A stretch of DNA of 64,000 bases from Lepidodermella squamata (Eukaryota; Animalia; Gastrotricha): the NCBI GenBank assembly GCA_047495785.1, contig JBLDXI010000073.1, positions 186,001 to 250,000 on the forward strand, given 5' to 3'. The notes under the pieces were generated by a model that was not told the DNA's origin, made no database searches, and saw nothing but the letters and a program-made list of their open reading frames with translations. Below are positions 1-64,000 of this stretch, in pieces (the stretch's first letter is position 1; each line of letters begins with the position of its first letter). The translations under genes and the position numbers were made by a program.

Positions 1-1
1 G

Positions 2-1351
2 GTGGATACTAGTCGAAATTACATGTTCTATGGTCGATATAAAATTTCCTCCCTGGAACCAATGGATTGGGCTGCTTGGAATAATGGCGGCAAACCTCCT
101 AGAGATTCAGCATTTCTGATCTCCATCACTGACGACGTATCAGATAGCATTTCAACTTGCGTTATAGTGATTGCAAGCATTTCTTCTGCAATTCATCTTT
201 TTATGATTCTGTTTACAATGAAAAGCGGAAGCAGCCCTGAAATAGTAACTTCTCCTCAAGTGAAAGTGGTTGGGTATGCAGGTTGCATCTTGTTAAATGG
301 AGCTGGCGTAGCCTACTCATTGAAAACCAGCACAAATGCCTACATGATAGCAATTGTCCGGCTTTGCTTACTTGTTGGGGCCTTGTCTATCATAATTGGA
401 GTAATTTCACTCCGGGCTTACTTTCTCGCCAAAAAACTTCCACCCCCACCGAAACGATTCAAAGTCAATCGAGGTGGTAAAGTTGTTGACACGATTACAG
501 TCGTTTCTCATACAAAGCTGAAGTTTGTTGAACCAAGAGAAGGAGAAGCCTCTCGCTCTTTTTCCCCGACTGGGGGCAATGTACCCCCACCGGAAAATAA
601 GCAAATCTCAGTACGATGGGTGTCTGGCAAGCATCAAATAAGCAATCATACAGCCCAGCCAAATCTACTTTCGACTGACGCAGTAGCGAAACCCCTGATG
701 GCTCGAAAGGCGAGTCATACACCAGTCATTCACACAACCTCAGACCATAGCCTGCGATTTGCTGCCAGCACTCAAGTACCTCATGTGAACACTCTTCACC
801 CAATCGAATTTGAAGACGGAATTCAAGAGAAGACGTTGGGTTTCACTGTTGGTTTCGTGGCGATTAATGCTTTTCTAGTTACGATCTGGCTGCTTTTCGA
901 TTCATTCAATTGCCAAACAATCACCGCCCCTCGCGACAAAAATTATGACCCAGTTACGGATACAAATTATGACATCTCAGTCGTGATTTGCTCATCAGCA
1001 CATGGAATCTTTTGGATGATGGCTCTCGCGCTTTTCCACGTTGCAGTCTTAGCTTTTTGCACGCTCCAAGCCTACAGGCTGAAACAAGGCATGAAGCTGC
1101 TCGTTAGTAATTGCTGCCGAGAAATGGGTGGGATCATGCTCGGCCCACTGAATGCGCTCTCGCTGCTGCTCTGCTCGATTATGATCGTCTTCACTCTCCG
1201 TGATCAAGCCAGTCAACATACTGCAGTAGCTTTCTCAGCTTTGCTAATTTCGCTGACGACGAGCCTTAGCCTGGGGTATTCGGCGATAAAAGGCGCGGTC
1301 GAACAGCGTGGAGGACGGTTCATTGTCGGTCTGAAAAATATGTTCAAGTGA
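2..1351 (+). CDS. Class C GPCR, GABA-B receptor-like, copy 1 (5'-truncated by window edge; 7TM portion)
   Basis: Open 449-aa frame nearly identical to the C-terminal half of 12316..14937. It has seven hydrophobic segments and a GABA-B-like ECL2 'VVICSSAHGIFWMMAL'. Confidence 0.85.
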   Translation: MDTSRNYMFYGRYKISSLEPMDWAAWNNGGKPPRDSAFLISITDDVSDSISTCVIVIASISSAIHLFMILFTMKSGSSPEIVTSPQVKVVGYAGCILLNGAGVAYSLKTSTNAYMIAIVRLCLLVGALSIIIGVISLRAYFLAKKLPPPPKRFKVNRGGKVVDTITVVSHTKLKFVEPREGEASRSFSPTGGNVPPPENKQISVRWVSGKHQISNHTAQPNLLSTDAVAKPLMARKASHTPVIHTTSDHSLRFAASTQVPHVNTLHPIEFEDGIQEKTLGFTVGFVAINAFLVTIWLLFDSFNCQTITAPRDKNYDPVTDTNYDISVVICSSAHGIFWMMALALFHVAVLAFCTLQAYRLKQGMKLLVSNCCREMGGIMLGPLNALSLLLCSIMIVFTLRDQASQHTAVAFSALLISLTTSLSLGYSAIKGAVEQRGGRFIVGLKNMFK

Positions 1352-1417
1352 CAATTTCGAATATTGTTGTTTCGGAGTGGGTGTTGGGATGCTTATGTAG
1401 AGTATTTGCACACACAG

Positions 1418-1532
1418 ATATCTTTAGCATGGATGAATAACTCGGATTTAAGCTTTTTACGTCACTTCAAAGGCAACATTTGTCAAGTGGGAATTTAGTT
1501 AATTTTGCCACTTCATAAACACAACTTTTTAC
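1418..1532. mobile_element. Decayed half-copy of the 3932 MITE family in the GPCR 3' region (also at ~15004..15120)
   Basis: 'atatctttagcatggatgaataactcggatttaagc' resembles the TIR 'atatcgttagcgtcgttgaataactcggatttaggc'. Confidence 0.6.
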
Positions 1533-2416
1533 CTCAATCTTAAAATTAATATGGTTTCATGAACCACAAATTTGTCGCGGCATGAAAGAAGGTTTTTATG
1601 ATTGTGCACAACAATTTCTATTCGATGGGTTTTGATCGCCCTATTGAGAAATAATACTTTTCTATGCCGCCTACAAGAATTCGGAATAGTCTCATTGGAG
1701 AATGCCAAGATTTTCAGTGTAATAAAAATGGCGATGATAGATGATATTTGAACGTAAATTCAGATTACGGTAAGTACGCTCAGTGCTGGAATAAGCCGAA
1801 CGTATTCCTTCTTTACGTTCGTGTCGTCAAAGTACGATTGAACGATTCATCAAAGTGGTTGTTTGGGCGCGTCGCTAACGATAGGGACATTTCGGCTACT
1901 TTTCGCATCGATGATAGATAGAGACAGACAGGCAAGCCCTCGTAACAGACGAAAAATAATGATCGCAGCTAATGAGGACATTTATAGCAACAAAAATCTG
2001 ACTTTTATATGGAGCCGCTGAGTTTTGACACATTTTCCATAATGAGCAACTTCAGCTAGCTTTTTTTTAATGGATGCTTGCGTCTTGCGCGGCTTATTAG
2101 CCTTGAACACTGCTAGCCAATAGCCAATTAGCTATCGCGGATTTGATTCGACATTTTTGCAGCTTCGCTATTTCGAACTTTCTCTAATTTGAAAATGATC
2201 CTCCTATACCCATCCCACGCGACATAATGCCGTATGTGTTAGTTAGCACTCAATTTCAGAGAGATTACTAATAATCTCTGAAAAGGGACCCGGAGAAAGC
2301 GTACACCCAGGCGAGAGAAAATGAAAAATCAATAAATAGTATCATATTTTCAAAAGGGGGGCACATTTCACATTTGGTCTGTTTCACGATTTTTCGAATG
2401 CTACGTTAATCCTCCC

Positions 2417-2516
2417 CAGTGTGCGAAGTGCGAAGTAGGATGAGGGCACTGAGGTGTTTTCTCGGTTTTTCAGCCTACTTCTGGTTGTAGTCAAGGAGCT
2501 GGGGTTTTGCGACACA
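2417..2516 (+). mobile_element. hAT-like MITE (CAGTGTGCGAAGTA family), internally deleted
   Basis: Starts cagtgtgcgaag and aligns to the fuller copy at 15997..16174, with two deletions. Confidence 0.7.
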
Positions 2517-2620
2517 ACAGGGCGCCAACAACAACGCGTTGCACCGTGGGAGAGTGTGGCAAAATGTGTGCCTTTGAGGGTCACCGCATCTCTTGCGGTA
2601 ACAGTGAGATCTTTGCAGAG

Positions 2621-3046
2621 TCAGTCAGCAGCAACCTTTACTACCACTGGTACAGGTTCCAGGTCAATTTCCTGTTCAACCGGCTCAACATCATGTTCTG
2701 CCCCAAATTGAACCCATGGAACAGCCTCAAGCCCAACCCCAAGTAGTTCAGCTTCCTAGGCCTGAGCTACCCGCCAACCCTGTTTTAGTGCCCGATCGTT
2801 TCTACTCAACAACCCGAAACAACAAGGCCCTGGGCTCGAAAGGTTAGATTGCCTCACATTTATAGGTTTAATTCACAATATAACGACCTGTTGATAGGTT
2901 TCACTTATTACTGGGTGGAATCTCGCGAAAAAAAGCCGGCCGTTGATCGTCTCGGCCTCGATGACGAAGAAGTCGTGCCACTTGACCTGGTCGTTGATGA
3001 TGGCGAAGAAGCTGAGTTAAGCGAGGAAGAGCAGGGCCACGACTAA
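2621..3046 (+). pseudogene. Gln/Pro-rich plus FLYWCH-like fragment, possibly an internally deleted MULE transposase
   Basis: Spliced read QQQPLL...FYSTTRNNKALGSK|GFTYYW across a short GT-AG intron resembles a FLYWCH start. It then jumps to an acidic C-terminus and a stop. Confidence 0.35.
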
Positions 3047-3727
3047 TTACTGTGTTCATGTTATTAATTGATTCCACCTGTTACTAGCTTTCACCTCTGA
3101 GATGTTGTCATATTGACGAAATTAAAAGCGTTACGAATCGATCGCTCTCTTGGTTTAATTTGTTACGAAAAGATCACTAAATTAATTTGGAATATCAATT
3201 TATCAATTTATCAATATAAATAATTTTCAGATAATTAATTTGAGATAATTTTCAGGGACGAAGGGCGAAAAAACCAAATAATAAAATGGCGCGACCGGAT
3301 AAAGCCGGAGCCGTTCCTTGCCAGCCGCCAAAATGGCCGGCGGTAAAAAAAGTTTGTTTTAGGATTCTCCAGATTTCTGAAATTCAGCATTGCTAATTTT
3401 TCTTAGTTTCGAGAATTCGAGACGGCGTAAGTAAAGAGCATTTATTTGCGACAAATAACAACGTGACAATGGGAAGAAAACGGAGCGAACTAAACTAAAA
3501 TTAACGACTGTAAATAGTCAATTTTAGGTGGCTTTGGAACCCTCTTTTCCCGAAAAAAAATCGAAAAATTCTCACTTCGCTCGTTTCATGGGTTAAAAGC
3601 GTAGCAAATTGTCCCCCATGCTGAGTAAATATGACAGATTTCGCGAGCGAGCGTAGAGAGCGAGCGCAATTTTTGTGTTGCTCAATATTAGGGAAACACC
3701 AGCTCGAAAATCCTACTTCGCACACTG

Positions 3728-4169
3728 GGACATGCTATCTTTGTCTAACTTGAAAACAGCAGCGTGGCGATTCTCCTGCAGCATGAATTGGACCTCGCAG
3801 CGTTGAACATCGATCGGGAACCATCGCAAGTTCATATCGCAGGTTGACACGAATGATCCGGTGATGCCTAGTTGGAATGCGAATTCCGATTTCTCGACCT
3901 TAGCAGTCATCCGAGTTGAAAAACCGTCGACATATCGTTAGCGTCGTTGAATAACTCGGATTTAGGCTTGTTTACATCCTTTTCAAGGCGACAGGTGACA
4001 AGTTATAAGCGGCTTTTTTGACGAGAACGAAGCGGCAAAAACGAATGACTTTTTAGTTGTCACAGGTCACCCTGAAACTGACGTAAACAAGCCTAAATCC
4101 GAGTTATTCAACGACGCTAACGATATCGGAGTTGAGGGGCGAATATGTCTTCAGCAGGAATATGTCTTC
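3728..4169 (-). pseudogene. Cys-loop ligand-gated ion channel exon fragment interrupted by a MITE
   Basis: CDMNLRWFPIDVQRC is the C-x13-C Cys-loop. Removing the 3932 MITE restores in-frame RHIPAEDIFAPQLRYVDG (loop A-like). The 3' side is cut by a hAT end at 3727. Confidence 0.8.
3932..4126. mobile_element. ~195-bp MITE, TA/ATAT target (Tc1/mariner-like)
   Basis: ~45-bp TIR atatcgttagcgtcgttgaataactcggatttaggcttgtttac. Further copies at 45751 and 59575. Confidence 0.9.
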
Positions 4170-4520
4170 CTAGTTCAAAGTGTTGGCAAAAAGTTGAGCT
4201 ACAAGATCAGGAGTTGCATTAGTTATGATAATCAGCTTTGATTCTTTGCGTGAAGGCTCATTTGCCTATATACGATTGCTACCGTAGTTTTTCCGTAGCA
4301 CTACGGTAAAACTACGGAAAAACTACGGCAAGTACTACGGTATGACTACGGTAAAAAAAACATAATCAAAATACGTACGAGATGCCTTGAAAATATAGTT
4401 ACCAAACTATTTTCATTTAGAGACGTCACTGTCTCGTCGTGGAGAAAGGTCGAAAACTTCACTGAAGTGGTAGGGCAGTTTAAGGAAAAATCTCACGGAT
4501 AAGTCGAAGAGCTCTGTTTT

Positions 4521-6511
4521 GGCGTTTTTGACGCGTCATAGCCGCTAAACCCTGGGCCCCGCGGGCTTGAAATCTTTCGGGGTTACAGAACCGACGGCCC
4601 TCTATTCGACTGTCATGGTTAAAACCCGAAGGAAAGGTTCCCTGGCATTGAAAACTGGCCGCAAAGTCAGCCCAAAATGCGAGCAATCGCGAAAGTTTGG
4701 CGTTTTTGACGCGTCATAACCGCTGAACCCTGGGCTCCGCGGGCTTGAAATCTTTCGGGGTTACAGAACCGAGGGCCCTCTATTCGACTGTCATGGTTAA
4801 AACCCGATGGAAAAGTTCCCCGGCATTGAAAACTGGCCGCAAAACACCCCTGAAAACACAGTACTTTTCAAGCCATTGAGCCAAATGGGCGTTTTTGACG
4901 CGTCATAACCGCTGAACCCTGGGCTCCGCGGGCTTGAAATCTTTCGGGGTTACAGAACCGACGGCCCTCTATTTGACTGTCATGGATAAAACCCTGAAGG
5001 AAAGGTTCCCTGGCATTGAAAACTGGCCGCAAAGTCAGCCCAAAATGCGAGCAATCGCGAAAGTTTGGCGTTTTTGACGCGTCATAGCCGCTAAACCGTG
5101 GGCTCCGCGGGCTTGAAATCTTTCGGGGTTACAGAATCGAGGGCCCTCTATTCGACTGTCATGGTTAAAACCCGAAGGAAAAGTTCCCCGGCATTGAAAA
5201 CTGGCCGCAAAACACCCCTGAAAACACAGTACTTTTCAAGCCATTGAGCCAAATGGGCGTTATTGACGCGTCATAACCGCTGAACCCTGGGCTCCGCGGG
5301 CTTGAAATCTTTCGGGGTTACAGAACCGACGGCCCTCTATTTGACTGTCATGGATAAAACCCTGAAGGAAAGGTTCCCTGGCATTGAAAACTGGCCGCAA
5401 AGTCAGCCCAAAATGCGAGCAATCGCGAAAGTTTGGCGTTTTTGACGCGTCATAGCCGCTAAACCGTGGGCTCCGCGGGCTTGAAATCTTTCGGGGTTAC
5501 AGAATCGAGGGCCCTCTATTCGACTGTCATGGTTAAAACCCGAAGGAAAAGTTCCCCGGCATTGAAAACTGGCCGCAAAACACCCCTGAAAACACAGTAC
5601 TTTTCAAGCCATTGAGCCAAATGGGCGTTTTTGACGCGCAATAACCGCTGAACCCTGGGCCCCGCGGGCTTGAAATCTTTCGGGGTTACAGAACCGACGG
5701 CCCTCTATTCGACTGTCATGGTTAAAACCCGAAGGAAAGGTTCCCTGGCATTGAAAACTGGCCGCAAAGTCAGCCCAAAATGCGAGCAATCGCGAAAGTT
5801 TGGCGTTTTTGACGCGTCATAACCGCTGAACCCTGGGCTCCGCGGGCTTGAAATCTTTCGGGGTTACAGAACCGAGGGCCCTCTATTCGACTGTCATGGT
5901 TAAAACCCGAAGGAAAAGTTCCCTGGCATTGAAAACTGGCCGCAAAGTCAGCCCAAAATGCGAGCAATCGCGAAAGTTTGTCGTTTTTGACGCGTCATAA
6001 CCGCTGAACCGTGGGCTCCGCGGGCTTGAAATCTTTCGGGGTTACAGAACCGAGGGCCCTCTATTCGACTGTCATGGTTAAAACCCGAAGGAAAAGTTCC
6101 CCGGCATTGAAAACTGGCCGCAAAACACCCCTGAAAACACAGTACTTTTCAAGCCATTGAGCGAAATGGGCGTTTTTGACGCGTCATAACCGCTGAACCC
6201 TGGGCTCCGCGGGCTTGAAATCTTTCGGGGTTACAGAACCGACGGCCCTCTATTCGACTGTCATGGTTAAAACCCGAAGGAAAGGTTCCCTGGCATTGAA
6301 AACTGGCCGCAAAGTCAGCCCAAAATGCGAGCAATCGCGAAAGTTTGGCTTTTTTGACGCGTCATAACCGCTAAACCGTGGGCCCCCGCAGGCTTGCAAT
6401 CTTTCGGGGTTATAGAATCGAGGGCCCTCTATTCGACTGTCATGGTTAAAACCCGAAGGAAAAGTTCCCCGGCATTGAAAACTGGCCGCAAAACACCCCT
6501 GAAAACACAGT
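4521..6511. repeat. Tandem satellite: 11 monomers of 178-179 bp (A) and 189 bp (B), order ABABABAABAB
   Basis: Monomer starts at 4521, 4699, 4888, 5067, 5256, 5435, 5624, 5802, 5980, 6169 and 6347. A shared ~143-bp core carries one of two alternative tails. Confidence 0.95.
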
Positions 6512-6578
6512 ATCAGGTAAATCTTTTTCCCATTCTATCATTCAACTCACTTCACAAAACACTTCTCCGAGATAGCAA

Positions 6579-8581
6579 TTACGCAAACCACTCGCATAAG
6601 ACTTGATATATACTGTCTTCACAAGGCATTGCTGAATAGGCATAGGCGGAGCTCACATAGTTGATAACAGCGCAGTCACCGCCAGATGTCCTAAACCAAT
6701 ACGTTCCGGCCAAAATTAAATCCGAGCCATCCTCCCATTTGAACACTCCTTGCTGCTGAGTGAGACCGATCCACGCGTATGTCCCCCGATAAGTGAACAG
6801 CGCTAAATCGGCCGCGGCCAGCTCAGCAGCTGATTTAATCGTGCCTATCGTGGCATTGTTTTCGACGCATTTCGACGCGGCTGTAGTCTTATTGGTGAAA
6901 CCATACAGCACCAAGTACTTCTTAGTCACATTCTTGCAAGTGTTCTCGTCCGGATAGGCGACATTGGGTGGAGTTCGAAGCTGAGTTGCCGCATCACAGC
7001 CTGTCGACTCGATTACGCAGTGAGCCGTCCCATCAGATTTATCGACGCAGCGGAAATAAGACTAGAAAACAGCGCAACATTTTATTTGGACACTATACAA
7101 AACCTTTCGAAGCGCTATTTGATATCACGAAATTATTTGTTATGCATATTACCAAACATGAGATATCGGGAATCGAAAAATTGAACTTACAGGAGGCGAT
7201 ATGTCATTGATGCACTTGTCGTGGTTCAGTTTGAAGCTCTGCGAGTCTGAGAACAGCTTAGCCTGCCACAGAAAAAACTTAGGTTTTACTTAAAACATTA
7301 ACTGAGCCGCGTTACTTGAGATTGATCTTGAGGACAGGCTGCGTAGCAAGACAAACGGTTGGAAGAATCTTCGCACGACACGGCATTCTGTTGGGCAAGA
7401 GTAACCGCTTTGTTAGCTGCGATAACAGACTTGATAACTTACCCCAAGCAGGCATGTTGCACGGTTAAGGTAAACTTTGTTCGAGTATTGCTGAGTTTCA
7501 TTGCTGGCTGAACAGCCGGGGCTTTGCGGTCGGCAGTCGTTGAACTTGCCCGTTGTCGAATCGAAGCAGCGGATGTGCGGCTTCTCGCTTACAGGGACCG
7601 AGACTAGAATCCACATTAATCACATTCGGAAGTGATAATTAATTTTGGAAGCTCTTTTTACGGCTTTGCAATAAGTATTACACAATATCAACGCACCCGT
7701 TCCGTTGACACAAGACGTGAGATTGGGAAACAAAGTTGAATCGGTAACCTGTAGATAAAGAATAACCCGGATTCACAAAACGAACCATTTGAGGCAGAAA
7801 CACAAGACTACAACTTTGATTGAAAGAAAATCACTCACCCAGTTCTCGGGGCAGGAGTACGGGTCGGGAACACATGTCATAATGGCGTTGCTCGAGGTGC
7901 AGCGCCTGAATGCCAAAGTCTTCAGTACAAAATGTATATCACTAAACAAAATGCTCAAATTCTCAACAGTCCTCACCTCGAATACAGCTTTCTTTTTCTC
8001 GCATTCGTTGAGGTTGAAATTCAGGCTCAAAGTGGGCTGCTGGTCGTCGAACCAGAACGTCTGAGACAGAGGTAATCATTTTAAAATAATTATATCTCAG
8101 GAATTTCGCCCCTGTCTTTGATTCTCTAGATTGTACTTGTACGAATTATATGGAATGATGCTTACATTCATATCACCCGGATTGTTGCATCCAACGTTTC
8201 CGGGAACGCAAAACGGCGTAAGAGCCGCGTATTTGTAGCACATTCGGGCGTTCTGAAAAGAGATCAGAATGAAATGACTAAAATATAAATTAGCCGAAGA
8301 ATAAACAGACCCCGGTGTTGCAGACGCCGACTGTTCGGAAAGTTCCTCCCCACTAAATGAAGAGATAAACTTGAATTGGCAAGGCTATGTTTTACGATTG
8401 AATTGAAACGAACCTGGAATTCTTTCAGTGGATCACAGCCATTGGCAGCTTCAACACAGCTGGTGAATCGGTTGCTCTGCCGCGAGAAGCAGCGAACCCA
8501 GTTCAACGGCTTGCTGCCCCAAGCAACGTCGCTCGAAGCAAGCATCAGCGCCAACAATACAGCGAAGTAATAAGCCGTCAT
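6579..8581 (-). CDS. Secreted protein: signal peptide, six 4-Cys modules, C-terminal C-type lectin-like domain (10 exons)
   Basis: Signal peptide MTAYYFAVLLALMLASSDVAWG. Phase-compatible GT-AG exons read by eye. CTLD motifs 'AWIGL..GVFKWEDGS..DCA..C..VLCE'. Confidence 0.85.
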
Positions 8582-9374
8582 TTAATTAGGCAAATTTCAA
8601 TTTTAAAGCTACAAAAAATTGAATTCGGCGAATTAAGGATTTTAACCGCTGAAAAATATCCCTAAATTCAACTATTATAAACTATGAAACTATTTTCATT
8701 AAAAAATATAAGGTTTGAAGTATAGATAAATTTTGATTTAAATTAATTTGTTTCATCTTTTACTGAATACAAATAAAAATTAATTTTCATAAATTAAGAA
8801 AAATTCGAAGCCCTAAATTCAAGGGCCGCTTTGTTAATCGCTGGTACGACTTTGTAGTAGATAGCAGAATTGTTAAAAGCATAACCTGTAGCCATCGCCA
8901 GCCGCTAAATTAGTTGAAACCGCGATCATTAGCAAATGAAAACCATATTGGTAAAGGAATTACGCGAAAAATTCAAAATTTCTAATAGTTGCAAATTGAA
9001 AATGAATGTTTATGAGCTCGCCTCGAATCGCGTGGTCACGGCAACTTCTGAAAACGTGTCCGAAAACAATGCTTTTCCAATCACGTGTTCATCAAAAACA
9101 TGTTTGTTGATTGATGCTGTCTTTTCACAGAATAATATCCCACTTTTTGCGCAGCGCTGAAACCAAATTTAACATGAGCGTAAACAATAATATTTTATTA
9201 TTTTATTTTTTACGCAAGATCTCTCCATTCAATTGATATAGAATTGATTGCATTTTTCCTAATGGTTAGTAAAACAGCCACGAAATTCGAAAATAGGATC
9301 ATCAGCCATAAAACTGCGGGCTTGAATTTTAATAGCATTTACTTGGAATATTCGAAATTCTTATTGACATTCTT

Positions 9375-9740
9375 ATTTATTTATTTATTATTTATTTATA
9401 AGCTTTAACGCCCAAAAGAGGGCAGCTTGACAAGAGGTAATTTAAAAGTGAAACATGTAATTGCAGGACAGTTTACAGATGAATAGGACATGAATAGGAG
9501 CTTCAGCCAACGCTGTATCTGAAGAGGAGTGACTAAAACTGAACAAAATTTTCGCAATATTCAAGCTTTATGGAATCGGCGACCCACGGAAAAAGGTCCC
9601 GGAATCAAAAAGTCGCTATTACAATTCAAGTTGACAGTTGGGTGTGGCATGTTTAAACCGGTTTGTCGAAACAAATCAGACAGATTACGACTGCGGTCAG
9701 CAGTGGGCGTCTTCCGGGTTCCGGGCAGCCAATTGGCAGT
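9375..9740 (-). mobile_element. Probable LINE 3' end with (TAAA)n tail
   Basis: (TTTA)n-like tract at ~9375-9400 on +, preceded on the minus strand by a decayed coding-like stretch. Confidence 0.35.
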
Positions 9741-10210
9741 CGCTGCTTGTCTGTATGATTTCGGACATTTTTGCAATTTTTTTGGACAGTTTTTTCTAGC
9801 CCTGGCTCTCAGATGCTGTCGGGTTACTTTGTGATTGTGATTGATACCTGCGGCGCTTCAGATAAAATAGCGTGAGAAATTGTTCATTAACCCGGGCCGA
9901 GAAATCGTTAAAATCTGCGAACATCTCTTTCCTTTTATATTTATCAAATCAGCTGTTAAAAAAACAGAATGTTGAGCTATCGACGTCACCTCAGCAGAAT
10001 ATGTCGATGCAAGCTCTTGCAGAAAATCTGATCAACAACGAGCAATTTAAAGCTTTGATCTCGAAGATTGTCTGCGAAGCTATCACGGCCGCCCTGTCCA
10101 CGCACTTCAGCATAGCTTTGGAAAATACGAACCCCGCAGGTATTATCAATGGGTTAACAACTATCCTTTCGGCAGCATCTGCTGCGCACCCGCCCCGCTC
10201 GGCCTAGCCC

Positions 10211-10515
10211 ATGGCCGAACCTACCAAGGCAGTCGACGTCGGAGACTGGGGCCTACCTGAATCCTATCGACCAGTCGCCCTGCTGCCATCACTTGGCAAG
10301 TGTCTAGAACTGCTCTTCATAAAAGTTCTCTTCGATTTTCTGGTAAGCAAAAACCTGCTGCCGCAACGTCAGTTCGGCTTTTGGCAAGGTCGCAGTGCCT
10401 AAGACTCCACCTTCAGGCTCGTCAACGACGTTGCCATGGACATTGGAAGCTCGTCACAGCTGCCTTAGACTTCAAGAGTGCCTTCGATATCGTCTGGCAC
10501 AATGACATAAGCTGA
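10211..10515 (+). mobile_element. Non-LTR retrotransposon reverse transcriptase fragment (decayed)
   Basis: SYRPVALLPSLGKCLE...QFGF..GRS and LDFKSAFDIVWH motifs, with a stop and a frameshift. Confidence 0.9.
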
Positions 10516-10883
10516 TTGTCCTCGAGCCTAAAATTCGTTGGGTGGCCGACTTTTGCGCGGCCGTTGCTTCAAGCTTATTTGAAAATAAGCAAAAGAATTG
10601 ATCAATTTGAAAATCGAAAATAAAAAAACATCAAGAAAATAATCAGGAAAAGCCAGGAATTCAAGAATTTATATGTCTTGAAATGAACACACCTTTTTGC
10701 GATTTGCTGCAAAATACAAAAAATTCGCCAAACCTCACATTTGACCTTTGTTATCGGTCACGTTTCCTCAGTCGAAAAACAACGTTCGAAGCGACAAAAG
10801 CTTGAGACTTTCCTCGCTTGCGAATCGCAAATTTTTCGGAAACAGCTAGGGAGTAAGGCAACTGTGAGCTCGTCGTCCAACTA

Positions 10884-11812
10884 CAGTATGGGGCATAAAG
10901 ATTGAGCCGACTTTATTTATTTACAGCGCAGTCATTTCGGCTCTGATTTTCAAATATCTTATACCGTTGAAAAGCCCATGAAAAATCGTTTATTCCCCTA
11001 ACAGTTTGCTTATGGGATCCATACCGAATCGAATCTATAGCAAGTTTAAGGCGTCGAGCTGATTGCTCAGCATCACGTAACTTTATTTTATAACCAAGCG
11101 AGTTTTGAGCTCCATTGAGCTCTAAAAAGTCCCTATTTCAACTGGGCTAGCTGTAAAATGACCCAAATAGTCATGAATCTGACGAAAAAGGTCATTTTTA
11201 GCCACATTTTGTGGCAGAAGAGACTTGCGCAAGCATGCTACGGATAACAAGCTTTAGCTTTTTTCAATTGCTTGCGAGCTTGCTACGTGTTGTCGTAGGC
11301 TTTATTTGATGCCAAAGTTGTCGAATTAATTTTTCAAGTTGACTTCTAACCCTCTGAGGGAAAACAGATCTATCTGCTGTTCATCACTGGACTGGGGTCT
11401 CGCTTACTTGGCCAATATTGGGGGGTGTGTGCCTATATGGTATACCTTCTCTTTATCGCATCATCGTGTCGCAATGGGGCATATATTAATGTCCTAAATC
11501 ATTGCCAGAGATGCGTGGAGCATGCAGGGATAGCTATGTGTCAATTTTTTAGGGTTCGGGAGCGTCCAGAGTTTGCCTCCGATACGTACGAAAACTAGAA
11601 TTTAAATTTTTGAAAGATGGTGATTTTTGTGCGATCAACTCGTCTTCTTAAATTTGCTATACTTGGATTCGATCCGGATCCCCTGAGCGAAAATTTAGCG
11701 GAATAAACTATTTTTCATGGGCTTTCCAACGGTATAAGATATTTGAAAATCAGAGCCGAAATGACTGCGCTGTAAATAAATAAAGTCGGCTCAATCTTTA
11801 TGCCCCATACTG
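10884..11812. mobile_element. Non-autonomous Tc1/mariner-like element
   Basis: ~100-bp near-perfect TIR cagtatggggcataaagattgagccg, with TA on both sides. Confidence 0.9.
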
Positions 11813-11878
11813 TAATTGTCGCCAAGCCCTACGCGATCGTGCAAATTAGAGGTAAATATCCGCATTGCCAGGATGCGG

Positions 11879-12047
11879 CAGTGTGCGAAGTAGAATCCGG
11901 GAACGGAGGTTTTCCTCGGTTTCTACGGCATCCAGCCGAAGAAACCACAGACCCCCCTCTCCCTTAGTGGTTTGCTCATCCCTGAGTCCCACGGGTCCCG
12001 AAGCTGGGATGTTGTGACACCCCAGCATCCCTGTACTTCGCAACCTG
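11879..12047 (+). mobile_element. hAT-like MITE (CAGTGTGCGAAGTA family)
   Basis: TIR cagtgtgcgaagta / tacttcgcaacctg. Internal similarity to the copies at 15997 and 63551. Confidence 0.75.
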
Positions 12048-12315
12048 ATCCTCCCGGTGAATCTAAAAATAAGCCCATCACGCATTTGAGTTAGAGTTTA
12101 GCAATTAAATTGCCCTGATCGAATATTGCAGCACCATGCACCATTATTCTTTTTCTTCAGCTGTCCTTGAGCCTTGAGCAAGGCTGCAATTTTCATATAG
12201 CTTCATTGCGAAATTCTCACTGACGCAAGACGAGCGAACTCTCCTCAAGCTAATTATTTAAGGCTCGATTCTATATTAAAGAAATCAATCATTACGTTTC
12301 CAGTCACTGTCAAAA

Positions 12316-14937
12316 ATGACTTTCTCGAACGTTTTCATATTACTTGCCATCCCGCTTACTACCTTCATCAATGCTCAAATCATTAAGAAATACAACATCT
12401 CAATGCTGCAGGTATTCCCAGTTAATCATGTAGGATGCCCGCCAGCTGTGAAAATCGCGATAGATACGGCCAACAGCCGAAGTGACGTTCTGCCAGACTA
12501 CAACATCGTACCAGACTATCGCGATGAAGAGGGCTTCGCGCAAGGCTACGCACCAGTACGTGAGCTCGTGAGATACGGACGAGCTTGGGAAAACAGACCA
12601 GATGACGGTTTAATTCGTTCGCCGATTTTTCTCGGACCTTTCTTCTCCGTCGGCTGCAAACCCTACGGGAAGCCGCTGAAATATTTCAACATGGTCGGAC
12701 TTGCTATCTCCTGTACAGCGCCGTTTCTCGCTGATCACGTGACCTATCCGAATCTCTATAGCGTTCAGTCAAATGGAGAGCTAACGGCGATATCCTTGGT
12801 TCACTTTTTTAAAGACGTTGGAAAGTGGTCGACGGTAGGGATTCTAACGCTGGCCAGCTCTCAAAACGACTATATATCAGCAACATACGTCAACAGATAC
12901 GCCTTGGATAGTGGCATTCGGGTTCCAACTTTCAACATCGTCTTGGACATAACTGACGACGTGATCACTGAGCTTCAATTTCACGACGTTCGAGTCATTG
13001 TTGTCTACATCAACAGCGAGCCTCTTTTGTGGCGTTTTCTTTGCAAAGCTTACTACGCTGGAATCACCGGTCAACGATATATTTTTTTCTTGTCAAACTC
13101 ATTGGCAGCGGAACCAAACAACATCAGGCCAGAAAACTTGTGGGACATTTGGTGCACAAAAGAAATATTGCGAATCCAATTTAGTTTTGCTTTGTTCGTC
13201 GGTCCGATAACTCAGGTCATGGATGATAGCAGAGTCAGCGAGTTTGGTTACAATACTACTTATTTCGAGGAGAAAATGTCCGAGATTTTGAAGAGGCCTC
13301 GCTCTGCAACTAAAGGATCGCTGAAATATGTGTGCCATGATGCTAACATGATGGGAATATACGCCATGCATGACGCTGAAAATCGACTAAAGCGAGAATT
13401 CAACATGTCGTTGCGAGACATGAACACAAACCCTGAAACTGTTATGAAAGTCGTGAATCAATCTGTTTTGACTGTAAACATCTCAGGCCTGAGAGGCCAG
13501 CTTCGTTTCAGCAAGCGAGGATACGCCGAAAATGATTTGATTCTCTACTCCTACTACGATCCTGACGGATATCGCAACAAGTTCGCTTCGGCCGAGGTGG
13601 ATACTAGTCGAAATTACATGTTCTACGGTCGATATAAAATGTCCTCTCTGGAGCCAATGGATTGGGCTGCTTGGAATAATGGCGGCAAAGCTCCCAGGGA
13701 TTCAGCATTTCTGATCTCCATCACTGACGACGTATCAGACAGCATTTCAACTTGCATTATAGTGATTGCAAGCATTTCTTCTGCAATTCATCTTTTTATG
13801 ATTGTGTTTACAATGAAAAGCGGAAGCAGCCCTGAAATAGTAACTTCTCCTCAAGTGAAAGTGGTTGGGTATGCAGGTTGCATCTTGTTAAATGGAGCTG
13901 GCGTAGCCTACTCATTGAAAACCAGCACAAATTCCTATATGATAGCAATCGTCCGGCTTTGCTTACTTGTTGGGGCCTTGTCTATCATAATTGGAGTAAT
14001 TTCACTCCGGGCTTACTTTCTCGCCAAAAAACTTCCACCCCCACCGAAACGACTCAAAGTCCATCGAGGTGGTAAAGTTGTTGACACGATTACAGTCGTT
14101 TCTCATACAAAGCTGAAGTTTGTTGAACCAAGAGAAGAAGAAGCCTCTCGCTCTTTTTCCCCAACTGGGGGCAATGTACCCCCACCGGAAAATAAGCAAA
14201 CCTCAGTACGATGGGTGTCTGGCAAGCATCAAATAAGCAATCATACAGCCCAGCCAAATATACTTCGGACTGTCGCAGTAGCGAAACCCCTGATGGCTCA
14301 TACACCAGTCAGTCACACAACCTCAGACCATAGCCTGCGATTTGCTGCCAGCACTCAAGTACCTCATAATGTGAACACTCTTCACCCTATCGAATTTGAA
14401 GACGGAATTCAAAAGAAGATTTTAGGTTTCACTGTTGGTTTCATGGCGATTAATGCTTTTCTAGTTGCGATCTGGCTGCTTTTCGATTCATTCAATTGCC
14501 AAACAATCACCGCCCCTCGCGACACAAATTATGACCCAGTTACCGATACAAATTATGACATATCAGTCGTGATCTGCTCATCAGCACATGGAATATTTTG
14601 GATGATGGCTCTCGCGCTTTTCCACGTTGCAGTCCTAGCTTTTTGCACGTTCCAAGCCTACAGGGTTAAACAGGGCATGAAGCTGCTCATTAGTAATTGC
14701 TGCCGAGAAATGGGTGGGATCATGCTCGGCCCACTGAATGCGCTCTCGCTGCTGCTCTGCTCGGTGATGATCGTCTTCACTCTCCGTGATCAAGCCAGTC
14801 AACATACTGCAGTAGCTTTCTCAGCTTTGCTAATTTCGCTGACGACGAGCCTTAGCCTGGGCTATTCGGCGATAAAATGCGCGGTCGAACAGCGTGGAGG
14901 ACGGTTCATTGTCGGTCTGAAAAATATTTTCAAGTGA
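12316..14937 (+). CDS. Class C GPCR, GABA-B receptor-like, copy 2 (intronless, 873 aa)
   Basis: Signal peptide, then a Venus-flytrap domain ('CPPAVKIAIDTANSRSDVLPDY', 'CKAYYAGITGQRYIFFL'). No NCD3G Cys-rich domain. 7TM and a short tail. Confidence 0.9.
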   Translation: MTFSNVFILLAIPLTTFINAQIIKKYNISMLQVFPVNHVGCPPAVKIAIDTANSRSDVLPDYNIVPDYRDEEGFAQGYAPVRELVRYGRAWENRPDDGLIRSPIFLGPFFSVGCKPYGKPLKYFNMVGLAISCTAPFLADHVTYPNLYSVQSNGELTAISLVHFFKDVGKWSTVGILTLASSQNDYISATYVNRYALDSGIRVPTFNIVLDITDDVITELQFHDVRVIVVYINSEPLLWRFLCKAYYAGITGQRYIFFLSNSLAAEPNNIRPENLWDIWCTKEILRIQFSFALFVGPITQVMDDSRVSEFGYNTTYFEEKMSEILKRPRSATKGSLKYVCHDANMMGIYAMHDAENRLKREFNMSLRDMNTNPETVMKVVNQSVLTVNISGLRGQLRFSKRGYAENDLILYSYYDPDGYRNKFASAEVDTSRNYMFYGRYKMSSLEPMDWAAWNNGGKAPRDSAFLISITDDVSDSISTCIIVIASISSAIHLFMIVFTMKSGSSPEIVTSPQVKVVGYAGCILLNGAGVAYSLKTSTNSYMIAIVRLCLLVGALSIIIGVISLRAYFLAKKLPPPPKRLKVHRGGKVVDTITVVSHTKLKFVEPREEEASRSFSPTGGNVPPPENKQTSVRWVSGKHQISNHTAQPNILRTVAVAKPLMAHTPVSHTTSDHSLRFAASTQVPHNVNTLHPIEFEDGIQKKILGFTVGFMAINAFLVAIWLLFDSFNCQTITAPRDTNYDPVTDTNYDISVVICSSAHGIFWMMALALFHVAVLAFCTFQAYRVKQGMKLLISNCCREMGGIMLGPLNALSLLLCSVMIVFTLRDQASQHTAVAFSALLISLTTSLSLGYSAIKCAVEQRGGRFIVGLKNIFK

Positions 14938-15996
14938 CAATTTCGAATATTGTTGTTTCGGAGTGGGTGTTGGGTTGCTTATGTAGAGGATTTGCACACA
15001 TAGATATCTTCAGCATGGATGAATAACTCGGATTTAAGCTTTTTAAGTCACTTCAAAGGCAACATTTGTCAAGTGGAAATTAAGTTAATTTTGCCACTTC
15101 ATAAACACAACTTTTTACCTCGATCTTAAAATTAATATGGTTTCATGAACCACAAATTTGTCGCGGCATGAAAGAAGGTTTTTATGATTGTGCACAACAA
15201 TTTCTATTCGATGGGTTTTGATCGCCCTATTGAGAAATAATACTTTTCTATGCCGCCTACAAGAATTCGGAATAGTCTCATTGGAGAATGCCAAGATTTT
15301 CAGTGTAATAAAAATGGCGATGGTAGATGATATTTGAACGTAAATTCAGATTACGGTAAGTACGCTCAGTGCTGAAATAAGCCGAACGTATTCCTTCTTC
15401 CTTCTTTACGTTCGTGTTGTCAAATTACGATTGAACGGTTCATCAAAGTGGTTGTTTGGGCCCGTCGCTAACGATAGGGACATTTCGGCTACTTTTCGCA
15501 TCGATGATAGATAGAGGCAGACAGGCAAGCCCTCGTAACAGACGAAAAATAACGATCGAAGCTAATGAGGACATTTATAGCAGCAAAAATCTGACTTTTA
15601 TAAGGAGCCGCTGAGTTTTGAAACATTTCCCATAATGAGCAACTTCAGCTAGCTTTTTCTTTAATGGATGCTTGCGGCTTGCGCGGCTTATAAGCATTGA
15701 ACATTGCTGGCCAATTAGCTATCGCGGATTTGAGTCGACATTCTTGCAGCTTCGTCATTTGGAACTTTCTATATTTTGAAAATGATCCTCCTATACCCAT
15801 CCCACGCGATATGATGTCGTCTGTGTTAGTTAGCACTCAATTTCGGAGAGATACATAATTTCTAATAAGGGACCCGGAGAAATACTTGAGAAAACGTACA
15901 CCCAGGCGTGAAAAGCTGAAAAATCAATATATAGTATCATATTTTCAAAAAGGGCACATTTCTTGACAATTTTCTGGATGCGGCGTTCATCCTACC

Positions 15997-16174
15997 CAGT
16001 GTGCGAAGTGCGAAGTAGGATGAGGGCACTGAGGTTTTTCTCGGTTTCTCCGGCACCCAGCCGAAGTAATCAAAGGGTCCCCCCTGTGGTTTGTTCAGCC
16101 TACTTCCTGTTGGAGTCAAGGAGCTGGGGTTTTGGGTTTTGCGACACATCGACACTCCTGCACTTCGCACCATG
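15997..16174 (+). mobile_element. hAT-like MITE (CAGTGTGCGAAGTA family)
   Basis: cagtgtgcgaagtg ... cacttcgcaccatg termini. Confidence 0.75.
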
Positions 16175-16944
16175 TTGTTAACAACAGGACGCTAACAACA
16201 ACGCGTTACGATTATGGCAAATTTTGGGCATTGAAAGACCTTGCGGTGACAGTGAGATCTTTGCAGAGGGGGCATTCACAACATGAAGCATCGCTGGCAT
16301 GGTACGCTTTGATTATTTCTGTGGAAGCATCGCATAAGTCATAAGTCGAGCTCAGTGAAAGACCAAAGGGGGGACCCTTATGTCGATTTTGGCAATCCCA
16401 ACCAGTTCCGCGGTCCTACTTCGCTCTTATGCTTGGAACTCAAATTATCCCCCGTCAAATGTCCTGATGGCAGTTTCATAACTTTGTTCGTACTGAGGAA
16501 GCCTGCCCGCATCACTTATCACAGTCTCTGGTTGTAATAAAGTTTGGCTAAGTTTCAACGTGAGCTTATGATCAGTTTAGGGTTAAGAGTTAAGAGGATG
16601 CCAGGCGGGACAAGAAACTACAAGTTCAGCCCCTTGTTTCGTCAATATCAACACAGCGTTTTTTAGCGTGTTTCAGTGGAAATCGCTCGTTTTCTGGTTG
16701 ATATCAATTGTCATTTTGGGGCAAACAACAAATAACGTTTTTCCATCCCTGACCGCTCCAGGATTCTGGATTCTCCAGGATGCTGAAACTCAGCAAAAGG
16801 AGAGAAAACCAGATTCTTGTCTCAGCCTTCTAAAAAGGCCCGTTTTTTCAGAACAGTTCATATCACGGCTTTTTCATAAAGCAGCTGCAACTAACTACCT
16901 AATAGCTATAACTATATTGCCTCAAAATGAAAAAGCAACCAAAT

Positions 16945-17839
16945 TTATTTGTCGTACGCGTTTATCAACTTGTTGCTTCTTGTCACTCTGCTCTCATCCG
17001 TGGGTTTATCCTCAGGATTAACTGTGGTCAAGTCCTCCGTAGGCTCGTGCGTGGTATGTTCTTGTTTGTCACCGCATCGGAACTCGTGATGAAGAATCTA
17101 AATTGTAAACCAAAGAAAGTATGAAAAGTAAATCACATATTATAACTTACCTTGGAGTATCCCAAGCACATTGCCTTCGCAGCATCATCGTCTTTGGCAG
17201 TATACCTTTTGAGAACGGAACTTCCATGTTCACAGCCTTCAGCATCTCGATGACACGTCGGCTCGTACTTCGTACAATTTCCACAGAGAACATAAACATT
17301 CTGAGAACTGCATTCCATTCCTATGAAGACTTGGTTCGAAGGTTCCTGAAAAATTGGATGAATTCGCCTAATGAGTGAAACAGGCGTTGAAGCTATACCT
17401 GAACTTCATGCCGACTCCCAAAGCAGCCAGATCGAGCTTCTCGGCATGAAAACGTGTTGGCCTTACGGTCCAAGCATCTAACCATAACATGCCTCGCTTT
17501 GTTGTGATTTATCAGCAAGTGGCCAACATTTGCATTGCCATTCTCAGCTGCTAACTCAGCCGCCGTTTTGCCTCGATCATTCATTAGCTCGAGATTCGCG
17601 CCGTAATCAATGAGAAACTCGGCAACCTCCCATCTACCGTAAATTGCAGCTGCCATTAGAGCTGTGTAGCCTTTAGATCGCTGGTCATCAACATCGTGGC
17701 CCATTTCTATAAGATGCTTCAATTTCTTCAAATCTCCCGCAGCCGCTGCATGATACAAAGGATTGTGGTCTTTGTCTATATCACATAGACCTAAAGCTGG
17801 ACCAAGAGCAAGGAAAGCAAAAATATGACTGCAAAACAT
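16945..17839 (-). CDS. Secreted protein: signal peptide, ~3 ankyrin repeats, two 4-Cys-like modules, acidic tail (3 exons)
   Basis: MFCSHIFAFLALGPALG signal. Ankyrin motifs NPLYHAA / GYTALMAA / GKTAAELA. Then RCLDRKANTFSCREARSGC...EVQ, with phase-0 GT-AG introns to a TAA at 16945. Confidence 0.8.
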
Positions 17840-18969
17840 TATAATTGAAATCCGAAAAATAATCAGTTTCAGTAATCGATCAGTTTATTCAGTTCACGTA
17901 TGTTTTTTTAGGTCTAGACGCATAAGCCGATAGTTAGTCAATGCATTCAATTTCATTGGCCCATTTTTCCTGAAAACAAAATGCAAAGAAGATGTTATAC
18001 TGATGGCGAAAATTAGGTTTAATTACGTGTTCCTTTGCTTTTTCCTTGCAATGCTCTGTTGTATCTGCGCCATCGTGCGTAACTACAGTGGTAAGCTAGA
18101 ATAAGGAAAATTGCAGAAATTCGAGAAAATCGCGAATACAAGCGACACCTCTATCTTTCCTTTGCAGCCATCACTTTCTGATTCACAAAGCGCTTGTTTG
18201 GTCTTGCAGTTGTAGCAAACAACCATGGCCTACAAGCAATGAAAAAATTATGAAATAATAAATAAATAAAAGTAATGGATGAAAAATAGTCAAGGAAGAG
18301 GAATTGAGCGCTCAAAAAGAAAATAAATAACAAATACCCGATAAGCGTGGCATTCTTCAAAGGATGCAAACATGTGATTGATCGGCAGTTGAACTTCATT
18401 CTTTTCGTAGATGCAAGCGACTCCAGCCGGTTTGCAAGTCGTGTTCGATGTTCCAATGTGGTGACAGCGCGCCACACCGGGCCTCTGTCAGTACAACGGT
18501 CAAATATATTAGAAATATTCAAAGAAAAAGCCACCAACATCTGAAGCGATTCTTTGAAAACAGCTCATAGCAATCACGAAAATCGTGAGGATAAACAAGT
18601 TTTCCGATGTTCTCATTTTCAGCAATGAATGTCTGTGGCCGCTTTGAATCACAGCATCTGGGATGGGCAATTTGCATTTTTCCCACGGTATGAATCATAA
18701 GCCACTTTGTAAGATAGACCTACCGATTATTGATCGCTCAATGGCAAATAAATAGGTAATGAGATTCGACAAAAACTTATTGTTTCCGCTCGTTTTGTTA
18801 TTCTGATGTTTCTAGCGTGGCCATGGGGTCGCAAGTGCTATAGCCATCGATTCTTAAGTGTCGAACGGTTTCAATCGATAAGAAACGGCTAAAACAAAGG
18901 GGGAAGAGCACAAATTCTTGTAAGACAGAAAAATTAGCGACCTTACGATAAAGTTAGACTGCCTGTAAA

Positions 18970-21900
18970 ATGGCAGGTGGTCTCCTAGTTTCGAGAACTT
19001 TTCTGATTTTTGTGGTACTCGAAGGTATTTATGGTCAGGATACGACCGCCACAACAACAGTAGCTACCACAAAAGCCCCGACAACTACAACTGTATTAAC
19101 AACCACAGTCCCTACCACTACAACCACCCCACCAGCAGTTTGCGGAACACTACCCTGCCTAGGCAGAACATTTCAAGATTACGACGAAGATGGCGATCCA
19201 GTCGTATTCTGCCTCACGTCCAGCTCGAATCGCTTCACCCTCCAGTACTGTGAGAACAGCACTTTTGTGCCGTATGCGAATTCGAAGCCTCTCGATGTCA
19301 TGGACTGTTTCGGCAACCTCAATTTCACGATAAAATCCACGAAATATCGGTTGAACGATCGTGGCGAGGTTTGCCAAATTCAGGGCAATATTTGCAACTC
19401 GACCGGGTTCAGCGTCAACGATTTCAAGTGGTTTTTCGCCCGATTAAAGACATCTGACGGTTAGCACTTCATAAAAGCCAGATTTAGTCCAATTTGATTC
19501 AGATTTGATCCATGCAGGTCAATGATTTCATTTTGATCCAACTTAATACACCGAGATCAAATGAGAATCAAATTTGATTCTCAGATTTGATCTTCCGAGA
19601 TCTAATTTAATCCACCTTAATACTTTAGATCAACTTTTTAGATCTAGCTAAGATCAAATGGTTATCAATCAAATAATTTTTCTTATTTACAGCTACTGGA
19701 TCTCTTTATTGCTCGTACAACCTATCTACAACGACTACAGACCCAGCTAGTGGGACCCAGATGGCATTTTTCTACAACGGAACGTTTTATGACCTATCAA
19801 CAGACGGCTCTGGTACGATAACTATCAGCAAACAAGCCATTACGCAATCGTCCTATAAGCGAAGTGTTGTAAAAAGAGACTTACCAGATTGCAAGCTGTG
19901 CTGCTGGTTTGATGACCTGTACACACCGCAAGATGCCTCTGCTGTTAACAGCGAGTACTACTACGACGGGTCGAGATGGTACGTATGGACATCAAGCGGC
20001 GGCTGGCCTTCTTACCAATCCTACACTGGCGATGTTCCAACTGGAATGGTGAATTGCCTGAGATTCATGAACAACATGAATTGGACTCATCTAAACGGAA
20101 ATCGATATGGCTGGTTCAATGGCTCTATCTACCAGCTAAACGCGAAAGAGGAACCAACTGGCTCGCCGTTTACTCTTACAGGAGATTTCCTCAGGTCGAC
20201 TGATGCCGACCCGAACGCTCAGGGCGGGTTCTATTACTTCATGGCGGATTCGCAAACTCCGATCGGTGTCTACCGAAGCGCGAAAGGGACATGGTGGGTG
20301 AAAATATCGGATGGCTACATCGTCCAAAACGCAAAGCGCCCTCCCCCTCCCTGCAATTCCGGTATCGGAGGTACGCCAAGCGTTGGCGGGACTGCCATAT
20401 CGTCAAACGGGCCGTTTCAGTGCTACCAAACGCCTGATATCATGGCTTTGAACCAAATAATACCCTGTGACCCTCTGTCGACTTCAAACGACTGCGGTGA
20501 TGGTTATACGTGCCAGAAATTGCCGTCGATTTTCGATATCAAGTGTGACATGGGGGTTTGTATTGCTGATTATTCGCTGCTATGCCCGGCTGTTACGACT
20601 ACAACGGTGGCTGTTGTGACTACAACACCTGCAGCTACAACAACTGGAGTTACAACAACAACTACTCCTACTACAACTGCAGCGCCCACTACTACAGGAA
20701 TAACAGCGACTACGACGGTTTCTAATGACACTACTATTGCCCCAACCACTGTAACTACTGCAGCTACAACCACCTTGCCCACTGTCAAAAATCCTCAAGC
20801 CAGTGAGTCCTCTTGCGTTAAGATTACAGCTTTCAAAATGTTGAATTTTAGAATTCGGCGAGGATTGCTATTGGAACGCGGACTGCTATACGAACATTTG
20901 CAAGGATAAGAAGTGTGCCTGTACGTCTTGCACCAAAGTCCTGCCGATATTGGATTACAACTGGCGGGTTGCTACGCTGCAGTACACTGAAAGATGCATT
21001 CGTAAGTGGTTTAAAGCGAAAAGTGAAAAACATTTGCCAGTTTTGAATGAAGGCATTGGAATTCTGAGAACTAGAGTTCAGGAGAATCTTATAGTGCTGG
21101 GGATCCAAACTTCTACTTTAGGATTATAGGGTCTTATTTTTGAAGGTTTCCATGAATCTTTCTTTTACAGCTTCGAATTCGACGATTGGTGGTTTGGGCG
21201 ATTACTGCGATATCTACGCCTCTGTTCGAACAAACGACTGTGGTTTCGGCACAATATGCGCGAAATGTCCCGAAGTCTGGAATTCCAAATACGCGCGTGC
21301 TAAATGCGTCAATCTAGTCAACGTTACAACAGCGAACGCCGACTGCCCTGACAGCTACACCTGTGGCTACATGGCCACTTGTTCGGTTGTAGCAGGCACT
21401 CCTACATGCACCTGTCCTAAAAATTACACGCTTGATGCTAATCTGAAAGACTGTTACGGCTGGACAAATTACACTACGACTGAATGCAGTGCGACTTGTG
21501 GAATGGGAGTAAAAACAACGTTTCGAGCCTGTGACAAAGCAACTGGATCTTCGGCTCAATGTACCGGGTCAACTAATTACACTGAGTCATGCGCTAGCGA
21601 CTACGGTCCCTGTGCTTGTAAGCTTGGAAAACTCTTAAATTTGAATTTTCCTAAAATTTTCCAAATTTCAGTGAATAAAAGTATCTCTAACGCTGCGGTT
21701 AGAATGCGAATTGTATCAAAGGTCATAACGATCGACAATTTCGAGCAACTCATCGAGCCTAAATTGAAGAAACGAGTCCTTTTCGTCGTGAACACAAAAT
21801 GTACCTCGGATAATATGACCTTCGAAGGGCAGTGCTGCCCAGGTAAAGCTTGGCCGTTAACTTCGTCCGGGGGTGGGTCTTCTTACGTAGCCACTACGGT

Positions 21901-22886
21901 CAAATCGAATGTGACTGCGGATCCTAATATTACTACGACTTCGACCTCAACTACGACTACTACAACGACTACTACAACCACCACAACAACCACTACTACT
22001 ACGTCGCCCCTAACAACAGCTCCTCCAGCCTTTCTTAACAACGGCTTAGTTGCGGATTGTATTCACTTCTACTGGGGCGTTCAGTTCCTGTCGAAATACA
22101 ACGATGGCCAGTCTTTTACCTTCTATCTGATTGTAAAGGGCAACCCGGATAGCCAATGTTGTAAGACAGCGCCGAGTAAGAGCAAACGCAAAAAGCGAGC
22201 TACGACCGGGGATGATGCTGGGTATTTCGATAGCTCGGCCCTTAATGACATTGTCTCAGATCAAGCTGTGTAAGCCTCATTAGGATTTCGATCGATTTTT
22301 CTTTGATGATGATTCTTTCTTTCAGTTCCTCGCTCATGCTTCAAATAATTCAGACTGTTGATGCTAACGCGAAGCTGGATCCTCCAGCTAAGGCTGTTTA
22401 CAGTTCAACAACACCGGTGCCTGTTTACGCGACCGCGAAACCTGCTGTAAGTTTTGTTGAATTTATTTCTAAACGGATTGAGCAATTTTGATTTCAATCA
22501 GACTGCGTCTGGATCTGTAGGTGGATTTCCGTATTGGGCCATTGGAGTAGCGGCTGGCGCAGGGCTTCTCCTTATCATTATTGGAGTTGTAATTGCCGTG
22601 TGTGTCACGCAGAGTCAAAAGCAAGTTACAATCTCGAATTCTTCTAAAAATGTCTAAACAACAATTTGTTTACAGGAAAAAAGCTTTGAAAGCTAAAATT
22701 GACGCTGGTCTTATTCGCCCGTCGATGGATCAGCGGCGATCGGGTGATACGCCGCGTAATGCCGTTAATCCGGTGAATTATGGCCAGCAACAAGCAGCTC
22801 CCCAGCCGGGCTACCCGCCGTACTACGGCAACTACCCGCCGCAGCAAATGAACCCAGCGCATCCTACTTTCGCTTCTGGGTATTAA
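18970..22886 (+). CDS. Type I membrane glycoprotein A (mucin-like / unrecognised Cys-aromatic domain / EGF / TSP1 / SEA-like / TM)
   Basis: Signal peptide, Thr-rich tracts and TSP1-like GWTNYTTTECSATCGMG. KRKKR site, TM WAIGVAAGAGLLLIIIGVVIAV and a Pro/Tyr tail. Exon structure is conserved with paralogs B and C. Confidence 0.85.
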
Positions 22887-23222
22887 AAACAGATTTTTAG
22901 CCATTTAAGTTAAATCTTGATTGACATGATGAAAGAACTTCGATTGCGGGAATAAACTTGAAAAAAATGTGTGAAGACAAGAATGTAGTGGTTGAAAAAG
23001 ACTAACTTAGCAAACCAATTACTTTTATTAACTATCTAACGTGCCTCCCAGAAGAAGAATTTCTGGGGGTTAAAAAGAGCACTTGTTTACAACTGAAGGG
23101 CGAGGCGCGAGGCGGCACGCGAAAAACAGGTGACGTCTTGTACCGCAATGCAAGAATCGTCATTCTTTTTCAGAACTGCTAAAGACTCTCATCCTGGTAA
23201 GAAAATCTTGATACATTGTAAA

Positions 23223-24169
23223 GGGCGATTCACAAACTCGTGTGTAAAATACACATTCATGATTCATTGTTCATTTTTTATGCGCAAAATTCATCTCTTG
23301 CAAAAAACGGTCGCAAAGCCGTTTGAATCATGAACTATGAACGAAGCCCGCTCACAAATTATTTTTCATAATTCATCATTCAAATGGCGATTTTTTGTGT
23401 GCGACTTAGACAAAATAAAAAAACCAAGCCTCCACCGAGCACTGAACCCAGGATACTGATTTAGCACGGTTGGAGCTAAACCACTATGCCAGTAGCGAGC
23501 TTCAATGGTTGAGTGCGTTTCTGTCATCATCTCCCATTTTTGCTGTTGACTTGCAGTATCAGAACAGCGAAATTAGCGCTAATTTAACGTTCGGATTTTT
23601 TAGACTACATTGCCCGCTTTAACGCTAGCCATTACACCAAATTTCGGATTCATAGCAATGGCCGATAAAATATCGCCAAAAATGACTGAATCGAACAGTT
23701 TGAAGAAGTTTGACTTAAACTTCTGAGAAACTTAACGGCTTGGCCTAATTAATCAGCCCAATCAGAGTGCTCTAGCTGAAGATAAAGGTCAAATGATGTT
23801 ATGTATGGAATGGATTTTATGGAAAATAACCCAATTTTTAATGAATTTTTTCTAATAGCTCAGAATATCAGAAGTCAACAGCGAGAATAGGAGATAATGA
23901 CGTAAAAGCCTAAATCAACAAAAGCTCACTGGTGGCATAGTGGGTTCAGCTCGAACTATCATGCCCAGTGTCTTGGGTTCTGTGCCCTGCGGCCGCGGTC
24001 CTTTTTAGGCCATAATCGCGCACATAAAACATATGGCTAAACAGCTTCTTGAATCATGAATTATGAAAAATAATTTGTGAGCGGAGTTCGTTCATCGTTC
24101 ATAATTCAAGTGAGCCTGCAAAAATCTTTTGCATCATTCATGTGGAAAACACGCGTTTGTGAATCGCCC
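23223..24169. mobile_element. Palindromic element with a tRNA-like unit in each arm
   Basis: TIR gggcgattcacaaac, flanked by TAAA/TTAA. Long inverted arms contain A-box tggcatagtgg and a degenerate B-box at ~23428-23500 (-) and ~23924-24000 (+). Confidence 0.75.
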
Positions 24170-24606
24170 TTAAGGATCTGTGAAAAATGACAGCGCGTCA
24201 AGGTTCAACGATCTAATTTTTGTGAATGAAAACGCTTCCTTGGCATCAGTTCGGTGGAAATTTAGTTTTACCCAGAAAATCACGTAAATTTAGTTTTTTC
24301 GCTCTTCACCAAAGCAACTGATTTTTAAACGGCTCAACGTGTGTTATGTATTGATAAATAATAAAAAATCAATGGGCTGGTCTCAGATAAACAAATTCTA
24401 TGATTTATTCACTTACCGATAGCTGTCCACTTGTTTGTAAAACAATAGGGCGTGACCCCGTCACAGCCAATAACGGACTGATGCGTGATCAAAATCACGT
24501 GTTTTTGTAGTTGTTTACGCAATTTTTATAAGATCGCACGACCTGATAGCTTAATTTTCAGTCGTGAGCAAATAATTTTCAAGAAAGAGAATTTTTTTTT
24601 AATCAA

Positions 24607-27600
24607 ATGGCTACTTTTATTCGCATTATTATTTTCTTGGGCCTAGCCGGTTCGGTCTTCTCAGCCGACTACAAGCGCTGCTTCTCCCGGCTCAATGATG
24701 CCTTCACTGGTTGTAAAGTGGCCTGTTCCGTTTTCGACGAAGTTCAGGCAAGCTCGATACAAGTTGAACTACGAAATGAATCTTCTATCCATGTTGTCAG
24801 CTTGGACTCGCTTTGCCGTCATTGCCAACTTGCTTAGATGGGGTGAGTTTTTGCGATTGTACATCCAAATCCGATGTTAATTTGGCTTTATTTTAGTCCG
24901 CTCGAAGCTGCTTCAAATACAAAACAATCAGCATGCGGTGCATCCCTCGCAACTTGGGCTGTTCCTCGGCCGATGAGGTCATGGTTAGTATTTAACAAAT
25001 TTCGAAAAATGTGGAGAATTTTTTATTATCTCTTACCAGACTGCCGAATACCTGGGCAATAGTTTTGAAACGCAGTATAACCTTTGCAGGTCAGCAATGA
25101 AAAATTTCATGGTGAGCAGTTTCATGTCCTCATGAATCAGTATGGATGTTATTTCTCGCGCAGAATGTTCAAGCGACACTATGCGACAAAAATGGCCAGC
25201 AAACCTGTATCCCGAAAAGTGGCTCTTGCCCAAATAACGGAGTGAGTAGTTTTTATTTTCTAATATATGTTAGATGTTAGAACACCGAGTTTTGATTCTA
25301 ATCGAGAAAACGCGTAAGTAGAAGATTATTAAAAAATCAGCCTTAACGGCGGATTTTTTAGTAATCTCGAATAAACGAAGACGAGTGATACACGAGCAAG
25401 CGGAACGAGGCGCAGCCCATAGAGAAAAAAATGACCAGAGTAAGCACTCAAGCTAAAATATTGATCTCCATTATTATAGAAGTGCGTTCTCAAAACGGAT
25501 ATCTCCGTTTTCTACCAAATTTTGCATGCCTATAGAACGCGAGCTGCTCTTTCACGTGGTATAAGATTTGAGGTGGGCAATTGCTGCTCAGTCTTGATCT
25601 CTTCAAAATAAGTTAAAACATAGTGAAAACGAGGTTTTTGTATGCATGCGAAATTTGGTGAAGAACGGTGATATCCGTTTTGAGTTTTGAGAAAGTCAAC
25701 TTTGAATTAAAATGAGGATTTAGAAATTTTAGCTTGAGTGCTTTCTCTAGTCATTTTTTCTCTATGGCGCAGCCGAGTGAAGCGCGAGTTTTTCACGAGT
25801 CGAAGTTTACGAGAAGGAGCGTTTTCGAGATTAGGATCAAAACGAGTGATCTTACATTATTAGAGCTCGGCTTCTAATTTTCAGGGACTGAGTTATGCGA
25901 GTTTTTTCGCCTCATTTTAATCACATTTTCTGCTTCAAATGCGCGTCAAATAGTATCTTGCTGAACATTCCCAGCTCGGCATAACCATTACCACGTTATA
26001 GAGCGATGCCAATTGACTGAAATCGCTGCAATTAGCAATGGGAAATTCGTGCTAGTTTCGCAATGCTCGTATTTATTGCTAACACTGGTGTATGTGTGTT
26101 TAGTGTGTGCAATAAAAATGAAAAATAATTGCTGTGCGTAAAAATGCGTTGCTGTTTTATGAATGAGTAATTACGCGCAATAAAAAACGTGCGTGTTTTA
26201 ATTCGCTAAAAAAACGCACGCGTTCTAAGTGAAAAAACTCAAAATTAGAAATCGTGCGTTTTGCATTGTAAAATTAGAATCAGTGCTCTAATAGCGACAA
26301 AATTGATAGCAAGGCTAGCGGCCTGCGAGCCTCCATTCCCGAATTTTTCAGATGTTTGACTGGTATGATTTTGTTTTCGAGAGGGCGAAAACGGAGAATA
26401 GCGTCGCGGGATGCCTCCAACTCGGAATTTTCCTAATTTTTGACCAGGTGGAAAATTAAAAAAAAAATTGATACCGAGGCCAGTGGCTAAGCTTCTATTC
26501 GCGGTTTATTTGCGGGAATGCCTGGCTAAGCTTCTATTCGCGGTTTATTTGCCTCTTGCTAAAACGCTAGAAAGCCTTTACTACTTCGATGTCACAGGGT
26601 AAAAAAATTATTTTCGGTGGAAACCGAAGATAACCCGATCGAAATATATCGGTAATTAATCATTCAACTTTTCCCCATACCATTTATGGAATGATAACAA
26701 GAGGGACATTACTCTTTCTCGTGTTTCAGAGTGTGGTTGGATATTGGTCGACAACTTCTTCTTGCTTGGCACAGGCGAATCGTAAGTTTTTTAGTACAGT
26801 GTTCCCTCGATAACTGCACCCCGGCTATCAACACACCCTCTTTAATTGCAACTGTTGTTTGGACTCACAGCTGTCGCGTGGCACCATCTGTTTTAAGCAA
26901 AAAAACGCAAATCCCTCGTTAACTGTTTCCAAAGAGCTAGTTTTAAGAGTAGGAACTCTATCTTAAAACTAGCTCTACGACTGTTTCTCTCGATAACTTC
27001 ACGGGTCTGGACCCCGACCCCGTGCAGTTAAAAAGGGAGCACTGTAATACCATTGTTCTTAGCCAGTGTGTTTCTAAGTGGAATTCTTCCGGGGAAATAA
27101 AAATTCCCACACAATCTAATTAATTTTTCTTGCCAGTTGTACGCAACGATGCTGATTTCTTGCCGCAATATCGATGCTTCCTCCAGATCGACCAGTCTTT
27201 TCTCGGCTGCCAATCTAAGCCCTGCAATTCGCCCAACGTGACTCAGGTATGAAGCTCAACGAACGAGCGAGGAAACTGTGTTTAAAACTTGCCTCAATGC
27301 TTTTGAAGTCCTACAGCCTTGGCACTTATGTCGACAAAGCCCACTGTATCAATGGCGTTAGTTTCAGCTTATCGTTTCTTTTGCTCTATTTCTCAAATCT
27401 CGCAGCCCGCAGCGGTTTGCACCTCATCGAATGGCCTGGTTTGCCGTAACAACTGCCCTACTCCAATGACACTGGTCAGAGCTTTCATCCTGAATCCAGA
27501 CATCAACGTTTTGAATATATGTCTTCCAGGTAGCGACATTCAACTCTAAAACCGACTTTGCGGCCAACTACGCTGATTGCCTACAAGCGCTGGTGAGAAC

Positions 27601-30600
27601 TAGACCCAAGTGCTTTAGTCTTGTTAAACGTTTTGAAACGAACAGAAACCTCACAAACTCTGTGTGGATCAAACCTCGTTCGCCTTTGCGACGTGCGTAG
27701 CCGTGCCAAGCAACGCCGCGTGCCCTGATGGGACAGTCACAGGGGCTACGTTCAACAACCTTTACGAGTGCACTTCTGGTGAGCTTCAACTTTTGTAAAT
27801 TTCCAAGTTTGAAATTGTGTTAATTCAGCCCCGCCTGAGAAGTATCCGTATCAGCGCTGCTTCGACTGGTCGATTCCTTCTTTCAAAGGCTGCAACAGAG
27901 CGCCGGCGAACTGCAGCGGAACTGATGTGAGAATTTTGTATTCAAGCGCAAGACTAATAGCATTTCGCTGCCTTATATAGACTCTCAGCCCAATTATTTT
28001 CCCTACCAAAACATACTGCGAGCAAGGGGTAAGTCTTTTCCGAGCCATCATTGTTGACGATGAATGAGACCTTGGCAGCCTATTCGCATGTGCTACGATT
28101 CGGCAACCGGTGGCACCTGTCGGGAAACCTGCGATACAGGAAGCGGAAAATTTGACGTAAGCTATTTTCAGGTTTAATATTTTGTCTTTAAATGCTTAAA
28201 TACCAGATTGGGCCTGTTGGAGGCTTTGATGCCCCTATTTCTGAATCCATCTCCGATTGCATGTCTGTGCTTCAGGTCAGAATTATACAGGATTGAAAGC
28301 GTCTTGAAGTTAACCTAAAATGCAGGACAAGCATATCAAATGCGTTGATAGCAAGACGAATTTCTATGCTGTTTGCATCCCGCGATCAATGAACTGCCCA
28401 GCTAACATCACGGTAGGCGACACCTGGATGTTAACATCGTTGTGATTTTGTATTGTATTCAAATTTACAACAGGTGGCATGGGAAAGCGCTGCCACTACT
28501 TACGACAGTTTCGATGCTTGTAAGATAGGGTATGTCATAGACAATAATACAAGATCGGAAACTTCTTGGTGTAATATTGCATCATGTGTAAGGGATTAGC
28601 GAGGGAGGTTTTACTTTTCAGAGATCGCATGCTTGCATTAAAAATTATCGATTTTGAAGAGTGATTCCAAAAAATGGTTAGTCAGGTTAATTCCTGTTAA
28701 AATTAAGGCTTGCAGGGAATTTCATCAGAATAATCACAAAAATTTATTTCAGCGCCAATTTTGTTTGATTTTCTACTCAATTACGAAAACAACCCTTTTT
28801 GGCAAAACTGTGAAAATTGCTCAAGCTCTTGGGCCGAAATTTTACAAGCCAACGTATCCGAAAAATCGAAAGTAAATTCCGCTGAATACGTATAACGTAT
28901 ACTCACCATGTATCGAACGAGCCCAAGTTCGACATTTTAAGATTTTATTTCGAATTTCATGAAATGCGGGCAAGCAATTCTCAGTTTTGAGTCTTTAACT
29001 GTAAAATTATCCCGCGACGCTCTGACGCAGATTGCCTGAGAGCCCATTGCATGCAAGAGCACATCAACTTATAAAAAGAGTTATCCATCCTCATGTTACA
29101 AGCTGAAGTCTCGATGAAAACTAATTGTTTTCTTTATCAATACTTATCACGCCATAAAAGTTACAAAATTTCCGCTATTGAAAAGTTCGAAAATTAGAAT
29201 AGATAGGATAATTATATGTTATATGAGCGAGCAGATTTATTTCTGATTTCCTAATTCAGGTTTAGATTAATGCCGCTCAAAACTTAATTTCTCCGCAAAT
29301 TATCTAAATTCAAAATAAAATCTTAAAATGTTGAGCTTGGGCTCGTTTGATAGAGAGTGAATAGTGGACTTCAGGGGGATTGATCCCCTAATTTTCCGAT
29401 ACGATCGCGTAAAAATTTCCGCCAGCAAACCTTGAACCGATTTCGCAATTTCGTCAGGAAATTGCCATTTTCAAAACTCGGTGGAAAATCGACCAAACTT
29501 GGTGCCGGGAATATTTTTGTTGATTGGGACAGCCAGCGAAATTCTCTACCAGCTAAACTATTTTACAAAAATTTAGAAAAGTAACCACTTGGTGAAATCG
29601 GCCTTTGAAATCGATACTATTTTCAATGCAATTATGCGAGAACTCACTTGATACAAGAGCAAGATACCGTATATTCCGTAATAGCTTCATACACCCGTTA
29701 TTACCGCCCGTCCCGTTTACAACCCCCCTTTTCAAGGCATTTGAAAAAATAAAGCCTCATACTCGCAACAGCTACTCGTGATCTAAATTTTAAATCAAAC
29801 TTTGAAAATCGCATTTAAAAATAATTGCGCATACTTTTTTGAAATTCCATTTGTTTGTTTGTTTGTTTGTTTGATAGGCATGTTTGATAGAAAATTGGGA
29901 AGCATATCTGAGTGAGAGAATTTAAGCAACGAAAATTGCCCAAGTAGCGTCCCTGTCGGAAACGGATAGCCCAACTAAGGCTATTTTTCAATCGAAAATT
30001 TTTGGGCCCAAATACACTCCAGTTTTCGCCCAACTATTTTAGCCTATGGTAGGCCTACAAAATTCAGAATTTTCTTTGCTATTTAACCACCAATTTAGCC
30101 TATTTTAGGCTTTTGATAAAGAATTTGAAAATAAAAATATTACCGAAAGCGCCGAAGTTAGGCCATTCTGGAGGTTCGCAACTGCCATGTTAGGCTTAGT
30201 TGGAGTTACAGCTTTTTTCCGCGCGTTTTGAAAATGTGCAAAATTAACGCCTAATTTAGCCTAAACTGAAGGTTAATTTTCATTTAAATAGGCTATTAAA
30301 AGCCCGCTCCTTCCGGTTCCTTTCCTCTCCTTTCCTTTCTTCTCTCTTATTCTTATCTTCGTCACTATTCTTTATACCCGAAATGAGACATTAAATCCAC
30401 ATTAATAATTTTTATTTTACAAATCAGACGATATAAATTTGTTTCACAAGTTATAACAGAAGAAGACGAATAATAATAACAGTCATTAGTTAAGCATCAA
30501 AGCCTGTTGTTCTTGCTCCGGCTGGCCGCTGATTGCCGTCGCGGTGAAAAATTGTTGTTGAACCGAAGCCTTGAGCTGCTTGGTAACGAAATCCGCATCG

Positions 30601-33497
30601 CTCCATCCTTGGGCTCCATTGCTAGATGCCAATCCAGCCAATCTGAAATAAAACAGGAATTAATTCGAGTGAATTGTCAAACAAACAACTTTAAGCAAGA
30701 AATAATTTCTCATTTTACAATTTTTAATTGAATTTTGTAAGCTAAATTTGAATGAGAAAAAATGGAAAAATTGCAGTTGATAAAATATTTCAAGTCCCTC
30801 TAAAATCTCCCTGAATTTTGAAATTTCTAATATTTTTTGAAATTTGAGTTAATACGCAGAATTTTGATCGATATTTTTCTATAATTTATTAGCATCGACT
30901 TACTTTAACTAGATGATCATTTCGTGATAGCCCAGGGAAAACACGATATTCGCCTTGCGCTAACGTTACCGCATGTCAGCAGAATTCTGTTTAAAAAATA
31001 GAAAATTCATGCAAACTTGATTCATTGTAATGACTACCTGATTTTCAATCGATTTAGGACGAATTCGATCGATTCTGTAAAATAAGTAAATAAATAAATA
31101 AAAAGAGTTGATCAAATAGCAGCTATACCAATCGGAATTAGCTGCACTTAGCTTATGCCAAGTGAAACATTGCATGAGAAAATGGTCAGCAAGCTAGACT
31201 CTAATCTTCATAAAAATAAAAGTAAGAAAAATGACTTGCTTTTGTGAAGCAAAAAACCGAAAATGAGAGAAAATAATTCATGCTTTTCGACGTCGTTACT
31301 GTTTGCATCACAATGAAAGCCCTCTGCGTAACAATCGCGCTTAATAACGCAACAAGGAAATTTGACCTCGAAAACTGGGTCGATAATTTAAAAGCAATTT
31401 TTGGTTTATTTTTGGTTTTAAGGAGCTATACGAGCCAACAGCCAACGGCTAAGGGATATCGGCTATCGGCTACGCCGCTCAATATTTTGCTAATTTCATA
31501 TTATACTTCATCCAAAATTGAAAACTGTGGCTCTGAATTTCCAAAGAAGTTAATATTTTTCCGTTTTAATTTTCAAAGCAATTCAACCACATTTTCTATC
31601 CATTTTTGGCCTGTGCTCTCATTTTTCGAAATTCATTGCATGCGCGACTTGAGTAATAAAATCTCAAACTAATTAAACCAGCTACAAATTGTGTATTTCG
31701 GAAAAATTTAAAATTCGAGTAGATTTCGGTAATTCCCTCAAGGCCTGAGGTTTGGCTTTTTTTGGTATTTGTTCTCTACCAAAATGCATTAATAAAAATT
31801 CTAAAAATTCTGTTCTAATAAAAATTCACCGCAGTATTCAACAATTTTTTTGAATTTATTCAATATTGTTTAAATGGGCAGTATTTTACGTCAACGCAGT
31901 ATTTTTGCCAAGTTATCCTAGACAATTACTCTGACTTATATTTTTCTTCTATAATCTGTTCATCTCAGCATCAGCTGTTATAGCTGCCCATTGATACCAA
32001 CCACATAAATTATAATTCATTTTCGAGCGCGGAAACAGCGCTTCATAAAAATCGATCAATTCTGTTTATTCGCTGATTTATTTCCAATTTATTGGGAATT
32101 TTGCTGAAAGCCGCGTAGAAAGCCGCAGTTTTGCTGGAAGAAATTGATGAAAAAATCGAAAGAGTAAAATGACTGAAAAATCACAAAAGCCGTGAAAAAT
32201 AGAGAAAATCGCGTGTCGTTGGCTATTTTAGGCTGCTCCAATGGGTAAGCCTATCCGAGGCCAACTTTGAATTGATCTGAAAAAGGCTAAAATCGTCAAA
32301 TTTTTGAAAAAATGAGCAAAGGCTAAATAAGGCGAAATTAGAGGTTGCGACTTTAGGTCATTTTTAGCCGAATCTCAGGAAGCCTATCGAGGCCTAAATT
32401 GGAGGTTGCTCTTTTTGACGAGAGCCAACGTAAAAACACTTCAACATGGTAAAAGCCTATCGAAGCCTAAATTAGGAGTTCGAATTAGTGGTTAAGCCCA
32501 AAAACCCTATCTGAGCCTACGGATTTTCGACAGGGGTTTGATTTCCTAGCAGCCATCATTTGAAAAAAACTCAAATTTTGAATGTTTAAAAATTTGAATA
32601 AAAATGGCTGAGAACTCGCTATCGAACGATGAAGTTCTCGATTTTGATGAGGAGTTGTTGACTCAAGTTTAAAAGTTATCAATTTATTCTAATTTTACTC
32701 AATTTTAACGCTTGAAAACTTGCTCTGAAATAATAAAGTCGCATGATCGCAATTGTAACACGTCCCGTTTGCAACCCCCCTTTTTCGAAGCTTTGAAAAC
32801 ACAATGCCCCCTGAAGCTAATACGGAAAATACGGTAAGTAATCAACCTCATTCACTAATCCCTAACATACCGGATGCAATTTTACACTATGTGAGAGCTG
32901 TAAGTTTCCGATCTTGTATTATTGTCCATTATGTGATCCAATCTGAGCTTTTTTCTTTTCTACTCATTCTTCAAAAATTACATTCTTCGTTAATGCACGT
33001 ATTTCAGTATGATGCGATGCGAATCAGCCGCTGGAACCGCAACGTGTCGATCGAGTAGCGGGAACTGCTCCGCCAACGAAACTCGCTTTCCGCCGTCTGC
33101 AGTGTATGCGAGTGAGCAAAGTTGCCAAAACGCTGCTAAGAAGATTTTCCTCCTACGGAAACCTGACTCGATCTGGAATGGATTAGGAGCTGCCCAGCAA
33201 TGCGTCAACGCAAACAGCCGTATAGCTATGCCGAAAACAGATGATGAATTTACGCAAGCCAAGCAAGTCAGCTCTCGCGTTAGTGCGTCCTGGGTAGGAT
33301 TGAAGAAATTTCCAGACGGCACTTACAAGTATTACGATGGAACGGCGTACGCTTACAAGGCCGAAGATTGGCACTACCAGAACCAGAACGAGGACTGTGT
33401 TGGTATCGCAGACCTTTATTTTACAGGCAGTTGTAGGTACTTCACGTATTCTTGTACCTATTATCTTGTCTCCGTCTTGTGCGAGACTTATTATTAG
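24607..33497 (+). CDS. Secreted protein: signal peptide, seven 4-Cys modules, C-type lectin-like domain (13 exons)
   Basis: Exons read at 24607, 24801, 24897, 25040, 25164, 26730, ~27829, ~27980, ~28079, ~28207, ~28326, ~28474 and 33008. The phase-2 junction GG|T across a 4.5-kb intron matches. CTLD 'SWVGLKK...EDCV...VLCE'. Confidence 0.8.
25418..25766. mobile_element. P- or hAT-type MITE nested in an older MITE (~25265..25860)
   Basis: TIR catagagaaaaaaatgac and an 8-bp TSD GCGCAGCC on both sides. Confidence 0.85.
26797..27044. mobile_element. Tc1/mariner-like MITE in intron
   Basis: TIR cagtgttccct / agggagcactg, TA flanks. Confidence 0.75.
27249..27549 (+). mobile_element. Decayed LTR-retrotransposon integrase-like fragment
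   Basis: Across two frames: 'INGVSF', 'RFFCSISQI..TSSNGLV.R.N' and 'LVRAF' resemble the rve core DNG..F...FC...SNG..ER.N. Confidence 0.35.
28690..29600. mobile_element. Foldback-type element in intron (ends approximate)
   Basis: Inverted arms, e.g. 28915 cgaacgagcccaagttcgacattttaagattttattt vs ~29310-29350 aaataaaatcttaaaatgttgagcttgggctcgtttg. Confidence 0.55.
29667..32834. mobile_element. 3.2-kb non-autonomous TA-target element (CCGTA termini) with nested sequence
   Basis: ta|ccgtatattccgtaatagcttca ... tgaagctaatacggaaaatacgg|ta. Confidence 0.7.
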
Positions 33498-34442
33498 TCT
33501 GCGTTCTTGTGGGATTGGGAGTTGCGTATCGCCAATTTTCTGCTGTCTTGCCATTTGAATTTCAACTCTATATATTTCATTAGGTAATGTTTCGGTTATT
33601 ATTAGCCTATTCGTGGTTCTGAATGATATCGATTACTATTCAAACTGTTCAGATTCTTTTCGGTTGTCAAAAAATTATGCTCAATTATTTCGAAATAAAT
33701 TATTCACGTGATTGTCCTGGGGAAAATCATGTTTTCACCCTGAGATCCATAATAACCACCAAACAAAATTACGCCCCTTGAAGATATCATTGCATTTGTC
33801 GCGATCGGTCAAAAATTGTTAATGGCTGACATTCCGAAGAACAAAGAAAACGCCTCACAATCCTAATAAGGAGAGAGACAACGTTTTCTCCAAAGGAAAA
33901 TTTCTCCTTCTAACGGTTCAATTATTAACCACTGTGCGAAAATGCTAGACATACAATTTGAAAAACGTGTGAACAAGTGTAATTCTCTTTCAGAAAGGGA
34001 CTAAAGGGGACTAAAGATAACGAGATCACTCAAGTGTGGAATGCGGTAAGAACGCATGGTGTCGTTGGAAATGAGAAAAAATTAGGGCCCTTTCAGGAAT
34101 TAAAGGCAGAGTCGATGATCGATATTATATTTCTTAAAATGTATGATTTACGACATAATTACTCTCAGACATTGAATTTGTCCTAAACCTAAGGTGTGCA
34201 GTGAGACAATGTTTTCTGCAAAAGAAAGGTTCCCCTTCCAAATGCTAAATTATTTAACACTATGCGAACATGCCAAACATGAATCAATATTACATGCATT
34301 ATTTGAGGAGCCTGGAGCTTGTAAGAGTCTATCAAGTTGGTTCCCATGGGCTAACTCGTGTTTAGTCATCAACATCATCGATTCATAATAGACAGCGGTT
34401 TCGAGTTCATTTGAGTCTGAGTAGGAACGTCTCTAACTTACA

Positions 34443-37400
34443 ATGAAAGTCTTTATAATCTTACTAGCAATCATTTCAGCAGCTCAAAGTGAAGAAGTTA
34501 CCGAAGCGACGGAACTTCCGTCTACAACAGAAATATCAGCGGAAACCGAGGTTTCATCTACAACAGAAGTTTCCATTACAACAGAGCTCTCAGCCACAAC
34601 AGCTGAAACAGAAAGTTCAACTATAACCGCAACTCCAACAACCAGTATTGCTTTAACGACGAGACCATCAACAAATTGCCAATTTACTCACTGCAGCGGG
34701 CGGAATTTTACCGCTTACCCGAATGGTGAAGCAACTTTGTTTTGCCTTTTACCAACAGGAACAAGTTTCACGCTTCTGTTCTGCAATAAATCTAGCGACA
34801 CATTCCAGCCCTACGCTAATAAAGCTCCTCTTGAAGTTATGGATTGCTTTGGTCGCCTCAATTTCACCATCAAAACCACAAGATACCGATTGGACTCCGA
34901 AGGTTCGGTATGCCAAGTCCAGGGAAGCATTTGTAACTCATCTGGGCTGAATCCAGACGATTTCAAGTGGTTCTTCGCTCGACTCAACAGAATGGACGGT
35001 AATTTTCAATTATTTCGACATGAATTTATACACAATTTCATAATAATTAGCCTCTGGGACAATTTTCTGCTCTTACAACCTTTCGCAGAACTTTGATGGC
35101 TCTGATTCGCATCAAATTGCGTTTTTCTACAACGGAACATACTTCGATTTGGTAACTGATAGTAGGGGATTCCTAACAAGGGTCCGGCAAGCTGTACCCC
35201 AAACCGCTTATATCCGAAATGTAGTGAAAACTGACCTCCCAGACTGCGATTTATGTTGCTGGGTCGACGATTTGTACACAATCCGAGAAAGTGGGGCTAC
35301 GATCGTTTCTGAGTACTACTACGACGGCTCTCAATGGACTGTTTGGTCAGTTCGAGGCGGTTGGCCGTTTCGATCTGTCTACTCAGGCGAGGTTACCCCG
35401 GCAATGATGAGCTGTTTGAACCATCTGAATGGCATGAAATGGACCCATTTTAACGGGAAACGTTACGGCTGGTTTAACGGGAGTATTCACCTGATGACAG
35501 TTGCAGGGGATCCCACTGGGCCACCCCTCACCCTGTCACCCGATTTTATGAAATCATCCGATGCTGATCCTATATCGAAGGGAGGATTTTACTACCTATT
35601 TACTCAAAACCCGAATCCCATAGGTATATACCGAACTTCGAAAGGTTCCTGGTGGGTTAAGATTGAGAATGGTCGCCTCAACAATCGGGCCAGGAGACCG
35701 CCCCCGCCCTGCTCGTCCGGGTTAGGCGGGTTACCGAGCGTTGGCGGATCGGCTTTGTCGTCAAACGGGCCGAAGCAGTGTTATCAAACGCCTGATGTGG
35801 TGGCCATGAACCAGGTCATTCCTTGCGACCCGCTATCGACCGATGCGAATCAATGCGGTGAGGGGTACACTTGTCGCAAGTTGCCTTCGATTTTCGATAT
35901 TAGTTGCCGTATGGGTGTTTGCATGGCTGATTATGCGGTCCTGTGCCCTCCTGTGAGGCCTTCGACTTCTCGCACGACTTTTTCGCGGTTACCTTCGACT
36001 ACTACAAGGGCTGCTACTACGACAACAGCTGTTACCACTGACTTGATTTCGACTACTGAAACAACTACATCTGTGACTACGACACTGCCGCCTGTCAAAA
36101 CAACGAAAGCTAGTAAGCATTCTATTTCGGTATTGTAGAATCAGTGTACAAAGCACCAGGGTTACCTTAAAAGATCCTGGCCCGAAACCCCAAAACAAGT
36201 ACCCGAGCATACCCCCTCTCCCTCAACTCAAGGATCCTACTTCATCCACAGTACAGAATCATTATCCATAGAGCCCGATGTCTAACTAAGCTGTGACCTA
36301 GTGTTCGTCTCTAAATGAGTTGATCTGGCTTAGATTCCCGATGATTTTGAGCTTGAATAATGAGGAACCTCTCGATTATGCCGGAATCTGGGTTTTGTCT
36401 TTCAGAATTTGGCGACGAATGTATTTGGAACGAAGATTGCCACACTGGTACTTGCAGAGACGGAATATGTGGCTGTTCAAGTTGCACCAAACCCCTGCCT
36501 GTTCTGAACTATAACTGGAGAACTGGTCACATGGAATATGCCGAGCGCTGCATTCGTAAGTTTTGATTAGATTATGATTTTTGATCGAGAATCAATTCAA
36601 ATACTTCAAATTCCAAAAACAAAGAGGGAATTAGGACTTCGGGAATAGGAAATTTACTAGTTCAGGGTAAAGGGGCCTAAATCTAGTTCTTGAACCCTTA
36701 ATTCAGAGTAATACCCAACTGAAGCCTCAAGGTTAACTTTAACCTATTTCGCACGCAGAAACGAAAGCAGTGGTCCGAGTACGGGGGGTAAGAGGGGTAA
36801 ACAAACCCCCTTGACATTCGAAATTTTCTAAAAAACGTAAGGGTCCCCCCTGCTGATTTGCAAATTTAGGGCTCAAAATGCTCGATTTACCCCCCTCAGA
36901 GCTGGACCTAGTCGGAACCCTGAACGAAAGACTTTTTATGTTTCAGCTTTGAATTCGACTGTTGGAAATATCGGCGATGTTTGCAATGTTTACGCATCCG
37001 TCCGCAAGAATGACTGCGGCTTCGGCACGATATGCGCGAAATGCCCCGAGGTTTGGCACAGCAAATTCGCCCCAGCGAGGTGTGTTGCAATCTTAAATGC
37101 CACATCAAACCAAGACTACTGCCCAGCTTCTTACGAATGTGGCTACAAGGCTAGCTGTTCGGTTATAGCCGGAACACCGACATGCACCTGCCCAAGGAAA
37201 TACACCCTGGAGCCGAATATGAAGGACTGCTTTGGTTGGACGAACCATACTACAACTGAGTGCAGCGTTACTTGCGGGATGGGTGTATGGAATGTCGTGA
37301 GATTTTGCGATAAATCTGTAAAATCCACATCAAAATGCTACGGGCCGAGTAATTACACACTACCCTGCATGGGGGAAAATGGTCCATGCTTGCGTAAGTC

Positions 37401-38477
37401 AGTTAACCCCTAAAAACCAATATTCAAACTATTCTTTTTATTGCCACAGTGAATGAGACAATGTCTCGAGCAGCAGTGAAGCTCAAAATCAAGTCGAGCG
37501 TGATAACCCCGGAAAATTTCGATTTGGCGATCGAGCCCGGGCTCAAGAAGAAAACAGTATCGAGATTGAATGAGAAATGCATGACAAATTCGACGATTTT
37601 TGAGACTGAATGCTGCCCTGGGCGGCAGTGGCCTAACCATCACCAAAGCAGTTCGAACGAAACTACAACCCAGCAGCGCATCGTTCACGATGACTGCATT
37701 AACTCGAAATGGGGTGTTTTGTTCATGAACAAGTACTCAGATGGCGACTACTTTCACTTCTATGTCGTGGCTAGGGGAAATCGGAAAAGCTTATGCTGTA
37801 CCTCAGCGCCTAGAATCGAGAACCGGACGAGAAGATCCGTGGATGAGGAAGACAAACTGCTGACGAATTTCGTAATCTACGCAGCAATTTCTGACAATTC
37901 TTTGTAAGATTTCAAAAAAGTCTCGCTCTAATAGGAGTTAAATTCATGTTAAATTGCAGTATTCAAGGATTAACCGAGCTGGTTCAATATGTTGATGCTA
38001 AAGCTGTACCTGAGAAGCCTAAGAAAGCTGTTTACATCCCACCTGTAACTCAGCCTTACTTTTCGACTCAACCTCCTGCAGTGAGACGTTTGAAACTGTT
38101 TTTCTCTAAAATCTTAAACTTTTCAATTGCTTAGACGGCGTCTGTCTCAGTAGGAGGAATTCCTTTATGGGCGATAGGAGTCGCGGCTGGTTCAGGGTTC
38201 TTGCTGATCGTGATTGGTTTAGTTGTAGCTCTTATCGTCTATAGGTACAATAAGTAAGTCTCATTTACTCATTTGGGCATTTTTCCCTCAATTTTCCCAT
38301 GCCATTAGGAAGAAGGCAAAGTTAGCAAAGCAAGATAAGCCCACATCTGGTTGGATTCCGCCACAAAACACTGTCGGACCAATGAGTATTCGAAGAGTTA
38401 CGCATGGTTGCCAAGATTGGCACAACAAATACAATGAGAGGCATGCTGTCCGGGTTCATCCTCACTACAGATACTGA
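34443..38477 (+). CDS. Type I membrane glycoprotein B (paralog of 18970)
   Basis: Same domain order and introns as A. RTRR site, TM WAIGVAAGSGFLLIVIGLVVALIVY, stop at 38475-38477. Confidence 0.85.
36768..36922. mobile_element. 155-bp hAT MITE in intron of gene B
   Basis: TIR cagtggtccgagta / tagtcggaaccctg and an 8-bp TSD AACGAAAG. Confidence 0.85.
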
Positions 38478-38933
38478 AAATTATTTAGCTTAATGTTCGG
38501 CATTGCACACTCTCATTTTTAATCTGTTTAATGGTAGCTTCATAATTTCTCTTGTCGTAATATTTTGACGAACAAACAAACACGGAGTTGCTAAAGCAGA
38601 GGGTTTGCCTACCTATTGGGTGGCTTTATGGATTCACCGTGAATTCTTGACCATGTTATTCGAAGTTGTGGCAAGACGAACTTAATAAACTGTAATCCTA
38701 CAAGGTAAGACTGATACTTTATCAGCTGTAGCTTTCATTCAGTACAGCAAGTCCTTGTAATTTCTCTTTCAAAAGATTCTCCCATTCATGCGTGTTGAAT
38801 ATTCAGCGCAGAAATAATTCAGAACAGAAATGCATAGTAAATGTATTCATCCACTATAAATGCTTTGACGGAGAAACATGGCCATCGCTCTAAAAAAATG
38901 CCTCAATAAAACATTCACGTAAAACGTAAGATC

Positions 38934-40218
38934 ATGGAAAGTATCTTTCTGCTCCTCATTTCCTCTGTTCTCCTCTTTGATGGTCCAGTTTGGTGCTATA
39001 CTGTTGGGACAACGGCGTGTAAGTCATATTGTTCGGCTATAGGCTATAGCTCTCAAATTCCATGACGCTCATTTTTCGCCAAAGCTTGCACTTCAAATTC
39101 TGACTGCACAAGCTCCCTATCGGCCGACACTTATTGCTACAAGGTCGCTCCAACCTGCGTGAAAGGCTACTGCTTATGCAAATCAGGCTACACATTCGTC
39201 ACAGACGCCTGCAAAGCTAGTAAGTCCAAAGTCCTAATCCCCCAAAATCACATTGAAATTCTCGACAATTGTCTAGATCTAAACTTGGCGATTGGTTCAG
39301 GCTGTACAAGCGCTCTGAATGAGATTTTACCCTACGGAGCGATCTGTTCTTCCGGGATCGTAGTCTGTACTCCAGTCGTATTCTCAGCCTCGCTAGACGG
39401 CACATCCTGCAACCTCGCCTCGCCTCAAGCTACATACCAAGCAACCTGCCAAACCCAACCAACTAGCACAACAACGCAATGCAACACAACACGAGGCCTC
39501 GCTTGCGATTCAACCTCATTAAAATGCGTTTGCTCCGTTATCTCCACTCAATTCGTTCAAAGCACCTCGCAGTGCACGTCTCGAATTTACGGAGACGCTT
39601 GTTCCGCAACATCGGATTGCGACTCAGGGGCTTACACTGGACTTTCAGCATCAGGAGGCGGTCCTCTATGTACCTCTGGCTCGTGTGATTGCGCGAGTGG
39701 TTTTACAAAAGTCGGGCGGTTGGTCTACGATACGGCAAAAGCTACGACTTCGACTGTTTACACGTGTTTGAAGAGTTATACCGATCAGTTAGGGTTGAAT
39801 GCGACGTGCAACATAGCGCCGCAATCGAGTAGCAGCAGTGGGGCTAAAATTTGCAGTACAACATCGAATTTAGCCTGCATTCGGTGTTTTGAAGACACGA
39901 CAGCTTCGGATACTGGCTATTGCCGCTACACAAAAACAAGTAATGTTTCATTGAAATTAGTGGTAATTTTTGTTAATTTTCCTAAAATTATAGCGAGCTG
40001 TGTAACCCTACAGACGACTAGCAATTTATACTCACTGAGTGCCGATCAAATTTTGGCGGGTGTAAAAGGTTGCTCAGGTAAAAATTCCCCTTATTAATTT
40101 GACAGACTTACATTTCTTGAATTTTTCAGGCCATTTGTTGCTGAGGCTGCCCGACCTAAGAATCGTTTCTACCAGTCTTGTAATGCTGGGAATCATACAG
40201 AGAGCCATCAAAGTTTAA
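38934..40218 (+). CDS. Cys-rich (EB/EGF-like repeat) secreted protein, possibly GPI-anchored (5 exons)
   Basis: MESIFLLLISSVLLFDGPVWC signal. Repeated C-x4/5-DC...C-x-C-x-x-G(Y/F) modules. Hydrophobic C-terminus ...RIVSTSLVMLGIIQRAIKV*. Confidence 0.75.
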
Positions 40219-40465
40219 TGAGCTATAGAACAGTAAAATAAAAAAAGAATGGTCGTCCTATCGACTATGTTAAGAACTGAGTCATTAATCATTCAATCTA
40301 ATAATACAGCTTGAACAATTTAATGATTGCCAACACTCGATAAAATCAAGGCATGACCCTGCAAACTGGGCCGAAGCAAATTGCCGCAAGGCATGTTGCT
40401 ATTAGCACCGATGGAAACGGCTGGAACATTCCATATTTATTCTGTTATAAAACGTCTTTGTTATA

Positions 40466-40753
40466 CAGGGTGACTTTTTTATAGTGGAAATAATCTTTGT
40501 TAGCATTAATCGGGACTAGTACTGTCTAGTATTGCGAGTACTTGCACTGCACTAAAGTCGATTTCTCCAAACTCTTCAAACTCTATCTGATAATTATCGC
40601 GTAATACCAGGCCATTCATAAAATTTTATTGCTAGCACGAGTTCGTTAAGTTTGGAGAAATCGACATGCAAGTACTCGCCATACAAAGATGATTCAGTAC
40701 TAGACGCAATTATTGCTAACATGGATTATTGCCACTATAAAAAAGTCACCCTG
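40466..40753. mobile_element. Tc1/mariner-like MITE
   Basis: TIR cagggtgacttttttatagtgg, TA flanks. Confidence 0.9.
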
Positions 40754-40771
40754 TACTTATCAAAATGAAAA

Positions 40772-43700
40772 ATGGGTAACTTGAAGTACTTTTTCGCCCT
40801 GTTTTTCGTGGGGTCGGGGCCAAATCTTTGCTCTGGCCAAACAACAACAACTGCTAGAGCTACGACTACGTTCACGGCCACTGCAGCGCCAACTACCGCT
40901 TCAACAACTACAGCCAGGGCTACAAGCACCGTTTCAACGACTGTAGCCCCTGTCACAGCTTCGACGACCACTGCAAGGGCCACTACAGCCGCGAATACAA
41001 CCCTAACGGCTACTACGGCTCGAAACGCCACATCCGGTGGGAACTCAACCTTTGGTCCTACCACTACGTTAAGAGTGGATACTACTGCGAACTCCGTTAC
41101 GACTACAACAATTCGAAGCTCCAACCCTACAACGACTGCTGCGATAATTTCCACTACATCGAAGATTTCAGGAATTAGCACTACAACAATGAGGGTTAGC
41201 TCAACTACGGCCAGCCAAGGAAATGTGACTACTGCCTCGTCTCCCGTGACAACGACCGTTCGAACAACCACAACAACCCCAGCTCCGATATGTGGGCTTC
41301 AAACTTGTAGTGGGAGGTCTTTTGTAGACTACGACAACGGGACTGCAACCTCCTTCTGTCTAACCGCAAGTGGGACGACCTTTGCCCTGCAGTACTGCGA
41401 CGTTGCAAATGCTACTCTAAGGCCTTACGCGAATCGAGGGCGGCTTGATGTCATGGGCTGCTTTGGCCAGTTGAATTTCACGATTAAAACCACGAGGTAT
41501 AGGCTGAATGAGAGGGGCGAGGTATGCCGTGCCAGTGGGAACACGTGCGAGACAGCTGGGCTTAAAGTCGAAGATTTCAGATGGTTCTTCGTGAGATTAA
41601 AGGCTTCAGACGGTAAATTTACCCAAAAATAATGAAAAATCAGCAAAAACTTCTATTCTCCAGCCTCCGGTTACTTTTATTGCTCCAGCAATTTGACGAT
41701 AAATTCTACCCAGGAATCTGTAGCTTTCTTTTACAACGGCACGTTCTATGATCTTACAACAGATCCGAATGGCCTGATTTCGATTGTTCGGCAGCAAGTT
41801 ACCCAGACTAGCTACATCCGTAGTGTAGTAAAACGTGACCTGCCCGACTGCAAGTTGTGCTGTTGGTTCGATGATGGTGAGCCACTAACTGAGTTCTACT
41901 ACGACGGGGCAAAGTTATACGTTTGGTCGCAACGAGGCGGCTGGCCTTCGTTCCAGCTCTACTCCGGCGATGTTCCTGATGGCATGATCGAATGCCTGAA
42001 TCATATGAGCGACATGAAATGGACCCATTCCACCGGGGCTCGGTATGGCTGGGATAAGGGGAAGATCTATCTCTTGAGCGCAGCAGGAGCTTTCATCGGA
42101 TCTGGGCAGGGTCTTACACCGCAGCTTTTGAGATCGACGGATGCTGACCCAGTAGCTACAGGCGGGTTCTACTTCTTCAGCTACGAGATGCAATCCCCTA
42201 TTGCAATTTACCGTTCTTCAAAAGGGTCCTGGTGGGTCAAGGTTGAGAGTGGGGTGATCAATAACCGGGCTAGGAGACCACCCCCACCCTGCTCGGCTGG
42301 GCTGAGAGGGTTGCCGAGCGTTGGCGGGTCAGCTTTGTCGTCAAATGGGCCTCAGCAGTGCTATCAAACCGCTGATGTAGTGGCCATGAACCAGGTCATA
42401 CCCTGCGATCCGTTATCGACCGATGCGAATCAATGCGGTGAGGGGTACTCGTGCCAAAAGTTGCCGTCGATTTTCGATATGAAGTGTAAGATGGGGATAT
42501 GCATAGCTGATTACAGCTTGCTGTGCCCTGCGGTGGCTACGACCACTTCAAGACCGGCGGCTGTTCAAACAACGACTGGAATAGTTAATAATTCAACGGG
42601 TTCGTTAAATGCTACAACTGTTCCCACGACTACACTCCCGCCCGTCAAAACAACTAAATCAAGTAACAGTGTCTAGTATTGATTTGATATAACGGCTATA
42701 CGTTTTTCTGAGTAGAATTTGGCGAGGATTGTTTTTGGGATGCTGACTGCCATACTGGGATTTGCCGAGAAAAGAAGTGCGCATGTACTTCGTGTACTAA
42801 GCCGTTGCCTGTTCTGGATTACAATTGGCGAACTGGCGAGTTGAAATATGTTGAGGGATGCATTCGTGAGTTTATAGCTACAACATTTAGCTTTGGGTTT
42901 CAGGGTTTAGGTTACGCTTGGGCCTCGGGCTGCTCTGGGTAATCAGATGTGACATCTAACGCTAACGCTAACCCTAGACCTATACTTAACTGTTAGCTCA
43001 ACAGTAATTCAGTAGGGTTAGGGTTAGGGCAAGGCTCAGGGAATCTACCGTAAACCTAACACTAAGCTTTTGAAGTATATCTGATACCTGAACCCTAACC
43101 CTAACCCTAACCTTAAACCTGATGCCCATCTTATAAAATTTTCTCGATACCCCATGAGCTAGGAGCTAGGATTTAGGAATTACGGTTGGGTCTGGGGTCT
43201 AGGCTACCCCTGGTACTAAAACCTAAAACACTGGCAATCATTGTTGACTGTTGATGTAACACTTGAACTAGGGTTAGGGTTTCATGAAACTAAACCTAAG
43301 CCTTAATAAATGTTTAATCAACCTAAGTCAATTCTTTGCAGCTTCGAACTCATCCATCGGAGGAATCGGTGATACCTGCAACATTTATGCCTCAGTTCGC
43401 AATAAAGACTGCGGATTCGGTTCGATCTGTGCGAAATGCCCAGAAAATTGGAACAGCAAATTCGCCGCAGCGAAATGCATTGCAATCCTGAATGCGGCCC
43501 GTGAAAAATTAACATGCTCTGAATCGTATCAATGCGGGTATAAGGCTACGTGTTCAATAATTTCCGGCACCCCAACCTGCACCTGTCCCACAAATTACAC
43601 CTTGGATGAGAATCTGAAGGATTGCTATGGTTGGACAAATTACACAGTATCGAAGTGCAGCGCGACTTGCGGAATGGGTCTGAGGACGACCACAAGATCT

Positions 43701-44890
43701 TGCGACCAAGTCGATTCAACCTCAGTCAGATGTTTCGGTCCGAGTAACTTCACAACGCCATGCATGAGTGAAAACGGACCATGCCAGCGTAAGATCTTTT
43801 AAAAGGGGAATGTCTCTCATTAGTTGGCCAATTTTCAGTAAATAAAACTCTTTCTGACGCTGCAGTGCTGCTACGCATCAAATCGAGCGTAATTACAGTT
43901 GAAATCTTCGAGCAAGCTATAGAGCCACCTCTGAAGCTACGAATGGCTAAATCTTTGAACAACAAATGCACGTCTGAGGAGACAACCTTCGAGAAACAAT
44001 GCTGCCCAGGCAGAAAATGGCCGTTAGCATCATCGTCTAGCAATTCAACAAATTCTTCATTCAGCTTTGTTCAAGATTGCATCAACTCCGATGTTGGGAT
44101 TAAATTCCTATCGAAATACTCTGACGGGCTGTTTTTCGGTTTCTACGTCGTTGCGAAAGGCGACCCTATGAGTCAGTGTTGTAGCAACGCTCCAAGGCTG
44201 AGAGCGAAGCGAGCGGCTGAGGATGACAGCAGCTTATTCGACAGCGCAACGTTACATGACGCAGTTTCAGACTCGCCATTGTAAGATCTCAGGAAAACCT
44301 GATGAAATTCAATGAGATTGTTGTTATTTTTAGCATGGATGATTTGAACGATCTTGCGCAATCTGTTGATGTTAATGCTGAGTCTGAGAAGCCGAAGATC
44401 GCAGTCTATACGCAGCCTGTTACCCAGCCAGTTTATCCGACCGAAGCTGCAGTGGTAAGTGTCTCAAATTGACGATTTTCGAGAGTTAACTTACCATTTT
44501 TTCACCAGACGGCTTCAGGCTCGATCGGAGGATTTCCTATTTGGGCAATTGGGGTTTCGGCTGGTTCTGGGGTTCTAGTCATAGGAATCGGCGTTTTAGT
44601 CGCCGTTCTAGTTATCCAACATCAAAAGTGAGTTAGATTGCTGGTAAAGGGTATAGAATCCTAATGCCCAAGCTTTATCTTTCTAAAAGAAAGCTCTTGC
44701 TAAGAAGAAAGAAGCAGGGCTTGTAAGGCCAGCTTTTAACAACAGACGAACCTCAGGTTTGCGCAACAATCTCGTGCAGCCCTCGGTCTACGGAATAGGG
44801 CAAACGATGCCTGGATACCCGGCTTACTACGGCAACTACCCGGAGCAGATGGTGAAGCCTACCTACCCACAATGTGCCTCGGAATTTTGA
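40772..44890 (+). CDS. Type I membrane glycoprotein C (paralog of 18970)
   Basis: Long Thr-rich N-terminus and the same domains as A. RAKR site, TM, and tail PGYPAYYGNYP. The last acceptor looks defective. Confidence 0.8.
42890..43282. repeat. Degenerate TTAGGG/CCCTAA-rich intronic sequence
   Basis: agggttagggttaggg at ~43015 and ccctaaccctaaccctaacc at ~43093, in both orientations. Confidence 0.65.
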
Positions 44891-45117
44891 ATTGACACAG
44901 ACTTTTTGCCTGAGAGATTACGCACTGTAAAATTCAGTCAATTTCGCTATGTGAAAAAGAAATGTTTAGTTTTCACCAGAGCATTTCCAATTGGCCAGTT
45001 GATGATGTAAAAGCGGAGTTGATCCAGCCCAATCTTAAATAAAATTTTCATTGACTTTTTTGATTAGATAAAAACATAGATAAATTTGATCACTGCTTGT
45101 GCCCTAGCGGGGCGACG

Positions 45118-45297
45118 GACAGACCGGGTGTACCCCACTTGCGTATCTATTTTTGGGTTAGGGTTAGAGTTAGGGTTAGGGTTAGGGTTAGTGTCAGGTT
45201 TAGGGTTTTGGGTTAGGGTTATGTTTGAAGTTAGGGTTTAGGGTTAAGAAGTTAGGGTAAGTGGGAAATAAGCAAGTGGGGGTAATTCGACAGACCG
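45118..45297. repeat. Small element with internal (TTAGGG)n-like tract
   Basis: TTAGGG variants at ~45155-45258, bracketed by inverted ccccacttgc / gcaagtgggg and direct gacagaccgg. Confidence 0.7.
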
Positions 45298-45750
45298 GCG
45301 TGGCACCAATAACATATATATTATGAGCTTTGTTTACGACAAGTTTGTTTACGGCCTGTTTGGTGCGGGAATAAGAACGAAATTTTTTATTATCAGATTA
45401 GCATTGCCAAGCTTTTCCTATTTTCTATATTCTTGGCGAGATATGAGTAAGTATGTGATATGATCTGTGATATGATTTCTAATTGGATTTTTTTAATTTT
45501 CAATTCTATTCTAGCTGATAAGAAATTATCACCATATTATAGCAAAATTAGGACATAGCTGAGTAATTCGCCAGAGTTAGTTTTCCATTGATTATGGCTC
45601 CTCAGAGAATTTGAATGCCACTTTGCGCATTAGAGTCTTATATCCGGGGAACCTGTGAAACAGGACATTGTTTCGTAGTAAATGAAACAGGTCTGATTTC
45701 CTGCTAACCCACTTATAGTCTCACAACTTCTATTTTGTAGAACCAAGAGT

Positions 45751-45943
45751 ATATCGTTAGCGTCGTTGAATAACTCGGATTTAGGCTCGTTTACATCCGT
45801 TCAAAGGTGAAAAGTGACAAGTAAAAAGCGGCTATTTAACGTGGATGAAGTGGCAAAAACAAGAGACTTTTACTTGTCACTTCTCGCCTTGAAACCGATG
45901 TAAACAAGCCTAAATCCGAGTTTTTCAACGACGCTAACGATAT
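45751..45943. mobile_element. MITE of the 3932 family
   Basis: Same TIR. Ends 24 bp upstream of the ATG at 45968. Confidence 0.9.
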
Positions 45944-45967
45944 CGTTACAGAATCGAAAGGAATGTT

Positions 45968-46573
45968 ATGCAAGAACAGAGGGGACAATCTCATCTTTTT
46001 CCCTCAACATGTTGGTTGCGCCTATTCTCGGCTTCTCTAGCAGCATTGCTGGCAAGCCAAGTTCACTTCTCCTCGGCAGATGTTAAGCAATGCTACCTGT
46101 GCATTCCAAGCGAGACTACGGACTGCGGAAATCTGACCAACTTCGAGGTGTTCAACTGCACGGCGAATTATAACCATGGATGTATATTTATTGACAGTCA
46201 ATTGTGAGAATTCGAAGGTTTTCTGGCTCAATTCGCAATTCGGACTGATTTCAGAGAAACTGGCATACGCGGTTGCATCGATGAGAAAGGCTGCATTTCA
46301 AGTCAATTTGTGACTTGCTGCACAGAAGAGCTGTGCAACAACCAAACAGTTACGCCGCTTCCGACTACGAAGAAAATGGCGGCTCCATTGGAACCCAGTC
46401 TGGAAGATCCAAAACCATCTGGCGAGGGGCTCTCAGGCAATACTATCGCCGGGGTAGTTGCTGGCGCGGTAATAGCGACAGCAGTATTGGTTGGTAGTGC
46501 TTATTCCATCAAGAGATCGCGCAGAAAAAAATTGACAAACATCATCGGAAACGATGATGGAGCTAAATGCTAA
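45968..46573 (+). CDS. Ly6/uPAR (three-finger) single-pass membrane protein 1 (2 exons)
   Basis: Signal peptide, KQCYLC...RGC...CCTEELCN, a Pro/Thr stalk, TM and a basic stop-transfer. Confidence 0.85.
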
Positions 46574-47774
46574 ATACATGAGCAGCTTTGTTTTTGTTGT
46601 GCAACGCAAACTATACAAGTTTTCATTATATTTGATTCTAGTACAGGATTACAGTATGCTCCATAGGCCCATAATCGAGGATTTACTGTGGATAGTGGAT
46701 GGTCTTGTGATATCTCGTCACAATTTTGGATTCCGTAGCGCTTACTGATAGTTGCAAGAATTTGAAAATTAAGGAATGCTCAACGGTGTTGAGGGCAGAA
46801 ATCGAGTTTTTGCCGGAAACATATGTTTAGCATTACTGTTGGTTAGTTCGTTTTTTTCCGAAGAAAAACCCAATTTCCGCTCGAAACCTGGATAAAGTGC
46901 CTAATGACTCATGCCCATGGTGTTCATGTTTCATATATCTGATTGAGAAGAACTATGCAGGGATATTCTGGCGTTCCAAAAAACGTAGGATTTGCTCGCA
47001 TCTTGGTGAGATCTTGGACGATGAGTCTTTATTTTAACACTGACGATGAAGTTAGCAGACGTTGCTGCTCCGTATGTTGCCATTTTATTAATTATCAATA
47101 CATAGCTTGATTCAAGTCTGTCAGTCCGAAACTAGTTTTCGCCTAAGTCAGAGCGCGCGTAAGAGTTGATAATTGATAATTAATTAAATGATTATAATTG
47201 TATTCGCGATAATCGATAGGTAACCAAATTAAATTGATGCTGAAAAAACTGTTTTTACATGTTATCGTCGATATATCAAGTCTGAAACAGTGCCGCAAGG
47301 TTTTTAAAAGACCTTTAGGGTGCGGGGCGGCGGTGAGAGGGGCGCGCCTGGCACCATTACAGGGTGTGTACAAGAATCAGCGATTTAGCCTTTAAAGTCG
47401 GCCTCCTAACTCCTAAGACGGTTACTTAAAACTCGATCTCTTGAGGAGGAATCATGTTCCCTCCTCATTAGCCATGCTACGCTTGAAAGGCGACGAGCGT
47501 CGGCTCTTGAGGAGCGTTCGCGCAATATAAACTTACCTCCTAGGATTTACCTGTACTTGCATAGCACAAGTACAAGGCACAGCAAAAAACCTTGCACACA
47601 AACTTTCGCACAATCGCAATTTTTTAGCTTAGTTTTGAGTTGGAGTGATTCATATACTGATGTTATCTGTCACACACCCACACATATAAAAAAATTCGCA
47701 GCTTGTGCGTGGGCAAGAGGAAGGCTAGAAAAAAAAATCTTATCAGCTATCCTAATCCCCTCACCATCTGTTCT

Positions 47775-48655
47775 ATGCTAAACCTAAAACCCATGATTGC
47801 TATGGCTGTACTGCTGACGGTTGAAAGCCATATTCGGTTTTCAACTGCCATGGTTAAGCAGTGCTTCAAGTGCATTCCAACCGAGACTACCAATTGCGGA
47901 GATCCCAACAACCTCGAGGTGTTCGACTGCCCATCGGGTTACAATTATGGGTGTATCCACTTCGAAAGCGAACTGTGAGCATTTTACGGGTTTAACCAAC
48001 ACATTAAACATTAATTAACCTTGCGAGCGAAGCGAGTTTTAGCTGGCGTTATTTTTCCATAATTGTGTCTGAAAATAGACTAAAATAGCTTTAAAAGTGG
48101 GCTTTTACTTTGAAGTTTGAAACAAACTGAGTGATTCTCGTTGCGACCCTCGCGACCCCACGACCCCAAAAACCTTCCGCGACCCTTTTTAAAATCGTCC
48201 GCGACCCCAAAAAAGGCCGCGACCCCACTTTCAAGAATGACTGGTTTATATACTTACTTTTTACTTTTGTGATTCGCTTTGCTTTCAGGGAAGCCGGTAT
48301 GCGTGGTTGCATGGATAAAAGTGGTTGTAGAGCAAATCAATTTGGACATTGCTGCACAGAAGACCTATGCAACAACCAAACAGTAACGCCACTGCCGACT
48401 ACAACTGTGACGGAGATAAATACCAGTCCAATGGAGCCCAGTTGGAATGACTTCAATGCGTCCGATGATCTAGCTTTCTTTCTTACTGCTTTATTTTTGT
48501 GTGGCCTGCTAATAGCTGGTGTTTTCAGGATGCACTATCATGTGCAAAAGAAAAATAAGACTTTGGAAAGTGAGACATTCCGTATTTTAATCGACAGTAG
48601 TCCGACTTCGCCCCGCTCTCAGGGGGATAAATCGGAATTTTTGAGCCTACAATGA
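47775..48655 (+). CDS. Ly6/uPAR single-pass membrane protein 2 (2 exons)
   Basis: KQCFKC...|EAGMRGC...CCTEDLCN, TM LAFFLTALFLCGLLIAGVF. Confidence 0.85.
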
Positions 48656-48923
48656 GCACACTACCCTTCCTCCAGTATTCGGAATACTGTTAATCCAGCT
48701 CTAAAATATATTTCATTCAAACTTCAAACTCAGCTATTCTTGTATCTGCTACCATTGAATTACGCAACAGAGCCCAATCAACAATAAAAAGTTGTTTATT
48801 TGCATAAACTATTTTCGTAATCGTTCAATTTTCATGTAAGCTAGTGGAATTATAATTTTAAAGTTACTTGCTCGCATCACCTTTTCTGCCATTGATAAGT
48901 GAGTCCGGCAAGGCATTTAGCAG

Positions 48924-49444
48924 TCAAACATTGTTATTGCTTGTCTTATCTTTTTCGGGTTGCATCTCAAGTTGTTTCACACGCTCCCACGTGAATTCCG
49001 CCTCATCGCGCCCAATATGGCCGTTTTTCGATAAATAGGGCGCTTCAGATCCAAGTCCCGAATGATGCAACCAGGGCGAAAGTCGAAATTACGGGTGATA
49101 ACACTCCGCAAATCATCGGCAGGCAGATCACCATTCGCCGAGCCGTAATCGAAAACTGCGTTCCGGGTCAATGCCAGTTTCCGCATCGCTGTAGCCAACG
49201 CCTCGAATGACGTCACGCACCACCGCGTCGATGTTGACGCAATCAGCGGCGATTGAGGTGAATTCGCCGGAGACGTAGACCTCATCGGACTTGACAGCGC
49301 ATTCGCGACTTTGACTTCAGCATCCACGGCGAGGAAAGCATCGACTATGTCGTCACTGATCTGATCACAGAGCTTATCCGGATGACCTTCGCCAACTGAT
49401 TCGGAGGTGAATACAAACGAAGTTTGTCCAGCAGTTTCACACAT
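48924..49444 (-). pseudogene. MAT: S-adenosylmethionine synthetase (methionine adenosyltransferase), internally deleted and frameshifted
   Basis: [21 protein letters not shown]-terminus joined directly to the C-terminal [18 protein letters not shown]...GR..FTWE. The middle is missing and there are frameshifts. Confidence 0.92.
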
Positions 49445-49567
49445 GACACGATCAATTTTAACAAATTTTTATCTAACTAGGAAAAATAGAAAAGCAATTA
49501 TTCTCAAATTTTCCTTGTGTTCTGTTACAGATTTTCAAGTTGAAGGAAAATGAAGTTTAAGTTATTT

Positions 49568-50073
49568 TCAATCTTGCTGAGACCCGCCAAACCTCTCGGC
49601 CAGAGTTTTCCACTGTTCCTCTTCGATTCGCGGGAATAGCGGAACGGGTTCATTAATTTGTGGCCTTTCGGTAGAATTGGTTGGAAAGTAGGCGAAACGG
49701 CCTCTAAAGAAAGCCCAGTCTTCGAATCAGCGATTCCCAACTGTTGCCGCATTTTACCAGCAGTCTCCGGCATGTAGGGTTCAATAAAAGTAGACAAAAT
49801 CGCGACGACATGACACGCCATAGCGACGACACTTCCTTCCTTCGACGAAGCGATCTGCCAGGAAGCGGTCACAGTGGTCGCAAAACAACTGCTCGACCGA
49901 TGACGGACTTATCAACACAGCATTTTGAAGCCGCCAGAAAATGTTCTGGGTAATTTCAGTCTGCTGCGGGGTCGACGTTCGACCGAAATGATCAAAGCTG
50001 ATCTGAAACCAATCGTAGACAGTTCGGTGAATCTCGTGGTACTTGTCGCAAAGCTGCCGCGGCGTTGTGCCCT
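49568..50073 (-). pseudogene. MARS1: Cytosolic methionyl-tRNA synthetase, internally deleted fragment
   Basis: [13 protein letters not shown]...[16 protein letters not shown]...[15 protein letters not shown] joined to PYMPE...LPKGH...PLF.RIE...RFGG*. It retains an intron acceptor at 50074. Confidence 0.92.
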
Positions 50074-50137
50074 CTAAAATTCTAAAATTCATTTTGATGC
50101 TAGGGTGAATGAAAGGTCAAGTCAGATTTGAGGTTTA

Positions 50138-51701
50138 TCACTCGGTACCAACAGCTGCCAGAGGAATTTGCTCAGCTGCAGCTACTTCAGCAACCGCAGT
50201 TCCCCTTGCATCATGCTCGAGTCTGCTGTTGAGAACTCTGAAGTAGGGCCTGAATGTGAGGGCTAACGTAATGGCACCAGCCAACAAAGTACCCCCGGCG
50301 AATAGGCAACTGTACAGTGGTGAAATGTTGTTCAACATAGCTGAATAAATTTGGTTTAAATCGATGTGATATAAAACTGAAAAATGCTTACTAGACACGT
50401 AGAAGCCGATCCAAGCAAATATGCCATCGCTGACCAATTGCCAGCCGAACGAGGAATTCTTGATTTCGTTAGCTTCTTGCTCGTTCATAATTCCATCAGT
50501 TGGGTAGAAAAGATCGCCTAGATATGTGCTACGAATCGCCATGATTGGCGCAGAGATAAAGCCAAATAAAACAATGAAAAGGATGAAGGCAATGTCCCCG
50601 CTTGACATGTAGAGTGGGGAAAATGAAATATCGGCAGCAGATAGGATTTGCGACATGACGTAGATAGAATAGGAGGAAAAGAAAACTTTGCTATGCTTCG
50701 CCCATTTTGGCAACGAGCCAAGGCTCAAACGGCCGATGATATTTGATATTCCCCAGTAGAAAATGAGGTTTCTCTCTGTCGTGTCGCTGATGCCCATTTT
50801 AGGGTCTTTGGCCATCGTGTTGACAAGAACCGTTGCGACTGGATAGCCCAGAACTGCGAATGACGTTGAGACGAGGAAAGCGTAGAACGCCTTGTTTCTG
50901 CAGCTCCAAATTCTTCTGGTAAACTGGCCAGCTAATTTGTCTCTAAACCGTTGCAGTGCGGTCCGAGGGCGTTGCCCGGCTGGCAGAGGGTCCTCTGGCA
51001 ACGGGTAGAACGTGAAGCTCAACGGGATGGTTACAGCGGCCATGATTGCGTAGAACATCATAACGCCTCGCCAACCGAAAGGCGTTGCCATAAGGAAGTA
51101 TTTGAACAGGAAACCGTACAGCAAAGCCCCGGCGGGAGATCCAGAAGTAGCGATTGAAGTAGTGATAGCCCTATGGATTCCTGCATCGCTCCCGTATTGA
51201 TCCGGTGCGCCAACGATCGAAGGACCAAACATCAGAGCACCGCCGATGCCTGAATTTAGGAATAAAGGAAAATGTTGGTTTTTTGAGATTTTCTGACCTG
51301 GTAGAATGCCGACGAATATTACATCAAGGTAGAATCCCCATTAGATCCATTGTCCGAGAAAGACAAGGGTAAAAACCTAGGACATGAAGCGAGGTTCCCA
51401 GAATGGAGACAGTTCTCAAGCCGAAAGCAGCGAGTACAGCCATCCCGATCGGAGCTAGATATCAATGCTTAAAACATGGATGGAAACAATTGTTAACCCT
51501 ACCAAAAAGTAGGTAACACGTTGCATAGAGGCCACCGATGAGCGAGATAGATTCGGTTGGAATATCAGGGTATTCCTTTTCTATTTCGAGCTTCAGCAAT
51601 CCGAAAGCATAGAAATGCCCGTCTACGACGATGCTCATGTAACAGGCTACGAATATGCCGAGAAATTGCTGAGCTCGCCTTGCATTACATTGAGTGGGCA
51701 T
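50138..51701 (-). pseudogene. SLC16/monocarboxylate-transporter-like MFS gene, probably inactivated
   Basis: DGHFYAFGLL, FGWRG and NIIGRL..G MFS motifs over 4 exons. Exon 2 (~51298-51454) needs a frameshift and contains TAA in the homologous frame. Confidence 0.7.
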
Positions 51702-52692
51702 TTTGCTGTTCGCAGTTTTTGTTGGCTATAATACTTATACGCAGAAACGGGAGAATGAGCGGTAGCTGCGATGGTCTATAATCCGATATTCAATTGCGTG
51801 ATTCATCTGATGTTTTGCGTGTTTAATCATGGCGGCAGGTGGATTAATGCCGCTTGCCATGCTGCAACACGTTTTCCAAATGCGGCAAGTTTGTATACAG
51901 CCGACAATAGTTCTATTTTTAGCACGCGGGAATCTTCGTTGACTTTTTTCCAAGTCGCCTGAATAGAGCTTCTGGGTCAAGATATTGCTATTGATTCCCA
52001 GAGCTTTGAAAAAATGCGATTATTGTCGAAGATGGCGGGGGGACGGAAGGGGTGGGGTGGGGGGATTGTCCCTGCTTCGAGCCCGACGGGCTCGAAGCCT
52101 AACCACAGGGGGGACCCTTACGATTTTTTCCCTGGCCCCTACGGAAACTTGAGTGATGTAAGGGGGAGCCTTACCTATATCCCCCTTTCGGCAAAATGTC
52201 CATCTTCTACACTCTACACTGTTATTCAGCCTACATCAATGCCTCTATGCAGTAATATTAAACACTAAACTGTAAGATGAATCATCTTATTCATGACTAA
52301 AAAAGAATTTCTCGTGGTCCCTTGGACATTATGATTGGGCGTTGGGACGTACGTCCCACAAAGTTCAATGAGAATTCAGCATCTATGCTCCAGGATTGAC
52401 CAGGTTTAAGAAATTTTTTCAATTCTTCAAAACAATAATTTTTTACAGCTGGTGAGGACATAGCCGGATTTGCGCAAAATCAACTTGTGCTATTTTTACT
52501 CGTACAAAGGCAAAATTGCGAAAATCTTACTTGATCAAAGTACAACTTGTGCAAACATTATTTGCGCTGGGCTATTTGTTATTTAATACCAGATGGCCAT
52601 CTATTGCAGTGACTAATTTATTGACATTAACCACGAAAAGGCGAATCGCAAAACAATATAGAAAAAATTGAACTAAAATCGCATTTCATTCT

Positions 52693-53967
52693 TCATTTGA
52701 GGACGAATCTTCATATTCGCTCTCGCTTTCCTCGTCATGGCTGTCATCGTCCTCTTCGTCAGCGCTGAAAGTAGGACATTTGACCTGCCAGGTACGCATG
52801 TAACTAAGCAAAAAAAATTGCGCTCGCTCGCGATCCCTTCCACTCATGATTTGGCTGATATATTTCTGCGTATTATGCCAATCTCTCTTCGGTATTACAA
52901 GGCGAGCGTAGCGAGCTTTAGCTGACGCTATTTTTGTCTTACAGTTTGAGCTCAGTTAGCAAAAAATGCTTCAAATGTTAGCTGACCTGGATCGAATTTC
53001 GGGTTTTCGAATGGTACACGCTAATTGCAGGAGGCTCTTATGGTATTGTAGCTTATGGAATCACTCAAATCACTGTAAAACTTACTATGATTTCTAATAT
53101 GCATTATCGATTATCGAAAAAGTTTACGTGCTGGGCTAAGACAACCAGATTTTGCGACGATCGAATACAGTTTAATATAAGAATTATGATTGTATGCGAG
53201 CGAAGCGAGAAATTTTTGAGAATTCATCCGTCCAAGTGAAGATTTTCGCTTGAAAAAGTCACTGAAACCGTTAAAAAGGGATTCTCTCATCAAGAAACCC
53301 CTAACCCGCCAGGGATTTCAGCGTACCTGGCAGGTACAAATGGAGCCCAAACCTGCCAGGTACGCGTACCTGGCGCTATACTAGGCGTCCCTTGCGTACC
53401 TGGCACTACTTTCAGCGCTGCTCTTCGTCGTAGACAATTGCTTGCGCCTCCTCACCAGGTGATAAGTCGGAAGCCGGCAGCATCTCGCGAATTTCGCCCA
53501 AGGCTGAAACTGGAGTTGAGGCTGAAATTGGACCTCAGGCTGATGTGGATAACCGGGCTTAAAATTCATATTTCGCATCAACTCAAAATTCGGGGTCGGA
53601 GCAAAATGAAGCTGATTCTGAGCGCTAATCGGCGCATAAGAATGACCCTGTTGTTGCTGTTGCATGTAAAAAACTCGAGGCTGCTGCAGTTGCGTGAAAG
53701 AAGGTGTTTTAGGCCGCGCCGGTTGACTGACCTGCATGACTTGTTGAGCCGTAGGAGGCGGAGGAAGAAATGGGTCCTCTTCGGGCGGGGGCGCCGGTGC
53801 GGGAACCTTCAAAATCGTTGATCTTTTCTGTGGCAATTTCACAGCCTACGACGCGCCTTGCTTCGGCTCAGGCAGCGACTTTGGAGTAGTTTGCGGAAGC
53901 TGCGTCGGGTTTGATGGCACTGCTGGCATTGCGGCCGGTACTTTTGGGGGCCTACCATTGATTTGCC
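52693..53967 (-). pseudogene. Pro/Gln-rich exon with acidic C-terminus, disrupted
   Basis: In-frame TAG near 53845 and a frameshift near 53500. The hAT insertion splits the tail VYDEE|DDDSHDEESESEYEDSSSNEE*. Confidence 0.55.
52760..53420. mobile_element. 661-bp non-autonomous hAT element
   Basis: 15-bp TIR cagcgctgaaagtag, 8-bp TSD CTCTTCGT, subterminal cctgccaggtac repeats. Confidence 0.92.
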
Positions 53968-53990
53968 TACAATTGATTTCAATTATTCTA

Positions 53991-54713
53991 CACTAGAAAA
54001 AAATAACCCCTGATAAGGGGTCTGACCAGGGGTCATAGCTCCTAGTCATTAGTATAGCTGATCAGGGGGTAATATGCACCCTGATCAGGGGTTATATTGA
54101 AATGAACCCTAATCAGCTCACCCTGATGAGGGGTCATTTTGCTTCCAATATTTGCTGATAATAATCACCTTTAGCGCCCCTAATCAGCTGCTGATCAGCA
54201 AATTTAGTAAAATTTCAAAATTTTTAGAAAAATGGCAGCCCTTTTCATTTTTATTTTTATATTATTTTTTTGAATAGCCGGTTGATCAAGATCCGCCCAC
54301 CCTGGTGCCATCCATGCCATCGGTGGTATGGTATGCCACCGGACGCGGCAACTACCTAAACATGGCAGGGTCTCATGATGGCACTTGGTAGAGCCACTTG
54401 TTAGGGAGAGAAGGACTTATTGCTAATAGGTGAAGTAATAGAGTTCGCGTGTGAAACAATACTATTTTTTGAAAATATGGACCTTCCGACGCAAGCCTGA
54501 ATTGAACATGCAGCCTAATTTGCATATGCACGCTTGGTTAATTAGCGAATGCACACTTATGACCCCTGATCAGCCAAGTCATGCTGATCAGCCTGAAATG
54601 ACATGGATTATCAGCTTGCGACTGTTGATTATCAGGGGTTGTCCCTTTTTCGTCCTGATCAGCAAAATGGTTTAAACAGCTGACCCCTGATCAGGGGTTA
54701 ATTTTTTCCAGTG
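53991..54713. mobile_element. CACTA/EnSpm-like non-autonomous element
   Basis: ta|cactagaaaaaaataacccctgat ... atcaggggttaattttttccagtg|ta, with many subterminal cctgatcagg repeats. Confidence 0.8.
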
Positions 54714-56732
54714 TAATTGACGGCACGATAAAAGGCAAAAAGTCCCTTCTTCATGTTACTTTAAGTTAATTGCTGCTTTTTTTATGAGCACCTGTAGGCT
54801 GTTGTTCAAGGCGGAACAACATACTTCAACATTTGGATATGGATGGGACAATCGCCTTTTCCCGCATGATGGCAAATAAACAAGCCTCCTGGTTCCTTCT
54901 GCCGCTCTGCCAACGATACGTATTTACAATCGTCAATAAAGGCGTATCATTGAGCCTCTTTATTCAGAGCTTTTTAGTTTTGTAAACTGTTCTCACGACT
55001 CTCGAATATGTTAGCCACATTATGTCGAATGTGAGCGACTTTCAGGAGGTACCGTAAGGGTCGAAATCGAACTGTTACCGAATTGCGGGATCTTTGCCAC
55101 CCGATCATCGGAACTTGAAAAAACTTGCTAAAAGCTCATTGCTAAAAGACTTGACTATTTTTGACTATCGAGGTTAATTAACAATGATTAACAATGATGA
55201 TGATAATGTTACATGTCGCTTATTCATCTTATCTTTTAGCATGGTATGTCAGCATGCTAAAAAGAGCGGGCTATGTTAACTGGAGACCTTATCCTTATCT
55301 GCTTTTGTCGTCCTATTGGCAAACCTGTGAACTTATCTGCCACATGAGACGTACCAGGACGCCGGAGCATGAATCCTCCTTAACAAAAATCTCTGCGTCA
55401 CGTGCCGGAATACGGCAGAAAAATCACGTGAATCCGGACTAAATTAATTAATTTTGTGGCAAATTTATAATTATTCATTTCAATTATTTGCCATTTAAAA
55501 ATATTTTTACACGTGAAACTGTTTTATTCAAATTACAAGAAACCGCGCGAGAAAATCGTCGTTTTCTCAAGATCGAGATCTTTAGGTCGCTGCAATAAGC
55601 TGATCTTTGCGTAAACACGTGCCTTTTATGAATAAGATTTTTGCTGGTCGCAAATGGGAACAAGCGATTGCTGCTAATGCGACCAATGAGGTTTTTTTAT
55701 AACCACGATGACCTTTGGACCTCATTAAAAAATAACACAAAAATCAAGCGTTCTTAACGAGCCCCGGCGTTTCAGTTATTCTTACAGTTTCAGTTATTCT
55801 TAAATTGTTTCAAGCTTGAGCGAAGAGACACAGAGGATGCCTCGAACTTCTCGCGATAAAATCGTTTTTCGGCAAGGATATACTTGAGCCGGCATAAAAT
55901 AGGTGATATAATATCAGATTTGTCTTTAATTTGTGTTGCTTGACGTCCCAAAAGCAGTGGTTGCAGCCCGCAGGGATGGAAAATGAGTCAGAAAATGGCC
56001 CACTACGGAAAAAGGTTGAGAAGCACTGCCCTCATGGAGTTTCGTTGGTAGTCAAAGTCCGCACCAGCCTTGCATAGAACGGCGAATAACAGGACTTTTC
56101 GCCAGCCTCCTTTACTGGAATACATAATAAATCCATACACCACAGGCAAACAAGAGAACAGCTCCAGTGGCAAGTAGGGAAATTGAAACGACAATGCGAA
56201 CCAGGTTACGTCACATGGCCTAGTGATTCCCTCTGCTAACGAGTATTCACAAATCGTCAATAAAGGCGTATGAGTGAGCCTCTTTATTCATGATTTAGGA
56301 ATCATGAAAAATGAATTTGTGTCTTCAATCAAGTCGACATCAATTTATTAGTTTTTTCTAAGTTTGCACGTGCAAATTATTTAATTATTTCAATATTCTC
56401 AATCAAACAGTCATACCAAACTTTTTCCAGATAATTTCATATTTAGAAGAATTTTGGCAATTCTGGACGTTCAAGGTTGAACAATTAGCCCTTCAGATGA
56501 GAGGAGCGCCTTGCTCCTTTTTTCCAAGCGAACTTGGATGATTAATGATAACTATGATGATGCAACTGCACTTATCGCATGATTCATAATTGTTTGCAGT
56601 TGTTCGCACTAAGCTTAGCAAGCTTATCTTTTTCTGCGTCATGCCTTTTGTTTATAAGTCAAAAGGAACCTGGGAAGCGCATACGCTAAGCAATCATTTT
56701 TTTATTTCTTTGCGTCGAAAATCAGGAATTTT

Positions 56733-57130
56733 TTGAACGGTGTGAAAATTGCGAAGAGTGTTACAGATATTGCAGTAGCTGTGGATATCGCAAGACCTCC
56801 AGTTGGTCATTTTATGCGTATGGCTGATTGGAATAACCTCATGTGTGAAGAGGATTTTCCAGGGTTCAAAGTGACGATGGTTTTCAAGGAAGAATGTTAT
56901 AATGGCAAAAATGAGACAACGGTTGACAATCAGTATTCCTCATTCGATGTAGACTTCGATATATTATTTCCTGTGGAACCGTTCGGCTTTCTTCTTATGG
57001 ATGGTGAAAACGGGAAAGTCGACGTCGCAGTACCGATTCGAGTTAAGGATCGAAAAAGCAATGGTCGTGTTTTCATAGCAGCTGAATCTGGCCATGGAAA
57101 ATCGTTTTTCTCGGAAATTTACATGGCAAT
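56733..57130 (+). pseudogene. NACHT-like NTPase fragment ending just after Walker A
   Basis: FDILFP...RVFIAAESGHGKSFF fits [AG]x4GK[ST] preceded by a hydrophobic strand. No Walker B follows. Confidence 0.5.
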
Positions 57131-57194
57131 AATATCGATACCAATTATATCAATTACAGGATTACGTTTGTTGTCTTGCATTGCCCTTGCTGTA

Positions 57195-57764
57195 ATGGAT
57201 CGCTCAAAAATGGAATCGAATTCAAAAGCTTGGAGAAGAAGATTACCGCGTGTTTCCTTAGCAGTACTTTTGGTAGCAAGCCAAGTTCAGTCTTCAGCTG
57301 CAGTTGTTAAGCAGTGCTACCTGTGCATCCCAAGCGAAACTACATATTGCGGAGATGCGAAAAACTACGAAGTGTTCAACTGCCCTTCAAATTTCGACCA
57401 TGGGTGTATCTTCTTCGACAGTGAACTGTAAGAATTCGATGGCTTTATTTCTTTATTTCTTTAATTTATTAATTTTAGGGAAACCGGTATTCGAGGTTGT
57501 ATCGACGAAAGTGGCTGTATATCAAGTAAATTCGTGCATTGCTGCACGGAAGACCTGTGCAACAACCAAACAGTTACGCCACTAACGACAACAAGGAAGA
57601 TGCCGGATGGTACGAGTCCACGGGAGCCCAATCTGGAAAATCCAAAGCCTTCTGATGATGGGTTGCATGACATTGCTATCGTCGGTTTAGTTGTTGGTGT
57701 GTTAATAGCTGTGTTGTGTGGTGCATGTGTTCATTGCAACAGGAGACCACGAAGACAAAATTGA
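57195..57764 (+). CDS. Ly6/uPAR single-pass membrane protein 3 (closest to protein 1)
   Basis: ASQVQSSAAVVKQCYLCIPSETT...|ETGIRGC...CCTEDLCN, then TM. Confidence 0.85.
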
Positions 57765-58314
57765 GACCGGTTTTTGTGGGAGAACAAGAATGGCAAGAGT
57801 GAGACAACCGATTCATCGAACGGATCAACGTACACAGAGGATAGCAAGGAGAAGGAGCAATTATCCATAAATTCATCTATTATGCATTTGACGATAAGCT
57901 TGCAATCCAAACTGTGAACATTTTGCTTCTATTCTAATCAGTGTGGGAAGTACCGGGGGCAACGAGGGTACCGGTACCCCCCAGTGGGGCCGGATTCCGG
58001 ATTAACGGCCTGCCAGACAAGTGGCAAGTAAGCTTTTACCAAGAACTTCAGAAAAGCTAAGAACCTAGTCGGGACACCCCAGCTCCGGGACTTCAACCAG
58101 TGGAATGCTAAAAAAGTCGCAGGGTGGACCACATAGACAACTCTATACAGATCGGAAACTAGCGATCTTCCTATAGTAAATAAATTCACACCAAAACGTG
58201 AAAAAGTGGGCACGCGACCTTCATTTTTATTCACTCATCGCCCTATCCGCCCATTGTTATTGTTCCGATTTTTAATTATTTTCTAAAATTCCCAGAGGAA
58301 ATTTTTCATTTCCC

Positions 58315-58982
58315 AAAAATTGTAAACAAATTTACCGGAATACTAGAAGCGCTCCTCTATCGAATGAGTCCCGTCTCACGAGACTGTTTTGTTTCTAAAT
58401 TTTTAAAAATTATCTCAAAGTTGGTCACTTTTACGAAAAATCGCCTTTTTAAGAGTCTTTCAGGACGGTACAATTTTTCATTTTAAGCCAAAAAATTCCG
58501 AGAAAAATACTATGATCTTATTCGATTTTTGCTCTATCCAACGATATAAAACTTGACCGAATCAGAATTCTTTTGGAATTTCGCGAAATTTTCAGACTTG
58601 TAATATTGGGATTTTGCGTGATAATGCTTTTCTAAAAATAGCTATTAGGTTTTTTGTAGCTATTTTTAGCCCGCTCAAAGTATTATCAAGCGATTGCAAA
58701 TTTCGCGAAATTCCAAAAGAATTCTGATTCGATGAAGTTTTATATCGTTGGATAGAGCAAAAATCGAATAAGATCATAGTATTTTTCTCGGAATTTTTCG
58801 GCTTAAAGCTTAAAATGAAAAATTGTACCGTCCTGAAAGACTCTTGAAATGGCGTAAAAGTGACCAACTTTGAGATTGAGTGACCACTTTTTAAAAAGTT
58901 AGAAACAAAACCGTCTCGTGAGACGGGACTCATTCGATAGAGGAGCGCTTCTAGTATTCCGGTAAATTTGTTTACAATTTTT
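58315..58982. mobile_element. Foldback element core (~275-bp inverted arms; element probably ~58205..59163)
   Basis: 58315-58590 is the reverse complement of ~58697-58982. Confidence 0.85.
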
Positions 58983-59574
58983 ACAATTATAAGAAAAATA
59001 TGTTTAAACAGCGTGATATATTTGAGCTTTGACGCAGAATTTCGAAATTCTGAGCATCTTTTGCCACCCTGAAAAACGATGAAAATGAAAAACCGCAAGG
59101 TAGAAATAATTTTGATTTTGGCTTCCCCACGCCCCATGGCTTATTAGGTCAGAGTTGTCCACGCGTCTAAACATCAAGGCCCGCTCCGGCTTGTCGTTAA
59201 ATAATTACAAATCCCGCTCGGCTCGGCCCAACAAAAGTATCATCTCCTGTACTATAAGTATAAGTAACATAAGTAAATAAGTAAATATAAGTAACATTGG
59301 GCCGTACGTATATGTGTACAGCCCGATTTCCACAGTACTCAGCAGTACGGTCAGGCGTGCTGTACTGGGCTCTACAGCCTTTTCCAGCTGTACAGCGAGT
59401 ACAGGGTACAGGGCGTCGGCTGTACTTGATGTTACAGTCCGTTTGAACAGTACTGTTGTTTTACAGAGCCATGGACTGTACCATTCAGAACTGCTGAACA
59501 AAAAAAATAGGCAAAGTGCTGGTTCTTCCGCGACAAGAACGCATTGTTACTAATATATTTAATAAGCAAGATAC

Positions 59575-59767
59575 ATAACGTTAGCGACGTTGAATAACTC
59601 GGAATTAAGCTTGTTTACCTCCGTTTCTTGGTGAGAGGTGACAAGTAAAAAGTCTGTTATTTTTGCCTCTTCATTTACGCAAAAAGACGCTTTTTACTTG
59701 TCTACCGCGACCTTGAAACGGATGTAAACAACCCTAAATCCGAGTTATTCAACGACGCTACAGATAT
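59575..59767. mobile_element. MITE of the 3932 family (more diverged)
   Basis: cgttagcgacgttgaataactcgg ... ccgagttattcaacgacgcta. Confidence 0.85.
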
Positions 59768-59787
59768 CATCCCACACGGAGATCTTA

Positions 59788-60034
59788 CACCAGAAAAAAT
59801 ATCACCCTAATTTGGGTGATAAAAAATCGGACTTTTAGCTTGTGAAATCCCCTCAATTAGGGCCCTGTGAGTATCCTAATTCATGGATTTTCAACATTTA
59901 TCTGAATTCATGCCCAAAATCACCCTAATTCATGTGCAAAAATGCAGTTATTTATCCACTGAAAGCATGAATTCAGATACCGAAACTAAATTCATGCTTT
60001 CGGTAGATGAATTAGGGTGATATTTTTTCTGGTG
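59788..60034. mobile_element. CAC-terminated MITE, TA flanks
   Basis: TIR caccagaaaaaatatcaccctaatt. Confidence 0.85.
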
Positions 60035-60036
60035 TA

Positions 60037-60579
60037 GCTCGTTGGCAACGCGGAAAAACAACACTTGTGGAGTACCGTAGGTAGTTTTATTAGAAGCCAG
60101 TACTGGGTATAGAAAACGGCATTTTTTTCTCATACCGTAATTTCGTGCGCCGCTGTACTTGTATTAGTCGAAACGGTTACCCCATCGCGGACTTGAAGCC
60201 TTGATGAAATGCAAAGTTATATTCGTAGTAAACAGCTAGAAAAGCCCGCTTTCTTATTGCTGACAGTGTTGAGAGTTGCGAAGAGTGCGTGAAACATTTT
60301 CCGAACATGTTTGACTATAAAATATTGACGGCCTATCAAAACAGTCGTTTTTTACTCATCAAACGTTACCATCGATGGCGTTTCCAATGGGAGTACGCAG
60401 CCGTGCTGTGAACACCGTCGCTAATGACATACACAGTAACCGTTTCGACTAATACAAGTACAGCGGCGCACGAAATTACGGTATGAGAAAAAAATGCCGT
60501 TTTCTATACCCAGTACTGGCTTCTAATAAAACTACCTACGGTACTCCACAAGTGTTGTTTTTCCGCGTTGCCAACGAGC
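60037..60579. mobile_element. Young MITE with ~145-bp perfect TIRs, TA flanks
   Basis: 60035-60180 is the exact reverse complement of 60436-60581 by eye. Confidence 0.9.
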
Positions 60580-61199
60580 TAGAGTCATCTAAGATTGAGA
60601 AGAGAAGTTCTTGAGAGAAGTTCACATTGAGAACTCAATTTTAGTAATCAAAGGGTGGCACTCAAGAGCAGTAGACTACCCGGCGTTCGCTTGCTGGCGT
60701 TAGCTCCAGATCTAAAGATGAAATTAGAAGTCGAGAAGAGATGCTTTTAGTAGAACGATCTCCTGATCTGTAATGTCGTGCACTGTGGGCATTAGATGCA
60801 TCTGATCCTGCAACTTGAAAAAGACAAAATCTCGCAGTCAGGATGCTATTTGCAAAGATTGGTACTTGGTACTGTGAGAGTTGAACACTCTTACGCAAAT
60901 GAATCGTTTCAAGAAAAGTAAGTAGCTTTTACTGCTTACATGCGGGCCGTTCGCTTATTCTAACGCCTCACTCGTTGCTACCTACCAACCCAACAAACTG
61001 AAAATGGTGCGAGCGGGCGGAAAAACTTGCGCGGTAGTCCTTGAATTTAATTAAATTAAAAATCATTTGCCTGATTTTTTAATTTAATTAAAACTATTTT
61101 TCCTTTATATTAGATTTCGTTCACTCCTAACGAAGAAAATCATTCATTTTTTAGTTGTTTAATAATTGCTGTTGGTAGTAGCATCTGTCTCAACTCACG

Positions 61200-61726
61200 A
61201 TGTCTCAACACATCATGAAGACTGCTCCTAAAGACCTGATTGCGACGCTGGTCGTTGCAATACTATTTCCGTTTCCAGCTTCAAGTGTTAAACAGTGCTA
61301 TAGATGCGTTCCAAGCGAGACTATCCATTGCGGGCATCTGGAAAACTTGGAGGTGTTCGACTGCCTTCCAAATAGCAATTACGCATGTCTTTATTTCGAA
61401 AGTCGACTGTAAGAATGTCATGGTCTACATTTTCTCAATTCGTGATTCCTATCGATTTTAGGCAAGGCGGTATACGCGGTTGCATCGATGAAAAAGGTTG
61501 CATGGCAGGTCGCTTAATTCACTGCTGTGCAGGAGAATTATGCAACAACCAAAGAGTTGTCTCAGTACGGACTACAAGAGATTTAAGGATCAGCACTGGT
61601 CTAGCTGCGCCAATTCCAACCAAGCTCGATGATGGGCTTCCAAGCGGTGCTATAGCCGGCATAGTTGCTGATGGGGTGGTAATGATGGCGGTGGTATCGG
61701 CCGCTGTCGTCTATTTCATCAGATGA
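61200..61726 (+). CDS. Ly6/uPAR membrane protein 4 (closest to protein 2); stop right after the hydrophobic segment
   Basis: KQCYRC...|QGGIRGC...CCAGELCN, ending VVYFIR*. Confidence 0.8.
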
Positions 61727-62529
61727 TCGCGAAGCTTGGATCAGCGAAAAAACCAAAACGGCACACCAGATCGCGATAATGTGGATGATTTGAAACGATC
61801 ACCTTGAAGCTTGAAGCACTTGCTAGCCAGTGAAAGATCTTTCAAATCTATCCGGCATATGATTTGTTCGTCTGTTTTATGAAGTGAATTTAATTCATCT
61901 AATTTGTCTCGTTCTAATCTTTCGCTTAGAAAAATGTAATCACTGAGTTGTAGCATTCTGAGTTGTCGCAATCATGAGACGTAGCTAGGTCTCATGGGCG
62001 CAGTTGATTCGGATTTGTCGCTCCGAAAAATACGCGAACATTATTCTGAGTTCCCGTTTTCGCAAATGACGCGACTAATGCGAGCAAAGTTGTCGGTACA
62101 TGGATCCTATTAATACTGGCTATTAAGATTCGAAAAACGTAGGGCAGAACCGAAATGCAAGGCAGCACACGGACTCCGTTTGAAATAATTCAGGGCAATG
62201 CCTTAAAATTCCTAAAATACGGTAATTATCATTAACTGACGGGTCCCGTGTCAGAACTCGAAACTATGGTAGTACTACAGCTGAAATTTAGTATTGTACA
62301 AAGCTTGCCGGTAAAAATCCCGTTCTGAAAAATACTTCTTGATAGAATAATATACACCTTGGTGAAGCAATAACATATATTATTCAACAAACAACAAGCT
62401 ATAGGGCTGTCCATTGACGTCGAGTAGCGCCGCTTTCTAATTTGTACTTGCACTTGTAACTTTCCACCACCAAACATGTGTAAACAAGGTTGAATTCGAG
62501 TTTTCATCTCAAAAGTCTCAAAGTGTGTC

Positions 62530-62830
62530 CAGGGTGCGATCTTGGATCCCGGAGCTGCCAGGGATGGAAAAAAATGTTTTCCTGCATTTGCCAAAATTAC
62601 TAGTTATTTTGGCGAATGACCGAGCGAAGCGAGAAAATTTTGAAGATTTTCCACTAAAACACGCTCCAGACCCTTTCAAAATTGACGAAATAAGGGGATA
62701 AACTCTCGTTTTGTCGTCTGGCCCAGCTGAGCTGGGGGGGGGGGGGGGGGGGGGGGGTGGGGGGGGATGATCCCCGCCATCAAACAGCCCCCCCCCCCAT
62801 CATCAGACAGTGGGTGAAAGTCGCACACTG
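62530..62830. mobile_element. 301-bp hAT MITE containing a long G-run
   Basis: TIR cagggtgcga / tcgcacactg and an 8-bp TSD AGTGTGTC. Confidence 0.9.
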
Positions 62831-62853
62831 AGTGTGTCAATTCTCAATCATCC

Positions 62854-63325
62854 AAGTCCACGTGGTCACGTAGCATGAATAGTTAGAGGCGTTGTTTGTT
62901 TTCGTTGCTTCGTCGTTTTGTCATTTCGTCATCTCATATAAAAAACTGACGGAAGAAAAAAGTGGGGTAAAAGGAGGATTCGAACCCGGGACCTTCAGCA
63001 TTAGAACTGCGGACTTGAGCCACTATACTATAGGAGCCTTCCTATCTGCGTCTGGCTAAAAGCGCTTATCTGTAGCGTTCGTTAAGTATATAAAAATGCC
63101 GGAAGAGAATGACTACCGTGACCCAGCACTATTGCTCAGTGGTCTCGCCTTATTGGTCAATTCCCAGTGGTCCTGGGTTCGAATCCTCCTTTTACCCCAC
63201 TTTTTTTCTTCCGTCAGTTTTTTCGTATTTCGTATGAGATGACGAAGTGACGAAACGATGAAGCAACGAAAAAAACAACGCCTCAGAGCTAACTAACTAT
63301 TCATGACACGTGACCACGTTGACTT
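62854..63325. mobile_element. Palindromic element with two outward-facing tRNA-like Pol III units
   Basis: Inverted arms. Minus unit has TAGTATAGTGG...GGTTCGAATCC, plus unit has TTGCTCAGTGG...GGTTCGAATCC, and each is followed by T-runs. Confidence 0.8.
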
Positions 63326-63550
63326 TGATCCTGCAATACGAAGCATAATGGGGAAACGCTCTGCGAACGAGTGGGTTCTGAATGAGAGGGGATTACGCCG
63401 ACGTGTCTCGCGACGCATGATAAAGATGAAAATTGATAAAGAAGAAAATATTGCTGGCGATGAAATAAATGGGTGATGGCTAACTAACCTATGTGATGAA
63501 TTCGTTTTTCTGAATCTCCGAAAAGGCAGGACTTGCGCACAGGACAGGTA

Positions 63551-63709
63551 CCCTGTGCGAAGTACAGGGGTGCTGGGGTGTCGCGACACCCCAGCTCCGG
63601 GACTCCAGCCAAAGGAAGGCTGAAAAAACAACACCCTTTGGTTCCTTCGTCTGGGTCCTAGAAACCAAGTGAAAAGCACCTCAGCTCCCGAATCCTACTT
63701 CGCACACTG
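63551..63709 (-). mobile_element. hAT-like MITE (CAGTGTGCGAAGTA family), reverse orientation
   Basis: ccctgtgcgaagta ... tacttcgcacactg. Confidence 0.75.
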
Positions 63710-63809
63710 ATTAAAAGTAGGAAAATTACAATGGTTGGATAGGGCGATGAGTGAATAAAAATAAAGGTCGCGTGTCCACTTACCCAAGAGAGCCGAAATG
63801 ACATTTCTG

Positions 63810-64000
63810 TAACAATAAAAGCTGTTTATTATCATCATTCTTCCCTAACCGTTCAATTTTCATGTAGGCTATCTATTGTCTAGTGCAAACATATAATCAG
63901 TTTGCTCGCCTTATCTCTTGCTCGCCTTATCACCTTATCTGCCATACAGACTTATATGAGTCAAACGATTCATTTAGCTACCGAAACTTGTTATTGCTTC
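63810..64000 (-). other. Homolog of the MAT stop/3'-UTR region (48780..48940)
   Basis: Colinear matches acaataaaa..tgtttatt, cgttcaattttcatgta, tcacctt.tctgccat, catttagc and ttgttattgctt. Confidence 0.7.

Follow-up and report, generated by a model that had tools for sequence, protein, structure and literature searches.

The window, a 64,000-nt stretch of contig JBLDXI010000073.1 (C73) of the gastrotrich Lepidodermella squamata, carries between positions 48919 and 51701 on the minus strand an SLC16-like MFS transporter gene followed by two pieces of MetRS and two pieces of MAT (SAM synthetase). All three same-strand genes of the first-pass annotation were thus recovered, both by Pfam matches and by tblastn against an intact copy. 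Pfam finds S-AdoMet_synt_N (2.4e-16) and S-AdoMet_synt_C (5.2e-9) in the open reading frame 48977–49444 and tRNA-synt_1g (9e-23) in 49781–50092, and a single-sequence match to MFS_1 (1e-7) in 50138–51232. The features, in the order in which they would be read, are as follows:

51504–51701, minus strand: transporter exon 1 (SLC16-like MFS), open frame, projected from the C11 model, the introns of which are confirmed by cDNA joints
51302–51455, minus strand: transporter exon 2, with a +1-nt insertion leading to a stop; 154 nt versus 153 nt in C11 and C3, so that translation breaks
50392–51253, minus strand: transporter exon 3, 287 codons, open, with approximately 89–90% amino-acid identity to the C11 copy
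50138–50340, minus strand: transporter exon 4 with the stop codon (50140–50138)
50076–50211, minus strand: zone of deletion junction 1, approximately 0.5 kb absent relative to C11 (L027:3652–4164), seen as a break in blastn collinearity
49826–50080, minus strand: MetRS fragment 1, residues 105–191 of the intact protein (tblastn, 88.5% identity; Pfam tRNA-synt_1g)
49568–49845, minus strand: MetRS fragment 2, residues 516–608, with one frameshift and the native stop at 49570–49568 (tblastn HSPs in two frames)
49836–49839, minus strand: deletion junction 2, approximately 1.0 kb of MetRS gone (L027:4402–5401, residues ~186–518; blastn and a contig of DNA run X2)
49457–49567, minus strand: native MetRS–MAT spacer, 111 nt, with a pyrimidine tract and TAG ending at 49477 (alignment A1 with C11 and C3)
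49161–49456, minus strand: MAT fragment 1, residues 1–100, start ATG changed to ATT, frameshift near 49304 (tblastn and alignment; Pfam S-AdoMet_synt_N)
49158–49161, minus strand: deletion junction 3, approximately 0.69 kb of MAT gone (L027:6066–6750, residues ~101–328; blastn)
48919–49158, minus strand: MAT fragment 2, residues ~329–408, frameshifted, with approximately 15 nt of 3′ flank (tblastn and blastn)

Copies of the same unit on C11 and C3 are collinear with the window copy in blastn at 82%–88% identity, through the transporter introns and the MetRS–MAT spacer and interrupted by three deletion gaps; homology to the intact unit stops at 48919, around 15 nt past MAT fragment 2. By this collinearity, 48919–51701 is a pseudogenised duplicate, made at the DNA level, of a three-gene unit of approximately 5 kb. 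The earlier description of the copy as decayed is borne out by the three deletions (~0.5, 1.0, and 0.7 kb), the frameshifts, and the loss of the MAT start. The first deletion took the 3′ UTR tail of the transporter, codons 1–104 of MetRS, and the spacer between the two together with its acceptor, and it explains the transporter–MetRS distance, which had rightly been suspected of being shortened (blastn versus C11). The second (1,003 bp within MetRS) recurs as the same joint, with AGGAA between its two sides, in one contig of the DNA run X2; the assembly may itself have been built from X2, and the joint is hence not independent support. What is left of MetRS (residues 105–191 and 516–608 only) lacks the full catalytic core and anticodon-binding domain, what is left of MAT (residues 1–100 and ~329–408, frameshifted and deprived of its start codon) falls short of the full three-domain protein, and the transporter is also disabled by the frameshift in exon 2. 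Exon 3 of the window transporter yields a dN/dS of 0.088 against C11. At least three further remnants of the unit lie on C73. In total, the unit has been block-copied to at least three genomic sites, with several local copies on C73, all of which are dead. In the vicinity of the window copy are a MITE-like repeat of approximately 190 bp (52024–52213) and a second repeat of approximately 660 bp (52759–53420).

The copy on C11, located within C11:531000–536100, is intact and that on C3 is nearly so, its MAT being without the last ~63 residues; the three genes and their order are common to these copies and to the dead window copy. The unit runs from an SLC16-like MFS transporter with three short introns to an intronless MetRS of 608 residues and then to an intronless, divergent MAT of 408 residues. 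The first-pass annotation had judged the MetRS–MAT junction to be native, and the same junction indeed recurs in the intact copies, with spacers of 91 nt (C11) and 97 nt (C3); intact MetRS and MAT adjoin at both sites, behind the same transporter. Homology between C3 and C11 is limited to the ~4.97-kb unit. The possibility that the two are alleles or partners from a whole-genome duplication was rejected, as homology does not extend past the unit and the genes on either side are different. Between C11 and C3, dN/dS is 0.063 for MetRS, 0.045 for MAT, and 0.050 for the transporter, with dS at approximately 0.6. Ratios of this order (~0.05) indicate strong purifying selection on all three genes at both sites.

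Both enzymes of the C11 copy are intact, and their NCBIfam scores exceed the respective cut-offs. The MetRS scores 556 bits against TIGR00398 and 598 bits against NF001100 (cut-off 587; NCBIfam metG), and shows PHLGN, KFSKS, and the zinc-knuckle cysteines, with a complete catalytic core that includes the HIGH-type and KMSKS motifs and an anticodon-binding domain; it is a stripped-down MetRS of the cytoplasmic type. The MAT scores 517 bits against TIGR01034 (cut-off 309; NCBIfam metK) and comprises three domains with the GEGHPDK, GAGDQG, and GGGAFSGKD motifs. In trees, the unit's MAT falls in one clade with the genome's other MATs (support 100/99), and its MetRS clusters with that of the housekeeping locus (support 71/97); identity between the unit's proteins and their housekeeping counterparts is only ~64%–66%. 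The tree positions identify the unit's MetRS and MAT as lineage-specific paralogues of the housekeeping genes, and horizontal transfer was rejected, given that both enzymes are of the animal cytoplasmic type and group with the genome's own paralogues. Word searches with MAT and MetRS returned no relative above 64% identity, and a metagenome scan returned no close relative (at most 58% identity to the unit's MetRS and at most ~63% to the housekeeping exons). One JGI contig comes close to the housekeeping MAT; at only 1.2 kb, it begins within the gene itself.

The housekeeping genes themselves adjoin on the same strand on C21 and C25, and are both the nearest relatives of the unit's genes and a second instance of the two enzyme families side by side. 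Since the unit's genes are paralogues of genes that are themselves neighbours, the linkage of these two methionine-using enzymes was probably inherited; among 80 metagenomic MetRS loci, only one had a MAT nearby. The housekeeping MetRS shares with that of the unit the lack of an N-terminal GST-like domain but has a Lys-rich tail, which the latter does not. The housekeeping pair differs further in its order (MAT and then MetRS), in having introns in both genes (implied by tblastn hits in four segments for MetRS and two to three for MAT), in its 764-bp spacer without a clear acceptor, and in having no transporter upstream. With the opposite order, so long a spacer, and no clear acceptor, this pair illustrates that neighbouring genes need not form an operon.

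The transporter is less readily classified. A profile of its family (A5) aligns over near-full length with the SLC16 member MCT2/SLC16A7 (PDB 7BP3) at 2e-16 and with the bacterial SfMCT (6G9X) at 1e-6, and the earlier SLC16 label is therefore tenable as "SLC16-like"; membership is nevertheless distant, as the profile was needed to see it, a single sequence giving only MFS_1 at 31.7 bits (curated cut-off 33.4) and no PDB chain. The arginine of TM8 is kept, whereas the D of the MCT2 D-x-x-x-R stretch, the charge pair of TM8, is N in the transporter. A word search with exon 3 gave no match, nor did NCBIfam with the exons, which were searched singly rather than as the joined spliced protein; an atlas search gave generic MFS clusters only, and 21 relatives were found among 1.84 billion representatives. 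By these comparisons, the transporter is a member of a small and divergent MFS family; amino-acid transport has no diagnostic residue set by which it could be recognised. Linkage to MetRS or MAT is absent at the transporter's other paralogues in the genome and at its metagenome relatives, the three best of which lie on contigs without either gene. The role in methionine uptake that the first-pass annotation inferred finds no support in this divergent family or its unlinked relatives, and a shared methionine function that includes the transporter is only a possibility.

All same-strand spacers of the unit are 150 nt or shorter. The transporter–MetRS spacer measures 143 nt in the intact copies (C11 and C3), and the MetRS–MAT spacer measures 91 and 97 nt in C11 and C3, respectively. 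In the window, the MetRS stop had been placed ~123 bp from the ATG of MAT; that stop (49570–49568) and the ATG at 49444–49442 are both present, but the native start codon of MAT is found 12 nt further upstream (49456–49454) and is mutated from ATG to ATT, making the true spacer 111 nt. The noted tttttcctag does end at 49477, which puts it 33 nt ahead of the ATG at 49444 and 20 nt ahead of the native start. The pyrimidine tract and TAG of the MetRS–MAT spacer are kept in all three aligned copies (window, C11, and C3), and a pyrimidine tract with TAG|AC is conserved in both spacers of the unit as an unpaired acceptor before each downstream open reading frame: TTAG|AC for MetRS, 34 nt from its ATG, and GTAG|AC for MAT, 20 nt from its ATG. 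Each unpaired acceptor is preceded by a conserved hexamer resembling a poly(A) signal, with AATAAA 3′ of the transporter in C3 and AGTAAA 3′ of MetRS in C11 and C3 (AGGAAA at that site in the window copy). The 91–97 nt between MetRS and MAT consist of ~40 nt of 3′ UTR with its poly(A) signal and ~45 nt of pyrimidine tract, acceptor, and 5′ UTR, so that a promoter would have hardly any space.

This layout fits a spliced-leader (SL) operon of the nematode type, in which genes lie around 100 nt apart, with a poly(A) signal followed by an acceptor. As in the SL2 operons of C. elegans, same-strand genes ~100 nt apart are separated by an upstream poly(A) signal and an unpaired 3′ acceptor before the next open reading frame, and a promoter-derived 5′ end would be confined to the first gene; the predicted gap between poly(A) site and acceptor, ~30 nt, is shorter than in C. 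elegans. The likely reading, held with some reservation, is a selected three-gene unit of ~5 kb that was duplicated as a block and works as one SL-resolved transcription unit, of which the window holds a dead copy. The whole unit would be transcribed as one, with RNA polymerase starting ~52 nt ahead of the transporter's ATG; cleavage and polyadenylation of the first two messages, transporter and MetRS, would follow the AATAAA- or AGTAAA-like signals; and the MetRS and MAT messages would be freed by joining of a spliced leader at the conserved unpaired acceptors, ~30 nt past the upstream poly(A) site, with the leader junction predicted at L027:3814 for MetRS and at L027:5746 for MAT.

The RNA data comprise one cDNA run (X1), in the form of contigs, which cannot show absence. 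Each of the unit's three genes is covered by contigs, and the transporter's three GT..AG introns are spliced. A SMART oligo abuts L027:2088, marking a leader-less 5′ end for the transporter message. Judging by depth, the coverage probably has gaps at L027:3717–3839 and ~5717–5792, and the contigs, as reconstructed from depth, seem to end ~42 nt past the MetRS stop and to restart inside MAT. Among the loose ends listed for these contigs, none carries a leader on MetRS or MAT, and no contig reaches either 5′ end. In the rDNA spacer, which was located in the genome with the Rfam 5.8S model, there are 69 copies of a leader-like sequence that ends in CAG|GT and is preceded by a repeated promoter-like box.

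The same data leave a lesser but real chance that the genes are packed yet independently transcribed, each spacer holding a compact promoter and the linkage reflecting a compact genome and block duplication, with the acceptor-like motifs serving leader addition to monocistronic pre-mRNAs or being mere features of the 5′ UTR. Trans-splice acceptors are found on monocistronic genes as well, and the acceptors alone hence do not prove co-transcription. No RNA bridging either spacer is listed among the X1 contigs, the housekeeping MAT–MetRS neighbours with their 764-bp spacer look independently transcribed, and the shared layout of the unit's copies amounts to a single observation, all of them descending from one common ancestor. 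The want of promoter room within the 91–97 nt before MAT argues against this explanation, as does the continued selection on MetRS and MAT following relocation of the 5-kb block: each of these downstream genes remained under constraint in two new surroundings, preceded by only 91–143 nt.

The intronless state of the two enzymes invites a different history, one that we consider improbable, in which the MetRS–MAT part is a retrocopy of a spliced but unseparated dicistronic transcript that became joined behind the transporter and then spread by DNA duplication. MetRS and MAT of the unit are intronless next to a transporter with three introns and in the face of segmented housekeeping counterparts, and their spacer has exactly an intercistronic layout; however, the 3′ boundary bears no poly(A) remnant or target-site duplication, the housekeeping locus of today is in the opposite order, such that no parent operon now exists, and the introns could have gone by other routes. 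An extension of this history, to which we give a similarly small chance, would see the retrocopied pair behind the transporter as a self-sufficient, spreading 5-kb "methionine module" with one promoter, its transcript cut by leader addition.

Least probable by far is a chimeric junction, produced by transposon capture or by template switching during retrocopying, or genes from another organism: the unit is dispersed to several sites and the window copy has repeats nearby (52024–52213 and 52759–53420), but the flanks at C3 and C11 lack these repeats, the identical junction stands in intact, selected copies with the transporter introns kept, the unit's boundaries have no terminal inverted or direct repeats, and the trees place both enzymes with the genome's own paralogues among animal-type sequences. 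Transposon capture in particular was rejected, as there are no terminal repeats or poly(A) tail and the nearby repeats are missing at C3 and C11; the first-pass counter-proposal of unlinked intact genes joined by TE capture fails on the same grounds and on the retained introns.

Animal operons are usually described as groups of unrelated genes; a unit in which two of three genes use the same substrate is unusual among them. Confirmation of the SL-operon reading would reveal a rare functional coupling, an operon that joins the two ATP-dependent consumers of methionine and has been selected in two copies and block-copied. A search of the literature found no paper on spliced leaders in Gastrotricha, and the unit offers a convenient test locus for SL operons in this group. 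Should the retrocopy-derived module be real, it would represent a functionally coherent, duplicating operon in an animal phylum in which operons are undescribed. The window copy and its sister remnants, for their part, form a natural "knock-out" series of repeated block duplication in which most copies were lost.

The minus strand of the window carries, from 51701 to 48919, the remnants of three genes arranged head to tail: an SLC16-like MFS transporter, methionyl-tRNA synthetase (MetRS), and SAM synthetase (MAT). The first-pass annotation had described the feature correctly; it is a dead copy of a real three-gene unit under selection.

Landmarks of the window copy
50138-51232, minus strand: ORF matching MFS_1 slightly below cut-off (Pfam)
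49781-50092, minus strand: ORF with the class I MetRS core (Pfam)
49570-49568, minus strand: native MetRS stop (sequence reading)
end at 49477, minus strand: tttttcctag run (sequence reading)
49456-49454, minus strand: native MAT start, ATG changed to ATT, 12 nt upstream of the ATG at 49444 (alignment)
48977-49444, minus strand: ORF with MAT N- and C-terminal domains (Pfam)

The positions first given for the MetRS stop, the ATG at 49444, and the tttttcctag run were correct, and only the start of MAT had to be moved upstream. A six-frame search over all 151 contigs (121 Mb) of the assembly identified MetRS-MAT adjacency at four places besides the window; intact MetRS and MAT are hence linked, an outcome that favours a native junction between them, as had been proposed. 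The cassette on contig C11 (locus L027, whose coordinates follow) is intact.

The C11 cassette
ATG 2140, stop 3702-3704: transporter, interrupted by three introns (56, 49, and 50 nt; GT..AG joints in cDNA contigs)
143 nt: transporter-MetRS spacer
3848-5674: MetRS, 608 aa, intronless
91 nt: MetRS-MAT spacer
5766-6992: MAT, 408 aa, intronless

The copy on contig C3 (locus L026) shares this layout, with a MetRS-MAT spacer of 97 nt. Homology of its MAT ends after residue 345, at GTATGT, and is followed directly by a class-C-receptor-like gene of 817 aa (ANF-receptor ligand-binding domain and multi-helix tail; L026:6480-9061, C3:1399480-1402061), which starts 8 nt before the end of the MAT ORF. Up to the breakpoint this MAT is 95% identical to the C11 protein, and the truncation therefore looks recent or tolerated. 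Homology between C3 and C11 is limited to the unit of approximately 5 kb, the flanking genes being unlike each other, and neither terminal repeats nor a poly(A) tail were found at the cassette ends.

C11 and C3 diverge by around 12% over the three coding regions and around 16% over the whole unit, and their proteins are 93-95% identical. With dS at around 0.6, dN/dS is 0.063 for MetRS, 0.045 for MAT, and 0.050 for the transporter. The C11 enzymes exceed the NCBIfam equivalog cut-offs for metG and metK, with readable catalytic motifs, and contigs of the cDNA run X1 cover all three C11 genes. On this evidence the intact copies are functional.

The window copy is collinear with the C11 and C3 copies at 82-88% DNA identity. 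As this alignment runs through the transporter introns and across the MetRS-MAT spacer, the window copy is a DNA-level duplicate, and its origin as a retrocopy or chimera is rejected. Compared with C11, three stretches are missing from it: L027:3652-4164, and with it the MetRS acceptor and MetRS codons 1-104; L027:4402-5401, within MetRS; and L027:6066-6750, within MAT. The 1,003-bp MetRS deletion is also present as a contig joint in the DNA run X2, which may be the assembly's own data. Both enzyme remnants are frameshifted; in the transporter, exon 2 carries a +1 nt frameshift and exons 1, 3, and 4 are still open.

At least three additional remnants, more eroded than the window copy, lie on C73, the contig carrying the window.

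Further cassette remnants
C73:252187-252804
C73:318000-318349
C73:324375-324747

Next to each are copies of a small cysteine-rich gene, which is likewise found beside the window copy; this argues that the dead cassette was re-duplicated locally along with its neighbours. The gene belongs to a two-exon family whose products have a signal peptide, cysteines in a Ly6/uPAR-like pattern that ends in CCTE-LCNN, a stalk rich in Thr and Pro, and a membrane helix; it has no Pfam match, and its copies recur along C73 together with the cassette remnants.

Ly6/uPAR-like small genes
window: 45968-46573, 47703-48655, ~57261-57630, ~61287-61556
extracted loci: L030:5359-5676, L031:4912-5304

A MITE-like repeat of around 190 bp (52024-52213; at least 25 copies on many contigs, 82-93% identity) lies a short way upstream of the 5′ limit of cassette homology; neither the C3 nor the C11 flanks contain it. 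A repeat of around 660 bp (52759-53420) recurs almost in full on C64 and C74 (92%) and in part on several other contigs; in the window it overlaps a Gln/Pro-rich ORF (53381-53842) at that ORF's end.

Cassette MAT and MetRS show only 57-64% identity to any database protein. In trees, the clade of cassette MAT (support 100/99) also holds the two other MATs of the genome and a single metagenomic sequence, and cassette MetRS falls with its housekeeping counterpart (71/97); on this phylogenetic evidence both are old, fast-evolving paralogues of the animal's own lineage. The housekeeping genes, 97.7% identical between contigs C21 and C25 (probably two haplotypes), are adjacent on one strand in the order MAT to MetRS, with introns and a 764-bp spacer in which no clear acceptor was found. 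Only one of 80 metagenomic MetRS loci has MAT nearby, which makes chance an unlikely cause of the double linkage; a joint duplication of the pair, followed by rearrangement, is probable. All introns are absent from both cassette genes, which may thus have an RNA-mediated origin from a dicistronic transcript, although no poly(A) remnant is found. A foreign origin is rejected, since the trees place both enzymes with paralogues of the same genome. A third MAT paralogue (L025, C54:3483433-3484651) stands alone, with no MetRS nearby, and branches outside the cassette and housekeeping MATs. A 1.2-kb metagenomic contig (L113; JGI 3300043825, Ga0484017_002055) carries a MAT very close to the housekeeping one in the tree; Lepidodermella squamata or a close relative was probably present in that sample.

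The exons of spliced genes were each searched singly rather than as joined models, and transporter exon 3 alone retrieved no PDB chain, NCBIfam family, or word-search relative. In an exhaustive search of 1.84 billion representatives no more than 21 relatives came up, and the best of them share 35-41% identity. A profile built from them aligns with MCT2/SLC16A7 at 2e-16 over almost the full length and with SfMCT, a bacterial homologue of SLC16, at 1e-6, and the label 'SLC16-like' is therefore fair. The D-x-x-x-R stretch of MCT2, the TM8 charge pair, aligns to N-x-x-x-R in the cassette transporter. Paralogues at some six other loci of the genome (30-44% identity) lie away from MetRS and MAT, as do three metagenomic relatives. 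The proposed uptake of methionine has no support apart from the gene's position.

Both spacers share a design conserved between paralogues: a stop, a short 3′ UTR holding a hexamer that resembles AATAAA or AGTAAA, around 35-40 nt, a pyrimidine tract ending TAG|AC, 20-34 nt, and the ATG. No upstream exon is available to pair with these acceptors. In one X1 contig the SMART template-switch oligo directly abuts L027:2088; the transporter mRNA thus has a leader-less 5′ end 52 nt before its ATG. Back-calculation from X1 depth and distance-to-end figures, an indirect reconstruction, suggests that the MetRS cDNA contig stops near L027:5716; this point is approximately 9 nt past AGTAAA and leaves approximately 29 nt to the acceptor AG (5744-5745). 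Among the X1 contigs listed, none shows a leader on MetRS or MAT and none crosses the spacers, which speaks neither for nor against an operon.

No report of spliced leaders in Gastrotricha as a finding emerged from the literature searched. In an 8,460-bp rDNA unit (L112, C2:2905400-2914100) the spacer (4170-6322) contains a 5S gene in the opposite orientation and, twice, a promoter-like 26-nt box (accacatgcac.tggtcattggcgac); behind the first copy of the box comes a leader-like sequence that ends in CAG|GT. This arrangement, a leader-like sequence behind the repeated box and next to the 5S gene, occurs in 69 copies, and the donor reads CAG|GC in most genomic copies.

The best argument for co-transcription is indirect: strong selection on both MetRS and MAT has persisted in two different genomic contexts, where these genes are preceded by only 91-143 nt. 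An operon is the likeliest mechanism for the cassette, a reading we hold with moderate confidence. The new results are the census of copies, the dN/dS values, the paralogy of the cassette enzymes with a housekeeping pair that is itself adjacent, and the match of the transporter profile to SLC16.
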